Both the position numbers and the translations under genes were made by a program. A stretch of 64,000 nucleotides of DNA, taken from assembly GCA_964188305.1 (NCBI GenBank), contig OZ076895.1; one strand, 5' to 3'. This document shows positions 1-64,000 of this stretch, one piece after another (within the stretch, counting starts at the first letter, position 1; the number at the start of each line of letters is the position of its first letter). The DNA is from Podarcis bocagei (taxonomy: Eukaryota). The notes beneath the pieces are model-generated. The model worked only from the letters and a program-made list of their open reading frames with translations. It did no database searches and was not told where the DNA came from.

Positions 1-178
1 GCTATAAAGCGGTACCTATTTATCTACTTGCACTTAGGAGTGCTTTCGAACTGCTAGGTGGGCAGGAGCTGGGACCGAACGATGGGAGCTCACCCCGCCA
101 CGGGGATTCGAACCGCCAACCATACGATCGGCAAGTCCTAGGCACTGAGGTTTTACCCACAGCGCCACCTGCGTCCCC
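1..178 (-). mobile_element. Sauria SINE (5' half, truncated by the window edge)
   Basis: Reverse complement of the head seen at 37654 (GGGACGCAGGTGGCGCTGTGGG... GGTTCGAATCC B box). Confidence 0.85.
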
Positions 179-313
179 AGTAACCAGAGGTACCACTGTA
201 CTTATGTTCACTTTCCTGCAAACTGTATCATGGCTCACTTGACCAGGAGAAATGGGAGTCCGTCTGATTCTTTGTCGGGCCTAAACATTAGAAAATCTTC
301 AAGACTAGGTATG

Positions 314-482
314 CAGTGGCGTAGCGTGGGGGGTGCAGGGGGGCCCGGCCGCACCGGGCGCAACATCTGGGGGTTAGGGTTAGGGGGCGCAAATCCACAG
401 GTTAGGGGGTGCAAATCCATGGGTTAGGGGGCACAAATTACTTGCCTTGCCCTGGGTGCTGACAACCCACGCTACGCCACTG
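314..482. mobile_element. hAT-type MITE with internal TTAGGG-containing repeats
   Basis: 17-bp TIR CAGTGGCGTAGCGTGGG/CCCACGCTACGCCACTG; 8-bp TSD taggtatg/taggtatt. Confidence 0.85.
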
Positions 483-1127
483 TAGGTATTCAAAGATCTG
501 ATTCTTTGTAGCAGGAGAAAATGGTAATGTTAATGGCCCATTGTGAATCCACATCAACATTCCCTAAGGCTGCAATCCTAGGCACACTTATTTGGAAGTA
601 GACTGCATTAAACTCAATCCTTCAGAATAAACATGAATAGCATCAGACAGTTCCTTTAACTAACTCTACATATTACCCTCCCCATCCCCAAATGCTTTTT
701 TCAAACAAATGACACACTTAATTTTAAAAGAGAAAAATGAAAGATATTTGGTGGTTTGGTGGAAGGAAAAATTGCTGGACGACCACCCCTTCTCCAATTC
801 TCTGGTAAATGAAACATTTAATAAAAAAGAACTAAGGATGATAAATCACAGAGAGACTTACTCTCAAAGTATTAGTAGTGAGTAGGGCTCATTGGCTTAG
901 TTGGGGCACCAGGCAAAAAGGAATCTTAGGAATGTAGTGAAAATATTTTAGAGCAGTTTATTTGACATATTTCATACCATCATGGTGAAAATATTATGCT
1001 GCACACTGAAAAAGTAATAAAGTCCCATTGCTGAAAGCTCAATTTATTTTGTCTGTTAAACCTTTACTGAGAAGCAGATATTCTATTGTTTATGGACATG
1101 GTACTAAGTATATAGATTTTGTAGGTA

Positions 1128-1662
1128 CAGTGGTGCCTCGCAAGACGAAATTAATTCGTTCCGCAAGTTTTTTCTTCTTGCGAGTTTTTCGTCTTGCGAA
1201 GCACGGTTTCCCATAGGAATGCATTGAAAATCAATCAATGCGTTCCTATGGAGACCGTCCGGCGACAGAGGGGAAGCGCCGCTCTGTCCCCTCTTTTGAA
1301 GCAAGGGGCTGCGGGGAGAAGATAGCTTCTCCCCGCAGCCCCTTGCTTCAAAAGAGGGAAGCGCTTCCCGCTGTCCCCGGACCTGGGGCTGCAGGGAGAA
1401 GATCGCTTCTTCCCCGCTGTCCCCAGACCTCTTTTGAAGCAAGGGGCTGCAGAGAGATCGCTTCTCCACGCCGCCCCTTGCTTCAAAAGAGGTCCGGGGA
1501 CAGCGAGGAAGACCCACTGTCCCCGGAGCTTGCGGGGCAAGCTTCGTTTTGCGAAGCAAGCCCATAGGGAAATTCGTCTTGCGAGGCAACTCGAAAACGA
1601 AAAAACCTTTCGTTTTGCGAGTTTTTCGTCTTGCGAGGCGTTCGTCTTGCGGGGTACCACTG
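1128..1662. mobile_element. Tc1/mariner-pogo-type MITE (CGCAAGACGAA family) with internal hairpin modules
   Basis: TIR CAGTGGTGCCTCGCAAGACGAA / TTCGTCTTGCGGGGTACCACTG flanked by TA. Same termini as 53027 and 57971, in the opposite orientation. Confidence 0.9.
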
Positions 1663-2374
1663 TAATTATTAGTAAGGCTATGAAAGTCAAATATATTGAT
1701 AGAAATTAGTACCTCCAAGGAAACATTATTGTGACATGCAGATAACTGTTTCCTGAAATTTTATTCTCTTGCGTGCTTATGTGACTATGATAACTGAACA
1801 TATGGAGATTAGGATGAGTGTAGGAGTCAAAGTGTTTATCTCTAACTAACAGCTCTATAAAATTAACAAATAAAAGTTTCAGCCTTACTCATACAGACCA
1901 TTTAGCTTAACAGCTTTCATGTATTATCCATGTGAAAATGCTGGGGACCAAGGAAAAAGAGAAATATATATATAACAATTGTCATCTTATTTCAGGAGAA
2001 GCTCTTCTGTCTAACTGGTGGATTCAGGAAAAAAACAAACTATATCGTTTTGGTAAGGAGTGCTAGTTTTTGCAGTTTCTAAGCCGTGAGAATCAAGTCT
2101 ACAAAAATCCAACAGTAGGACTGCCATCTTTCTTTCTATCTATCTATCCTGATATTCAGGAGTTCATTAATGAAGTTTATAGAGGTGAAGTGATAGGAAA
2201 GGCAGCTGCTGCTAAATTTCTATCAGATGAAATTTACTGCAAATTTGGGCAAGTATCCTCCAAAAATCATGGGAGTTCCACCACACTAGAACTGAAAATC
2301 TGGCTGTAATTCATTTACCTGAGCATAAGCCTTCCTGAATTCAATGTGACTTATTTTTGAGTAGACATGTATGG

Positions 2375-3084
2375 CAGGGTGGTTCAACCTCTCAGAACAA
2401 GTGTGCCACAAGAGTACTTCACCACAGAACCTGTTGGTCACACACGGAATTAAATTTACATATCATGAATTAAAGTGTTTTCATTATAGTTAATATTATT
2501 TAATATAAACATTTAATATATTAAATTGAATATATATGATTAAATACACAACTAATAGGTCGACTCCCTGTCAGGGACGGTGAGTCCCTGTCAAGATAAA
2601 ACAAGTGGGGTATAAATAAATATAATAGCAACAACAATAATAATGACATTATTTTAGAAGCCTTCTAGTCCAAATGATTTGAGCCCTGTGAAGAAGAGTG
2701 CATGGGGTTGGGGGAGGAGGGGGACAACAGCTGCCTCATCCACCTCACTTGCCTGCCAGTTGCCACGGCCACCACCGTCTTCCCCACACATGTGGCCCTA
2801 TCAGGCCAGTCGTTAACTGAGTGGGGGGATCTGTAGAATTGGAAGGAGACCCCTAAGGGTCATCTAGCCCAAACTCCTGCAATCCCTGGCAGGCAGCCAC
2901 TCACCACCCAGCTGTAAAAAAAGGGGCAGTGCTCTTTTGTTGTTGAGGGAAGAGGGGCCAAGCAACCAACCAGCGGGAGGAGAAGCTCTTATGGGAAAGG
3001 GTGGAAGAGCAGAGCCGCTGAAGGGCACTAGCAGGGCTGAAGGCAAGGTCTCATGGGTCACAGGCCATGTGTTGGACCACCCTG
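2375..3084. mobile_element. Non-autonomous hAT-type element with heterogeneous interior
   Basis: TIR CAGGGTGGTTCAAC/GTTGGACCACCCTG; TSD atgtatgg/atgtatag. Confidence 0.7.
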
Positions 3085-5854
3085 ATGTATAGGATTGCAC
3101 TTAGAGGCATCCAAGCGATCTATTTCACTCTTCCAGTTAGCAGTGAATCTATTATTCTTTTACAAGCATATCTTCGGTATATTTTGTATCTTCTTATCTC
3201 ATATAGTTTGTGTATTTTCTTCTGAAGGGGTTTTAATCAATGACGTAATTATAGCTCTTTGTTGCTTGTGGGGGGGGGGAAGTTCATCTCCTCAGACGTA
3301 GACTATCAAAAAGAGAAGCAGTTTATTGTGACGAGAACTGCTGAGATCTCATCAAACAGACAGTATCAGAGAGGTTTGCTTTTATTTTAAAAAACACACA
3401 AAACCCAGTGGATGCATTAGTTTTCATTCCAACATTTACCAGCAAGGCCTTTATTTAAAACTCCATCTCTCTGCCTCTCCTCATGCTCTTCAATCTCAGT
3501 CCCCCCTTTCTTGCACAGGTTAGGCCTTCCATTTGTCCCATTCCTGCCCCTGTACTTTCTGCCATGCTGCTCCCTATGTCTGGAACAGGATTACTGGTGA
3601 GGGTCTGTTGAGTCTGGAAACTGAGCTAAATGGTATGCACACTAAGCAAAGGGTGGTGAAAACAGCATCCCTGTGGTGAGTCCTTCCTCTCTCTGCTGTA
3701 ACATTTAGAAGCCATCCCTATGTAATGCAGTAACATCATATTGTAAGTTTTACCACCGCCACTGTCAGCCAATGGCATGAATCACAACTTAAAAAAAAAC
3801 ACCCCTGTATTAAGACCTCCTGCCAAGCAATAAGAAAATCACACCACAGTTCTGCATCTGATCAGAAGTTCTCATCATCACTTGGCAAGGCAATACAGGC
3901 AACTAATTTAAATGCACACCATAGGATGTTACAATCTGGTTTATTTATCCCTTAGAAAAACTTATATACTGCCTTTAACATAGGTATCCAGGCAATGTGC
4001 AGCACAGAACAAGATAAAGGTCTACCAGGCTTGCATGTTCAATCATGGGCAGCTTACAACCTCCGGGAATGACGTCTCAACACCTTCAGGGAGATTTTGG
4101 CCACTCTTTTGACTTCCCGTGTGAAGAGGAACCTGAAGAAGGACCTCAGAAGAGGATTGCAGGGTCCACGTCAGTTCATAAGGGGAGAGGCATTGAGGTA
4201 TTGGGGTCCTGAGCCACATAAGACTTTATAAGTCAAAACCAGCACTTTAAATTGGGGCCAGAAACTAATTGGTAGCCAGTGCAGTTCAGACAGGATAGTT
4301 TAACTAAATACTTCACAGTAGTACTAATAGCAGCAGTAATAGATCTACCACTAATTAATACTGTCATACTTTTTCAAGAGAAAAAATGGACATTGTCCCT
4401 TCCTGTCCACTACTGGTCCCATGGAGGAAGCAGCATGGAAGGTTGGTTGGTTACAGGACCAAGGAGAGCTCCTAATTAACAATTTGTTTCTGAGAGGTTC
4501 AGAAATGAAGACTACCAGTCTACCTCTGACCTCTTTTGGAGAACTGCCTTAAAGAGGCAGCTTATCCCACATTCCATGGCCATGACCGGCTCCTTGTGCT
4601 GTTGAACTACAAGTTAGTATGAGAGGCACATTGTTCCTTGAGCCCAGGGGAAGGTGGTTGTGAAAGTCTTCAGCTCCAGTGCTGTGACATCACTGCTTCC
4701 CAATGTTGGGATCACCAGCATCAGAATCAAAGCTAGGAGTAAGCATCTGAAAGTAGGATATTGAGCCAGCTCCAAGGACATGGAGATGCCAGCACTGGCA
4801 CAAACAAAGCTCACAGGTTCAGCCCACTCACAGAAGTGCCTGTTTGCTTGCCCAGAGCACAGACACCTGTTGTTTGCCATGCTAAGGCTTGTGCCCACTC
4901 CACTGTAGAATAGAAAGAGACAGAGAGTGTGTAGCTTGTTGGGTCAATGTTTCAGCTCACACTTAACTATGTAATTCACAAGCTGTGCCTTGCCTATGCA
5001 TCAATCAGATCTGTGCATTAAAGAATTCGGTAGAAACAGAAATTCAGCAGTGAGGGTCAGGATAGGCAACAACATTGGCCTAATTTTTAACTATTATTAT
5101 GATTATCATGATTATTCCTCCGTCACCCCTGCTTTGTGTAACATCCTGCCTGACGAAGCATTCTGGAAACTCAGAAGCTTCTGTGACATTCTGGTTAGTC
5201 CAAATAAAGGTTTTACCCAACTGTGGATTTTGGAGGTTCCCTCCCCTTGTGGACCAATACACTAGTTTTGTTTTGTTTTTTATGTTCCTGGTGGATTGTG
5301 CATCACACCATCATACATCCCCAGGAGCTACTGCAAGAGGCATTTTGACTTCAAGGTACCCATTTAGCTCAGAAAAGAAATAAATTACTTCATGTAGCAA
5401 TTAATTATGGCAAGCTATTCTTGCTGACAACAAGCTAGTGTGAAGACAGTAATCTCTACTCCCACTTACTCAAGAGGAAAGCATTATGTGATAAACCCTC
5501 TTTTCTGCCCACCACCATGTAGAGTAATAAAGGAGTAATAAAAGAAGGCTGAGGCAACCTTGTCAAATTAATCTTATAACATTCGTTTCTAGATTTTGTA
5601 ATATGATTACAAGATCCACATTAAAAATATTGGAGTAAAGTGTTTAAAAAGTAGAGATGTGCCAGCATAGTTGCTGTACTAGGCTTAATACAGGATTTGT
5701 ACTGATTTGCTGTACTAATATGTAGTATTTTCTTTGACTTTTGCAAATCTGCAAGACATAACTGGTGCTGGTTTGCCTATTAGACAGAGAATGCTGGAGT
5801 GAGGCTTTACCAATATGAGATACTGCAAGTTTATTATTTGTTTGTTTGTTTGCT

Positions 5855-6640
5855 TGCTTGCTTGTTGGAATATTTATAGATCACCTCTCAAATAAAGTAT
5901 CAGGGTATTATGCAACAAAATTTAAAGTACATAAGGCATAAAGCACCATACAAAGTGTTGCTATTTATGGACCCTCCACAGGGCATACCAGGAGAGGTGG
6001 TCCCATAGGTACGAGGGTCCTAGGCCGCAAAGGACTTTTAGGGTCAAAACCAGCACCTTAAACCTGACCAGGAGCTAGTGCAGCTGGAAAAGCACTGGAT
6101 GAATGTGGTCCCACGGCCAGGACTCCGTAAGGAGCCTCACTGCGGCATTCTGTACCTGCTGGAGTTTCTGGGACAACTTCAAGGGCAGCCCCGTGTAGTG
6201 CGAGTTACAGTAGTCAAGCCTGGAGGTGACCATCACATGGATCACTGTGGCCAGATCAGGGCAGGAAAGGTAAGGTAAGGGACCAAAGGTAAGAGTACAA
6301 CCCCATCCAAAGCAGGCAGCCGGCCAATTTGTCAGACACAGGACCTACTCTCTCACAGCGACCCCCATCTTGCCAGGATTCAAGTTCAGTTTATTTTCCC
6401 TCATTCAGCCCACCATTGCACCCAGGCACCAGTCCAAGGCGTGCACAGCTTCTGCTGTTCTAGGTGTCAGTGAGAAATAGAACAAAGTGTGATCAACATA
6501 CTCGTGGCACCTTGCCCCAAAGTTCCTAATGACTGCTGCCAGTTGCTTTATGTAGATGTTAAATGGCATAGGGGACAAGATAATGCCCTGCGGCACCCTG
6601 TAGTGTAATTGCCTGGGATATTAGAAACACTCTCCCAACA
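5855..6640 (-). mobile_element. L2-clade LINE 3' fragment (degenerate RT)
   Basis: ORF 6405..6596 reads PQGIILSPMPFNIYIKQL...CHEYVDHT, a decayed PQGS-LSP-LFNIY...YADD RT motif. Simple-repeat tail near 5830-5865. Confidence 0.8.
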
Positions 6641-9600
6641 GGGGTGAACCTTGGTAATGTGCAACCCTTGTTTCACTCTCAGACAAGGTCACCCACTAGG
6701 GTGACTAAAGCCAGACCCAGTCCCATCAGCTCTCAGCAACCTCTGGGCCACCCAAAGAGCTCTGCCTGCTGGCTACTGGAGGATAAAAGAGACTGTGAAA
6801 TGAGCCTTCTTCGCTACTTGCACTGCCACATTATGTGCACTGACCTCCTCTCGATTGACTTCACTTGTGTCAGTTGCACTCTAGTCATTCATCTGGCTTG
6901 CTTCATATCCTGCAGCTGCCCAGAGTATCAAGTAGCCACTGGAGACAGTGCTCAAGTGCCGACCATCCATGTCATCTCACCATTTCATCGTGAGACTAGA
7001 GCATAGACAAAATCATCACCTTTCCCCTCTGAAAAGAACCCTAGAGCATTCAGGAATGTGTCATGTCCTATCAGTCTCTGGGGGCAGGCTATCCAAACAC
7101 CACACAAAGGCCTTCACTCTTGCAGGAGTGGGAGGGAAATTGTCACCACCTATCCAAAGGTCACCAGATAATGGTGTGGCTGTGGCAAGGGAGTTCATTG
7201 CTTCATCCCTCAAATCACTTGAAGAAGACTGCATCAAGGGTATACCCTGCTTGATGTGTTGGACCAATGACCCTTTGAGAAAACCCCCCCGTTTTCATGG
7301 GGACATGAAGTCCCAAACCAGCCCAACAGCAGCATCCATATGGATTCTGGGGTCACCTAAAATTATCATCCTGTGGTGTTCCAATACCATGCCAGACACC
7401 ATCTTGGCCAACTTGGTCAGGAAGGGCACTGACCAGGAAGGGCAGCAATGTGGTTGATATCCCCAATCTGTGTCTCTGGCTCAACACCAGGTGCAAACTC
7501 TTTAAGCCTGTTCGAGGATCAATAAGTTTTCTGGTCAGGGAGATGGTGCTTCTATAAAAAATGGCCAGACGGGTACTAAACCTTGGTGGACACTGCCGAA
7601 TTAGGTAAACTTTTTCATCCACAATAAAATAAAATTGTGGATGAGAATATTGTTGTAGACTACTGATCTAGAATTAAGAAACCACACCACCAGACCACAG
7701 GGTTTGCCAGATTTGTATTTAAGGCCTCCTGGTAGATGAGAGGAAATGTGTATCTGAATTTGCTACCTTCTTCTCTTGTTTATGGGAACAAAAGGATATA
7801 ATTATTTCCAGGGAAGAAGCAAAACTGTAGCATTAAAAATGGCATTTCAAAGAGAGCGAGATCACCAGGTTCAGTGTCTGAACCTTAAGAACTTATCTCA
7901 TTAGTTTTTTTATAGTTACCATTTCCACTTAGGAGCTAGAAAATGAATTGAGTGGAACACATCTGCTAGTCCCAAAAAGCTGTGTTCCCAAATGCAATTT
8001 TTAAAATGTCTGGGAAAGTCTTGCTGAGCCACAGTGATCAGTACAGATGAGGACACTGATCTGCAGAGAGAAAGAGAATTTTGTATATGTGATGTATTTT
8101 TATTCTCTCCTACTGGGAAGACATGCAAGAGAATCACATAAATTAGTCTGCAGGATGCGTCTGTTCATTGTTTTGATTTTTCAATTGACCTAAATATATC
8201 TGGCATAAGGTAATACTCAGCTGCATTCAGAAAGGAAATAAATATTGCAGTGATTCTTATTTGACTGCATTCTTTAAAGAAGAACTTTGCAGGGAGGGAA
8301 GCAAACTGAGGCTAAATAAGAAACAGCATAAAGTAGCATATAGCCATTTCAACAGATCTGATAGGATTCTTTTGACTGACTCTTGGGCCCTGTTGTATAG
8401 TAGGCAGTGTGCCCTGCGTTGTCTCTCCTCACCCTACCCACTGCCGGGCCCCAACCTATCACCATAACTTCAAACACCCCAGGTGTGTTTCTTTAAAATC
8501 ATTTGTATGTGTGCATAAGGCACAGAATTAAAAAGAAACATTACAGTCTGGGGCCCATTATGTCCTCACCACCCAAGTACTTGGGTAGCTTACCAGAGGA
8601 AATCTGATAAGGTAGAAAAAGGTACCTATTTTTATATCACTTGTTCTATTGAATTATATATGCTCAAATTCACCAAGAATCTCAAACATAAATTTGGAAT
8701 ATTACTACTTTAAGCATTGATGGGAACCCCCATTAAGTGCTGGGCTTGTTTATGAGAGTGCCCAACTCATAATGCAGGTAGAAAGTATTTAGTTAAATTG
8801 GTTTTGTTTCCTTTTTTGTTCTCTTTCCATTCCATTGTTGTCCTCCATATTTCTTTCTTCTTGTGCTAGCTATGGGATTAAAGAGAATAAATGATTCTAT
8901 GCTTTTTATGATTAGGAAAAACTTTTTATCATGTCCTTTTTTGTCTTTCATTGTATAAGACATAATAAGGAACTTAGCCTTTCTCCACAACCCTTTCACA
9001 CCACAGCTCTTTGGTCAGAAAAAGCTTTCTTTGATCCGAAAGAGTATTGTGAGAAATCAAGCAAGTTTCCTCTGTGTTGTTGATTTTGGAGTAAATATTG
9101 TGCTACCTCACCCAGGAAGCTTTGCCAGTGATATGAGAAAACACAAGAGAAGAAAAATATTATAAGGCTAGGACTTACTGAAGACCATGAAAGATCACTC
9201 AGCTGTGCCAAGCACAAGTTTCAACAGTCAGACTCCAGAGGTAGATTTGGGATGAGCTGGGGCAATGAAGCAGCATGCCTTATATTTTAAAATGTTCCCA
9301 CCCCAGTAACATTTACATTTTTCTGACACATATTATGACACATTTTTGTATGTGAACACTTATTGCAATTGTATGTGAAGAGCATTGTGTTACGATTGAG
9401 CAAGAGGTAGCACTACTTCAGAGTGCATTCTATTCATGTGGCTTCTAAGTTTAGTACAAATGTCTTGGAAGACAATGGGTGTGGACCAGCCTAAGAATAA
9501 GCATTATAGTATTTGCACCTGGCAAAATAAGAGGACGCAGAATAGGGAAACCCTGTGAAAGCTGGTGTGTGAGAACTGAACACGCTGAAGGCAGTATCTG

Positions 9601-9713
9601 CCCCTCTTCAGGAATACAGTGCCAATGAGCAGAAGGTGGAAATAACAGCTTAAGTGTACCTTAAATCAGGAGCTCTGATTTAGGTGGAAGCTGTGTTCAG
9701 TAAGGCGCCAATA

Positions 9714-9929
9714 CAGTGGTACCTCGGGTTAAGTACTGAATTCATTCTGGAGGTCCGTTCTTAACCTGAAACTGTTCTTAACCTGAAGCACTGCTTTTAG
9801 CTAATGGGGCCTCCCGCTGCCGGAGCACGATTTCTGTTCTCATCCTGAAGCAAAGTTCTTAACCCAAGGTACTATTTCTGGGTTATCGGAGTATGTAACC
9901 TGAAGCGTCTGTAACCCAAGGTACCACTT
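9714..9929. mobile_element. Tc1/mariner-pogo-type MITE (same subfamily as 26884)
   Basis: TA + CAGTGGTACCTCGGGTTA ... TAACCCAAGGTACCACT; body nearly identical to 26884-27125. Confidence 0.85.
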
Positions 9930-10399
9930 ATGATGAATAGAATTAGGAAGCCTCGTGTCATCTATACCAGGGTGTGTGTTTCCTGTAATTTTGGACATCT
10001 GTAACACATTGGAACCATGCAGTGGATCACTGTCCATCCTACTTCCAGACACAGATCCAGAAAGTCCTGGTGCAGGTCTATATATAACACAGGCATGGAC
10101 CTTCAAACAAACTGGGCACAGTGTTTTTGTATGATGTCTGGCGAAAGACAGGCAGGATTCTCCTCCAGACGTGAACATCATTTCCCTGTTACCTCAACTT
10201 TTATTTGAACTCCGTGTGTGCAGCTGACCCACATAGAACATGGAAGCCACCCAGCTATAATGCACCCGCATGACCAAACAGTTTAGGACTGGGCTAGCGA
10301 CGTCGATGGAGAATAAAACGGATTTAAAGGCTGAGCACCACCACGCTTTTATACATATGATCTCTAATATAAACGGCAGCTCTTCACTTTGTCCCTCAC

Positions 10400-12900
10400 C
10401 CCCTTCCTCTCACGCACACGCTGCCGCGAGGCTCCGCAAAAGCAACTGCTCTGGCAAGGCGAGGAAGTGACTAAACACGAAGCAGCAGCACGCGTCGTCA
10501 TCTTCGTTCTGACAGGGAGGACATGACAGGCGGCAGAGCGAGAGATCCGGTCTCTCCCAGCGCCCCCTCCCCCGATCATCATCATCATCATCAAGTGTCA
10601 GTGACGGAAATCGGTCGCCTCTCCCTCCTCCGTGGTCTCTGTCTGTAAATGCCGGCCCTCTGAGGGAACGTCGTGTGCATTAGCTTGTGTGAACTGCCTT
10701 CTAACCCCTTCAGGCCCACCTCCCGCTCCTCCCTAAGACGGCCCATCGCTCAGGCACGTCGAAGTCTCGTCTCTCGTACTGTCATTTCAATCGCAGACGC
10801 CGCTCGGAAGGGCGAACGGCCGCCGCTCGGGGTTTTCTCTGCGGTCTCCTCGAGGGCGCACGTTTCGCGCTCGCGAGCTGACAAACGGTGACCTCCGCCT
10901 CCTTTGGCAGTTGGGTCTTCTAACCGCCCCTCCCCCCGCTTCCCCCCCAAATCCTCCTCTACACACCCCTCGCCTTTCCCAGCCTGAAGTGAGTCTACGG
11001 CCAGAGCGACCCGCGCGGGCGCCAGACGACCCCCTGCCCGCAGTTTGTGGGGTGGGGGTGGCCCAATGGAGCAGGGGGGGAGGCGGGGACGTGCAAGTGA
11101 GGTGGAAGAGGAGGGGCAAAAGCGCCTTAGCCTCCCCCCACCCCTCCCCAGGGAGACGCTCGTGGCAAAGTCAACGACCCGGAGCCCGCCGGGCCTCATC
11201 AAACGCCTCAGCCCGACCCACATACGTCATGGAAACAAGCACGTCAGGCAACTCCGACCAATAGCGGGAGGTCGGGGAGGCGGAGAAAGCGGCACGCGCC
11301 GCCCCTTCAGGCGCCAGTGCCAATCGGAGGCTCCGCCCTTTCTCTCCCCCGCCTGCCCCCCCCACCCGTGAAGGCGCCGCGCCTTCAGACCCCCGCCTCT
11401 TCCTCCAACCCAAGCGAGACCCTGTCACGTGACGGGGACCGGGGAGAGAGTGTGAGTGTGTGAGTGAGGGGGGGTCGGGCCGGTTCGGAACCTGGTGGCT
11501 ACCGGAACCTGGGGAGGAGGGCTCGCCTGAGGAGAAGCGGGCGAACGGACTAGTAAGTGGCCGACCCTCGCGGTGGAGAGCGAGCGAGCAGCGGAGAGGG
11601 AGAGCGAGCCGGGCCGCCTGTGGCTGGGAGGCGGCGAAGGCAGCGGCTCCCTCCCGCGCGGCATATGGCTCGGCGAAGGGAGCCGAGCGCTGCCCGCACG
11701 CCTGCCTGCCGCTGACTAGCGAGGGCGAGGCGCTGCTGGGGAGCTACCGCGGAGGGCGGGGCAGGGCACCCGGCTCCCTCCTCCTCCTCCTCCTCCCCCT
11801 CCTCCCTCCTTCCTTCCCTCCCTCGCTCCGGCTGCTGCCGCTGCCTCCACCTCCTCTCTCCCTCCCTCCCTCTCTCCCTCCGTCCCCTCCCGGTCTCAGG
11901 CGGGCTTGGCTGGGGCTCGCGCGCTCTGGGGCGGGGTGGGGGGACCCTGTGCAGCAGGCAGGCACTGGAGGTGGAGGCGGCGGCGGCGGCGCTGGCCGCG
12001 TGTGGGGCTTGGCGGCGGCGGCGGCGGACCCTGAGGTAAGAGGCGGAAGGGTGGGCAGCGTGCGGCCGGGCAGCCCGAAGAGAGGACGCGGCGAGGGCGT
12101 CGGACGGGGCACCTCCGGAGGCGCAGGTGGCGAGGCGCCGCGGAGCAGCGCAGGCCAGGCGGGCTGGGGGATAAGCCTGCCGGAAGGAGGCGGCCGCGGG
12201 GTGGGGGTGAGGGGCAGGAGACCTGGGCCCTGCCCGCGCCCCTCCTTCCCACGGGGAGCCCACGCCGGCCGCCTCGAAGCCAGGCGCGGCGTGACCTTGA
12301 GGGCAGCCCGGGAGCAGTGCCTCCGGCCGGCCGCCCGCCCGCCACCTTCTCGCCGGGCCGGCAGCTGGGCGAGGGAAGGGGAGAGAGCTCTCCCCTCATG
12401 CCCCTCCGGTTGGTCAGCGTTCATCTCCCCGTCCGGCGGCGGCGGCTGCTGCTGCTCTTTAGAATGGGCCGCCGGGCGCCCGTTAGGTGAAGGTGCTTCT
12501 TGGTCTCCGGTTTGCTCTGCCGGGCTAAGTAGCCGGGATTACGCCGCCGCCAATGCACGGCATTATCATCCTCGGCAGCCTTGAGCTTCTATTTACCCGC
12601 CCTGCGGGGCGCCCAGCCGCCCGGCCAGCCTCTCTCCTCTTGGGGAAGGGAGTCGGGAGCCGGAGGCTGGCGGCCGAGGGTCCTCCTGCTCCTATCTGCT
12701 AAGCCTGACTCCTTGCTTTCAAGTCAGGGGTTGTGGTTGGGCATAGAGCGGAATGTCAGGCTTCTCTCTCTCCCTGCACAAGCCCCTCTGTGGTTTATCA
12801 CGACGTTAAAGTGATTTACTAATGGCTTAGTTGCATGTGTCGCTTATGAACATTTTGGAAGCGCCCTCGAATGCCGCGTGGGTCGGCGAGGCTGACCAAA
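10400..12900. promoter_or_regulatory. CpG-island promoter of ATP2B1
   Basis: Very GC- and CpG-rich against an AT-rich background. CCAAT boxes (~11063, 11258, 11320), CRE-like ACGTCA (11224, 11241), GTCACGTGAC (11424-11433) and GC boxes. Confidence 0.88.
11880..12035 (+). other. ATP2B1: Probable non-coding exon 1 of ATP2B1 (start approximate)
   Basis: GGC-repeat-rich segment in the CpG island ending in a strong donor GAG|gtaaga at 12036. The TSS cannot be determined from sequence. Confidence 0.6.
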
Positions 12901-15900
12901 CCAGCCTCCCCGGGGCAAGCGTCTGTATGTGAGGAAGGTGGCGTTAGGATTTATCCCATTTCATCGAAAGTTTTCATGACCCTGTCATCTCCGCCAAGTG
13001 GTATGCCTAAGCTTTGGATGTGACCACCACGTGAGTTCATGAAGATGCCTTCACGGTGCCAGTAGTGGGATGAGGTGTGGGATTGAGGGGGAAGATTGCT
13101 GCGTGTACTTCATAGGAAGAAAGCGCTGCCTGTTTGCCACACTACTACCTGCCCAAGGGGAACTTAGATGGGTGACCAGGAATATCTTCACATTCATCTT
13201 CCAGACAGCTGGCACGTATACTTCCTGGATGTAAAAAGTTGGATATAGTTGGAGGAAAAACTTTTGTGAGCAACTTACCTGGAAACTAACTGATAAACAT
13301 TTGGAGTATCTGACCTTGTTGTTGCCAATTTGTACCTACTGTAACCACTCCTAATGTAGAAGACTATTCTGGCAAAGATCCAGTTTCATTAAAACAAGGT
13401 AGGAGGTTCCTGGTTGAAGTACCTATCTCTTCTTGGTCTGCAGATTTGATTAAATTCTGTTGTAAGAGTCTTGAATAATGCCATTTTTCCTTGTGCTATA
13501 CTTATCCCCCACCCCCACCCCTTTGAGATGTTTAAGATAACTGAACTGCTTTGCTCGCATTCTACGAATACAAGTATAGGAACTCAAAGTATTTGCTGAT
13601 TCACAGAGTAGTATGCCTTGCCTTTTATCATTGTAAATCAAGCTTAGGTTGCTCATCCATTTAAGAGTTGGTGGCTGAGACTGGGAGCCTGCAAGTCCCT
13701 GGTTGAAAATTTATCTCTGCCATTAATTCACTTGTTGCCCTTAAAACATGCCTCTATTATTGTAGTCTCAGCCTATCCCTGCCAAAGATATATGAAGTAT
13801 GTGAGGTTAATAATTCTTGAGCATTTTCCAAAAGAAACAGAAATGTAAAATATTACTATGCCATAATCTTCCTCAGTGTGGTTCCCTTCAGATACTGCTG
13901 GACTACAATCCCCATCATCTCTGACCATTGGCTATGCTGACTGAGGCTGATGAGAGTTACTGTTGGATGAAATTCATAGGCCAACACATTGCGGAAGGCA
14001 GCCATAGAAACTGGGGATAGATATGACACTCACGTAGTATATGTATACAACCAAATGCAGATCCTGTGGCAATGAGAACAAAGCCAAGGGTGTCAAAAGG
14101 CACAGTGTAAGGGTTTAGCATCACTATGTAGAATTTACAAGAGATACCATAGGAATACTAGAAATACACACTTAATGTCCATACCCGATGTAGTCTCTTG
14201 GTCTTTTGTCTCCTGGTCAAAACACACACCCCTATTGGCAGTTGATCTTAAATACTAATATTTAGTATTTTTCTTATATTAATGCAGGTTTAGTATGAAG
14301 AAATAATCACACATGAAATAAGTACCTTTCAGTACCTTATGGTCCTTAACATTTTAGAACTTCAGTTCCAATTGTAGAAGTCTACATGATCATCAGATCG
14401 GAAGTGACAGTATTTATGGCGTAGTGGATGCAAATAGAAAAATGAGTTGAAATAAAAGATGGATCAAACTGTTTCTGAATTAGGTGTTGATCTATTTGTA
14501 AAACAGTTTCTTGTGTGGATTGATGCAGGGGTAGCAAATCTATCACCTAGATGGTGTCTTTATGGAGAAAGAGGAGCATAGCTATGTGTGTTGATGCTCT
14601 GATTATGACAAGGGGAGCATTTCATATTATTGATTAGTAGTGCCCCTTCTAATATTATAGTACTACTTTTTCTTAATAAGCTTATTGAGTTTATATAACA
14701 TTGAGTATTGGGGTCCCTCAGTTGTCTAAAGGAGACTGGGCTTGATGAACCAGTAATCTAACTTGGCATAATGCAGCTTCCTAAGTTTCTACAACATATT
14801 TCCAATATGAAACCCCATGACTGCTTCTGGTTAGCATGAACTCACTATCTTTCATCTGTCAAAGTTTAAAACTCAGAATTAGCAAGGTGCATGGTGTGTT
14901 TCAAAAATGACACACAGGCTACATGATATCTATACTTATCATCTCTATAGTTTTTTCTGGGCAGTACCACTGGTGTTGCAAATACACAATAATGATAATA
15001 GTGAATATTTGTACTAAAATGTGTGTTACCTTGCAAGTTGTATTTCTATTAAAATCAAGCCAGAGGGAAGCAGATGCCTTTGCATTTTGCCTCTACTTAA
15101 TGGCTGTGTTCCACAGACTATAACTGCAACTGAATACGCTGAAATCCCATCCTTGTGTTTTGCGAAATTAAGTAATAGCATGCAGTCATTGGTTGTTGGG
15201 TTTGTAAATATAGATTATTTTAGGTGATCTGTTCTGAAATGGTTGTAGCAACCTCATTTATAAATGTTTCACAGGTGACAACTTGAGTACTGTGGCTCAT
15301 TCCGAATGGTTTTTGACATGAGATTAAAAACAGATCTGTTCACAATGAATTTAAATTCTATTTTTTGAAGGAAAAACTTCTAGATTTATCTGTTGTGTTC
15401 AGCAATATTTCTTTTGAAATACTTTACTCATGATACAGTTAGTCTTGGCGTGAAGATAGCAGGTGGTAAATCTTGTAAGGTTCTAAAAACCAGGAAAAGT
15501 GACTCTCATGAAGATTTAAACACTTTATTATTGGGCACACATGTTGGTAGGTTATTGTCCAACTGCCTCGGGATCCAGTTTCTAATAAAGGCAAGAGACA
15601 GTGTTTCTTCTTGGATAGTTGGTAGTGATTGGACTATATATTTTAGGTGTGTAGTGCAAAAGATTAACCCTGTACATATGAAAATGCTTGTTTAATGGTT
15701 TAGTTTGCTTGTTGATAAGGCATGCTGTCCCTTATCCTTTGCATAATAAACCTATATATATAAACACACACACACACGTGTGTGTGTGTGTTTTGCAGGT
15801 TGTAATGGAGAATTTTCCTTAAAATGTAAATATTTTGTATGCTAAGAAAAATGGTTTCATTTTATCTTGAACACTGGAGTTTATGGGCATACACACCTTA

Positions 15901-18689
15901 TACAACTGGTGATGGTAGTAGAAAGTACTTGCTATCCATGTATGTTTGGATCTTGCAAATTGGGTCGTAATTCTATGTATGGTTACCTTGCAGTAAGTGC
16001 TATTGAATTACATTAGAAATTACTTCTGAGTGAGCATGCATAGGGTTGCACTGTTGTGTAGTTTCTATCTAGGGAGGAGGCAGCTTATCTAGCACCAAAG
16101 ACCACCATCATGCTACATATTATAAGTAGAAAAGCTGTAGCTCTTATATTTCATGTAACTTCCATTTATCAGAGCTAATGAATACCTTATATCTAATCTG
16201 AACTTCATATTAAAATGGTGTGTGTGTATCTGTCTGTCTGTCTCAGTCAGCCATTTTGGATGCTGGCAAGGTACTGGATGCTGGATCATGGTAATAATAG
16301 TTGGCAGATCTTGTAGTCCAGAAGAATGGATCCAACATTTAATCAAGTAGAAGCATAGGTTTGGGGTACTTTTAGAGTATAAGGCAACTTAAGGTACCGG
16401 TCATGGGCCTATAACGCTTTAAACATGGTTGGGACCTAGATAGTTTTCCCCAATGTACATAATAACCTCTCATGTTACGTGCTCTGCACTCTTATGGAAG
16501 CCTTTCTGAACTAAAGTTAAATGGGTATACAGATACACATTTGTGGATCTCATTCATTTGGTACCTAGTTATGCGAACGTCTTGCCTGTTCGTTCCTGAT
16601 GTTGTAAATATAATCTCAAATATACCATAAAATTGAAAAGCAGAAGTTGACAGGCCTTGCAATAGAAATGCAAATACCTTCGGAGTTGCTAACTCTGGCT
16701 TTTAAGTTTTGAAGCAACACTTAGCAACTCCCTCCTTCACTTAACAGGATTCTTTCTCTTTCTCCCAGCTGCCTTTCTCTTTTCTTTTTACTTGTACCTC
16801 ATGTTGCCCCACTTCTTCTGTAGAGCTGCTGCCCATACCTTTGCTTCATTTCTAAGTATAGAAAACATATTCTGTGGCTGGCTGCACATATACTCTCTTG
16901 TACTCCAGGATTTAAAGTGCTAGGAGTAGTTCTTCACAGTGATGGAGCAGTGTGCAGTTTTCAGTAAGCAGGTGAGTGGGGAATTGCATGGCTGCACTAG
17001 GTGCTTTCATGCTAGGCATAAATTCCTATCTCCAAACTTGTGGTCAAGTGTTCAAGCAAGTAGATGTTCATATACGTTACCATGTCCATGTGGCGTAATA
17101 TACCAACTGTCCAGGAAAACTCACGTCATACATCTTTTGAGTCATAGATCAGACCCCTATCTCCATTTGTGATACACCTGATGCTTCAGAGTAGGAAGAG
17201 ACAACCCAAAGCACTGAGGGCTATTTTCATTTTTGTTAAAAGAGGGCTGCACAGTTATTTTAATTTCAGAACAGTCTGTGTCTGAATACAATTCAGTCTG
17301 CCAATCTTTTGCACATAACACATTCTATCTGTACTCTTACCTATTAAAACATTGTCTCCCTATATTTCTCGCTCCACACATTGGAGCATGCACACTTTTC
17401 TCAACAGTCTGTTGCCATCTCCTTATATTTCCTTTCCACCTGGGGTCTCTGTGCCTCTACCTCTAATCCTTCTTTTTTCTTTGCACTCTGTGGCACTCTC
17501 ATGTTTCCATACCAGCAGGTTTTTCTGCACACCCTTTCTGTTTTCCTCTTTTTCTACCGCAAAGTCTATCTGCACCTGCATCTTTTAACATTTACTCTTT
17601 TTTTTGTTCACTCCTTAATGTGCTACTCTGAGAGCTTGCTACCCATTTTTCTTTCTTGTACATCTACATCCTTGTTTATATCTCTGTACTACCATTGGTT
17701 TCTTCACTCACATATTTAAATCTATCTTTTGTAGGGTTGCCAACCCATGCTGGCCTGTTTCTCAGCCTTGAACAGCAGCTTCTGCAGAATCTAGTGCACT
17801 AGGCTGAATATCATTACAGCATGCAAATAAACAATGGCACCTAATAGTATCTGCCTTTAAAGGCGCAGCTAGCCTGAGCAGTTGAAGAGCTAGCAACCCT
17901 ACTTTCCCAGAATGGCAGATTAGACTTCCAGCAGTTCACGTGGTGAGATCTTCATATAACAGGTAGAGCACATGGTTAAATTGATTGGTTGAAACACAAT
18001 GGAAAAACTGATGCCAACTCTATTGAAAACTCTGAGCTTGGAGAAACACAAAATATAACTGAAGTGTGTCGATATGACACTGAAGCCTGGCTCACAAATA
18101 AGACTGCAAACAATGAGTTTTAGAATCTCTCTGGCAGTCCGGGGCTGTACATATCCAAGGAGTGGGACGTAGTTGGTTTGCATGATGTACGTTAGGCAGG
18201 TTTTGCCACTGAAACGTGTCCCCACACCCTTCCTGAGAAAGAGGAAAGGCTTGGAGAGTAGATCTTGCTTGGGGCCTGTGGGTCTTAATTAATATATCAG
18301 ATAAGAATATTAAAACCTTTTTTCTCAGATCTGACAATCTTGACGTGTAGTTGTTTTGAGACGTCACAAAAATGTTATACTTAAAGTCTTCTCTGATAAC
18401 CCAACTATCCATTTGTGTCCAGTTAATAACTATTGAACCTGCCCTTTTCCATTTTCTCTAGTCTTTGAGGCCCTCCCAAGTCATACCGAGTTATTTCCTG
18501 CTTCAGTGTGTCAACTGACTGTTCAACCATGATTTTCAGGTAGCCTTTGGCGAGTTTCTGTCTAATGCTCTTTTTCTACTGGAAAGCATCATGGAACAAA
18601 GCATATTTTGTCAGTATGTTGCATTTTCCTTTCAAAAGATTCCAAAGATCCAGAGACTGATGACAGATCCCTTCAGTCTGAAGAAAGTA

Positions 18690-18936
18690 CAGTAGTACCT
18701 CATTTTGCGACCGGGATCTGTTCTGGAGCCCTGGTCGCTAGCCGAAAAGGATGCTGGACAAAGCACACACACGCGGAGTGAATTGCGCTTCTGCCATGCA
18801 CGAAGTGCGATTTAGCACTTCTGCACATGCGCAAGTGGCGAACCCGGAAGTAACCCGTTCTGGTACTTCTGGGTATGCCGCGGACGTTCAATGGAACGGG
18901 CACTTGACGAGGAAGATGCTAGATGAGGTACCACTG
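18690..18936. mobile_element. Tc1/mariner-pogo-type MITE
   Basis: TA-CAGTAGTACCTCAT ... ATGAGGTACCACTG-TA. Confidence 0.85.
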
Positions 18937-19334
18937 TATCTTTCTGCAGACATCCACAGAACTTTTATTTTGCATGATAGCCAGCCACTATTTGTGGTTG
19001 TCCTGGTGCCTGTCAAACATTTGACATCAGCAGAGGCTTGTTGAAAGGGAGAGGCATTTTATGTGGCCATCATGCTAAACTGCTACAGAAGGCATATGCA
19101 ATTTTTTACTGCTTTTTGCAAAAGCTCACCACAAACACTCCTGCTCTCCACTATGTTTCTGCAGTTCATGGGTGGTGATCTTTGTTAAAGAAGTGAGATG
19201 AACCTTTGATCTTGCCATCTAATCCCTTACATTTTGTATTTTTCTTTAATAAGGTTACAATAAGCACCTTTTCAGCTTTAGCACCTCCATGTTAGAATAC
19301 TTGTCAGTGGCCTGGTTAGCATATCACATTAAAT

Positions 19335-19470
19335 CAGTGTTTCCCAAACTTGGGTCGCCAGTTGTTTTTGGACTACAGTTCCCATCATTCTTGACCACTG
19401 GTCTTGCTATCTAGAGATGATGGGAGTTGTAGTCCAAAAACAGCTGAAGACCCAAGTTTGGGAAACACTC
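19335..19470. mobile_element. Palindromic hAT-type MITE
   Basis: Long inverted arms CAGTGTTTCCCAAACTTGGGTC/GACCCAAGTTTGGGAAACACT; perfect 8-bp TSD cattaaat. Decayed relatives at ~13875-14000, 40862-40970, 44810-44930 and 50255-50399. Confidence 0.88.
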
Positions 19471-19949
19471 CATTAAATCATAATTGGATGCTTTCCCTTA
19501 GGAAAATGCTATTTTATTCAAAGTATTTTGAAGACAGATGAATTCTGTTGGCTATATACGCCTGCACATCTTAAATTGTAGATGGTTAAAGTTTTTTTGT
19601 GCTGGATTTTGTAATCAGGCTTGGTACTAAGGTTGGTTTTGTGTTGACTGCTACCTGAAAGGTGCTTCAGTGACCATAGTACACACACCTGCTATCGGCA
19701 TTCTGACTATTAAGTGACTATTAAGTGGTACCAGAAATACATTATTAAAAACAAAGGGTTTTTCCTTGTTAGCAAATCTATTCATACTTCATCTATTGAC
19801 AAGTTCATGACCAACTATGATTGCTTTAATCGGGTTAACTGCCATATACTATACATTTGAGAAAGCCGAGTCAGACATTTGGCCATATGTACATTTAAAA
19901 TACTCAGGTTCCCATTCCAGTTTATAGCTTACCACTCCAGGGTCAGAGA

Positions 19950-20075
19950 CAATATACCTCTGCATACCAGTTGCTGGGAACACAGTGGGGGGAAAGTACT
20001 ATTGCACTTGGGTTCTGCTTGTGGATTTCCCATAGGCATCTGGTTGGCCACTGTGAGAACAGGTTGCTGGACCAG
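19950..20075 (+). mobile_element. Squamate SINE / CR1-related 3' fragment
   Basis: Motif ggcatctggttggccactgtgagaacagg..gctggaccagatgggcctttgg; reverse copy near 26430-26500. Confidence 0.55.
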
Positions 20076-21475
20076 ATGGGCCTTTGGCTTAATCCATTTA
20101 ATAGTCAGAATTTCTACATACGTACATGTATCAGTTATCATTTCTATCTCAATGTTCTCATGTATAGAAAGGAATGCCTCTGTATTGTATTGTACAGTAT
20201 TTATAGATGATTGTAGTTAAGTTGTATACAACATGTTTAAATAGAATAAAGATGGCGCTGTTACTTTCCTTGCAATTGTAATTTTTGTTTGTTTAAGAAT
20301 GCTGTTTGTTATGCATTCGTTCTTTAAAATCTGCTGACTGATTAATTGGAGGTACCTTTTTAATTTAATTGAACAACTATTTAAGGTTGTAGTACAATTT
20401 ATACTGATTTGAGGTGATATGTTTGTCTCTGACATCAGGGCCACTTAACACCTGCAAATCCTTTCATAACTGTTTTGTCTCTGACTTGTAGCTTAGTGTG
20501 TGAATTACTTCTATTGAATTACTTTTATTGAAAAATAGTGTTTGAGGTGATAAGGGAACACTTCAGCATGCATTGCTTGATGTTGCAGTAATAGTAATGT
20601 ACATGCATGTGTTTCTTGCTTTAATCTCTTTCAGTCTTTAAAATGGCTTTTCTAAAATCAGACTAGTGTAGTCTGAGGAAAGAGCGTAGAATACCTGGGT
20701 AGGTATCAAATCCTGCTCCAGTGTATTATCCTAGCACACCTGTGAGTGATTTAAAACCTCTGGTCGAATCCTTATGTACTTTGTTTGAATCTTGGTTGAA
20801 TAGCAACTTTTTGGGGTACAGGATGTGGCTGCTGTAAGAAATGGAACTAGAAAAGTGTGTGTATTTGCAGCCATAGCTCATCAGTAGCAGTTTAAACTGG
20901 ATGGATGTACCTTAGGGGTAGAAGTTTTCCTCTTGTCAGTACAAACATTTAAATAATTTGGGCTCTTTTTGACTCAAAAAGCTGTGGTTTAGAAGTGGTT
21001 TGGAGAAAGGAAAACTACCTTTCATGTTGAATGGATAAATTAAAGCATTATGGAAAGTTTCTGTGTTTGAGAGGTTGGTTATCTTTATAAACTTTGGGTA
21101 GGATACAAGTATTTTAATTGAAGGCTGCTTCCCTTTTAAAAGCAAGCAATCCCCTTCCTCTTTATAGCACAAAACACTCCCACCCCCCATTGCTATGCCC
21201 AGTGTATCACTAGTTCCCTCTGCCCCTTTCATTCCTACTTTCCTCAATACTACAATAGATGGGTAGCCTTGTAAATTGGTCAAATATTGCCTATTGTGTT
21301 AGAGTGTTTTTAATAAGTTATGTCATAAAGCAAAATAATTTTTCTAGCTGGAGATCTGCACCTTGTAGTGGCATAATGTGATGGAAAAGATAGGTGTAAA
21401 ACCTGCCTGCTCACCAATTCAAGAGGAGTCTTCTGTTACATGCATTACTTAGGTGTAGGCGATCCCTTCCCTGTA

Positions 21476-21652
21476 CAGTAGCACCTTGGCTTACATTACC
21501 CTTGGTAATGTAAAGTTTGGGTTGCGAAAGCGACAAACCCAGAAGTGTTTCACCGTGCGTGCATGCGCAGAAGCGGTCCCTCCAGTTGCGGAAACTTTGG
21601 GATCTGACTGGAACTCTGGAACGGATCCCGTCTGCAACCGGAGGTACCACTG
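21476..21652. mobile_element. Tc1/mariner-pogo-type MITE
   Basis: TA-CAGTAGCACCTT ... GAGGTACCACTG-TA. Confidence 0.8.
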
Positions 21653-21710
21653 TACTAGGTCAATAAACATGTTTTAAAGCCAACATCTTTTTTTAATGGC
21701 TGTTAGGTTT

Positions 21711-22057
21711 GCGGGTGGCGCTGTGGGTTAAACCACAGAGCCTAGGACTTAGCGATCAGAAGGTAAGCGGTTCAAATCCCCGTGATGGGGTGAGCTCCCG
21801 TTGCTCGGACCCAGCTCCTGCCAACCTAGCAGTTCGAAAGCACGTCAAAGTGCAAGTAGTTAAATAGGTATCGCTCTGGCAGGAAGGTAAACAGCGTTTC
21901 CGTGCGCTGCTCTGATTTGCCAGAAGCGGCTTAGTCATGCTGGCCATATGACCTGGAAACTGTACGCCGGCTCCCTCGGCCAATAAAGGGAGATGAGCGC
22001 CGCAACCCCAGAGTTGGCCACGACTGGACCTAATGGTCAGGGGTCCCTTTACCTTTA
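21711..22057 (+). mobile_element. Sauria SINE, near full length
   Basis: tRNA-like A/B boxes, body nearly identical to 37654-37994, and a (T)TTACC-type tail. Confidence 0.9.
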
Positions 22058-23015
22058 AGTTTGCTCTGAGGCCGTTAGCATAAGAAATGTGGTGTGTGTG
22101 TTTATTTCATTTTAAACAAAACTCCTTGTCTGTGTATCACTGATAGCTACAAATAGTTAATTTCACAGCTAACCTGGGCTCATAGCGTGTCTTGCGGTTC
22201 TAAAGTGGTGCTTTAAATTCTTGACCATTATTGGATAGTTATGTAATGGTCAAATGACTAACCTGAACTTCAGGCCTTCTGTCTTGAAGCTCACTGCCCA
22301 CTGAACCTCCTTGCTGTAGTTCCAGTGTTCGTCACACTGGTTTCCAGCCTTAAAACTACCTGCTCTGCACACCTGTCTCTGCCTCTACTGCCAACAGCAA
22401 GCATGTCTCTGGTCTGTAGGCCTAGTGTGAAATCTTTCTCTCAAGTGTAACTATATCTTTCCATATGGAAACTGCACTGTTCATGAATACTTTTCTCCTG
22501 GCAAGTTTTTCCTAAGCTTCCGGATGTTTGCAAACATTCCATGTCATCACAGTACTCCTTTAATAGTCGGGAAGGGGTAATGGACAGCAACTGGTTTTAG
22601 TATATTATGGCTGTGTTTTAGAACCTGCTTCAGTAGTACAAATAGTGCTTAAATCAATATAGTAATTGCAATCTTAGGAAATGGAGACAAATGATGCCAT
22701 CTAGTGAGACCTCATGTTTTCAGCTGAAGTCAGTAACTAGACTGTTTAATACTGGTATTCTGACATGAAACAACATTCATTCCTACAAACTTGCTTGTTG
22801 CAGGCAAATCTGCTTTTAGTAACTTCAATATTTAGGTTGTGTGTGTGTGTGTGACATCTCAAATGTAGAAGCACTTTTGAGTGTAATCTTCAGATTATTA
22901 AACAGTGGAACTTTTTAAACTTTTGTACATGCACCAGTGATGTTGCTAAGTTAATGCAATAATTTTTTCCTTCTGATACTTAAGTAGGTGGGGAAACTGA
23001 TTTATACAGCGCTGT

Positions 23016-23390
23016 GCGGGTGACGCTGTGGTTTAAACAACTGAGCCTCTTGGGCTTGCTGATCGGAAGGTTGGCAGTTTGAATTTGCACAACAGGGTGG
23101 GCTCCAGTTGCTCTGTTCCAGCTTCTGTGAACCTAGCTGTTCAAAAGTCTACCAGTGCAAGTAGATAAATAAGTACCGCTATGGCGGGAAGGTAAATGGT
23201 TTACCATGCACTCAGGCACTCGTCACGATGTCCCGTTGTGCCAGAAGCGGTTTAGTCGTGCTAGCCACATGACCCGGAAAGCTGTCTGCAAACACCAGCT
23301 CCCTCGGCTGAAGTGAGATGAGCACTGCACCCCATGGTTGCCTTTGATTGAACCTAACCGTCCAGGGGTCATTTACCTTATTTTACCTTA
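23016..23390 (+). mobile_element. Sauria SINE, diverged subfamily copy
   Basis: Same layout (gtgcaagtagataaataagtacc...gggaaggtaaa) with a tttacctta tail. Confidence 0.8.
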
Positions 23391-26333
23391 TACTAGGATA
23401 TTTGCACAGGAGTCTCTAGCTTTATTTCGGTCTTGACATTTTTTTCACTCAGAAACTGAAATATTTTGGTTGGTTTTTTGCTAGTTCTGTATACAGGTAC
23501 AATTGGAATCACAGGAACCTGTGTACTCAAAATACTTGCACAGAAGTTGGTAGCTGGCTGCAGTTCTTCACACCCCCTTGAATACTACTATGGAGATTTT
23601 CCTGGTCTTGTGTGTGGCTTTGAGGGAATGTAGGGCAGCCTTCCCAAACTGGTAACCTTCAGATGTTTTGGATTATAGCCCCCATCAGTCCCAGAGGAAA
23701 AACCCTGAATTGCACATAATTGTGTTGACTTGGAGTTCCCAAACTGTGACTTTTTGCTTAAAGTTAATGAAACATTTTAAAATGCAGCCTTTGACATTGC
23801 TGAAGTTTCATAGTAGTATGAAGGGATAGAAAATAAGCAAAGAAATGAGAAATGGATTAGTACTCTCTCGTGGTTACTGATCCACACGCAAAGAAGTAGA
23901 ATAAGTAAGTATCTAGCTGGGAAATAAGCCCTAGCGATATTTATCTATGAGGGTTTTTTGGGGGGTTATGTCTGTAAATTAAGCACAGGGGTCCAGTCCC
24001 AAGCACACCTGCCTTTCCTGAAGGAAAGATGAAGTGGGGAGAATGCATTGCTGGGCATTGATCATAAGTGCCTTTAGGCAGGGACTGACTTTGTGGTTTG
24101 GACCTGTATCACCAAGGCTGTTTGGGCACTTGCCAAACTAACTCCAGCATTTCATGTTTTGTAATTAATAGGTGGTGGTTGTTTAGTTTTTATTCAGTTC
24201 TGCGACTTCAGTGCTGAGACTGAGGCTTGCTTCTCTCATTGTGCTCACCAGTCAGCAGAGTCACACTCACTTTGCTGAATGTGGCAAGCAGTTTTCTTGA
24301 TGCCTTTCTTAAGGATTCATATTTTGAAAGCTTTCAAAAACACCAGTGGAACCTGTGAAAAGTTAAGGTTCCGAATTCATGGCATGTGCTCATTTCACAT
24401 GACAGATACATTGGTGTCCTTCAGTTTTATTATGAATTGAAATATATTGTACATGTAACAAAAGTTGTAACAACAGTTCCCATACAAATTAAAACAAACA
24501 AATGTAGTGTTAAACATTCCATTTTCTACACATGTCATCTGTTATAAGAAATCTGCTTAAAAGCTTTCTGTCAAGTAAACCGTGTGTGTGTATTATAAAA
24601 GTCATTTCGTTATCCCAACCTTTATTTTCAAAAATATACTAAACTGACTCTGATCCTTCAGTTTTCTAGCATTTACAGTGTATTTCAACTTAACTGCTGT
24701 GTGAATGAAAAACACAGATAACTGCTTGTATGGTTTAAGCCCAAATACAATATTTAAAATGTTTTAAGACTTTCTTGCTCATCCTTTTAAGGCATTTAAT
24801 GGGGTTTTCACAAACCATTGTTCTAATTTATCTATAGGTGGTTTTGATTTTGTATTACCAGTCTTTGATCCATATTAGACAATAGCTTCTCGAGTAGTGT
24901 AAAGCATGAATACGTTTTAAAAAAACATAGACAGAAATGCCCTATTCTGTTCTGCTAATTCAGAGGTGTGGAATCTTTTTTGCCTGGTGGGCCAGATCTT
25001 TTTCTCATCTCACACTGTGGGCCAGATTTGCAAAGTGTGTGGGGTCACCCTAACTGAGCAGAATTCAACCTCCTTTGTGAGCTGATGAGCAGGGGTTAAA
25101 TCTTGTAGTGTGTTTGCCAGTTCTCTGTAGGGAACATGTGCAACAAGCACAGAAATGAACTTCCTCCCCACATATCAGCCCATGCAATTGATGTCAGTGG
25201 ATTGACAGATGGGTGGGGTTTTTTTTGGGGGGGGGAATAGCCTGCAGGGGCTGCAAGACCTGAGGCCTGCAGGCTGGAAATTCTCCACTGCTGCATTAGT
25301 TGTCGTTAACCTTCTGTTTGCTTTCTTTGGTGTAGCAAATGTAGTTAATTACTTCTAGTTCCCAAGTAAATAAAAAAGTTCTATCAACTAGTTTATTGAA
25401 ATATAAGAGGTTAATATGATATAAGATGCTCACAATAAGAGTTAATAAAATAAAAGTTGTTAGCAATGTCTTGATTTAAAAATAATTAATAATGATAAAT
25501 TAATCTAAGGTGGTACATCATAGAATCGTCTATCAAAAAATCTACTTATGTTATTAGTTATATTAACTTCCCACAGAAGTAATAAGAGATATCTCTAGAT
25601 CAGTTTCTAAAAAGAGAAAAGCCTATGTAATCTCTTTCAATACCCTGATTTTACTTGAGAGCAAGTAACACTCTTCAGGGTTGTGGGGAGAGTACTTCCT
25701 CTTATCCACCATTTCCCAGAAACCAATGTACAGTATTCCAATTAAATCTTGCATTGATGCAATCTCAGAAAGTGGAGAAGAAAAACACCAACAACAAAAC
25801 AGAACAAGGCAATCCAGGAAAATGCAGGTGTTCACCTGGTGGTAGCCTGGGAATCTACCACTTCATAACTGAATAAAAATCATCCTTCAATGCTAAACAT
25901 CCTGACATGCCCCTGCTAACCCTCTAGATCAGTTGCTGGGGGTGGGAGGGGAGGAACAGAAAAGAAAATCCTGTTGCATAGGCAGAAAGTCATTATGCTA
26001 ACAGGATTACTTTGTTGAATACAACTGTGGGTATAACTTACAGTGCTGTTAAACAGTGCAAAAGAGCCAGGAATTGGGGGAGTTCTCTAATACTACCACG
26101 TGAAAAATAGTCATTTATCATGCTTCTGATTGGGAGTGAAAGGGATGCTTTGCAAAGGAAAACTGTTCAGTAGGGTAGCCAGGTCACATAGTGGCAATCT
26201 TGTGTTGTATGAAATGCTACACATCTTAATAGTTCAAATCTTAATTAACATCAACAGTTGGAACATACTGATAACATTTAACCCATGATCAAGGTGTGTG
26301 GGAGATGGTTTTGAAGAGGTGTTGTTGGGAAGG

Positions 26334-26403
26334 ACCATGCAATCCTATAGGCTGTTTCTCAGACCTTTACCATGCAATCCTATAGGCTGTTTCTCAGACC
26401 TTT
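26334..26403. repeat. Perfect 35-bp tandem duplication
   Basis: accatgcaatcctataggctgtttctcagaccttt x2. Confidence 0.95.
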
Positions 26404-26883
26404 ACCAAAATGCCTACCATTAAAGACATAAGAACCAAAACCAAAACATCATCTAGTTCAACATCTTGTTCTCACAGTGATCAGCTAGATGCCTATGGGA
26501 AAGGTGGATGAAGAGAGGGGAAAGAGTTAAATAGTCTCTAGCCTTGGCAGTCTGAGCAGAGAAAGGCAAGAGGATGGGGTGTTGGGAGGGCATTTTTTTT
26601 AAAAAAGTGGAACTTTGCAGAGGAAATCTACATAGAACAACATGCAATATCTCACTCTAATCATACCATTAGTTACCTATAGAAAAAGTCTCTTGCTGTG
26701 ATAAAATATAATGTTATCACTCTTGAGGTTATGTTTAAATCTGGTACAAACAACACACTTGTATACATGAATTTACTGGCTGCTGTTACCACTTCAAAAT
26801 ATTGTTTAGCTTGGTAGGGGAAAAAATAGGAAGTCACCAACACAGAAGTTTCAAGCTGTACTGTAGTGTAAAACTTCATTATA

Positions 26884-27125
26884 CAGTGGTACCTCGGGTT
26901 AAGTACTTAATTTGTTCCGGAGTTCCGTTCTTAACCTGAAACTGTTCTTAACCTGAAGCACCACTTTAGCTAATGGGGCCTCCTGCTGCTGCCGCGCCGC
27001 TGGAGCACAATTTCTGTTCTCATCCTAAAGCAAAGTTCTTAACCTGAAGCACTATTTCTGGGTTAGCGGAGTCTGTAACCTGAAGGGTATGTAACCTGAA
27101 AGGTATGTAACCAGAGGTACCACTG
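26884..27125. mobile_element. Tc1/mariner-pogo-type MITE
   Basis: TA-CAGTGGTACCTCGGGTTA ... TAACCAGAGGTACCACTG-TA. Confidence 0.88.
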
Positions 27126-28551
27126 TATAATACAGAATTTCATTTTGTTTTATAAAATTCTATAGAATTGATAGAAATAAGACACTTATCTGAGCTCTTT
27201 ACATTTTCCATGGTCAGAATTTTACTTATCAACCTGTTGGGGTCACATTGGACACACATCCATAGGTGGATCCTGATTACATCAGTAGCTGTGTATCACC
27301 GTGAAGGGTAAAACAAGGCCAACCTTCAGCTCTAGTTCAGAGGTCACCTGTTCATAATGAGCACTTAAAATATTTCTTGGAAATTAATTACTAGATGCTT
27401 AGATGCTATTATTCTTTCATGCTTCATCGGTTTACAGATGTTGCCTTTCTGTCTCTGACTCTTTTGTGAGTTTAGAACAGTGGTTCCCAACATTTTTTTC
27501 TGTGAACCACTTGGAAACTTGCTGAGGGTCTTGGCAGGCCACAATGGGTTTTTCTACCAGCTGCAACAGTTGTAATGCTTTGTGTCAGGTGCTGTATGAT
27601 TTTTAATTGTCTTTTAATTGCTTATTTATTTATCTATTTTGTTGTAATACAGTTTTCATGGAATTTAATTATACAATATACAAGTATTGAAAGAAGCAAT
27701 AGAACACAATTGTAATCAATACAAATATTTAATTCAAGAGATGCATATGGAACAGAAATGGGTGGAATTTATTGAGGAATTTGTGTGTAGGGGGGATTGG
27801 TTGCAAAAGGCAAGACATCTGTGAAGCGGGTGGGAAAGGACTGAAAAGACTTCTACTCAAAGCACTCCAGATGTAATCTCTGTTATCTGCAAAAATCCCT
27901 TTAAACTTGTTATTATTTTCCCCTGCCACTTTCCCCTTCTAAACATAATTGCAACTTGGCTCTCTTTCTCCCTACACCTCATCCTGTAGCAGTACCCATG
28001 CCCCACTGAGATCAGTGGTAGATATGCATAGGGTTACAGCCTTAGAAGCTTGATCTCATGCACTTTTATTCAAAAGTAAGCCTTACTCTTCTGTGGCAAT
28101 TATAATCTGAGGCCTTTCTTTGTGTGCCGCTTCCATGTGAGGTCTGGAGGGAGGCAACATGAAAACTGCCCCCCCCCATGGTTCTCCATTTGGGGAATGC
28201 TCTCCCCAGCGATGTTCATCTGGCACCATCATTATATATTTTTAGGCACCAGACGAACACATTCCTCCTCAACCAGGCCTTTGGCTGATTAATATTCTGT
28301 GACTGCCACATCCTTGGTGCACAGGCACATACTCCAGAAGAGGGAGCGGGGGTGTGGTAATCGGGCGCCCAGCCACTTGCCCCTCCCTCACCTGTCTTTG
28401 CTTCTCTGGCCAGAGCAGGCTTCTGGAGCAAGGCTGGCAAGCCCGATTACTTTTTCAAAAACAGGACAAAATAGAACTGGTAGGGCTGCCACCACTCCCT
28501 CAACCCAGGGTTACCAGAAGCCACAGCTCAAGGGAGTCAGCTGTGCTCCTT

Positions 28552-29522
28552 TGTTACCGGCTAATCCCAAACTACAAGTTGCTTCCACAAACTTGCAGGC
28601 TGAAATCCTTTGATATAGCGCAACCAAGAAGTCTAGGCGTTGGAATTAGCCATTCCCCCGGATAGGCACACAATACACGAGAAAATTTCTTTCTTAAAAT
28701 TTATTTTAAAAACATAAAGAACATGCTAATAAGCAGGCACATCTTTTGGTAAATTACAAGTACAGAAAAATAAGAACGTTGTAAATTATAGCTGACTATA
28801 TACTCACTTCTATACTCTAAGGCAAAGATAGGATAGCTAGAGTCTTTCAGAAATCCGCATCCAAAGGTCTCAGAAAATCTTCAATGCAAAAGCACAAAAG
28901 GACGAAAAGACGGCTGCTTTGGTGGACATCAGCAGCCGGGCGATTCTTTGCGAATTGCAGAGCGCGCCTTTCAAAACCATTCTCTAGATATTTTATCCAT
29001 AATTTGCATGTGAAATCAGAAACCCCCAAGCCCAATCAGGACCCTTGATTACATTTGAATTCTCCAATGACCAGCTTGTGGGCTAATAAGTCTAACTTGT
29101 GGCAGCTGAGCCAATTAAGCCTTCAGAACCTAGATCAAAGTGTTTCCTCCCTTCCCATGGAGACTGGTGGAGCTTAGGCAGATGTACATTCCCAAGCAAT
29201 CAAGGATAGATAACATCAGAGAGGGTATGTTCATAGCTTTGAACACAGTTGTTAAACCTTCAATTTAGCCCGACAATTCCTTTCCCATAGTAGTCCTTTC
29301 ACTCCCTTGGAGCCAACGGGCCCACAGACGGCTCTCATGATTCTTACTGGTTTCCCACAAGGCCTCACTCTCCATTTGACCAAAGAACAGCTACTAGGGA
29401 AGTACTAACTTTACTACAGGGTGGAAAGGGCTACCGGAACTGATGTCAGTTGCTACTGCAACAAGAGTTGGAGGACTGGGTAAAATATGTTGCTACTTCT
29501 CCTCTGCTCTCATCCAGTAACC
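28552..29522 (-). mobile_element. Possible solo LTR
   Basis: Ends TGTTACCGG...CCAGTAAC, minus-strand AATAAA near 28700, CpG-retaining interior. The TSD is not convincing. Confidence 0.35.
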
Positions 29523-32500
29523 TTCCACACTTCGAAAATGAAATCAGTTTAGAAGGAAGGGTGAATGTGAGAGAAGGGGAATGTGAATTGTTCCACTAGC
29601 CACAGAAGAGTTGGGTTGCAAAACAGGTTCTGCCTCCAACAGCATTCAGTGCAAAGCCTTAGAATGACCGAGGAGCTGTTGCTCCCACAGTTCTTCTCAG
29701 TCACAAAGAGGACCAACAGCATGAAGCTCATGGACTATAGTTTGGCAACCACCTTTTAGAACTTTTGAGTCATTTGGTTACTATAGCAACAGAAATGGTG
29801 CAATTAAGGTACAGTTTACATAAAAGCACAACCATAACAGTCCATAAAATTTCCTGGACTAGCTAAACTCAAGATGAAGCAAAACTATGTATCATATAAA
29901 ACAGAGCAATGCACAGAACAGAGAAATAACAAATTAAGAGTCAAGATTCACTCCATGAATTACCTGAGGGAAGGCATTTTGGAGGGTATTTCAAAGGCCT
30001 ACTTCTGACTTTTCTTCATATAGCCATCTTCCGATAGTGAAAAGACTTCTCTGAAAATCTTAAAGATTGACTTGATCTGTATTGGGGGAGGTGGTCTAGC
30101 CTAATTAAAACCAAATTTGAAATTAGTATCTTTAATTAAATTGGCAAGCTGTATAACGTAACTGGGTTTAAAGCAGGGTCAAAGCTGTAGAGAGTGGCTT
30201 TTGCAATTGTTTTGAGTTGAATTCAAAGGGGAACTTGTAACCTCAGCTTTATAGCCAGATGGGTTTTTTGTAAAACTATTAACTTATAACTATTAGAAAA
30301 TAAAACATGATGAAGAAATTTCTTTTCATTTTTTGTTGACTAGATCACAAACCCACTTTATTTTGACATTTCATTCTTACCAATAAGTTTAGAATTGTGT
30401 GTGTGTGTGTGTGTGTGTGTATTTGCATGTCCCGTATATTGCTGAAATCTACCCACCCTCAAGGGAACCTCTTGGTAGGACAAAAATACCATAGAACGTG
30501 TGTGCTCCCTCTTACTGGCTTTTCAAAAGTTGGTAACTAAATGTTCAGTTTATGCTGTGGCATATATTTACAAGGATACATAGGTAACATCAGAGCTTCA
30601 ATTTTGGTTATGCTTTGGAAGTTAGGAGACAATATATCTAAATATATATCAGCTAAGAATATATGCTAACTAAAGCATAATAGAGAAGTTTTGTTAGTAA
30701 TAAGATGAAGTGTCAGGTTGTTCAGTTTTGCCAATTATAGTATTAGGTTTCAATGGAGCTTGGGAAGTTAAAGCTGTGTGCCAGCACTTGTTCGCTTCCA
30801 CATTTTTAAAGGATGAAAATGCTTTAGAAAGCTGTGTACTTTTAAGATTTATATCCACTTACTAATAGAAATCTAATCCTTCAAACCTGATGGTGTGCTC
30901 ACTGTGCAACACAGTGCCCTTAAAACAGTTGCTTTCTGCTCCCTCCCAGATGGACCTTTTTTCTTTCTGAGGATGTTCAAAACACTCAGATGACTTTGAT
31001 TCTAGTTTCTAGGAGTACATGAAGTCCCATTGGCAGGTGCTGTTCATTTTGCTTAGCATATGTGAAAAAGTTCTATTTTCCCATCTTGTGCAAACTAATT
31101 CTGGGAAGGCAGTGTTCCTTTCTCCCCAGTTGAAATACAGACGCACACAATGGCTGAATATTCTTATATATTATCATCACAGTATTTTTCTGTTGCCAGC
31201 TCTGTCTACAAACACAGCTATCTTGAGCATCATTTGATGGAAAGGCAGAATACAGATCCAAAAATAAATATATAATATATGTATGAGCTAAATTGTACAC
31301 CTCTAGTGAACGTGTGTTGAACTATTTGGGAATGTCATGGCTTGTACTTTTGTATTACTGCTCCCTGTTTTAACTATATTAAGCTGTAAAGGAGCGTGCA
31401 TTACTCAGTTGATTTACAGATGAATGACTTGAAAAGATGCCTGCACTTTGGTATGGTATAGAAATTAACTTTTGTATTTTTGTCAGTTCTTGAACAGCCA
31501 TGGTAAAATGTTTGATCACTTTAATGTGCTTTTGCTGATTTCAAGGCAATCAGTCAATGTACGTGAGAGTAATTGGTTGTGTTTAGATGACCATATATAT
31601 CTTGACTTAAATCACTGTGCCCTAGTTTTGGTTGTTCAATATTGGAGCTATTATTTGCATTGTATATGCATGGGCTGTTTCTTGTGGGAAGGGATATATA
31701 ATTGTTATATGTAGTTGTAGAAACTGGAAGATAAAGAAGTTAAACAAAAATATTTTTAGTTCCAAAGCTGGTAACCATTGCTTTCTGTTTCATTAAGTAT
31801 TGGACATTGTTTGACTGTAGTTGGTTGAACCAGCCCAAATGGTTAATCTGTCAAGTCATTTGTTTGGAATGAGTGGGAACTTGTATGATTAGCTTAATGG
31901 AGAATTATTGGATAAGTCGACATTAGAGTTGTATATGTTGCAACAAAAAAGCTGTCTGTAGAAACTACTCGCATTTAAGCGGATTTCTCCACCAAGCGTG
32001 TTATTGCTCAGCATAAGTTCACAAAAATTGAAAATACTCTGCATACTGTTTGGTACTAAATTGTAATACATCAATTGCCTGAGAATACCTTTCTAACTAA
32101 CGCTTTCCTGTCTACCAACTGCAATAGTTAACTATCCTAGAGTGTTTGGTAACACAGGTTATAGGATAGTTCACAACATTATAGCTCCTCCACAGAGTCC
32201 CCTAACATCCAGTACTTGAGGACAGGGAAAATAGAAATGTATAACATCTGCAATGTCTTATATACTGTCAGAATATAATAGAGTATGTACAGTATGTAAA
32301 AACTTTTCACAAATATTGATGTCTGTAGAAAAGGTGCATTGTTAATAATTTCATACAACATATTGAATACAGGCAGGATCTGACAGCTAGAATAGAAAAA
32401 TATCCGATCAACTATAAAATCAAAGTTGTAGTTAACTTAAATCAAGTAATTATTCCTCATTTATGCACATAAAATATCATGCAAGGGAAGTGTGTCCTAT

Positions 32501-35500
32501 TTAAATGTGTTTAAAATACTTCCAAGAATCCTAATAAAAATTTCAAAGTAAAGTGAGTTTGTTTTAATGTAGCATTACATTAAAGAGCACTTTGATTCCC
32601 CAGTCATATTTAAGTCTGCCACTTTTGACCTTTTTTGGGGGGGAAACCCCTCAAAAAGTTTTAATGTAACATGATATCAGGGCTATATTCAACTAAATTG
32701 TTGTATTAATAGGTGAAGCCTATTCCACAAGGATTCCTAATAGCAAATCAGGAATTTCCCCCTTCTGTGCCATCACCAAATCTTATTTGGAGGGTTGGAG
32801 GAATTGCCAGAATAGATTTAGGAAATGGAGAGGAGGAGATAACTGCCGCGAAAGGAAAGTCCTTGTGCTGAAGGAACCGTGACTGTAGAGCTATGTAGAA
32901 TAGTAATTCAGATAAACATGCTAAATCATATCTGCATCAATTCAGAAAAAATGGTAAACCCACACTGATGCCTTGTTGGATTTTAAAATCTAGTAGTTCA
33001 GTTATATTGTTCCAGAACAGGGACATTTTTGGGTTGTTCATGGGTAAAGGAGTTGCAGAGGTTCTGAGAGGCAATGACAAAACTGGTGCTAGATGAGAGG
33101 GCTTATTTGGCCCTTATATATGTCAGTATTTATAAATTTCCATCTTTTTAGATGCAGAAATGGAAATATTTTTGTAGCTTGCTTACCTAGCATTTGAGTA
33201 TTTTTCAGGCGGTATTGACAACAGTGTTATCACTAAGTTTAGCTTTCAGTAATGTGACTAGTTGAAAGAAGATTACTGCACATTTTCCAAATACTTCTGT
33301 TTTATTAACCTTGCTGCTTTGAGCAGAGGCTACACTGGTATTCTTCCTCCAGGGTAATCTTGATTCTGACTAATGTGGGGAAATGTTTTAGCACAGTAAT
33401 AGAAGTGGTATATACCATATATAGAATAAAATTCACTTAGTTGGATTGGAATGATTGCTCTTGGTAGAGAGATATAGTAACAGATGTACAGATGAACAGG
33501 GAACAAGATTGTGGGTGACAAAAATACTTCATTTTGGATTCTTCAGGCTTAGTATACTTTTTGAAGCTCTAGTCTGTGATTTTTAGGGCTAGGAACAAGT
33601 ATGGTTAAAATACTAAAGCTCAGTATTTGCAGTTAAAATAATGGCAGTATAGTGTACCATTATAGACATACAGAATGTAGGCAGCCAGCTAACTAACTAC
33701 TCTTGTAGCCTGATATGGATTTCAGAATTACTATATGCTACCATTTTTCTTCTTTGTTTTTGCTTATCACAATCTTAAGTCTTCTAAAGCATTGCCCATT
33801 GGGACAAAAGCAGTAGCCAAAAGTAGTGCTTAAAAAGGCAGCAAAAAACCTGAAGTGCTGGTGCACCGTATTGGTGAGTACTGTCACAGAAAGTACTGCT
33901 TACAGGCAAACATCTTGCGCCTCCTTAGATTTTCCAGAAGCCTTGATCTGAGTACCAGCATCTTTGGGAGATAGTCATGAGATTGAACGCTTGGGTCTAG
34001 GAGTTCAATTTTGCCTTCACATAATTAAATTACCTTTAGGCTAGGATTCAGCAATTTTCAGTAGGGACCAAGAATGTAACTGTCCTTACCCAGAAAATAA
34101 AATAAAAGTTACTTGGACCTTCCTGGTGATTTCAATCTGAAAACCTTCCGAAGTACTATAGGAGTCTAAATATTACTTGGTGGGATAATGATTTCTTTAT
34201 CGAGCACTTCAGGTTTATTTTGCCTTTGTAAATACTTATGGGACAATGAAAGATGTACACAAGTTTATTAATTTTAGTAGTGTTGATAATATCACATACC
34301 TCATGTCACCTTACTGTCTGCACAAAATAGATTTGTTCCATGAAACTGCCATGCTTCAGTAAGAATGATATAAGTGGTACCAAGCGAAGGAGAGGTTATA
34401 TAATTCATTCTATTAAATTGGCCAATGTTTACCAAATTTATTATTAAATTTCTATACTGCTCACTAGTGGAATCATCAATAGAAATTGATTCATGTTTGG
34501 AAGTAATGAATAGGCTCTCATTTTTCTTTTTCTTTTTTGTTGAAGTTGGCTGAAAACACTAATTGTGTTGAGACTGCCCTGTGGCCGTCTTAAATGTTAA
34601 TAAAACATTGTTTAAACACTTGTTGAGTAAGCAGTTGTATTTAGTAATGCTAGAAAACTAAGAAGAAAGCAAAACTAAGATACTATCTGACGGCTGCAAT
34701 GTGGTGCTTCACAGATTTGTAAGGACTTTTGAGCTAATTAGATTTAAGCAAAGGCTTTCCTAAGATAATCACTTTGGGAGCCTTCTCTGGAGCCAGGCTG
34801 CTGATAATGTGTAGCTGAAGGTCAAACCTTCTACATAGTATTCTCCAAAGATTAAACTGTGGGTTATGAAATGAACTATTAGAATATTTGAATTCCTGAA
34901 TGTTTCAAAAAATATTTTGCAGCTCAGACACCGGTGGTGGTGGGTGTTAAAAGCTTTTACTTTTCACCTACTTGTGATGGCACATTACTTCTAAAGTCAG
35001 CAAAATAGCATGTTGTAGTGGTACAATTCATTTTGGGAACACAAAGTTGGATACCTTTATGTAAGCTTGCAGCATGTTGTCATCAGAATTACCAATATTG
35101 ACAAGATACGAAGCCCAGAGTCTATGGATAGCGTCTGGATTCTGGTTAGCTATGAAATATATCTTGATTAAAATGACACAGCTACAAATGAAATTAGTCA
35201 TTGCTTTTAAGGGGATCTCTTTTATCCCTATGTGGGAAGAGAGACATGATTTTAGAAGGGTAGTGTTAAACTTTAAATATAATATTGTTAACATGCAGAA
35301 TGCATGAGCTAGTAAGGCATAGAGGCAACTTAAGTATTCTAAGTCCTCATTCCTCACACACAGATGCACACTTCATCTCCCACCTTTGGGGGTTCCAAAC
35401 TGCTACATCACTAAACATGTGCTACAAAGTCAACCTTGAACACCCTGTATCTTCCCCTATTCATACTTTATTACAATCACCTGGGTTGAACATGGATTCC

Positions 35501-36079
35501 TTAGAGTCCATCAGCAGAAGAGATAATTTGTTGGCTCCACAGCTAAAGTAAATTGTCTCTAAAATAATAATTTCACAGCTGCTCCTGGTGTTTCTTCCAT
35601 ACTACCAACTGTGCAGTAAAGGCCAGCACTGTGATATTTGAGCAGAAATTCCTGTCACATATGCAAATATCTCTCTGTTCTGCATTAGTGTATCACTAAG
35701 CAAACCGACTAAAAAGTAAACCTTTTTTGTTTTTTTCTTTGACTTATGCTATGCTACAGTGTCAAAAAGAAAACAAATTACTGTTGTGAGTGAAGTAGTC
35801 TGGGGTACTTTCCAAGAGGTGGATTACTCTCAGTTGGGAACTATGTAAGGCAGCTTAAGTGACATGGTGTGGGCACTACCAACTCTGTGCCACCACTTTT
35901 GTCTCTCAAATCCTTCCAGATGAGATGCAGTAATACATTGCTTTAAAACATAATCCTGTTAAAAGAGTAGTAAACTCCCCTTATACCTTGTCGATGACAA
36001 TGGGGCATAATACCTAAATGTGCTGCGGAGGAGATCTAGCTATCTTTCATAGCTGTGTTGCTCACACCTCTTTTTACGC

Positions 36080-36830
36080 TGCCTTATTACATGGAGATTG
36101 TATTTTTAGCTACCATAGCCAATGGTCATTGCTAAACCTCCATGAATATGTCTTACCATTTTTGAAATAACAATAATAACAATATTTGTTTAAACTCTGT
36201 AAGTTCTGCAAGTATTGTTTTCCTGTCCTGAGCCTACTGCCAGTTAATTTCATTTAGTGGCCCTACTACTTATGTAACCTTATAAGCCTTTTCCATGTGT
36301 CTCTTCTTCAAACTAAACCATCCTCTTCAACAATTGTTCAGTGTAAAGGTACTGTAATTCATTGATAATTTTATATGTTCCTTTTTATGGTTCATAGAAC
36401 AAGAATTGTACACAGTATTCTTAATGTGGCTGGACAGCACTCATCTAATGGCATTATGATACTATCTGGCATTTTAATTGCTTTCCTAATCATTCCTCAA
36501 ACTGGATTTACTTCTTTCTCCACTGCAGCACATTAAGTTGATGTTTTCAGTGAACCTTTCAAAATCTTTTCCTGGGTAGTAAAAAAATCAGCTTTCTTGA
36601 TGCGTATGTAGAGCTATTTTTTATACACTCTGCATATTTTTGTAATTTCTTGAAAAATTGTTAGATGCCTCCAGTTATATCGATGCTATCAGGCTGTCCC
36701 AATGTTGTTTCCGATCCCCAGAATATTTTGTGAGCGCTGCCAATAAAGGAGTATTGATGACTGGTTATATAACTTGATAGCCATTGCTGGGTGATCAAAG
36801 TTGCTTTCAGTGTATTCATGAGCCAATCTG
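36080..36830 (-). mobile_element. Old CR1-like LINE fragment
   Basis: Degenerate CR1-like 3' motifs (tgtacacagtattc..tgtggc, tcttcttcaaactaaa). Confidence 0.45.
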
Positions 36831-37653
36831 ACACATTTGGCTGCCCTTGTATGACTTGTTGTGATCTCTAGTGGCCAATAGGAATGGAGTTATACTTAGA
36901 GAGAAATGTTATTCATCCCCACATTTAAGGGCTTGAGATATCAAATAGTTAAATCTGAATACAAAGGGCATTCTGTTAAAAAGTGTGCCAAGTCCTCTAC
37001 TTTGGGGCATCCAGCTGGGCAATTTCTAGCCACACCATACTGAGTCCCATAGTTCCTTTCACCATCATCAGCTGTAAGGATTAATCAGGAGCCATCTTAG
37101 CTCATGTGAGCAAGGGGGCACTTTCCCAGGAAGAGTGACAAAATCTTTATATATTGTATTGGAGCAGCACCCAGCAGTCAGTTCCATAGTGGTCTGAAAA
37201 TTGACATCAGTCAAGTCATCTGGAGAACTGAGCACAGTTGCAGCCCATCATAATCAAGTGGGCTAATGAAAAGCCCAAATAGTAAAAAGTGCATACATCA
37301 TAGCTTCCCAGGAATCCCTCCTCAAATCCTCAGATACCAATAAAACCAAAAGTGAAGCCAAAAGACTGTCTTAAGCCAACAGGTGATGGCCACTTTCTGG
37401 GTAAGCATTCCCACTGAATGAAAGGCCATCTTTAATCAGGCAATTTCCTTAGAATTGTCTAGGTCCTTAGAATAGATCTAGGTACCCCCAATATTTTGGA
37501 TAAGAACTTAGGTTGCACTGCTTGCAATACTGCAATGTGTGAGTGGGCCCACATGAGGGTTCCATACAGCATCCTTACAAAGCTCAAAAAAGTAGCTACT
37601 GTCTTACCACCTGGTCCACAATTGCATATATAAAACCAGCTAAGCACTTATAA

Positions 37654-37994
37654 GGGACGCGGGTGGCTCTGTGGGTTAAACCACAGAGCCTAGGACTTGC
37701 CGATTAGAAGGTCGGCGGTTCGAATCCCCGCGATGGGGTGAGCTCCCGTTGCTCCTGCCAACCTAGCAGTTCGAAAGCATGTCAAAGTGCAAGTAGATAA
37801 ATAGGTACCGCTCCAGCGGGAAGGTAAACGGTGTTTCTGTGCGCTGCTCTGGTTTGCCAGAAGGGGCTTAGTCATGCTGGCCACATGACCTGGAAGCTGT
37901 ACGCCGGCTCCCTCAGCCAATAAAGTGAGATGAGCGCCGCAACCCCAGAGTCGGCCACGACTGGACCTAATGGTCAGGGGTCCCTTTACCTTTA
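37654..37994 (+). mobile_element. Sauria SINE, full length
   Basis: Intact B box GGTTCGAATCC, ccctttaccttta tail, and an imperfect TSD taagcactta/taagcacata. Confidence 0.9.
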
Positions 37995-38520
37995 AGCACA
38001 TACAAATCAACTTAAAAACAACAGCAGCAGCATTTACTTTTATAAAATCAATTTCAAATCCAATAGAGATACCAGCTGGTATTACAATCTCCACTTAGAA
38101 GGTTTGTTGAAAAAGGAAAGTCTTCAGCAGGTGCTGAAAAGACAATAGAGATGACACTTGGATGAATTATATTTGGAAGGAGTCACAAAGAGTCGATGTT
38201 GCGACTCTGAGGACCTGATTCCAGCATCATGCACAATGGAAATCTTGATAAGGTGGTATCTGTTGATTGCTGCAAGAGATTGATGTTGTGAGTGGTGTCT
38301 CTTCTTAGTATATGGCAAGTTGAAAATGTTAAAACATTTGAATCGTTTTGCATTTCTGCTGGGAGGAAGGTTTCTGGAGTTAATTTTAAGACTGATTATA
38401 TCAGATATGTTGTTCAGAGGTAAAATAGCTTGAAGACTGCCTTGCTTTGGTTAACGTGGCCTGTACGTTAGTTATTTACATAGCATGGTGGCTTATGGTA
38501 GCTAGAGCATGTCCATAAAG

Positions 38521-38751
38521 CAGGGGTCAGCAAGGTTCATCTTGCCTGGGCCAGATCAGTTCCGCGGAAATCCCTTCGTGGGTTGGATCGTGTGTGTGCA
38601 TGAGCGTGCACCCCTGTGATTTTTGGCGTCTGTGCAGACGCGATTTCCGGCACCCCGGAAGTGAGTCCCTGCTCCACTCTGCACCGATAGCTCGATTTGG
38701 GGTGGCTCGTGGGCCGGTCAAATGACCTCTGCGGACTACTTCATACCCCTG
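38521..38751. mobile_element. hAT-type MITE
   Basis: CAGGGGT...ACCCCTG termini; TSD ccataaag/tcataaag. Confidence 0.75.
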
Positions 38752-39099
38752 TCATAAAGGAAGCTCAGTCCTGACTTCAGCTTATAGCCAGAAGCTCAGG
38801 ATATGGGTACAACTGAGTAAGCTGAGTGAGTGTGCTTTGGATCTGCAAAATATCAGTGTAAAAGTATCTCCATGTTGTCCCCATTGAGTACCTTGAATTA
38901 ATATTTTCAATTTAATGTAAAGTTATTCAAGTTGATACCAAGAAAATTAAACTGCATGTTGGTGAATGGTGAGACTAAAAGTTTTAAAGGGTATATTAAT
39001 TTGAGTCTTAAAGCATCCTTTATTCAATTATCTTACTACTAAGAAACTTGAGCATTTCATTTCACCACCTTAGTGCTGCATTTGTTAACTCATTGAATT

Positions 39100-39920
39100 A
39101 TTATTTATATAACACCATTGGTATGCTTGGTACAGTCTGATGATTGAGAGGACAGATCGAGAGTCATTTACAATTTACAATTTTGGCACAGTGGAAACAG
39201 GAAGAGAGGCAGGGCAAGCAATAAAGCAGTATGTAAGAGGAGAACCAGCAAGGGCAACATAGCAGAGACCTATGGCTTAAAGAGAATAAAGAGAGAGTGT
39301 GACCAACTGATCAAATGCAAGAGAAGAAAAATGAGGACTGGAGATTTTTATTTAAAGAGCAAAAGAACAGTTTCAGTGGCATGCAAAGAGTGAAAACCAG
39401 ATGGGGGGGTCAAGAATAGACTTGGAAGGGAAGTCAAAAAGTTCAGAGTAAACAGGCAAGCGCACTCTAGAAGTTATGGAGGCAAAGGAAAAAGGGAACT
39501 GGGGTGATGTGGAGAGGGAAGATGGACTAAGGAGTGTTTTTATAAGGGAGAACGTATGGAGGAGGGAAAGAGCCAGAGGGCAAAGAGGTTGATTATGTGG
39601 ACAAGAGGAATGATAATGGTAAGGGAGATAGCAACCAGGAAATGGGAGGACAGAGGATTAGTTAGGTGACTGTAGTCAAAATAGAGGGTAGAGGGAAGTG
39701 TAGGAAAATGGGCAACTGGTAGGGGGCAGGAAGGTGGATTGGAAAGCTAGTTTGGTATTGAAGCCTCGAGGAGGCAAAGTTTTGGTAAGAGAACAAGGAG
39801 TGGATGGGTAAATGATGGGGTAGGCCTTGGCAGAACATCAGAGGTAGAGAAGAGGCACTGTGTATCAGAGGTGTCATAGTGCTGCTTAGCCAGATGCATA
39901 GCAGACAATAAAAGGCTGTG
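39100..39920 (-). mobile_element. Ancient L2 LINE fragment immediately upstream of exon 2
   Basis: The minus strand gives decayed RT motifs (SGFHSLHATET; AFD-x-GH); strongly purine-rich + strand. Confidence 0.55.
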
Positions 39921-39974
39921 ATGCTTCTGTGAGCAATGTTGAATCTTGTTGCTATGATCTTCTTTCTTTTGCAG

Positions 39975-40198
39975 ATTGTATTCCCCTTTCATTTGGATTG
40001 GAATGAAGGAACCAACAATGGGATTGCACTCAAGATAACACTCCTGGAAAGGGTATCTAATGGCTCTCATCTTTTTTGGTGGTTTATATCTGCACTTTTG
40101 ATGGTTTTCATATCTGAAGGATTTTCCTTTTGGAAATATTTCAAATAAAAAAAATTGTTCCTCCTTGGAAATAACTTCTTCCTTGAACAATATACATC
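39975..40198 (+). other. ATP2B1: 5' UTR portion of ATP2B1 exon 2
   Basis: Pyrimidine tract tcttctttcttttgcag ending at 39974, 224 nt upstream of the ATG. Confidence 0.75.
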
Positions 40199-40403
40199 AT
40201 GGGAGACATGGCTAACAACTCGGTAGCATACAGTGGTGTAAAATACACTATAAAAGATTCCAATCATGGAGACTTTGGCATTACACTTGAAGAGCTTCGT
40301 GATCTTATGGAATTGCGTGCTGCAGATGCTTTGCATAAAATACAAGATTGCTATGGAGATGCACATGGAATCTGTACAAGATTGAAAACTTCTCCAAATG
40401 AAG
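40199..40403 (+). CDS. ATP2B1: ATP2B1 (PMCA1) first coding exon (exon 2 coding part), MGDMANNSVAYSGVK...LKTSPNEG
   Basis: The translation matches the PMCA1-specific N-terminus MGDMANNSVAYSGVK. Donor AAG|gtaaga at 40404; 205 nt, phase 1. Confidence 0.97.
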
Positions 40404-43334
40404 GTAAGAATCTCAATTCAAAAAGTTACAAAATGTGTGTTCATTTATATGGGAAATTTATAGTGAAAAATATTTAGGTCTGTATAGATGCATTCATTGT
40501 TTGCCTAAGATGTTTTACTGGTCAGTGACTGAAATTCCTGGCCTGGATTAAAGCCCGCTGTTATCTTACACATTAGTTTACAAGAAGTTTGTGAAATTAC
40601 AAATGTTAGACAACTTAAGGTGTTGTACATAAAAACTTCGTAGAAATATATAACACAACTTCCTTGAATATTTAAGGTTAACCTAGCACAAATGCCTTGC
40701 AGCTTGCAGCTGTAACTTAAATCAGCTGTACTTAAAATCCACTCAGAAGTTACATCTTATGCTATTTCAACATTTAAGGGGATGGTTGTTAGAGCGACGC
40801 CTAGGGTTGTTGATAGGAGCTGCGTATTGGTAAAGGTAACAAAGTAAAATGAGCTGTTAAAGCAGCCTTCCCCAGCCAGGTTGGGTCTAAAACTCCCATT
40901 AGTTATGCTGACTGGGACCAATGAGAGTTGTAGTTTTAAACATCCAGAGAGCACCAGATTTGGGGAAGGGGTTTCCTTGGAGCAAGAGGCACATGCACTG
41001 AATTTGAGGAAAACAATGTTGATTTTTTTCAGTCTAGGGAACTTGTGTGTGTAGGCAATGAAACCTTAGTTTATGGTATGTGTTTAAATGTACTATTTTA
41101 AACATTTTCTTTCGAGGAAAAAATAAGATAAAAATTTAAATAAACCATTCAAGATAGTGAGATGGTGCTTTTCTGCTAAACCTTTGCTGCCTGTGGGAAG
41201 GGTTTCAGAACTACCCAAATACTTAATATGTAGTAAAGCAATTAATTTGTCCAATGCCTATCCCAGCCTTTCCATAATTATAATTGGCAATTTATGTTTG
41301 GGCATTAAACAAGTTCTCAATGGGTGAAGGCACTCAATGCCATCAGGTTAAGATCACTGTTCTTGTTTTTGAAATTCCACCAGTCACTAGTTTCCAGACA
41401 AAAGGAGGAAACCTTTTATGTGCAGTATTGCACTTCCAGCAATCCAAATGTTTTTCTGTAAACACTTCTAGTTGCAGTTGTGTTACGTATCAGTTGTGTG
41501 CCATGCTGGATAAAATTTTAACGTTCTTAAACTCATTGTTCACAGACTGCCTTGTTTTCCCTCAAAATTTGTGGAATCTGAAACTCCCTAAATGAATTTT
41601 GTTTGGGGCTAGTAGTCTGTATTATTTACTCCGAACAGCCAGAAAGACAAGACAATGCAAAATTGTTAAAACAGATACCTTGTAAATCAAAGAATTATGA
41701 AAATGAGTGGGCATATCTATGAGGTGTGCTTGTTGTTTTTCTTGGAGCAGAGTGCCTCCAATGAGATATCTCTAATGTTTGGTTGAAAAGAATTTTGTCT
41801 TGAAATGTACAGGCACCAAACTCTGTAAGGTAGTATCTATTTCCAGGTTTTAGCACCCTGCAATGCTTAGGTATCTTTTGCTAAACCCTTTTATCTCTAT
41901 CGAATGGACCGTTGCTTTTTATGGTATAGTAGCCTGAAGGAAGAGAAGTGTTTCCTTTTTCCTGCTACTAATAATTACTGCTTGAATAATTCCTTCCTGT
42001 AGCAGGAAAAAAATGTAGTGGTTGCTGTTCCAGCTTTTGTATTTTTTTCCTTTTCTCATTAATCCTTGGAGCAGAATTTTGAGACACAATGTGATGAATA
42101 AATATTGCTCCATTAAGTTTTATATGAAAGAGTAGGACAGGATATCCCAGCTTGCAGGAATTTCTACATTAAAAAGTGGGGAGAATCTTTTTTGTGTGTC
42201 TCTAATAATTCATTGGAAAATAATAGAATGGAACTTGTAAACTCGTTTCAATAGGGATACATAGTCTGGCCTGAATTGTGTTAAAAATATCATCCATGTT
42301 GGATAAGAAATGATTCTTGTGAGAGGGCTGTCAACTGAAGCTTTCAACTGAAGAGCTATTTAAACACCCAAGAAGCTTTCAGTAGTCATGGTGAAGGTTA
42401 CCAGTGAGTCTGCAACTTGCTTCTATATGTACTACACTCATCTTGAAATGTGGATGAGTATGAGGTCCAGTTGAATAGTACTGAAATACCACAGATGGGA
42501 AGTGATAAGATGTGTAAGGGAGAAACCTGGACTTGTTCCAGCTAGTACTGAACTAATGAATTAGCAGAAATGCAGAATCTCGCTCACCGAATGACTTGCT
42601 GAGTGATCCTTTCCTACATGAGAAGGATTAGTTCAAAGGTGAACCATGTAGATCTAATTGTTGAGGCCAGATATACAATTTCCGCTATCCTTAAAATAAA
42701 AATGTATTTGCAGCCTATGTGTTGGCCTTGCCTATTATTGCACTATGGGCTTCTGTGTAATATGTAATAAGGAAAAGACCCCTTAGAGATGTAGCTTTGC
42801 TTCCTCCTAATGTTCAGCATCTAGATGGGTGTTGCCATGTTGTGCATTGTGGTTATAAAAAGAATTACTTTTGTATTGGGAAAACAGAAACAGACTTCTG
42901 CTTAACTCTCGTGTTTGTTAATTTAAATTTCTGAAATGACTAGGAATTTCAGCATATACTGGAATGATGTGCTCCAAAACAAATGCTTGACTTTCTTGGG
43001 AATTGCTTTGCTTGGAGTCTGCAGCACATATATTTGTGGGGAAAACTCAAATAAAACCACTATTAGCCAAGTAACACTGTGGGTAGGCGAAATCTGCAGC
43101 TATCTTTCCCCCATGTTAGAAACGTCTACAGTAGAGTTCCACTTGATATTGATATTGTAACTTCTAGAATGCATAGGACATAAAGAGTCCTGTTAAATTC
43201 ACTAAATACCAAAAGAGCAACTGTGCAGCATATACTTAAGGTGTTTGTAGAATTACATAGCAAAAAGGGATTTGTTAAGTGATGTATAGATAATGAAATT
43301 GCTCTAAAATTGTATTTTTCTTTTTAATATTTAG

Positions 43335-43532
43335 GCTTAAGTGGAAACCCGGCAGATATAGAAAGGAGAGCAGCTGTGTTTGGAAAGAACTTTATACCTC
43401 CTAAAAAGCCAAAAACATTTCTTCAGTTAGTATGGGAAGCACTACAGGATGTTACATTAATTATATTAGAAATTGCAGCCATAGTATCATTGGGCCTTTC
43501 TTTTTACCAACCACCAGGAGGGAATGAAGCAT
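43335..43532 (+). CDS. ATP2B1: ATP2B1 exon 3 ([12 protein letters not shown]...[37 protein letters not shown]; TM1)
   Basis: ttag acceptor ending 43334 and gtaagt donor at 43533. 198 nt, in frame with exon 2; canonical PMCA sequence. Confidence 0.97.
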
Positions 43533-43619
43533 GTAAGTAAAGAGTTTGTTTCTTTATACTTGTGTACCTCAAAATGTATTTCAGAGTTTGGGTATTGTCT
43601 GCCAGTTTATGTATTGGTT

Positions 43620-43995
43620 ATGTTGTTGTTTATACCCTTCTGTCTTGGGAGACAATGGAGACATGTGCCTTTGTGGGTGAAGTCAAACATCGGAAAGTTA
43701 CAGCAGCTGCTGTGGCTGTAGAGACTGATATGGAGGAGACATGTTTGGTTGCAGCTGGGGCAGATGAAGGTGTCTGGTTGTGCTGCTGCAGATTCAGCAT
43801 GGCGTTTCTTTTCTTTTCTTTTTTGCACTCCTCCCAGCTGTCATTCCTCCTCTGGTGTGGTTACATGACCTGACTGTCTGTCTCCAGGCGCTGCGGTCGT
43901 CTGCAAGAGATTCCCACATGGCAGGCTTGATGTTGCCAGCCTTCATGTCTCGTTTGCAGTAATCTTCATATTGCAGAATTGGTCCTCATGAAGCC
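43620..43995 (-). mobile_element. RTE-clade LINE 3' end
   Basis: FICPSCNQTCLLHISLYSHSSC resembles the C-terminal Zn-finger of RTE ORFs; short (CAA)n tail. Confidence 0.65.
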
Positions 43996-44271
43996 ATTAA
44001 GTTGTTTTATTGCTTCCTATTATAATTGCTTCATAGTACAATTGTATGATAAGCAAATTCTGGTTCAAGTGCCGAGTAGAATGACTTCTAGTCAGCACTT
44101 GAACCAAATATTTAAAGTTCTGTCACAATGTATTTACTAAGAGATTGTTGTAATTTTGAGGTATACTCTTTAATTTCCCCAAATCTGAGGTGTACTCAGA
44201 TTTCTTTCCTGGAGCGAACCTAAGCTCATGCTCTCTCTTCTTGCTCTCATCAAGAAGGAGAAATGTAAATA

Positions 44272-44523
44272 CAGTGGTACCTTGGTTTAAGAACAGCCTA
44301 GTTTATGAACAACGTGGATTAAGAACGCTGCAAACCCAGAAGTAGGTGTTTTTGTTTGTGAACTTTGCCTTGGAAGCAGGACATGTTCCGCTTCCTGTTG
44401 AGTGTGTTCCATTTGTAAATTGAGTCCCCTGCTGCTATGGGAAAGCACGCCTTGGTTTAAGAACACTTTGGTTTAAGAACGGACTTCCGGAATGGATTAA
44501 GTTCGTAAACCAAGGTACCACTG
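44272..44523. mobile_element. Tc1/mariner-pogo-type MITE
   Basis: TA-CAGTGGTACCTTGGTTTA ... TAAACCAAGGTACCACTG-TA. Confidence 0.88.
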
Positions 44524-47189
44524 TAGTTAAATTGAAGCGTTGGAATACAGGAACTTCTGGCTCTTACACTGAATTATCCCTTGAGAAAGGAACCAGAGCA
44601 AAAGAAGTGGGGGCAGGCTCACTCCTTACCAATGAAAAGGGGAGGCTTTTTTACTTGTGGCACCAGTGTTGTAGAATGCTCACCCTGCTGAAATAAGAGA
44701 AGCCCCATCAGTATTGGTGTTCCATCAGTTCCTAAAGGCATAATAGGGTCTCTCCTGACGATTTTTGGGTGCGGGGAGAATCATTTCCTTAGGTCAGTTG
44801 TGAAGAACTCATAGCCCTCCAGATATCATTGGACTCCTGCTCCCATGTGCCCCAGCCACCATGGCCAGTGATTAGGGATGATGTTGTTATAGTACCACAA
44901 CATATGGAGAGCTACAAGTTTTCTACTGCTGCTTTGGGTAATCTGGACCAAAGCTATTTACAGCTTTAAAGGTTCAAACTAGCACTTCAAATTGTGAACT
45001 GAAATAGGTTTGAAGTCACTGCAGTTGTGCCATTATAGGTGTGAATGTGTTACCAATGGCTATGTAATGCACTGCTGCTTTTGGAACTAACTGAAGTTTC
45101 TGGATGTTATCTGAATGCACCCATATGATGGCCTAGTTTAGACAATCAGATCATTGATTAATAAATCTGGATGTGCACAACCATCATGCACTCAAATGTA
45201 GCCCTTTTGCTTCCACTTCTTTCTTTGATCAAGTGGAAAAACAAACCAGGCAGCTGCAGTTAACCATGACTTTCCATTATATGTGAACCAAGAATTCTGA
45301 TGTTAGTGACCTCTGAAGAAGCCAGGATTGGATCACATGAATGGGCTATATGAGGTTCATGCATATCCTGACTTTCTAAGCCAGGATTTGATTAAACATG
45401 GTAACAGAGTCTACCCTCATGGTTATCAAAGCATGTTTGATGAAGCAAATACTGTCTTTTATGAGTGGGTGTAGTTGGCCTACAAACCTAAGAAGGTATA
45501 AAGCATTCTTGGCTATGGTGACTAACTGAGATTCTAGGAATAGCATCTCTTGCATGCCCAGCTCTTCAGGAAATTAAGTCCTCTCCAGAACTGCTGGTTC
45601 CTACATCTGTAGGAGCTATCGCCAACAATAAAATCAGTCTAGCCTAGATTTCTTTATCATTTATTATTCTTTCAGTTCCTTTTTATCATGCATTCAGTTG
45701 TTATCCATAGGTACCATTTAAAGAATTTAGTACCTAGTGGATCTACCAAAAAGGAGAAATAGGATGTAATTACCCCCCTTTTTTATATTACAGTATCTCT
45801 CTTTCATGTAAATTTTAAAAAGTATTACAGAAGATGGAACTTTGTAGAATATCATACAGCATACCTCGCTCCACAGCTGACTCCTGCCTGATAGGTATTG
45901 AAGTCACTGCAATAAAGTGTAACTTCTAAGCCATGACTTCGCAGATTGTCTAAGTCACACTTAGACAGAACAACAACATACAAATTTATCAAAGCAGAAG
46001 TTGTCTTAAATCTAAGTAGCTCAGGCTTCATGTAGGTTGATTTAAATGGTTTCTCTCCTCCTTCACGATTATAGTTCAAGTATTGGATACCTGCATTGTT
46101 TTCTACTATACTGCAGAATATGGGGGAAAGTATGGAATTTGACCAATAACGTGTTTATTCATTTTCTACCTAAATTTTTATTACAAAAATTGAAATTAAT
46201 GGCCCTAACAATCATGCTCGTTAATTTAAATGGGTTTATTCTGAGTAAAACTTAGTGAATATTACCCCAAAGTTTCCCCCCATAAACTAGATTGTATTTA
46301 TCAGCTGCAGTCACACACACACCCCAACTGAATGGGGTTGTTGCTTTTAAATGGAATTAATGATGAAACAAATTTTGGTGTGTGTTGTCTTTGATTTAAG
46401 GTTCTTAGAATGGTGATTTGTTTCCTCCACCAACCACTATGGCAAGTGATCTGACTAAATCATGCAATGTCAAGCATATCACTGTGCTCTTAATGCCTCT
46501 CAGAAACAGTGTTCTAAAGGGGAAGAGATGAGAGAAATCTGTTTTATTTAATTGATAAAACACTACCTAATTTCTAGCTTTTCCCAATTACGTAATTGGA
46601 TTCTAAGGCTGCTTGTTTTTGAAAAATTCAACTTGTAAAACACAATGAGCTTTAGTTTTAAAAAGGCTTCTCAGACAGCTGAAATGCAGCCTTTATAGTT
46701 TAATTGGAAATTTGAACAATCTTTCAAATAATTTTATAATTTAAACTTAAGAATGCCATCAACAAAAGGGGAGTGAAATCTGGATGGGGTATTTCCACCC
46801 ACTCACGCCACTGGGCAAGAAGATGCAAATGAGCAGGAGTCATCTGATTGGGCCAGAGGACCTCTCCCCAGTTCACTTCCTGCTTAGCTGCACTGCAGGA
46901 CATCTGTTCCCCACCCTGTCTTTTTACTAAGCCAGGGTGGGGTAGCAACTGGATTTTTACCCTTTCCTTTGCTTTTATTTTACCATCCCATAGTGTAAGT
47001 GAGCCTCACTTAGGCCATTGCCAAAAGGAAACCAAGGAAAAAGCATAGGCATGGAAGAAATGGGCCAGATGATATTCCCAGCAAATAATCACCAACAATA
47101 GTAAAACTGAAATGTGTCACCACCTCATTTGCAAGAGCAGGGAAGGCTATCATCATAATTAAACCTAGTGAATGGATTTGTCAAAACCT

Positions 47190-48200
47190 GTCCTAGCCTG
47201 AACAGGTGATCCACAAGTATACTGTGCTGAATGGTTTCAAAAGCTGTGAGATCCAGGATAATCAAGTAAAAATTTCTTCTCAGGTTAACCCCAAACTCAT
47301 TTATTTGCAACATTCCTGTATTGCCAAATAAAAATATTCTTCAGGCAGTTCACACAAGTTAAAGCCATGAAGTTGGTTTTAAACTAATAAACAGTCAAAA
47401 CAGCAACATAATAAAACCAGCAACAGAAAACAAATAGTGCAACACATTTCAGTAATAAAACAAACAAACAAAAGCCTGGGAAAATGAAAGGTCATTACAA
47501 GGTGTTGAAAAAGACCACAATGTAGGTAAACTCCTGGGGGGTGGAAAGTTTTCCATAATGGGCACCACTACTGCAAATGCTCTTTCCCTTGTGGCTTCCA
47601 CTTCAGCGGATTTGGCAGGGACATATAGAAGTGGGCCTTCAGGTAATGATCCTTCAAGTAATTTGGCTCTAAGCCACTTGGGACTTTAAATGTTAATACA
47701 AGCACTTTGAATTGAGCTCAGAAGCAGACAAGAGCAAATCCCACAGGAAGTTATCAGAACATGGATGACTATAGCAAGGCTATCTTTGTCCAGATAATAT
47801 CATAACTGGTATATCATTTTGAGCTGATAAAAAGGTTCTCTGAACTACCAAGGATGCATGTGCATTAAGAGACAGTGCTGGATCCAGGAACACCCTCCAG
47901 ACTATGCTTCTGTTCCTTTGGGGAGAGTGCAACCTCCTTCAGAACAGATTGTGCACCACTCAGCTTGTTGGATAGACCACCCACTAATAATACGTCTGTC
48001 TTGTCTAGATTGAGTTTCAGTTTATTGCCTCTTACCCAGTTCATTACCATGCCCAAGCACTGATTTGTAATGTCCACGGCCTAACCTAGTTTTGATAGAA
48101 AGGAGAGAAACAACGAGAAGTCATATGTATATTGGAGACATCCAAAGCCACACCTACAAATAACCTCAGCCAAAGAGTTCCAAACAGGCTCAAGACTGAA
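47190..48200 (-). mobile_element. L2 LINE fragments
   Basis: IILDLTAFETIQHSILVDHL and CLGMVMNWVRGNKLKLNLDKTDVL are decayed L2 RT motifs (LDLSAAFDTI; WM..NKLKLNP.KTE). Confidence 0.75.
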
Positions 48201-48582
48201 TTTTAGAACTGAAACATGACTAGCAGTTCTCTTGTTCAGGCATTCCCATCATTACCCTATTCTTGGGCAGAAAGTAATCTGACCTGGATGATGTGTTTAA
48301 ACTCTGAACCAGATATAAATGCACTGGAAAAAGATAACATAATGAATGTACTGCCCATCAGTGTACCTTTTATGTCAAACTATTGCCATTCTTGTCACAT
48401 CTAGAGTTCTGCATGAATCATTTAATAGATAGTTGGAGAGTTTAAAAACATACCCATTCTCTCTCATTTCTTTCTTCTTTGACATCAGTTGAGTCAGTTC
48501 TTTGGGCTAAATAGGACTATCCTTTGTCAAAACTTCAAAATAGACTTAATCCACAAAAATGAGTAATACCTACGTGATCTCC

Positions 48583-48586
<4 letters not shown>

Positions 48587-48623
<37 letters not shown>
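48587..48623. repeat. (TG)n microsatellite (others at ~22838, 30396, 49913)
   Basis: Uninterrupted GT dinucleotide run. Confidence 0.95.
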
Positions 48624-48626
<3 letters not shown>

Positions 48627-49015
48627 CAAAACATGAAAACTTAACCACCTCTCTAATTTGTTGTATACTGACAGTTACATTCTTTTTATCCTTGGCTTTA
48701 ATCTGTTAGAACCTGGAATATATTATTGGACAGAATGGATCAGACTTATCTTGAAATAAATGGAAGAGATTCAGGAGCGATGTTCTTGGTTGATCAAATT
48801 TGCTTACATATTTATCCATAAATTTTGTAGTACTCTGCCAAGAGTTGGTCCCCATCGTGCTACCTTTTTATAAGCCCATAGCTTCTAAAAAGTGAATATG
48901 GGAATCTGTTACATGCAACGGAAAAGGTAGAAACTTTAAATCCTATGATCACAAGAAAAGAAATTTAAGTATTGATGTAAGCTCTGCTACCAGAACTTTT
49001 TGTTATGGACTAGAC

Positions 49016-49911
49016 CACGGGTGTCAAACACAAGGCCCGCGGGCCGAATCCGGCCCGCCAGACCTCGTCGTGTGGCCCGTGTAGCCGCCGCCGGCTGCCA
49101 GTCTATGGATTTGTTGTCTCGGCAGTTTCACGCGAAGCCGCCGCTTTTATCTCGCGATATTTGGAAAGCGTGCGGGTTTTTCCCCCTCCCCCGCCCACTC
49201 CGCCGGAAGCGCCGCGAGGCATTCGAAACCCGGCGGGAGTCGGAAGCGGCGGTGCGATGCCCGTGGAGGAGAACGGCGGAGCCTCGTCCGGGAGCAGCGC
49301 AGGTGGGGAGCCGCCAAGAGAGGCTGGGCTGCCTCCTCAGGGTCCGGGGGGAGGGTGTTTATTGTAGGCTAAGGGGTCTCCTGAGCATGTGCAGAGCGCT
49401 CTCCGCCTCGCCCGCCCCGCCCCCCAGCAGAAAGCCCGTGAAGAAAAGCCCAGCAGCAGCAGCACCCTTCTTTTTATCGCTTATTGTGCAGGCGAGGCTG
49501 CCTCCCCCGATATAGATAGAGATATGAGAGAGGAGGAAGTCAGAGAGGTGGAAAAAATATGGGTCTGGTGTCGGTGGGATTATAACCTCCCTCATGAGGA
49601 TAAGTCGGAATTTAGCAAAGTAGGGTGCAGCTTTCCTCCCCCCTCCAAAAAACAAACAAACAGAAAAGTTTGTAGCACTGATCCTGAAGCCAAGGTACAA
49701 TTTTAGCATGCTGCTATTATTTTCTACCTCATTTCGCTTTGTAGCTGGTGACCGGTATCCATTACTTTGTTGTTTGTATTCTTGATGAATGCTATATTAT
49801 AAAAAGACAACAACAGGGGGACAACGGAAGAATTCGGGAAATAGATGGTGGCAAAGGGGTTGGAGGTCTTTTAAGATAGAGCTTTCAGGAGCTAGAACCA
49901 ACAAGTACCGT

Positions 49912-49944
<33 letters not shown>

Positions 49945-50246
49945 CACATAACAAGAAGCAACAAGTACTGTGTTTTATATATGGATTATTTTGTGCTAGT
50001 TCTTAAGGCAGGCATATCCAAAGTCTGCTTTGGGGCCCAATTCAACCCTCCGGCCGGTTTTATCAGGCCCCTGTGGCAGTTCATTCATTTATTGCTGTCA
50101 AATCCTTTAAAAAGGTCAATAAACCTTGGGGGGACATCCCCCCAAAAGCTCTTCAATCCTAAAAAAAAGCTCAACTTTGGTCGGCCCTCATGCATGTTCA
50201 CTTCCATCAAATCTGGCCCTCTTTGAAAAATGTTTGGGCACCCCTG
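49016..50246. mobile_element. hAT-type element carrying captured CpG-rich cargo
   Basis: Termini CACGGGTGTCAAACA / TGTTTGGGCACCCCTG; perfect 8-bp TSD GACTAGAC at 49008-49015 and 50247-50254. Confidence 0.85.
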
Positions 50247-51150
50247 GACTAGACTATGTGTGGGGAATCTTTGGCCCTCCAGATGCTGCTGAACTACAGC
50301 TCCCATCAACCCCAGCAAGCATGATCAGGGAAGGATGACCAAGGAAGATGGGAATTGTAGTTCAGAAACATACGGAGTGCCAAAGGTTTTCCATACCTGG
50401 GCTTGACTATCTAGGATTGGTTCTTAATTAAAATACATCAAGATTTACATCTAAATTACTTCTGCGTTAAAGCCTTCTTCCTAATGTAGTTAAATACCAG
50501 CTTCCGTTGCTGATATTTCTGCGTTCAGTTGCATCTTAGTCTTGTGAAATGGAGAAAAATAATCTTCTGTGGGAAGGAGTCATGTTCCTCGGGATTTCCA
50601 CATTCATTGTATGTCAACAAAATGATCAAGCATAAGAATATCTTTCCAAAACTGCCAATAATTTTGCAACAAGCCCTCCACTTACCTCTCTGAAACAAGA
50701 GCAGTAAGGACCCCATCAGTCCTTTGTTCCACTTCCAGATCATGGCAATTCTAGTATAGACAGGAAGAACGGAGATTGCATGGGTCTGTTTGCAGCACAT
50801 AGACATCTGGCCTGTTATTAATAGTCTCTGTGTACTCACCTGTAGTGGGCAAAGGTGAAAGGCAGGGAAGCTCTATGCGATGTGCAAACCCCTCTGTTTT
50901 TCCCAAGCCACTTTTGCTTTAATTGTTGAATGCTCCAAGGCCAGCATGAGAAGAAGGGGGAGGTTTAGGGATATTTCTCCAGAAATACCCACACACCCTG
51001 CATGGGCATAGATACCTTGGCTGTGTACATACCAGAGTCTTAATGCACATGTGTGTCACACAGACCTGATTTTTCCATGTGTGCTTTTGGTCACATTCAT
51101 CTGCACATGAACATTCATTTGAACTCTTTTAAGTGTTTTATTGTCTACGC

Positions 51151-51304
51151 CAGTGGTTCCCAATTAACTATGTTCTGCAGACCCCCAGTTTTTGAATAGC
51201 CAAGCCATGGACACCCTACTTTTGAAAATGTTATGGTAGTTTTTGTTATGTAAATGGTTCTGTGGACCCCTTGGGCTCCACAGACCACCAGTTAGGAGCC
51301 ACGG
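51151..51304. mobile_element. Decayed hAT-type MITE
   Basis: CAGTGGTTCCCAA ... TTAGGAGCCACGG termini; weak TSD. Confidence 0.5.
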
Positions 51305-51984
51305 GTGTGCACTAGTGTGGTGTCTTGATAGGATGTATTCTCACTGTGAGGTGTTGTCCCCTCCCCTCAATAAGTACTTCCTTACTTGTCCCAGAGTTCC
51401 AGAAACTGAGGTCCATTGTGGGTATGTGCACAGGTAATTGTTTACCTGTGCGCTGAGTAATTTTATTTTTATAATTGAGATGCAAGTTTTCCCATGTACT
51501 AAACTTGAACAAAGCTGTGAGTTGAAAAGATTGTCTGTTGCACCACAGTGGAAACACCAAATTATATTGGGGGGAATGTGGACTGCCACTTGGATGGCGA
51601 CTGAATCATGTGGATGACATGAAAAGTATGCTCACGTGGAATGCATTGAATGCACTTTAAACTGCTGTGTGTAAACCCTTGTCGACTGATAAATTTAATC
51701 TGAATAATCCTATAGCACTTGTAATATAGTGGTAGGATACCACTGTCATGGTAGCCTAATTGCAGCCACGTAATATGAACATTAACCATATTTTTAAAAC
51801 TCAAGCTTTGTTGTAACCTTAGGAAAGCTGTCAAAGCTAGTGTACATTTGATATGGGGCCTCAGTCAGTATTATTGGATTTCTTGTGTAATAAAGTTTGG
51901 ATGATAAATTTCAGTTTTCAGATTAATGCAGAACAATATTAAAATTTGAGTATGCGATGCTGATTATTTGTTTACTTTTTCCAG

Positions 51985-52239
51985 TATGTGGAACAGTAGC
52001 AGCTGGTGAAGACGAGGATGAAAGTGAAACAGGGTGGATCGAAGGAGCTGCAATTCTCCTGTCTGTCGTTTGTGTGGTATTGGTCACAGCTTTCAATGAC
52101 TGGAGTAAAGAGAAACAATTTAGGGGACTGCAAAGCCGCATTGAACAAGAGCAGAAGTTTACTGTCATCAGGGGTGGCCAAGTCATCCAGATACCTATAG
52201 CTGACATAGTTGTTGGTGATATTGCACAAGTAAAATATG
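51985..52239 (+). CDS. ATP2B1: ATP2B1 exon 4 (TM2, [34 protein letters not shown]...)
   Basis: ccag acceptor and G|gtaaat donor; 255 nt. Lies within ORF 51957..52259. Confidence 0.97.
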
Positions 52240-52325
52240 GTAAATATAATTATTTATGATGTCATCTCTGGTAACTTCTTATTGAATGTATTTTAAAAGT
52301 ACCATTTGGGCTCTTTCTTTTTTAG

Positions 52326-52451
52326 GTGACCTTTTACCAGCAGATGGTGTACTTATACAAGGAAATGACCTCAAAATTGATGAAAGCTCACTGACTGGAG
52401 AATCTGATCATGTTAAGAAAACATCTGATCGAGATCCTATGTTGCTCTCAG
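52326..52451 (+). CDS. ATP2B1: ATP2B1 exon 5 (actuator domain, DLLPADG...[12 protein letters not shown])
   Basis: tttag acceptor and gtgagt donor; 126 nt. Contains the P-type ATPase TGES motif; preceded by an 86-nt intron. Confidence 0.97.
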
Positions 52452-53026
52452 GTGAGTGATCAAATGATAGCGAAGAACTGGGCATGAGGTATTTTGGAAA
52501 CTGGACAAAGTTTCCTACTTCAAGAACTAGGTTATGTGAAACACTGTCTTTCTAGGTGACACCATGCTAAGATCTAGTACTCTTATGTATTATGTATCAT
52601 GCTTTTAACCTTCTCAGGGCCGGAAAGATGGGTCTTAACAACAGGTAGGATTTCAGACATACAAGCATCCTTTAATGTGATTACTTTAAGCTAGTGTGCA
52701 TCGCTGAAATGTCTCAACTTTCCATATTTATTAAACACTGTTTGTAGGGTAGTTTTATTAGACGCTAGTAATATGGATGCGGTGACCCCCTGAATTAAGT
52801 CAGCATGCCCTCATTTAGCTCCTCATCAATGAAATAAAAGATGAAATTATTCAAAGCCTGAAGTGAGTTATACGGTTAAGACTGCAGAAGTACTGCAGAG
52901 TGTTCCAGTTGACAGAATTCAGTTGTGCAAATATACAGCTATTGTTTTCCACTATACCCCAGAGACTATGCAGATTTAAACCTTATTGCCAGTCTCGAAT
53001 TAACTGATTCACTGTCTTATATAGTA

Positions 53027-53256
53027 CAGTGGTGCCCCGCAAGACGAATGCCTCGCAAGACAAAAAACTCGCTAGACGAAAGGTTTTTTCATTCGCGATT
53101 TGCCTCGCAAGACGAATTCCCCTATGGGCTTGCTTCGCAAGACGAAAACGTCTTGCGACTTTGTTAAACCGTTTAAACCGTGCTTCGCAAGAAGAAAAAT
53201 TCGTTAGACGGCAAAAATTGCGGAACGAATTAATTTCGTCTTGCGGGGCACCACTG
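53027..53256. mobile_element. Tc1/mariner-pogo-type MITE (CGCAAGACGAA family), minimal form
   Basis: TA-CAGTGGTGCCCCGCAAGACGAA ... TTCGTCTTGCGGGGCACCACTG-TA; perfect 22-bp TIR. Confidence 0.92.
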
Positions 53257-56007
53257 TATAGCCATGAACAATAACAAACTGAGCGGTCTCCTGAGCATGT
53301 TGCTATTTCTCAGTGGCCCTGTTTGGCTATATATCTGTCAGCACTCACTGCCTGAGTTTGCTGTTGGTGATACTTACAGCTGCTCAGTTCAGTGCACTTG
53401 AGGTAGATAGGCATTATCTTTGCAAGACAGTATACTTACAAATCATTTGAAAAATAATGGATTTTATTAGAATGCTACCCTTAACTAGCCTAATGGGGCT
53501 TGTCAAATCATGGCCTAAGATTTAAAGTATTCCAGTAGAAACTCAGATGTGCTCCAGATATAAAGGACTGATTGCAATATTTAGATATATTAGCAGCTTA
53601 TGGGAATGCTGAAATGTGGTCTTTTCTTTGGAATGTGTTTTTTTCTTTTGGAAACTTTCTTCCCTAATCAACTTGATATCATGCAACTCATTATTATAAT
53701 ACATGAGTGTGTTAATAGTAAGAATGTTATGTTCTGTCTAATGCTACACTGCAGTTTTGTATAACTGTAATAAAATGTCTTATAAAAAGCAGTTCTAGTG
53801 TAAAGGACATTACTGGAGAGCCCAACTCAAATTCCTCCAGGGGCCACTTTCGTTTATTAACCGAGCACGACTGCATGGCAGCTGCATTAACTACTGAAAA
53901 GCATTTTTTGCTACAGTTGTAACTGTGTTCAGTGCATTCTGCTAATCCCTTCTTGGCTTTGCTCCCATAGTACTGTTTCTTCTTTCTCTGACCTCTGTTA
54001 AACAAACATCCCTCCTTCTCTTTGTGCCCCATAGTACATGCTGTGTCTTCACCACTACAAGTGTGCAGTCTATCTGTTTCCCCACTTGCAAGTGTCTGCA
54101 TAACATGTTACCAACTCATTTTTCTTCTTTCTGTACCTCTGCAGTTCAGAACCCATCTGTTCATTCCTTTTCTTTCAGCATTTGCTCCATGTCTTCCGAT
54201 TCATCTCACCCCTTATGTCTGATCTCTTGTGATTGTGCAACAGTGCACAATACTTTCACTCCCCTCAGCATATGAATTGCTGGGAAATCTGGAACAGGTG
54301 GACAAGGCAGCCTGGCTTGCTGGCTAGATCACTAGAACAAAACTCTGAATCCAGGAAGGGAGGAATAATACAGGCCTAATTACTTACCTAATAAGTAATT
54401 TTGTTGTCCCCGAGAGGGGGCAGTGACAATAAAGATATTATTATTATTATTATTAGATTTACTCCCATCTTACTTCCAGCTTAGATAGGCCTTGACTATT
54501 TCTACAAATGTGGAGAAAGGTGTTTATACAATGGATTTTATTTTATTTTGAGAGAGAGATCCTTTCAGAAGGTACATCTCCAAGAATCTCAAACATTCCT
54601 TTCAGCTGCCCCATCTCACATTTAATACCCCCACCCCTCCAAAAAAGACCCCATAGAGAATGGGAAAGTAGTTAAAGGAGAAATTGGTAGACAGGTGCAA
54701 TGGCAGCTCTCATCTTTTCCTGCACCTTATCCAAAGTTTTGGGCTACTTAAGGGTGCCCCACTATAATGCTGGCAAGGAAGGATCAAGTGCATGTGCCTT
54801 TGGTTCTTGGCCACATTCTTAAAATATTGTGGTCAGAAACCAGAAATGGCTACACTAACCTTTCATTCCGAAATGTGTGTTTAGTGGTTCTCCTGCAAGA
54901 AGAAAGTACAGTACAGCACTATATTTTACATTAAGTGTGGAGAACCTTTGGCCCTCCAGATGTAGCTGAAATAATAATAATAATAATAATTTCATTTCTA
55001 TAGTGCTTTATAGTTTTAAGAAAAAACTCTTAAAGATATTTACAGCACAATAACATATTAAACAAAACAATCTAGAATAAAACATAAGCAACACAATTAA
55101 CAGGAAACTAACATCATAGATTTGTAGAGTTGGAAGGGATCTTGAGGATGATCTTGTCCAACCCCCTGTGATGCAGGAATATTCAGCTGTCCCAAAGATG
55201 CATGAGTTTTAGTGTTGCACATCACATTGTTTGTAACTTTGTTGTTCAGTAGATTGTGCAACAGCATTCTGTTGGTGCAAAGCATTTCACCAGTGGAGTT
55301 AAAGTCACTTTAACTTAGTGTTACATTGGATGCATCCCAGTGCATGTATGTGTGCATGTTAACTTGGTAGGCATGCATCTTATATAAGCACAAATGTAGC
55401 CCACATGTGGATTGCACAAATCCTGCTCACCTGCCAGCTTATTTTTCTGCAGCCTGCCCCCATGTGACTTTCCTTCAGCTAGATTTGCATAGGAGGAGCT
55501 TGGCGGGGGGAGAAATAGTTGCAGGGGGCTTTCAGAATGTAAAGGGTAACTGTTCTGGGTTTACTTGTGCACTCTTTTACTCCTAAAATTGCACACACAC
55601 CCATTCCCGAAAGATTGTTAGGCTAAAATGGGAGTAATCCTATGTATGCTGCCCTGAGAATGTAGTTGAAAGGTGGCTATGAAAGGGGGATATAACTGCA
55701 ATAGCGCCAGTTTTTAGGCATTTACCAGTGATCTTGCACATCAGCTGTATATTGGCTAGCCAGTAGCTGGCTGTTGGTAGGCACAAAATTTTCTAATGGC
55801 TATAGTCTTACTTAATGGTTTTTATTGGCTTAGCGTTTCTTGGGTATTATAAAACCCTTTACTTTATTTTTTCTGAATATCCTTTATTGATCAAAGGTGT
55901 GTTTCTGCTATAGGAAATTAATGGAAGTATTGTAACAAGTTTCTCGCTAACTTGTAGCAGAAGTCTGTCTGGAACTTTTCAAGAATATGAATGCTTTCAC
56001 ATTTCAG

Positions 56008-56151
56008 GTACTCATGTAATGGAAGGTTCTGGACGAATGGTAGTTACTGCTGTAGGTGTAAACTCACAAACTGGAATTATCTTCACCTTGCTTGGTGCTG
56101 GAGGTGATGAAGAAGAAGAAAAGAAAGAAAAAGAGAAAAAGGACAAGAAAA
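56008..56151 (+). CDS. ATP2B1: ATP2B1 exon 6 ([47 protein letters not shown])
   Basis: tttcag acceptor and gtaagc donor; 144 nt, in frame. Confidence 0.96.
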
Positions 56152-57132
56152 GTAAGCATGAAGTTTTGGACGGACTTTAGAGATACATTTTGTAGTTGGC
56201 TTCTCTTCTGTAAGAATGTTTGCAAGTGGTGTTGACCATGCAGAATGACAACGTAGGCAGGTACAAAATAACTACATAGAACTCCTGCTTCCACTTATTC
56301 CATTGTCCAAGCGGGTAAGTTTGAAAATTAAATAGTCAATTTTGTCTCTGAAGTCTTTCAAGTTAACATTCCCAACTTGCTTCAGCTGACACTTCATTAC
56401 TCACTTAATACAATCACTCAAGTGCTCTTAACAGTATCACAAAAATAGGATGTGTTAAGTGAGGCCTGTCTGATATTAGTAAACTCCATAGATTATAGAG
56501 TGTTCCCTCTTTTATACTAATGGGAAAAATATGAATGGTGTTTTTTGTTTTTTTATATTTGAAGAAAGGCCATATCATTTGTTGTGTCCCTTTTGAAGTT
56601 AACCCTCTCCTCTAGCCCCTGATATTTTTTTATTCTTTATTTTGCAATACCTATACAGATAGGTATAATACCACAGCTGCCATGGAGACATTCAGATATT
56701 GTTTAAAATTATACTGCTTCACCTGGAAACTGATATTCTCCTCTTTGGTTTGTATTGCACCTCATAGATGACCTGGCTCTAGCTCAGAAAAAGATTTTTT
56801 TTTTAGTGTGAACCTAATCAACACTGAGAAATCTCTCCACATTTGCTTGAATTAATGTCAAACTCACCTTTACTAATCTTGATATGTCAGGACTTGCATT
56901 AATAGCAATACTATAATGCGAGGAGGTTTAGGGCTGTATGCACTCCATGCTTGTACTGGGTAAGCCAGTAAAAGGAGTAGCAGAAGCATTCTTCTAATTT
57001 CATTTGAACTATAGCTATAAAAGAATCTCATTTGTTATAATCATCCCCCACTTCCCCTGTTTCTCATGAATAGAATAACAACTCCTTGAGGTTGGGGGTA
57101 GAGGAAGATTTCAACTTTTGAGCTTATAACTA

Positions 57133-57966
57133 CAGTGGTACCTTGGTTCTCGGACTTAATCGGTTCTAGAAGTCTGTTCCAAAACCAAAGCATTCCAAAA
57201 CCAATGTGCACTTTCCCATAGAAAGTAATGCAAAATGGATTAATCCGTTCCGACTTTTAAAAACAACCCCTAAAACAGAAATTTAACATGAATGTGACTA
57301 TCTAACAAGACCACTGAGCGATAAAATGAAAGCAAAAATAATGTTCTGTACTATAAAATAAATAAGACAGTATTGTAGATGATAAAAATTAAAATTATTT
57401 TTTTTCTTACCTGCACTGATGATAATCATTGTTTGGATGGGGGGCTTTTATACACTTCCGCAGTCACACAATCAATCAATCATAAAATGAAAAACAAGCC
57501 ACAGTCACAAAAATGAAAAAGCCATACAAACAAAAACGCAAAAAATAGCAAAACAAAACAAAAAGCACCAAATATCACCTCAGAACACTGCAATCAGAAA
57601 CGGGAGGCTTTAATTACAATGAGGGGGAGGACTTAAATTAGTTGCGTAAGGGTAAAACAGGATAAAAAACCATTATTATGATGGGGGGCTTAAATTTGTT
57701 GTACAAGGGTAAAATGGGATGAAAAATGCCTTTATTACGATTGGGGGGGACTTAAATTTGCCCCGCAAGGGTAAAACAGAATGAAAAAATCCTTAATTAC
57801 TATGTGGGGGACTCCAATGAGCTGCACAACAGTGAAAACGGAAGCTTAGGAGCACGTTCGGCTTCCGAGGCAAAGTTTGAAAACCAGAACACTTACTTCT
57901 GGGTTTGTAGCGTTCGGGTTCTGAGTTGTTCGGGAACTAAGCTGTTCGAAAACCGAGGTACCACTG
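57133..57966. mobile_element. Tc1/mariner-pogo-type non-autonomous element with an internal ~60-bp degenerate repeat
   Basis: TA-CAGTGGTACCTTGGTT ... AACCGAGGTACCACTG-TA. Confidence 0.82.
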
Positions 57967-57970
57967 TATA

Positions 57971-60900
57971 CAGTGGTACCCCGCAAGACGAATGCCTCGC
58001 AAGACGGAAAACCCGCAAGACGAAAGGGTTTTCTGTTTTGGAGGCGCTTCGCAAGACGAATTTCCCTATGGGCTTGCATCGCAAGACGAAAGACCATAGG
58101 GAAATGCTGGCGGTCGGGAGCAAAGACTTTCGCCCACAGCCGGCCTTCAGAAGAGGACCTCTTCTGAAGGCCGGCGGGGGGCAAAAGTCTTTGCTCCCCC
58201 CCGCCTGCCTTCCCCCCCCCCCCCGCCTGCCCCGGGCGATCTTAAAATGCTGGCGGGCGGGAGCGAAGCGTTCGCTGCCGACCCCCAGCATTTTAAAATC
58301 TCCAAGGGACAGCAGAGAAGTCTCTGTCCCGGGGAGATTTTAAAATGCTGGGGGTCGGGAGCGAAGCGCTGCCGACCCCCAGCATTTTAAAATCTCCCCG
58401 TGTCCCGGGAAGGTTTTAAAATGCTGGGGGTCGGCAGCGCTTCGCTCCCGACCCCCAGCATTTTAAAACGCTGTTCCTGCCCCAGCCGCCCCACTTCAGA
58501 ACGTTGTTCCGAAGCGGGGAGGGGGGGCGGGGACACCTGCCCCAGCCGCCCCACTTCAGAACGTTGTTCCGAAGTGGGGAGGGGGGGCGGGGACACCTGC
58601 CCCAGCCGCCCCACTTCGGAAAGCTGTTCCGAAGAAGGGCGGGGGGGCGCGGACACCTGCCCCAGCCGCCCCACTTCGGAAAGCTGTTCCGAAGCGGGGA
58701 GGGGGGGCGGGGACACCTGCCCCAGCCGCCCCACTTCGGAAAGCTGTTCCGAAGCGGGGAGGGGGGGCGGGGACACCGGCCCCAGCCGCCCCACTTCGGA
58801 AAGCTGTTCCGAAGCGGGGAGGGGGGGCGGGGACACCTGCCCCAGCCGCCCCACTTCGGAAAGCTGTTCCGAAGCGGGGAGGGGGGGCGGGGACACCTGC
58901 CCCAGCCGCCCCACTTCGGAAAGCTGTTCCGAAGCGGGGAGGGGGGGCGGGGACACCTGCCCCAGCCGCCCCACTTCGGAAAGCTGTTCCGAAGCGGGGA
59001 GGGGGGGCGGGGACACCTGCCCCAGCCGCCCCACTTCGGAAAGCTGTTCCGAAGCGGGGAGGGGGGGCGGGGACACCTGCCCCAGCCGCCCCACTTCGGA
59101 AAGCTGTTCCGAAGCGGGGAGGGGGGGCGGGGACACCTGCCCCAGCCTCCCCACTTCGGAAAGCTGTTCCGAAGCGGGGAGGGGGGGCGGGGACACCTGC
59201 CCCAGCCTCCCCACTTCAGAACGTTGTTCCGAAGTGGGGAGGGGGGGCGGGGACACCTGCCCCAGCCTCTCCCCACTTCGGAAAGCTGTTCCGAAGAGGG
59301 GCGGGGGGCGGGGACACCTGCCCCAGCCCCCCCACTTCGGAAAGCTGTTCCGAAGCGGGGAGGGGGGGCGGGGACACCTGCCCCAGCCGCCCCACTTCGG
59401 AAAGCTGTTCCGAAGCGGGGAGGGGGGGCGCGGACACCTGCCCCAGCCGCCCCACTTCTGAACGTTGTTCTGAAGTGGGGAGGGGGGCGGGGACACCTGC
59501 CCCAGCCGCCCCACTTCGGAAAGCTGTTCCGAAGCGGGGAGGGGGGCGGGGACACCTGCCCCAGCCGCCCCACTTCGGAACGTTGTTCCGAAGCGGGGAG
59601 GGGGGGCGGGGACACCTGCCCCAGCCGCCCCACTTCAGAATGTTGTTCCGAAGCGGGGAGGGGGGGCGGGGACACCTGCCCCAGCCGCCCCACTTCAGAA
59701 CGTTGTTCCGAAGCGGGGAGGGGGGGCGGGGACACCTGCCCCAGCCGCCCCACTTCGGAAAGCTGTTCCGAAGTGGGGAGGGGGGGCAGGGACACCTTCT
59801 GAAGGCTGGCAGGGGGCGAAAGTCTTTGTCCCCCCTGCCTGCCTTCCCAGGGGCTTTTAAATCGCCCCGGACAGAAGTCCTCCGCTGTCCGGGGCGATTT
59901 TAAAATGCCGCCCGCCAGCATTTTAAGAAAGCTGTTCCGAAGCGGGGAGGGGGGGTGGGGACACCTGCCCCAGCCGCCCCACTTCAGAACGTTGTTCCGA
60001 AGCGGGGAGGGGGGGCGGGGACACCTGCCCCAGCCGCCCCACTTCAGAACGTTGTTCCGAAGTGGGGAGGGGGGGCGGGGACACCTGCCCCAGCCGCCCC
60101 ACTTCGGAAAGCTGTTCCGAAGAAGGGCGGGGGGGCGGGGACACCTGCCCCAGCCGCCCCACTTCGGAAAGCTGTTCCGAAGCGGGGAGGGGGGGCGGGG
60201 ACACCTGCCCCAGCCGCCCCACTTCGGAAAGCTGTTCCGAAGCGGGGAGGGGGGCGGGGACACCGGCCCCAGCCGCCCCACTTCGGAAAGCTGTTCCGAA
60301 GCGGGGAGGGGGGGCGGGGACACCTGCCCCAGCCGCCCCACTTCGGAAAGCTGTTCCGAAGCGGGGAGGGGGGGCGGGGACACCTGCCCCAGCCGCCCCA
60401 CTTCGGAAAGCTGTTCCGAAGCGGGGAGGGGGGGCGGGGACACCTGCCCCAGCCGCCCCACTTCGGAAAGCTGTTCCGAAGCGGGGAGGGGGGGCGGGGA
60501 CACCTGCCCCAGCCGCCCCACTTCGGAAAGCTGTTCCGAAGCGGGGAGGGGGGGCGGGGACACCCGCCCCAGCCTCCCCACTTCAGAACGTTGTTCCGAA
60601 GTGGGGAGGGGGGGCGGGGACACCTGCCCCAGCCGCCCCACTTCGGAAAGCTGTTCCGAAGAGGGGCGGGGGCGGGGACACCTGCCCCAGCCCCCCCACT
60701 TCGGAAAGCTGTTCCGAAGCGGGGAGGGGGGGCGGGGACACCTGCCCCAGCCGCCCCACTTCGGAAAGCTGTTCCGAAGCGGGGAGGGGGGGCGGGGACA
60801 CCTGCCCCAGCCGCCCCACTTCTGAACGTTGTTCCGAAGTGGGGAGGGGGGCGGGGACACCTGCCCCAGCCGCCCCACTTCGGGAAGCTGTTCCGAAGCG

Positions 60901-61748
60901 GGGAGGGGGGCGGGGACACCCGCCCCAGCCGCCCCACTTCAGAACGTTGTTCTGAAGCGGGGAGGGGGGGCGGGGACACCTGCCCCAGCCGCCCCACTTC
61001 AGAATGTTGTTCCGAAGCGGGGAGGGGGGGCGGGGACACCTGCCCCAGCCGCCCCACTTCAGAACGTTGTTCCGAAGCGGGGAGGGGGGGCGGGGACACC
61101 TGCCCCAGCCGCCCCACTTCGGAAAGCTGTTCCGAAGTGGGGAGGGGGGGCAGGGACACCTGCCCCAGCCGCCCCACTTCGGAAAGCTGTTCCGAAGCGG
61201 GGAGGGGGGGTGGGGACACCTGCCCCAGCCGCCCCACTTCGGAAAGCTGTTCCGAAGCGGGGAGGGGGGGCGGGGACACCTGCCCCAGCCGCCCCACTTC
61301 GGAAAGCTGTTCCGAAGCGGGGCGGGGGGCGGGAACACCTTCTGAAGGCTGGCAGGGGGCGAAAGTCTTTGTCCCCCCTGCCTGCCTTCCCAGGGGCTTT
61401 TAAATCGCCCCGGACAGCGGAGAAGTCCTCCGCTGTCCGGGGCGATTTTAAAATGCCGCCCGCCAGCATTTTAAGATTGCCCCGGACAGCGGAGAAGTCC
61501 TCCGCTGTCCCGGGGTTTTTTAAAATGCTGGGGGTGGGAAGAAAAGCCCTTGTGTCCCCCCCCCCCCAGCCTTCAGAAGAGGTCGGGGGACAGACTGTCC
61601 CCGGACCTGGTCTGAAGTCGGTTTCCCTAGGAACGCATTAATTGATTTTCAATGCATTCCTATGGGAAACCGTGCATCGCAAGACGAAAAAACCGCAAGA
61701 CGAAGAGACTTGCGGAACGAATTAATTTCGTCTTGCGAGGCACCACTG
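57971..61748. mobile_element. CGCAAGACGAA-family MITE expanded to 3.8 kb by an internal minisatellite
   Basis: TA-CAGTGGTACCCCGCAAGACGAA ... TTCGTCTTGCGAGGCACCACTG-TA; subterminal sequence shared with the 1128 and 53027 copies. Confidence 0.9.
58476..61340. repeat. 60-bp GC-rich minisatellite (~45 units in two blocks)
   Basis: Unit cctgccccagccgccccacttcggaaagctgttccgaagcggggagggggggcggggaca; interrupted at ~59798-59926. Confidence 0.97.
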
Positions 61749-62584
61749 TATATATGTATTGTAAGCTTACATATGAAACTAATCACCTTCCAGCTCCTGT
61801 CACAATGTTCAGAGGCATAAAGTTCCCCCAAAGCATGGCACCTCTGAACAGTTGAACACTGTTACATTTAAAGAATTGCAGGCTTATTCTAAGTGAAATT
61901 AAACCTGAACATTCCAACTGTCTTCTGAAACACATTGGGATCTGCACCTTAGTATCAAGCAAGACATTATTCTAAATGTGTCATTAGCAATTACGTCAAG
62001 TTTTTAATATTTAATACTAGGCACAGGGAGAGCTGAACTTCATGGGGAACATTGCAGGAGATTTAACCCTTTCTTTCACAGCCACAGTTGAAATGAAAAT
62101 TGCCCCTGCCACCAGTAATGTCAATGGGACATTACTTTTTTCTTTTTTTCTTTTTTTGCTTTTTTTCCTAAGGTGAATGGGGTGTGAGGAAGGATCTTTA
62201 TTGATATAATGACTGGGGAGGGAAGGGTTAAGTCACAGTTCCCTGCATGCTGTGATCCTGGTGGCTATCAGCCCCTTTCCCAACCCTGTCATTTAAAAGA
62301 ACCTACCTGATTTAGTTGCTAATACATTTAGTATGGTTTTAGATTGGTATGCATCCCTGAAGTCCAGAAAACTACTCAATTACTGTGAAAGAGCCTTGTC
62401 CAGCGCAGCAATAAACACTTAGCAGACTTCGCAATTATAAGAGAAATTATAAACAGTCTCCTCTTCATGCTGTTGGTGCAGCAATGCCCTTTAAGACTAG
62501 ATAATTGAGCAGAAGGTCTCATTATCCAAATCTAAAAGTGCTTTGATCTTAGATTTCTAAAAACAACTATTTTTTTATTGGCAG

Positions 62585-62623
62585 GTAAAAAACAAGATGG
62601 GGCTATTGAAAATCGTAACAAAG
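62585..62623 (+). CDS. ATP2B1: ATP2B1 39-nt splice-site-A microexon (SKKQDGAIENRNK)
   Basis: ggcag acceptor and AAG|gtaatt donor; 39 nt, frame-preserving. KKQDGAIENRNK is the PMCA1 'x' insert. Confidence 0.93.
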
Positions 62624-64000
62624 GTAATTAACAGTACTTACAACATTAACTTGATTTTTTTGAGCAAGCCGGATTAACCATAACTTTTAGGCAAAAGTTG
62701 TGCACCACATTTTAAAACTATACATAGCTTAATCTTGCATCTAATATATGTAACTTGTCCTCACAATCTTATGCTAGGATATATGGAACTGATGGGATTC
62801 AGCAAATGCACCCTGTCAGTGGAAATGCTGTGTAAGGACTTCCACTTGCACAATGGAACCTTCTCCCCTTTCTGCTGTCTGTACCCAAAAAAAAAATTGG
62901 CTGGGGGGTGTGGCTCAGGAGAACCTTTAGAACAGCATGTGAGGGGAAGGGAGGAACAATTGTTCCTTATGGCAAGCTGCTTGTTAAAGCACAACATTGA
63001 ATTCCTCCCATATTATTAAATATGTTTAAGAGATTGAAAAGGGACCACAGGCTCATGTGCTCCTTTCCCCAACACAGAGCTTAAACTGCAGTTAAGAATT
63101 CGATCAGTGCCAATATTCACCAAAGTTAAAGCTAAGCTGGATTTTTGCTTAATACGGAGTTCTAGCTAGGGTTCCAAGTGGCTCACTCTCAGATGCGGCG
63201 GAGTGAAGGATGTAATTCTGAGGTCTCCTCTCAATCTGACCATGGTTTTATAGCAAGTCCAAGCCAGTTGATAGTCTGAAAAGTCAGTATTCTATTGCCG
63301 TGTTCTGTGAGGGTATAGTACTGTTCTTATAAAATGCAGGATTGTGTCTGAAAATGGCAGCCCACTGTCACTTTCCCTTAGTGTACTTTCCCCGTCTCTG
63401 CTTGTGATGTCCAGTCAGTGAACATTTCAGCAACAGACCCATGTTTAATATCACAAGGCATTGTGCTGTAATAAATCTATTTCTCAAAGCAATTTCTTTC
63501 ATTCTCTGTGGCCTGAGATGCAAATAACTGTATCCAGGGGGCTACAGATCTTTGTTTGCCATGGACCCCTCTCTCATGCACCCCAACCCTGTGGAGTACT
63601 CAGGTAAGAAGGGCAATGAATAGTGCCCTTCGTCATTGTGTTGGACATGTGCAGAATGCTGTTTGTCTTTGTCTCAGCAGGAATAAAGAGAACTCCACTA
63701 AACACCCCTTGAGTTCTCTGAACTGGAGAAAAACTTGGGGGAAAGGATGCATGTATGCCTTACCCCTGCATTTGACAAGTGCCTAAAGCTAAGCAAACAC
63801 CATTCCTTTTCCTAGAGTTTTCTGTAGTTTGCAGAATTTGGGTAATAGGATTTTTGTTGGAGGCATGCAAAACAGGCAAACATGGAGTAGGGAGTCGCTT
63901 GGTCACATAAGCCAGTCTTGCTATCTATTCTTCACCCCTTTAATTTCAGAATATTAAATACATGCTGCTCTAGATATAGAATAAATGTCAATGACTAAAT

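Follow-up and report, generated by a model that had tools for sequence, protein, structure and literature searches.

The longest of three related elements in a 64-kb stretch of the lizard Podarcis bocagei genome (contig OZ076895.1; hereafter the window) encloses a long array of hairpin-forming repeats between short transposon termini, and raises the question of whether the array grew where it now lies or was brought there by transposition. A degenerate pattern search of the window with the 22-nt terminus gave exactly six matches, which form three inward-facing pairs (1128/1662, 53027/53256 and 57971/61748), and none in 100 shuffled controls. These pairs delimit copies of 535, 230 and 3,778 nt, the lengths given in the initial annotation of this DNA. 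Direct reading showed each of the three copies to be flanked by TA at both ends, and the subterminal 11-mer CGCAAGACGAA (up to one mismatch) was found 23 times against an expectation of 0.36, with every occurrence lying within the three elements. The common termini, TA flanks and alignable arms identify them as a single MITE family, as had been proposed from the shared terminus, TA flanks and subterminal repeats. The added claim that the copies differ only in their interiors does not stand, as the arms, alignable over ~120 nt on the left and ~90–130 nt on the right, are 85–93% identical between copies. K2P distances among the three copies range from 0.077 to 0.163.

The 535-nt copy (1128–1662) lies in reverse orientation (minus strand), and its interior consists of a module of about 135–138 nt, present twice and built of perfect or near-perfect hairpins. 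The 230-nt copy (53027–53256, plus strand) had been taken as a baseline without cargo, with the interiors of all copies placed between the same two boundary motifs. It does carry the left motif, but the right one is absent except for its final 9 nt, and it is missing a 57-nt right-hand palindrome found in both of the larger copies. This palindrome belongs to the family body, and the 230-nt copy is an internal-deletion derivative rather than an empty starting form.

Flanking TA and the form of the terminus point to a non-autonomous MITE of the Tc1/mariner superfamily, probably of the Tigger/pogo-like terminal type. Sister MITEs in the window have the same first 12–13 nt of the terminus, and one sister-MITE end is identical at 24 of 24 positions to the published string of the Tigger-like MITE_109 (PMC4678618), a comparison of labels and not a phylogeny. 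The sole match in a literature search by terminal string was this Rhodnius table. No autonomous partner was detected in the window, where open reading frames of at least 130 aa outside the elements had no Pfam match, and exact scans of metagenome and viral collections, in which lizard DNA is not expected, returned no match to the 22-nt terminus or to a 31-nt core of the repeat unit.

The large element begins after a TA target-site duplication (57969–57970), which together with the TA closing a neighbouring MITE reads TATA. The left terminal inverted repeat (57971–57992, plus strand), located by the pattern search, opens a left arm (57971–58090, plus strand) that carries five direct CGCAAGACGAA motifs (at 57982, 57998, 58014, 58050 and 58080) and is 89% identical to that of the 535-nt copy and 85% to that of the 230-nt copy. 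Next come palindrome H1 (58099–58215), with 58-nt arms that are 86% complementary, and a chain of nested palindromes (the H2 modules, 58230–58469) with a 76-nt period, arms of up to 63 nt and 97% complementarity, which terminates in the motif CAGCATTTTAA at 58456–58466. To the right of the array are further hairpin modules (61341–61617), to which the 535-nt interior is homologous, then the 57-nt palindrome (61619–61675; 95% identity to the 535-nt copy) and the right arm (61667–61748, plus strand), which has two direct CGCAAGACGAA motifs (61678 and 61694) and includes the right terminal inverted repeat (61727–61748). The right TA occupies 61749–61750. The segments 58161–58370 and 61339–61550 are diverged, collinear direct copies of a module (~71% identity), and the array lies between them.

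The array is central, direct and of a single orientation. Tandem Repeats Finder reported it as 58476–61340, with a period of 60, 48 copies and 90% matches, while anchoring on the unit start counted 45 units, which are ~97% identical to the consensus and of which 38 have a length of exactly 60 nt. The earlier estimate of ~45 units of 60 nt is thus upheld in number, but the array is not continuous. Block 1 (58474–59797, plus strand) comprises 22 units of the 60-nt hairpin/G4 repeat and is followed by an interruption (59798–59928, plus strand) that repeats the first part of the right module (61341–61476) at 96% identity. The interruption terminates in CAGCATTTTAA at 59916–59926, which marks the junction of a block duplication. 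A half unit (59929–59961, plus strand) then opens block 2 (59962–61340, plus strand), the 23 units of which show the same order of variants as block 1. The two blocks are 99.4% identical (8 mismatches in 1,329 aligned nt; K2P 0.006), and their length differences are whole-unit indels at two places. The 11-nt CAGCATTTTAA motif occurs at 58456, 59916 and 61464, that is, before the array, at the block junction and after the array. The array edges pass directly into element motifs with no additional flanking DNA. The latest doubling appears ~20 times younger than the divergence among the three copies (K2P 0.08–0.16), although gene conversion between the blocks could maintain their similarity and so exaggerate the youth of the duplication. 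A search of the whole 64 kb placed the unit in this array alone, and the other two family copies are without it.

Both the array and the modules around it are predicted to fold strongly. As single-stranded DNA, H1 has a calculated energy of −57.4 kcal/mol (z −12.6), and the hairpin modules reach z-scores of −11 to −14.5. A single 60-nt unit gives −23 kcal/mol (z −4.5) and a dimer −49.6 kcal/mol (z −7.1). The plus strand has 36 canonical G4 motifs, all of them inside the array. The array block is 71% GC with a CpG observed/expected ratio of 0.61, and the surrounding DNA is CpG-poor. Modelled in this way, the array is a series of ~45 strong predicted hairpins with G4 potential in GC-rich units. 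Together, the 36 G4 motifs, the ~45 hairpins and the GC-rich block make the locus a candidate for fragility or length polymorphism that may be of use as a population marker.

The three elements are non-coding. Long open frames do cross the array because the 60-nt period is free of stops, but all frames are open, they shift between units (at those of 58, 59 and 61 nt) and no Pfam domain scored above cut-off in them, and a coding repeat protein was rejected. Comparison of the array's 820-aa open frame with 1.84 billion representative proteins yielded only low-complexity repeats (best identity 49%), which speaks against a coding repeat. Across the window, no match to an Rfam family scored as high as the gathering cut-off. 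A foreign transposon nested in the interior was likewise rejected, as the array edges show neither internal terminal repeats nor a target duplication and the modules on either side belong to the element itself.

The interiors of the two larger copies had been described as different cargo in an expansion slot. This reading is not supported. Alignment of the 535-nt interior with the right modules of the large copy gave a local score of 27–28, compared with 10 ± 1.4 (maximum 16) for shuffled sequences; the interiors are homologous. For the 60-nt unit and H1 the score was 15–17, where the null gave 8.8 ± 1.4 and reached 17 at most, and the two have in common a stem, CTTC(A/G)GAA...TTC(C/T)GAAG, and a pattern of G-runs. 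These sequence similarities suggest, weakly, that the unit may derive from the element's own hairpin H1.

The history that probably accounts for these features is that of a Tigger/pogo-like MITE with an unstable palindromic core, which has been deleted, rearranged or amplified, for the most part after insertion, by slippage and unequal exchange. The transposase, provided in trans, would recognise the 22-nt termini and probably also the 11-nt subterminal repeats, and the family body would hold a GC-rich core of nested palindromes that is structurally unstable. Deletion of the core in one copy would give the 230-nt form, and its duplication and rearrangement in another the 535-nt form. In the third, amplification of a self-complementary, G4-forming 60-nt unit would lead to the element of 3,778 nt. 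Amplification may be envisaged in two stages. In the first, the number of units would rise to ~22 through replication slippage or unequal sister-chromatid exchange, processes of a kind likely to have driven the growth as a whole. In the second, exchange at the 11-nt motif CAGCATTTTAA, present on both sides of the array, would have duplicated a block of ~1.49 kb and, with it, the beginning of the next module. The absence of the unit from the other copies and the rest of the window, along with a doubling ~20 times younger than the divergence of the copies, indicates growth in place, apparently at the current locus and after insertion. This agrees with the part of the initial annotation that regarded one copy as a nursery in which a hairpin tandem array arose. 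The first ~22 units may alternatively have grown before insertion, in a donor copy.

A further-reaching form of that alternative is that the whole array formed in a master copy and was transposed genome-wide, this locus being one of many with the same array. The large copy has kept its termini and subterminal repeats intact, and precedents have been published in miDNA4, as far as the cited account describes it, and DTC84 (PMC12628747, PMC3879986). The unit is, however, missing from the other two copies and the remaining window, and the copies diverged long before the last doubling of the array. Tc1/mariner transposition efficiency falls with element length, and an element of 3.8 kb rich in hairpins would be expected to be a poor substrate; the expanded product probably has reduced mobility. 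Dispersal from a master copy is for these reasons considered unlikely. Broader still is the proposition that the Tigger-like MITE families of this lizard lineage are a genome-wide, recurrent source of mobile hairpin/G4 minisatellites, to which little credence can be given at present. If it were true, transposition would take arrays born in the unstable core into new introns, genes throughout would acquire GC-rich blocks that resemble CpG islands and stall replication, and an amniote would possess a systematic pipeline from transposon to minisatellite.

The array could instead be foreign DNA, a minisatellite that already existed and entered the element through recombination or by copying when the gap left by an excision was repaired. 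For miDNA4, the source cited proposes such a capture of an existing tandem repeat (PMC12628747), and the borderline resemblance of the unit to the element's own modules would allow for it. Against this, the array is placed between two diverged direct copies (~71% identity) of the element's own module, its edges run into element motifs without extra DNA, the unit has its stem and G-run pattern in common with H1, and the remainder of the window is free of the unit, which makes an outside origin improbable. Finally, an assembly artefact, in which alleles or mis-joined reads were placed in tandem and the true array has about 22–25 units, is highly improbable: hairpin/G4 arrays are difficult to sequence and a block identity of 99.4% is within the range of allelic differences, but the junction at the 11-nt motif is a clean recombinant that includes 131 nt of the right module, whole-unit indels separate the blocks at two places, and the window is free of N runs.

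Under the favoured history of growth within the element, the locus preserves the steps by which an array is born inside a transposon, in the order of an old module duplication (~71% identity), amplification of the unit (~97%) and a recent block duplication (99.4%) with an 11-nt junction. The current understanding of transposons or satellites is not changed by it. MITEs that carry repeats are a kind already known, and the relationship of the lizard element to these systems can be set out in some detail.

Among the nearest counterparts is miDNA4 of Xenopus tropicalis, a Tc1/mariner MITE that encloses a satellite (Scalvenzi and Pollet 2014, summarised in PMC12628747 and PMC9659126), which is compared here by description and not by sequence. 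In the cited accounts it is, like the lizard element, a vertebrate Tc1/mariner-type MITE with a tandem repeat inside terminal inverted repeats, its copy number being variable, and microhomologies adjoining the repeat have been put forward as the cause of internal deletions and expansions. The monomer of miDNA4 is there reported in many copies and also in free arrays, whereas the 60-nt unit occurs in one copy of its family within the window and, unlike miDNA4 as described, forms a strong hairpin with a G4 motif. The DTC84 element of bivalves belongs to the pearl-type tandem-repeat MITEs. Its flanks have been called a "cassette" for internal repeats, which puts the general idea of the initial annotation in print already (PMC3879986). 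It resembles the lizard element in having a central array of core repeats between flanking modules that bear inverted repeats, in the fixed order of its repeat variants, and in a palindrome per repeat that was proposed as a hotspot of length change (PMC3879986). In DTC84 the target duplication is AA, a microsatellite lies nearby and the units of ~160 nt number at most ~5, and the element may be Helitron-like (PMC3879986); the lizard element differs in its TA duplication, 60-nt units, ~45 repeats and 22-nt terminal inverted repeats, and shows neither of the pearl/DINE-1 traits of an AA target motif and a tetranucleotide microsatellite beside the array. Of the traits common to miDNA4 and DTC84, the central tandem array between arms bearing terminal inverted repeats is present, and the same repeat at different copy numbers across copies is absent within the window, the other two copies having no unit.

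Xstir and Xmix of Xenopus laevis are tandem repeats derived from MITE-internal sequence (Hikosaka and Kawahara 2004; PMC12628747), as the lizard array appears to be, and the model summarised for them invokes stem-loops during replication and the joining of neighbouring elements into arrays of MITE-derived units. In the lizard, by contrast with that summary, a sub-module was amplified within one element and the termini are single. The Tetris and foldback elements of Drosophila also combine tandem repeats in a DNA transposon with strong secondary structure, and their repeats can seed satellite DNA, but in foldback elements the repeats build long terminal inverted repeats (PMC4079207), whereas the lizard element has 22-nt termini and a central, direct array of one orientation. 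The Tigger-like MITEs and the TcMar-N families of Anolis share the TA duplication and CAGT-type terminus, and the TcMar-N families have no similarity to any resident autonomous element, just as the lizard element has no recognisable partner within the window (PMC4678618, PMC3014272). Internal hairpin arrays, present in the lizard element, are not described in those two reports. The lizard element is thus a clear further example of the repeat-carrying MITEs represented by miDNA4 and Xstir of Xenopus and DTC84 of clams, and adds an amniote to a phenomenon known mainly from frogs, bivalves and insects.

A pattern search of the 64-kb window with the degenerate 22-mer terminus returned exactly six matches and none in 100 dinucleotide-preserving shuffles. 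They form three inward-facing pairs (1128/1662, 53027/53256 and 57971/61748), each with TA on both sides, and delimit copies of 535, 230 and 3,778 nt. The 11-mer CGCAAGACGAA (up to one mismatch) occurs 23 times in the window against 0.36 expected, always within the three elements; in the large copy, five direct copies lie in the left arm and two in the right arm, the latter also having an inverted one within the terminus. The initial annotation of three elements sharing termini, TA flanks and subterminal repeats is therefore real, but the copies do not differ only inside, as it had stated, since the arms diverge as well (K2P 0.077–0.163). The TA duplications, short terminal inverted repeats and absence of coding capacity fit a MITE of the Tc1/mariner superfamily. 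No autonomous partner was found within the 64-kb window. None of the 17 non-autonomous Tc1/mariner families of Anolis, one of which has Tc2-like ends, shows similarity to the single autonomous element resident there (PMC3014272), so that an orphan family is expected in a lizard.

Seven or more further TA-flanked termini in the window begin with the same 12–13 nt. Elements or half-elements of this type lie at 18690–18936, 26884–27125 and 44272–44523, and single ends at 198, 9714 and 21652. The subterminal sequence of these further elements differs, and the window is populated by several related MITE families. A perfect tandem duplication (35 nt × 2.1, 100% matches; 26334–26407) lies a short way upstream of the MITE at 26884. 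A TA-flanked MITE of a sister family (57133–57966, 834 nt), with termini of the CAGTGGTACCT(T/C)GG type, adjoins the large element, with TATA alone between them, and carries its own AT-rich internal tandem repeat (62 nt × 3.2; 57624–57813). Its right end (57943–57968, minus strand) is identical at 24/24 nt, TA included, to the TSD+TIR string of MITE_109 from Rhodnius prolixus, a bug known to have exchanged transposons horizontally with tetrapods. MITE_109 was published as "Tigger-like" (PMC4678618). The match could represent a conserved terminus, shared ancestry or transfer, the comparison covering the 24-nt string alone.

The large copy begins with a left arm (57971–58090), the 117-nt palindrome H1 (58099–58215) and a chain of nested palindromes with a 76-nt period (58230–58469). 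The array follows as block 1 (22 units, 58474–59797), an interruption plus half a unit (59798–59961) and block 2 (23 units, 59962–61340), after which come hairpin modules (the right modules, 61341–61617), a 57-nt palindrome (61619–61675) and the right arm, ending at 61748. Tandem Repeats Finder reported a period of 60 with 48 copies and 90% matches (58476–61340). Anchoring on the unit start gave 45 units, 38 of them exactly 60 nt long, with a mean identity to the consensus of 96.9% and 14 units identical to it. This agrees with the approximately 45 units counted initially; the array is not continuous, however, as 59798–59928 repeats, at 96% identity, the module located after the array (61341–61476), and is itself followed by the half unit. 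No further occurrence of the 60-nt unit was detected elsewhere in the 64-kb window, and metagenome and viral collections, which contain no lizard genomes, gave no match to a 31-nt core of the unit or to the 22-nt terminus.

Folding predictions for single-stranded DNA give −23 kcal/mol (z −4.5) for the unit, −49.6 (z −7.1) for its dimer and z −11 to −14.5 for the modules. Each unit contains a canonical G-quadruplex motif on the plus strand, and the 36 non-overlapping motifs of the array (58474–61340) are the only canonical plus-strand ones in the window. The array is 71% GC with a CpG observed/expected ratio of 0.61, the corresponding values for the flanks being 38–40% and 0.13–0.14. Outside the element, five C-run motifs (minus-strand G-quadruplex motifs) all fall at 10.7–12.2 kb, within a CpG island of about 2.5 kb (10250–13000; GC 0.52–0.78, mostly 0.6–0.78; CpG observed/expected mostly 0.7–1.2). 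This island has long GC-rich open frames with no Pfam domain, and probably represents the promoter or first exon of a gene.

The unit is stop-free and its length divisible by three, which explains the open frames of up to 820 aa that cross the array in each of the six frames. No sign of a gene or known RNA was seen: the frames shift at units of 58, 59 and 61 nt, Pfam gave nothing above cut-offs, Rfam had no match in the window, and only unrelated low-complexity repeats (≤49% identity) came back from 1.84 billion representative proteins.

The initial annotation envisaged an expansion slot that generates different hairpin arrays, with "no cargo" in the 230-nt copy. That copy is most plausibly an internal deletion rather than an empty chassis: the left boundary motif is retained, but the right one is reduced to its final 9 nt, and the 57-nt palindrome common to the two larger copies (95% identity) is missing. 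A weaker match to the region of this palindrome in the sister MITE suggests that it was part of the ancestral body of these elements. A slot for unrelated cargo is not favoured by the interiors either. That of the 535-nt copy, which comprises two copies of a hairpin module (~135–138 nt each), scores 27–28 in local alignment against the right modules of the large copy, compared with 10 ± 1.4 (maximum 16) for shuffled queries, indicating common ancestry. In the large copy, 58161–58370 and 61339–61550 are collinear direct repeats (~71% identity), so that the array is enclosed by a pair of old copies of a module belonging to the element itself. These data favour a single palindrome-rich, unstable core that deletes, inverts, duplicates and amplifies. 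The 60-nt unit shares a stem motif and G-run pattern with H1 (score 15–17, equalled by the best shuffle), and its derivation from that hairpin is only suggested.

Unit variants follow in identical succession in the two blocks. With whole-unit gaps allowed, the alignment of the blocks over 1,329 nt contains 8 mismatches (99.4% identity), and they differ in length by two extra units in block 1 and three at the end of block 2. The duplicated segment (1.49 kb, as assembled) extends 131 nt into the right module, and the blocks meet at an 11-nt motif, CAGCATTTTAA. This motif closely precedes the array (58456) and is found again at the point of joining (59916) and inside the right module (61464). Such a join is the signature left when short repeats flanking the array mediate unequal exchange or template switching. 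The block divergence of 0.006 is about 20-fold below the mean between family copies (~0.12), so the family had spread long before the last doubling, which most simply took place at the present locus. Three layers of duplication of differing age can be distinguished: modules (~71%), units (~97% to consensus) and blocks (99.4%). From this anatomy and general knowledge, growth may have involved slippage at hairpins or G-quadruplex structures, and unequal sister-chromatid exchange. The evidence points to one evolving core with growth in place rather than a cargo slot, and the earlier idea of a "nursery" is borne out insofar as the hairpin array was born and grew inside the element.

Tandem repeats inside MITEs, and satellites descended from them, are already well documented. 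A search of the open-access literature found no description of a squamate DNA-transposon MITE with such arrays, which is weak evidence; SINE-derived satellites have been described in squamates (PMC10702118). According to two reviews (PMC12628747, PMC9659126), the Tc1/mariner MITE miDNA4 of Xenopus tropicalis carries an internal satellite of variable copy number, and Xstir is a comparable case in X. laevis. Ordered repeat variants, together with a palindromic hotspot, characterize DTC84 and the pearl family of bivalves, whose flanks are termed a "cassette" for repeats (PMC3879986), and Tetris provides a foldback example in Drosophila (PMC4079207). Beside these systems, the large copy offers a tidy, datable example of array birth inside a MITE.
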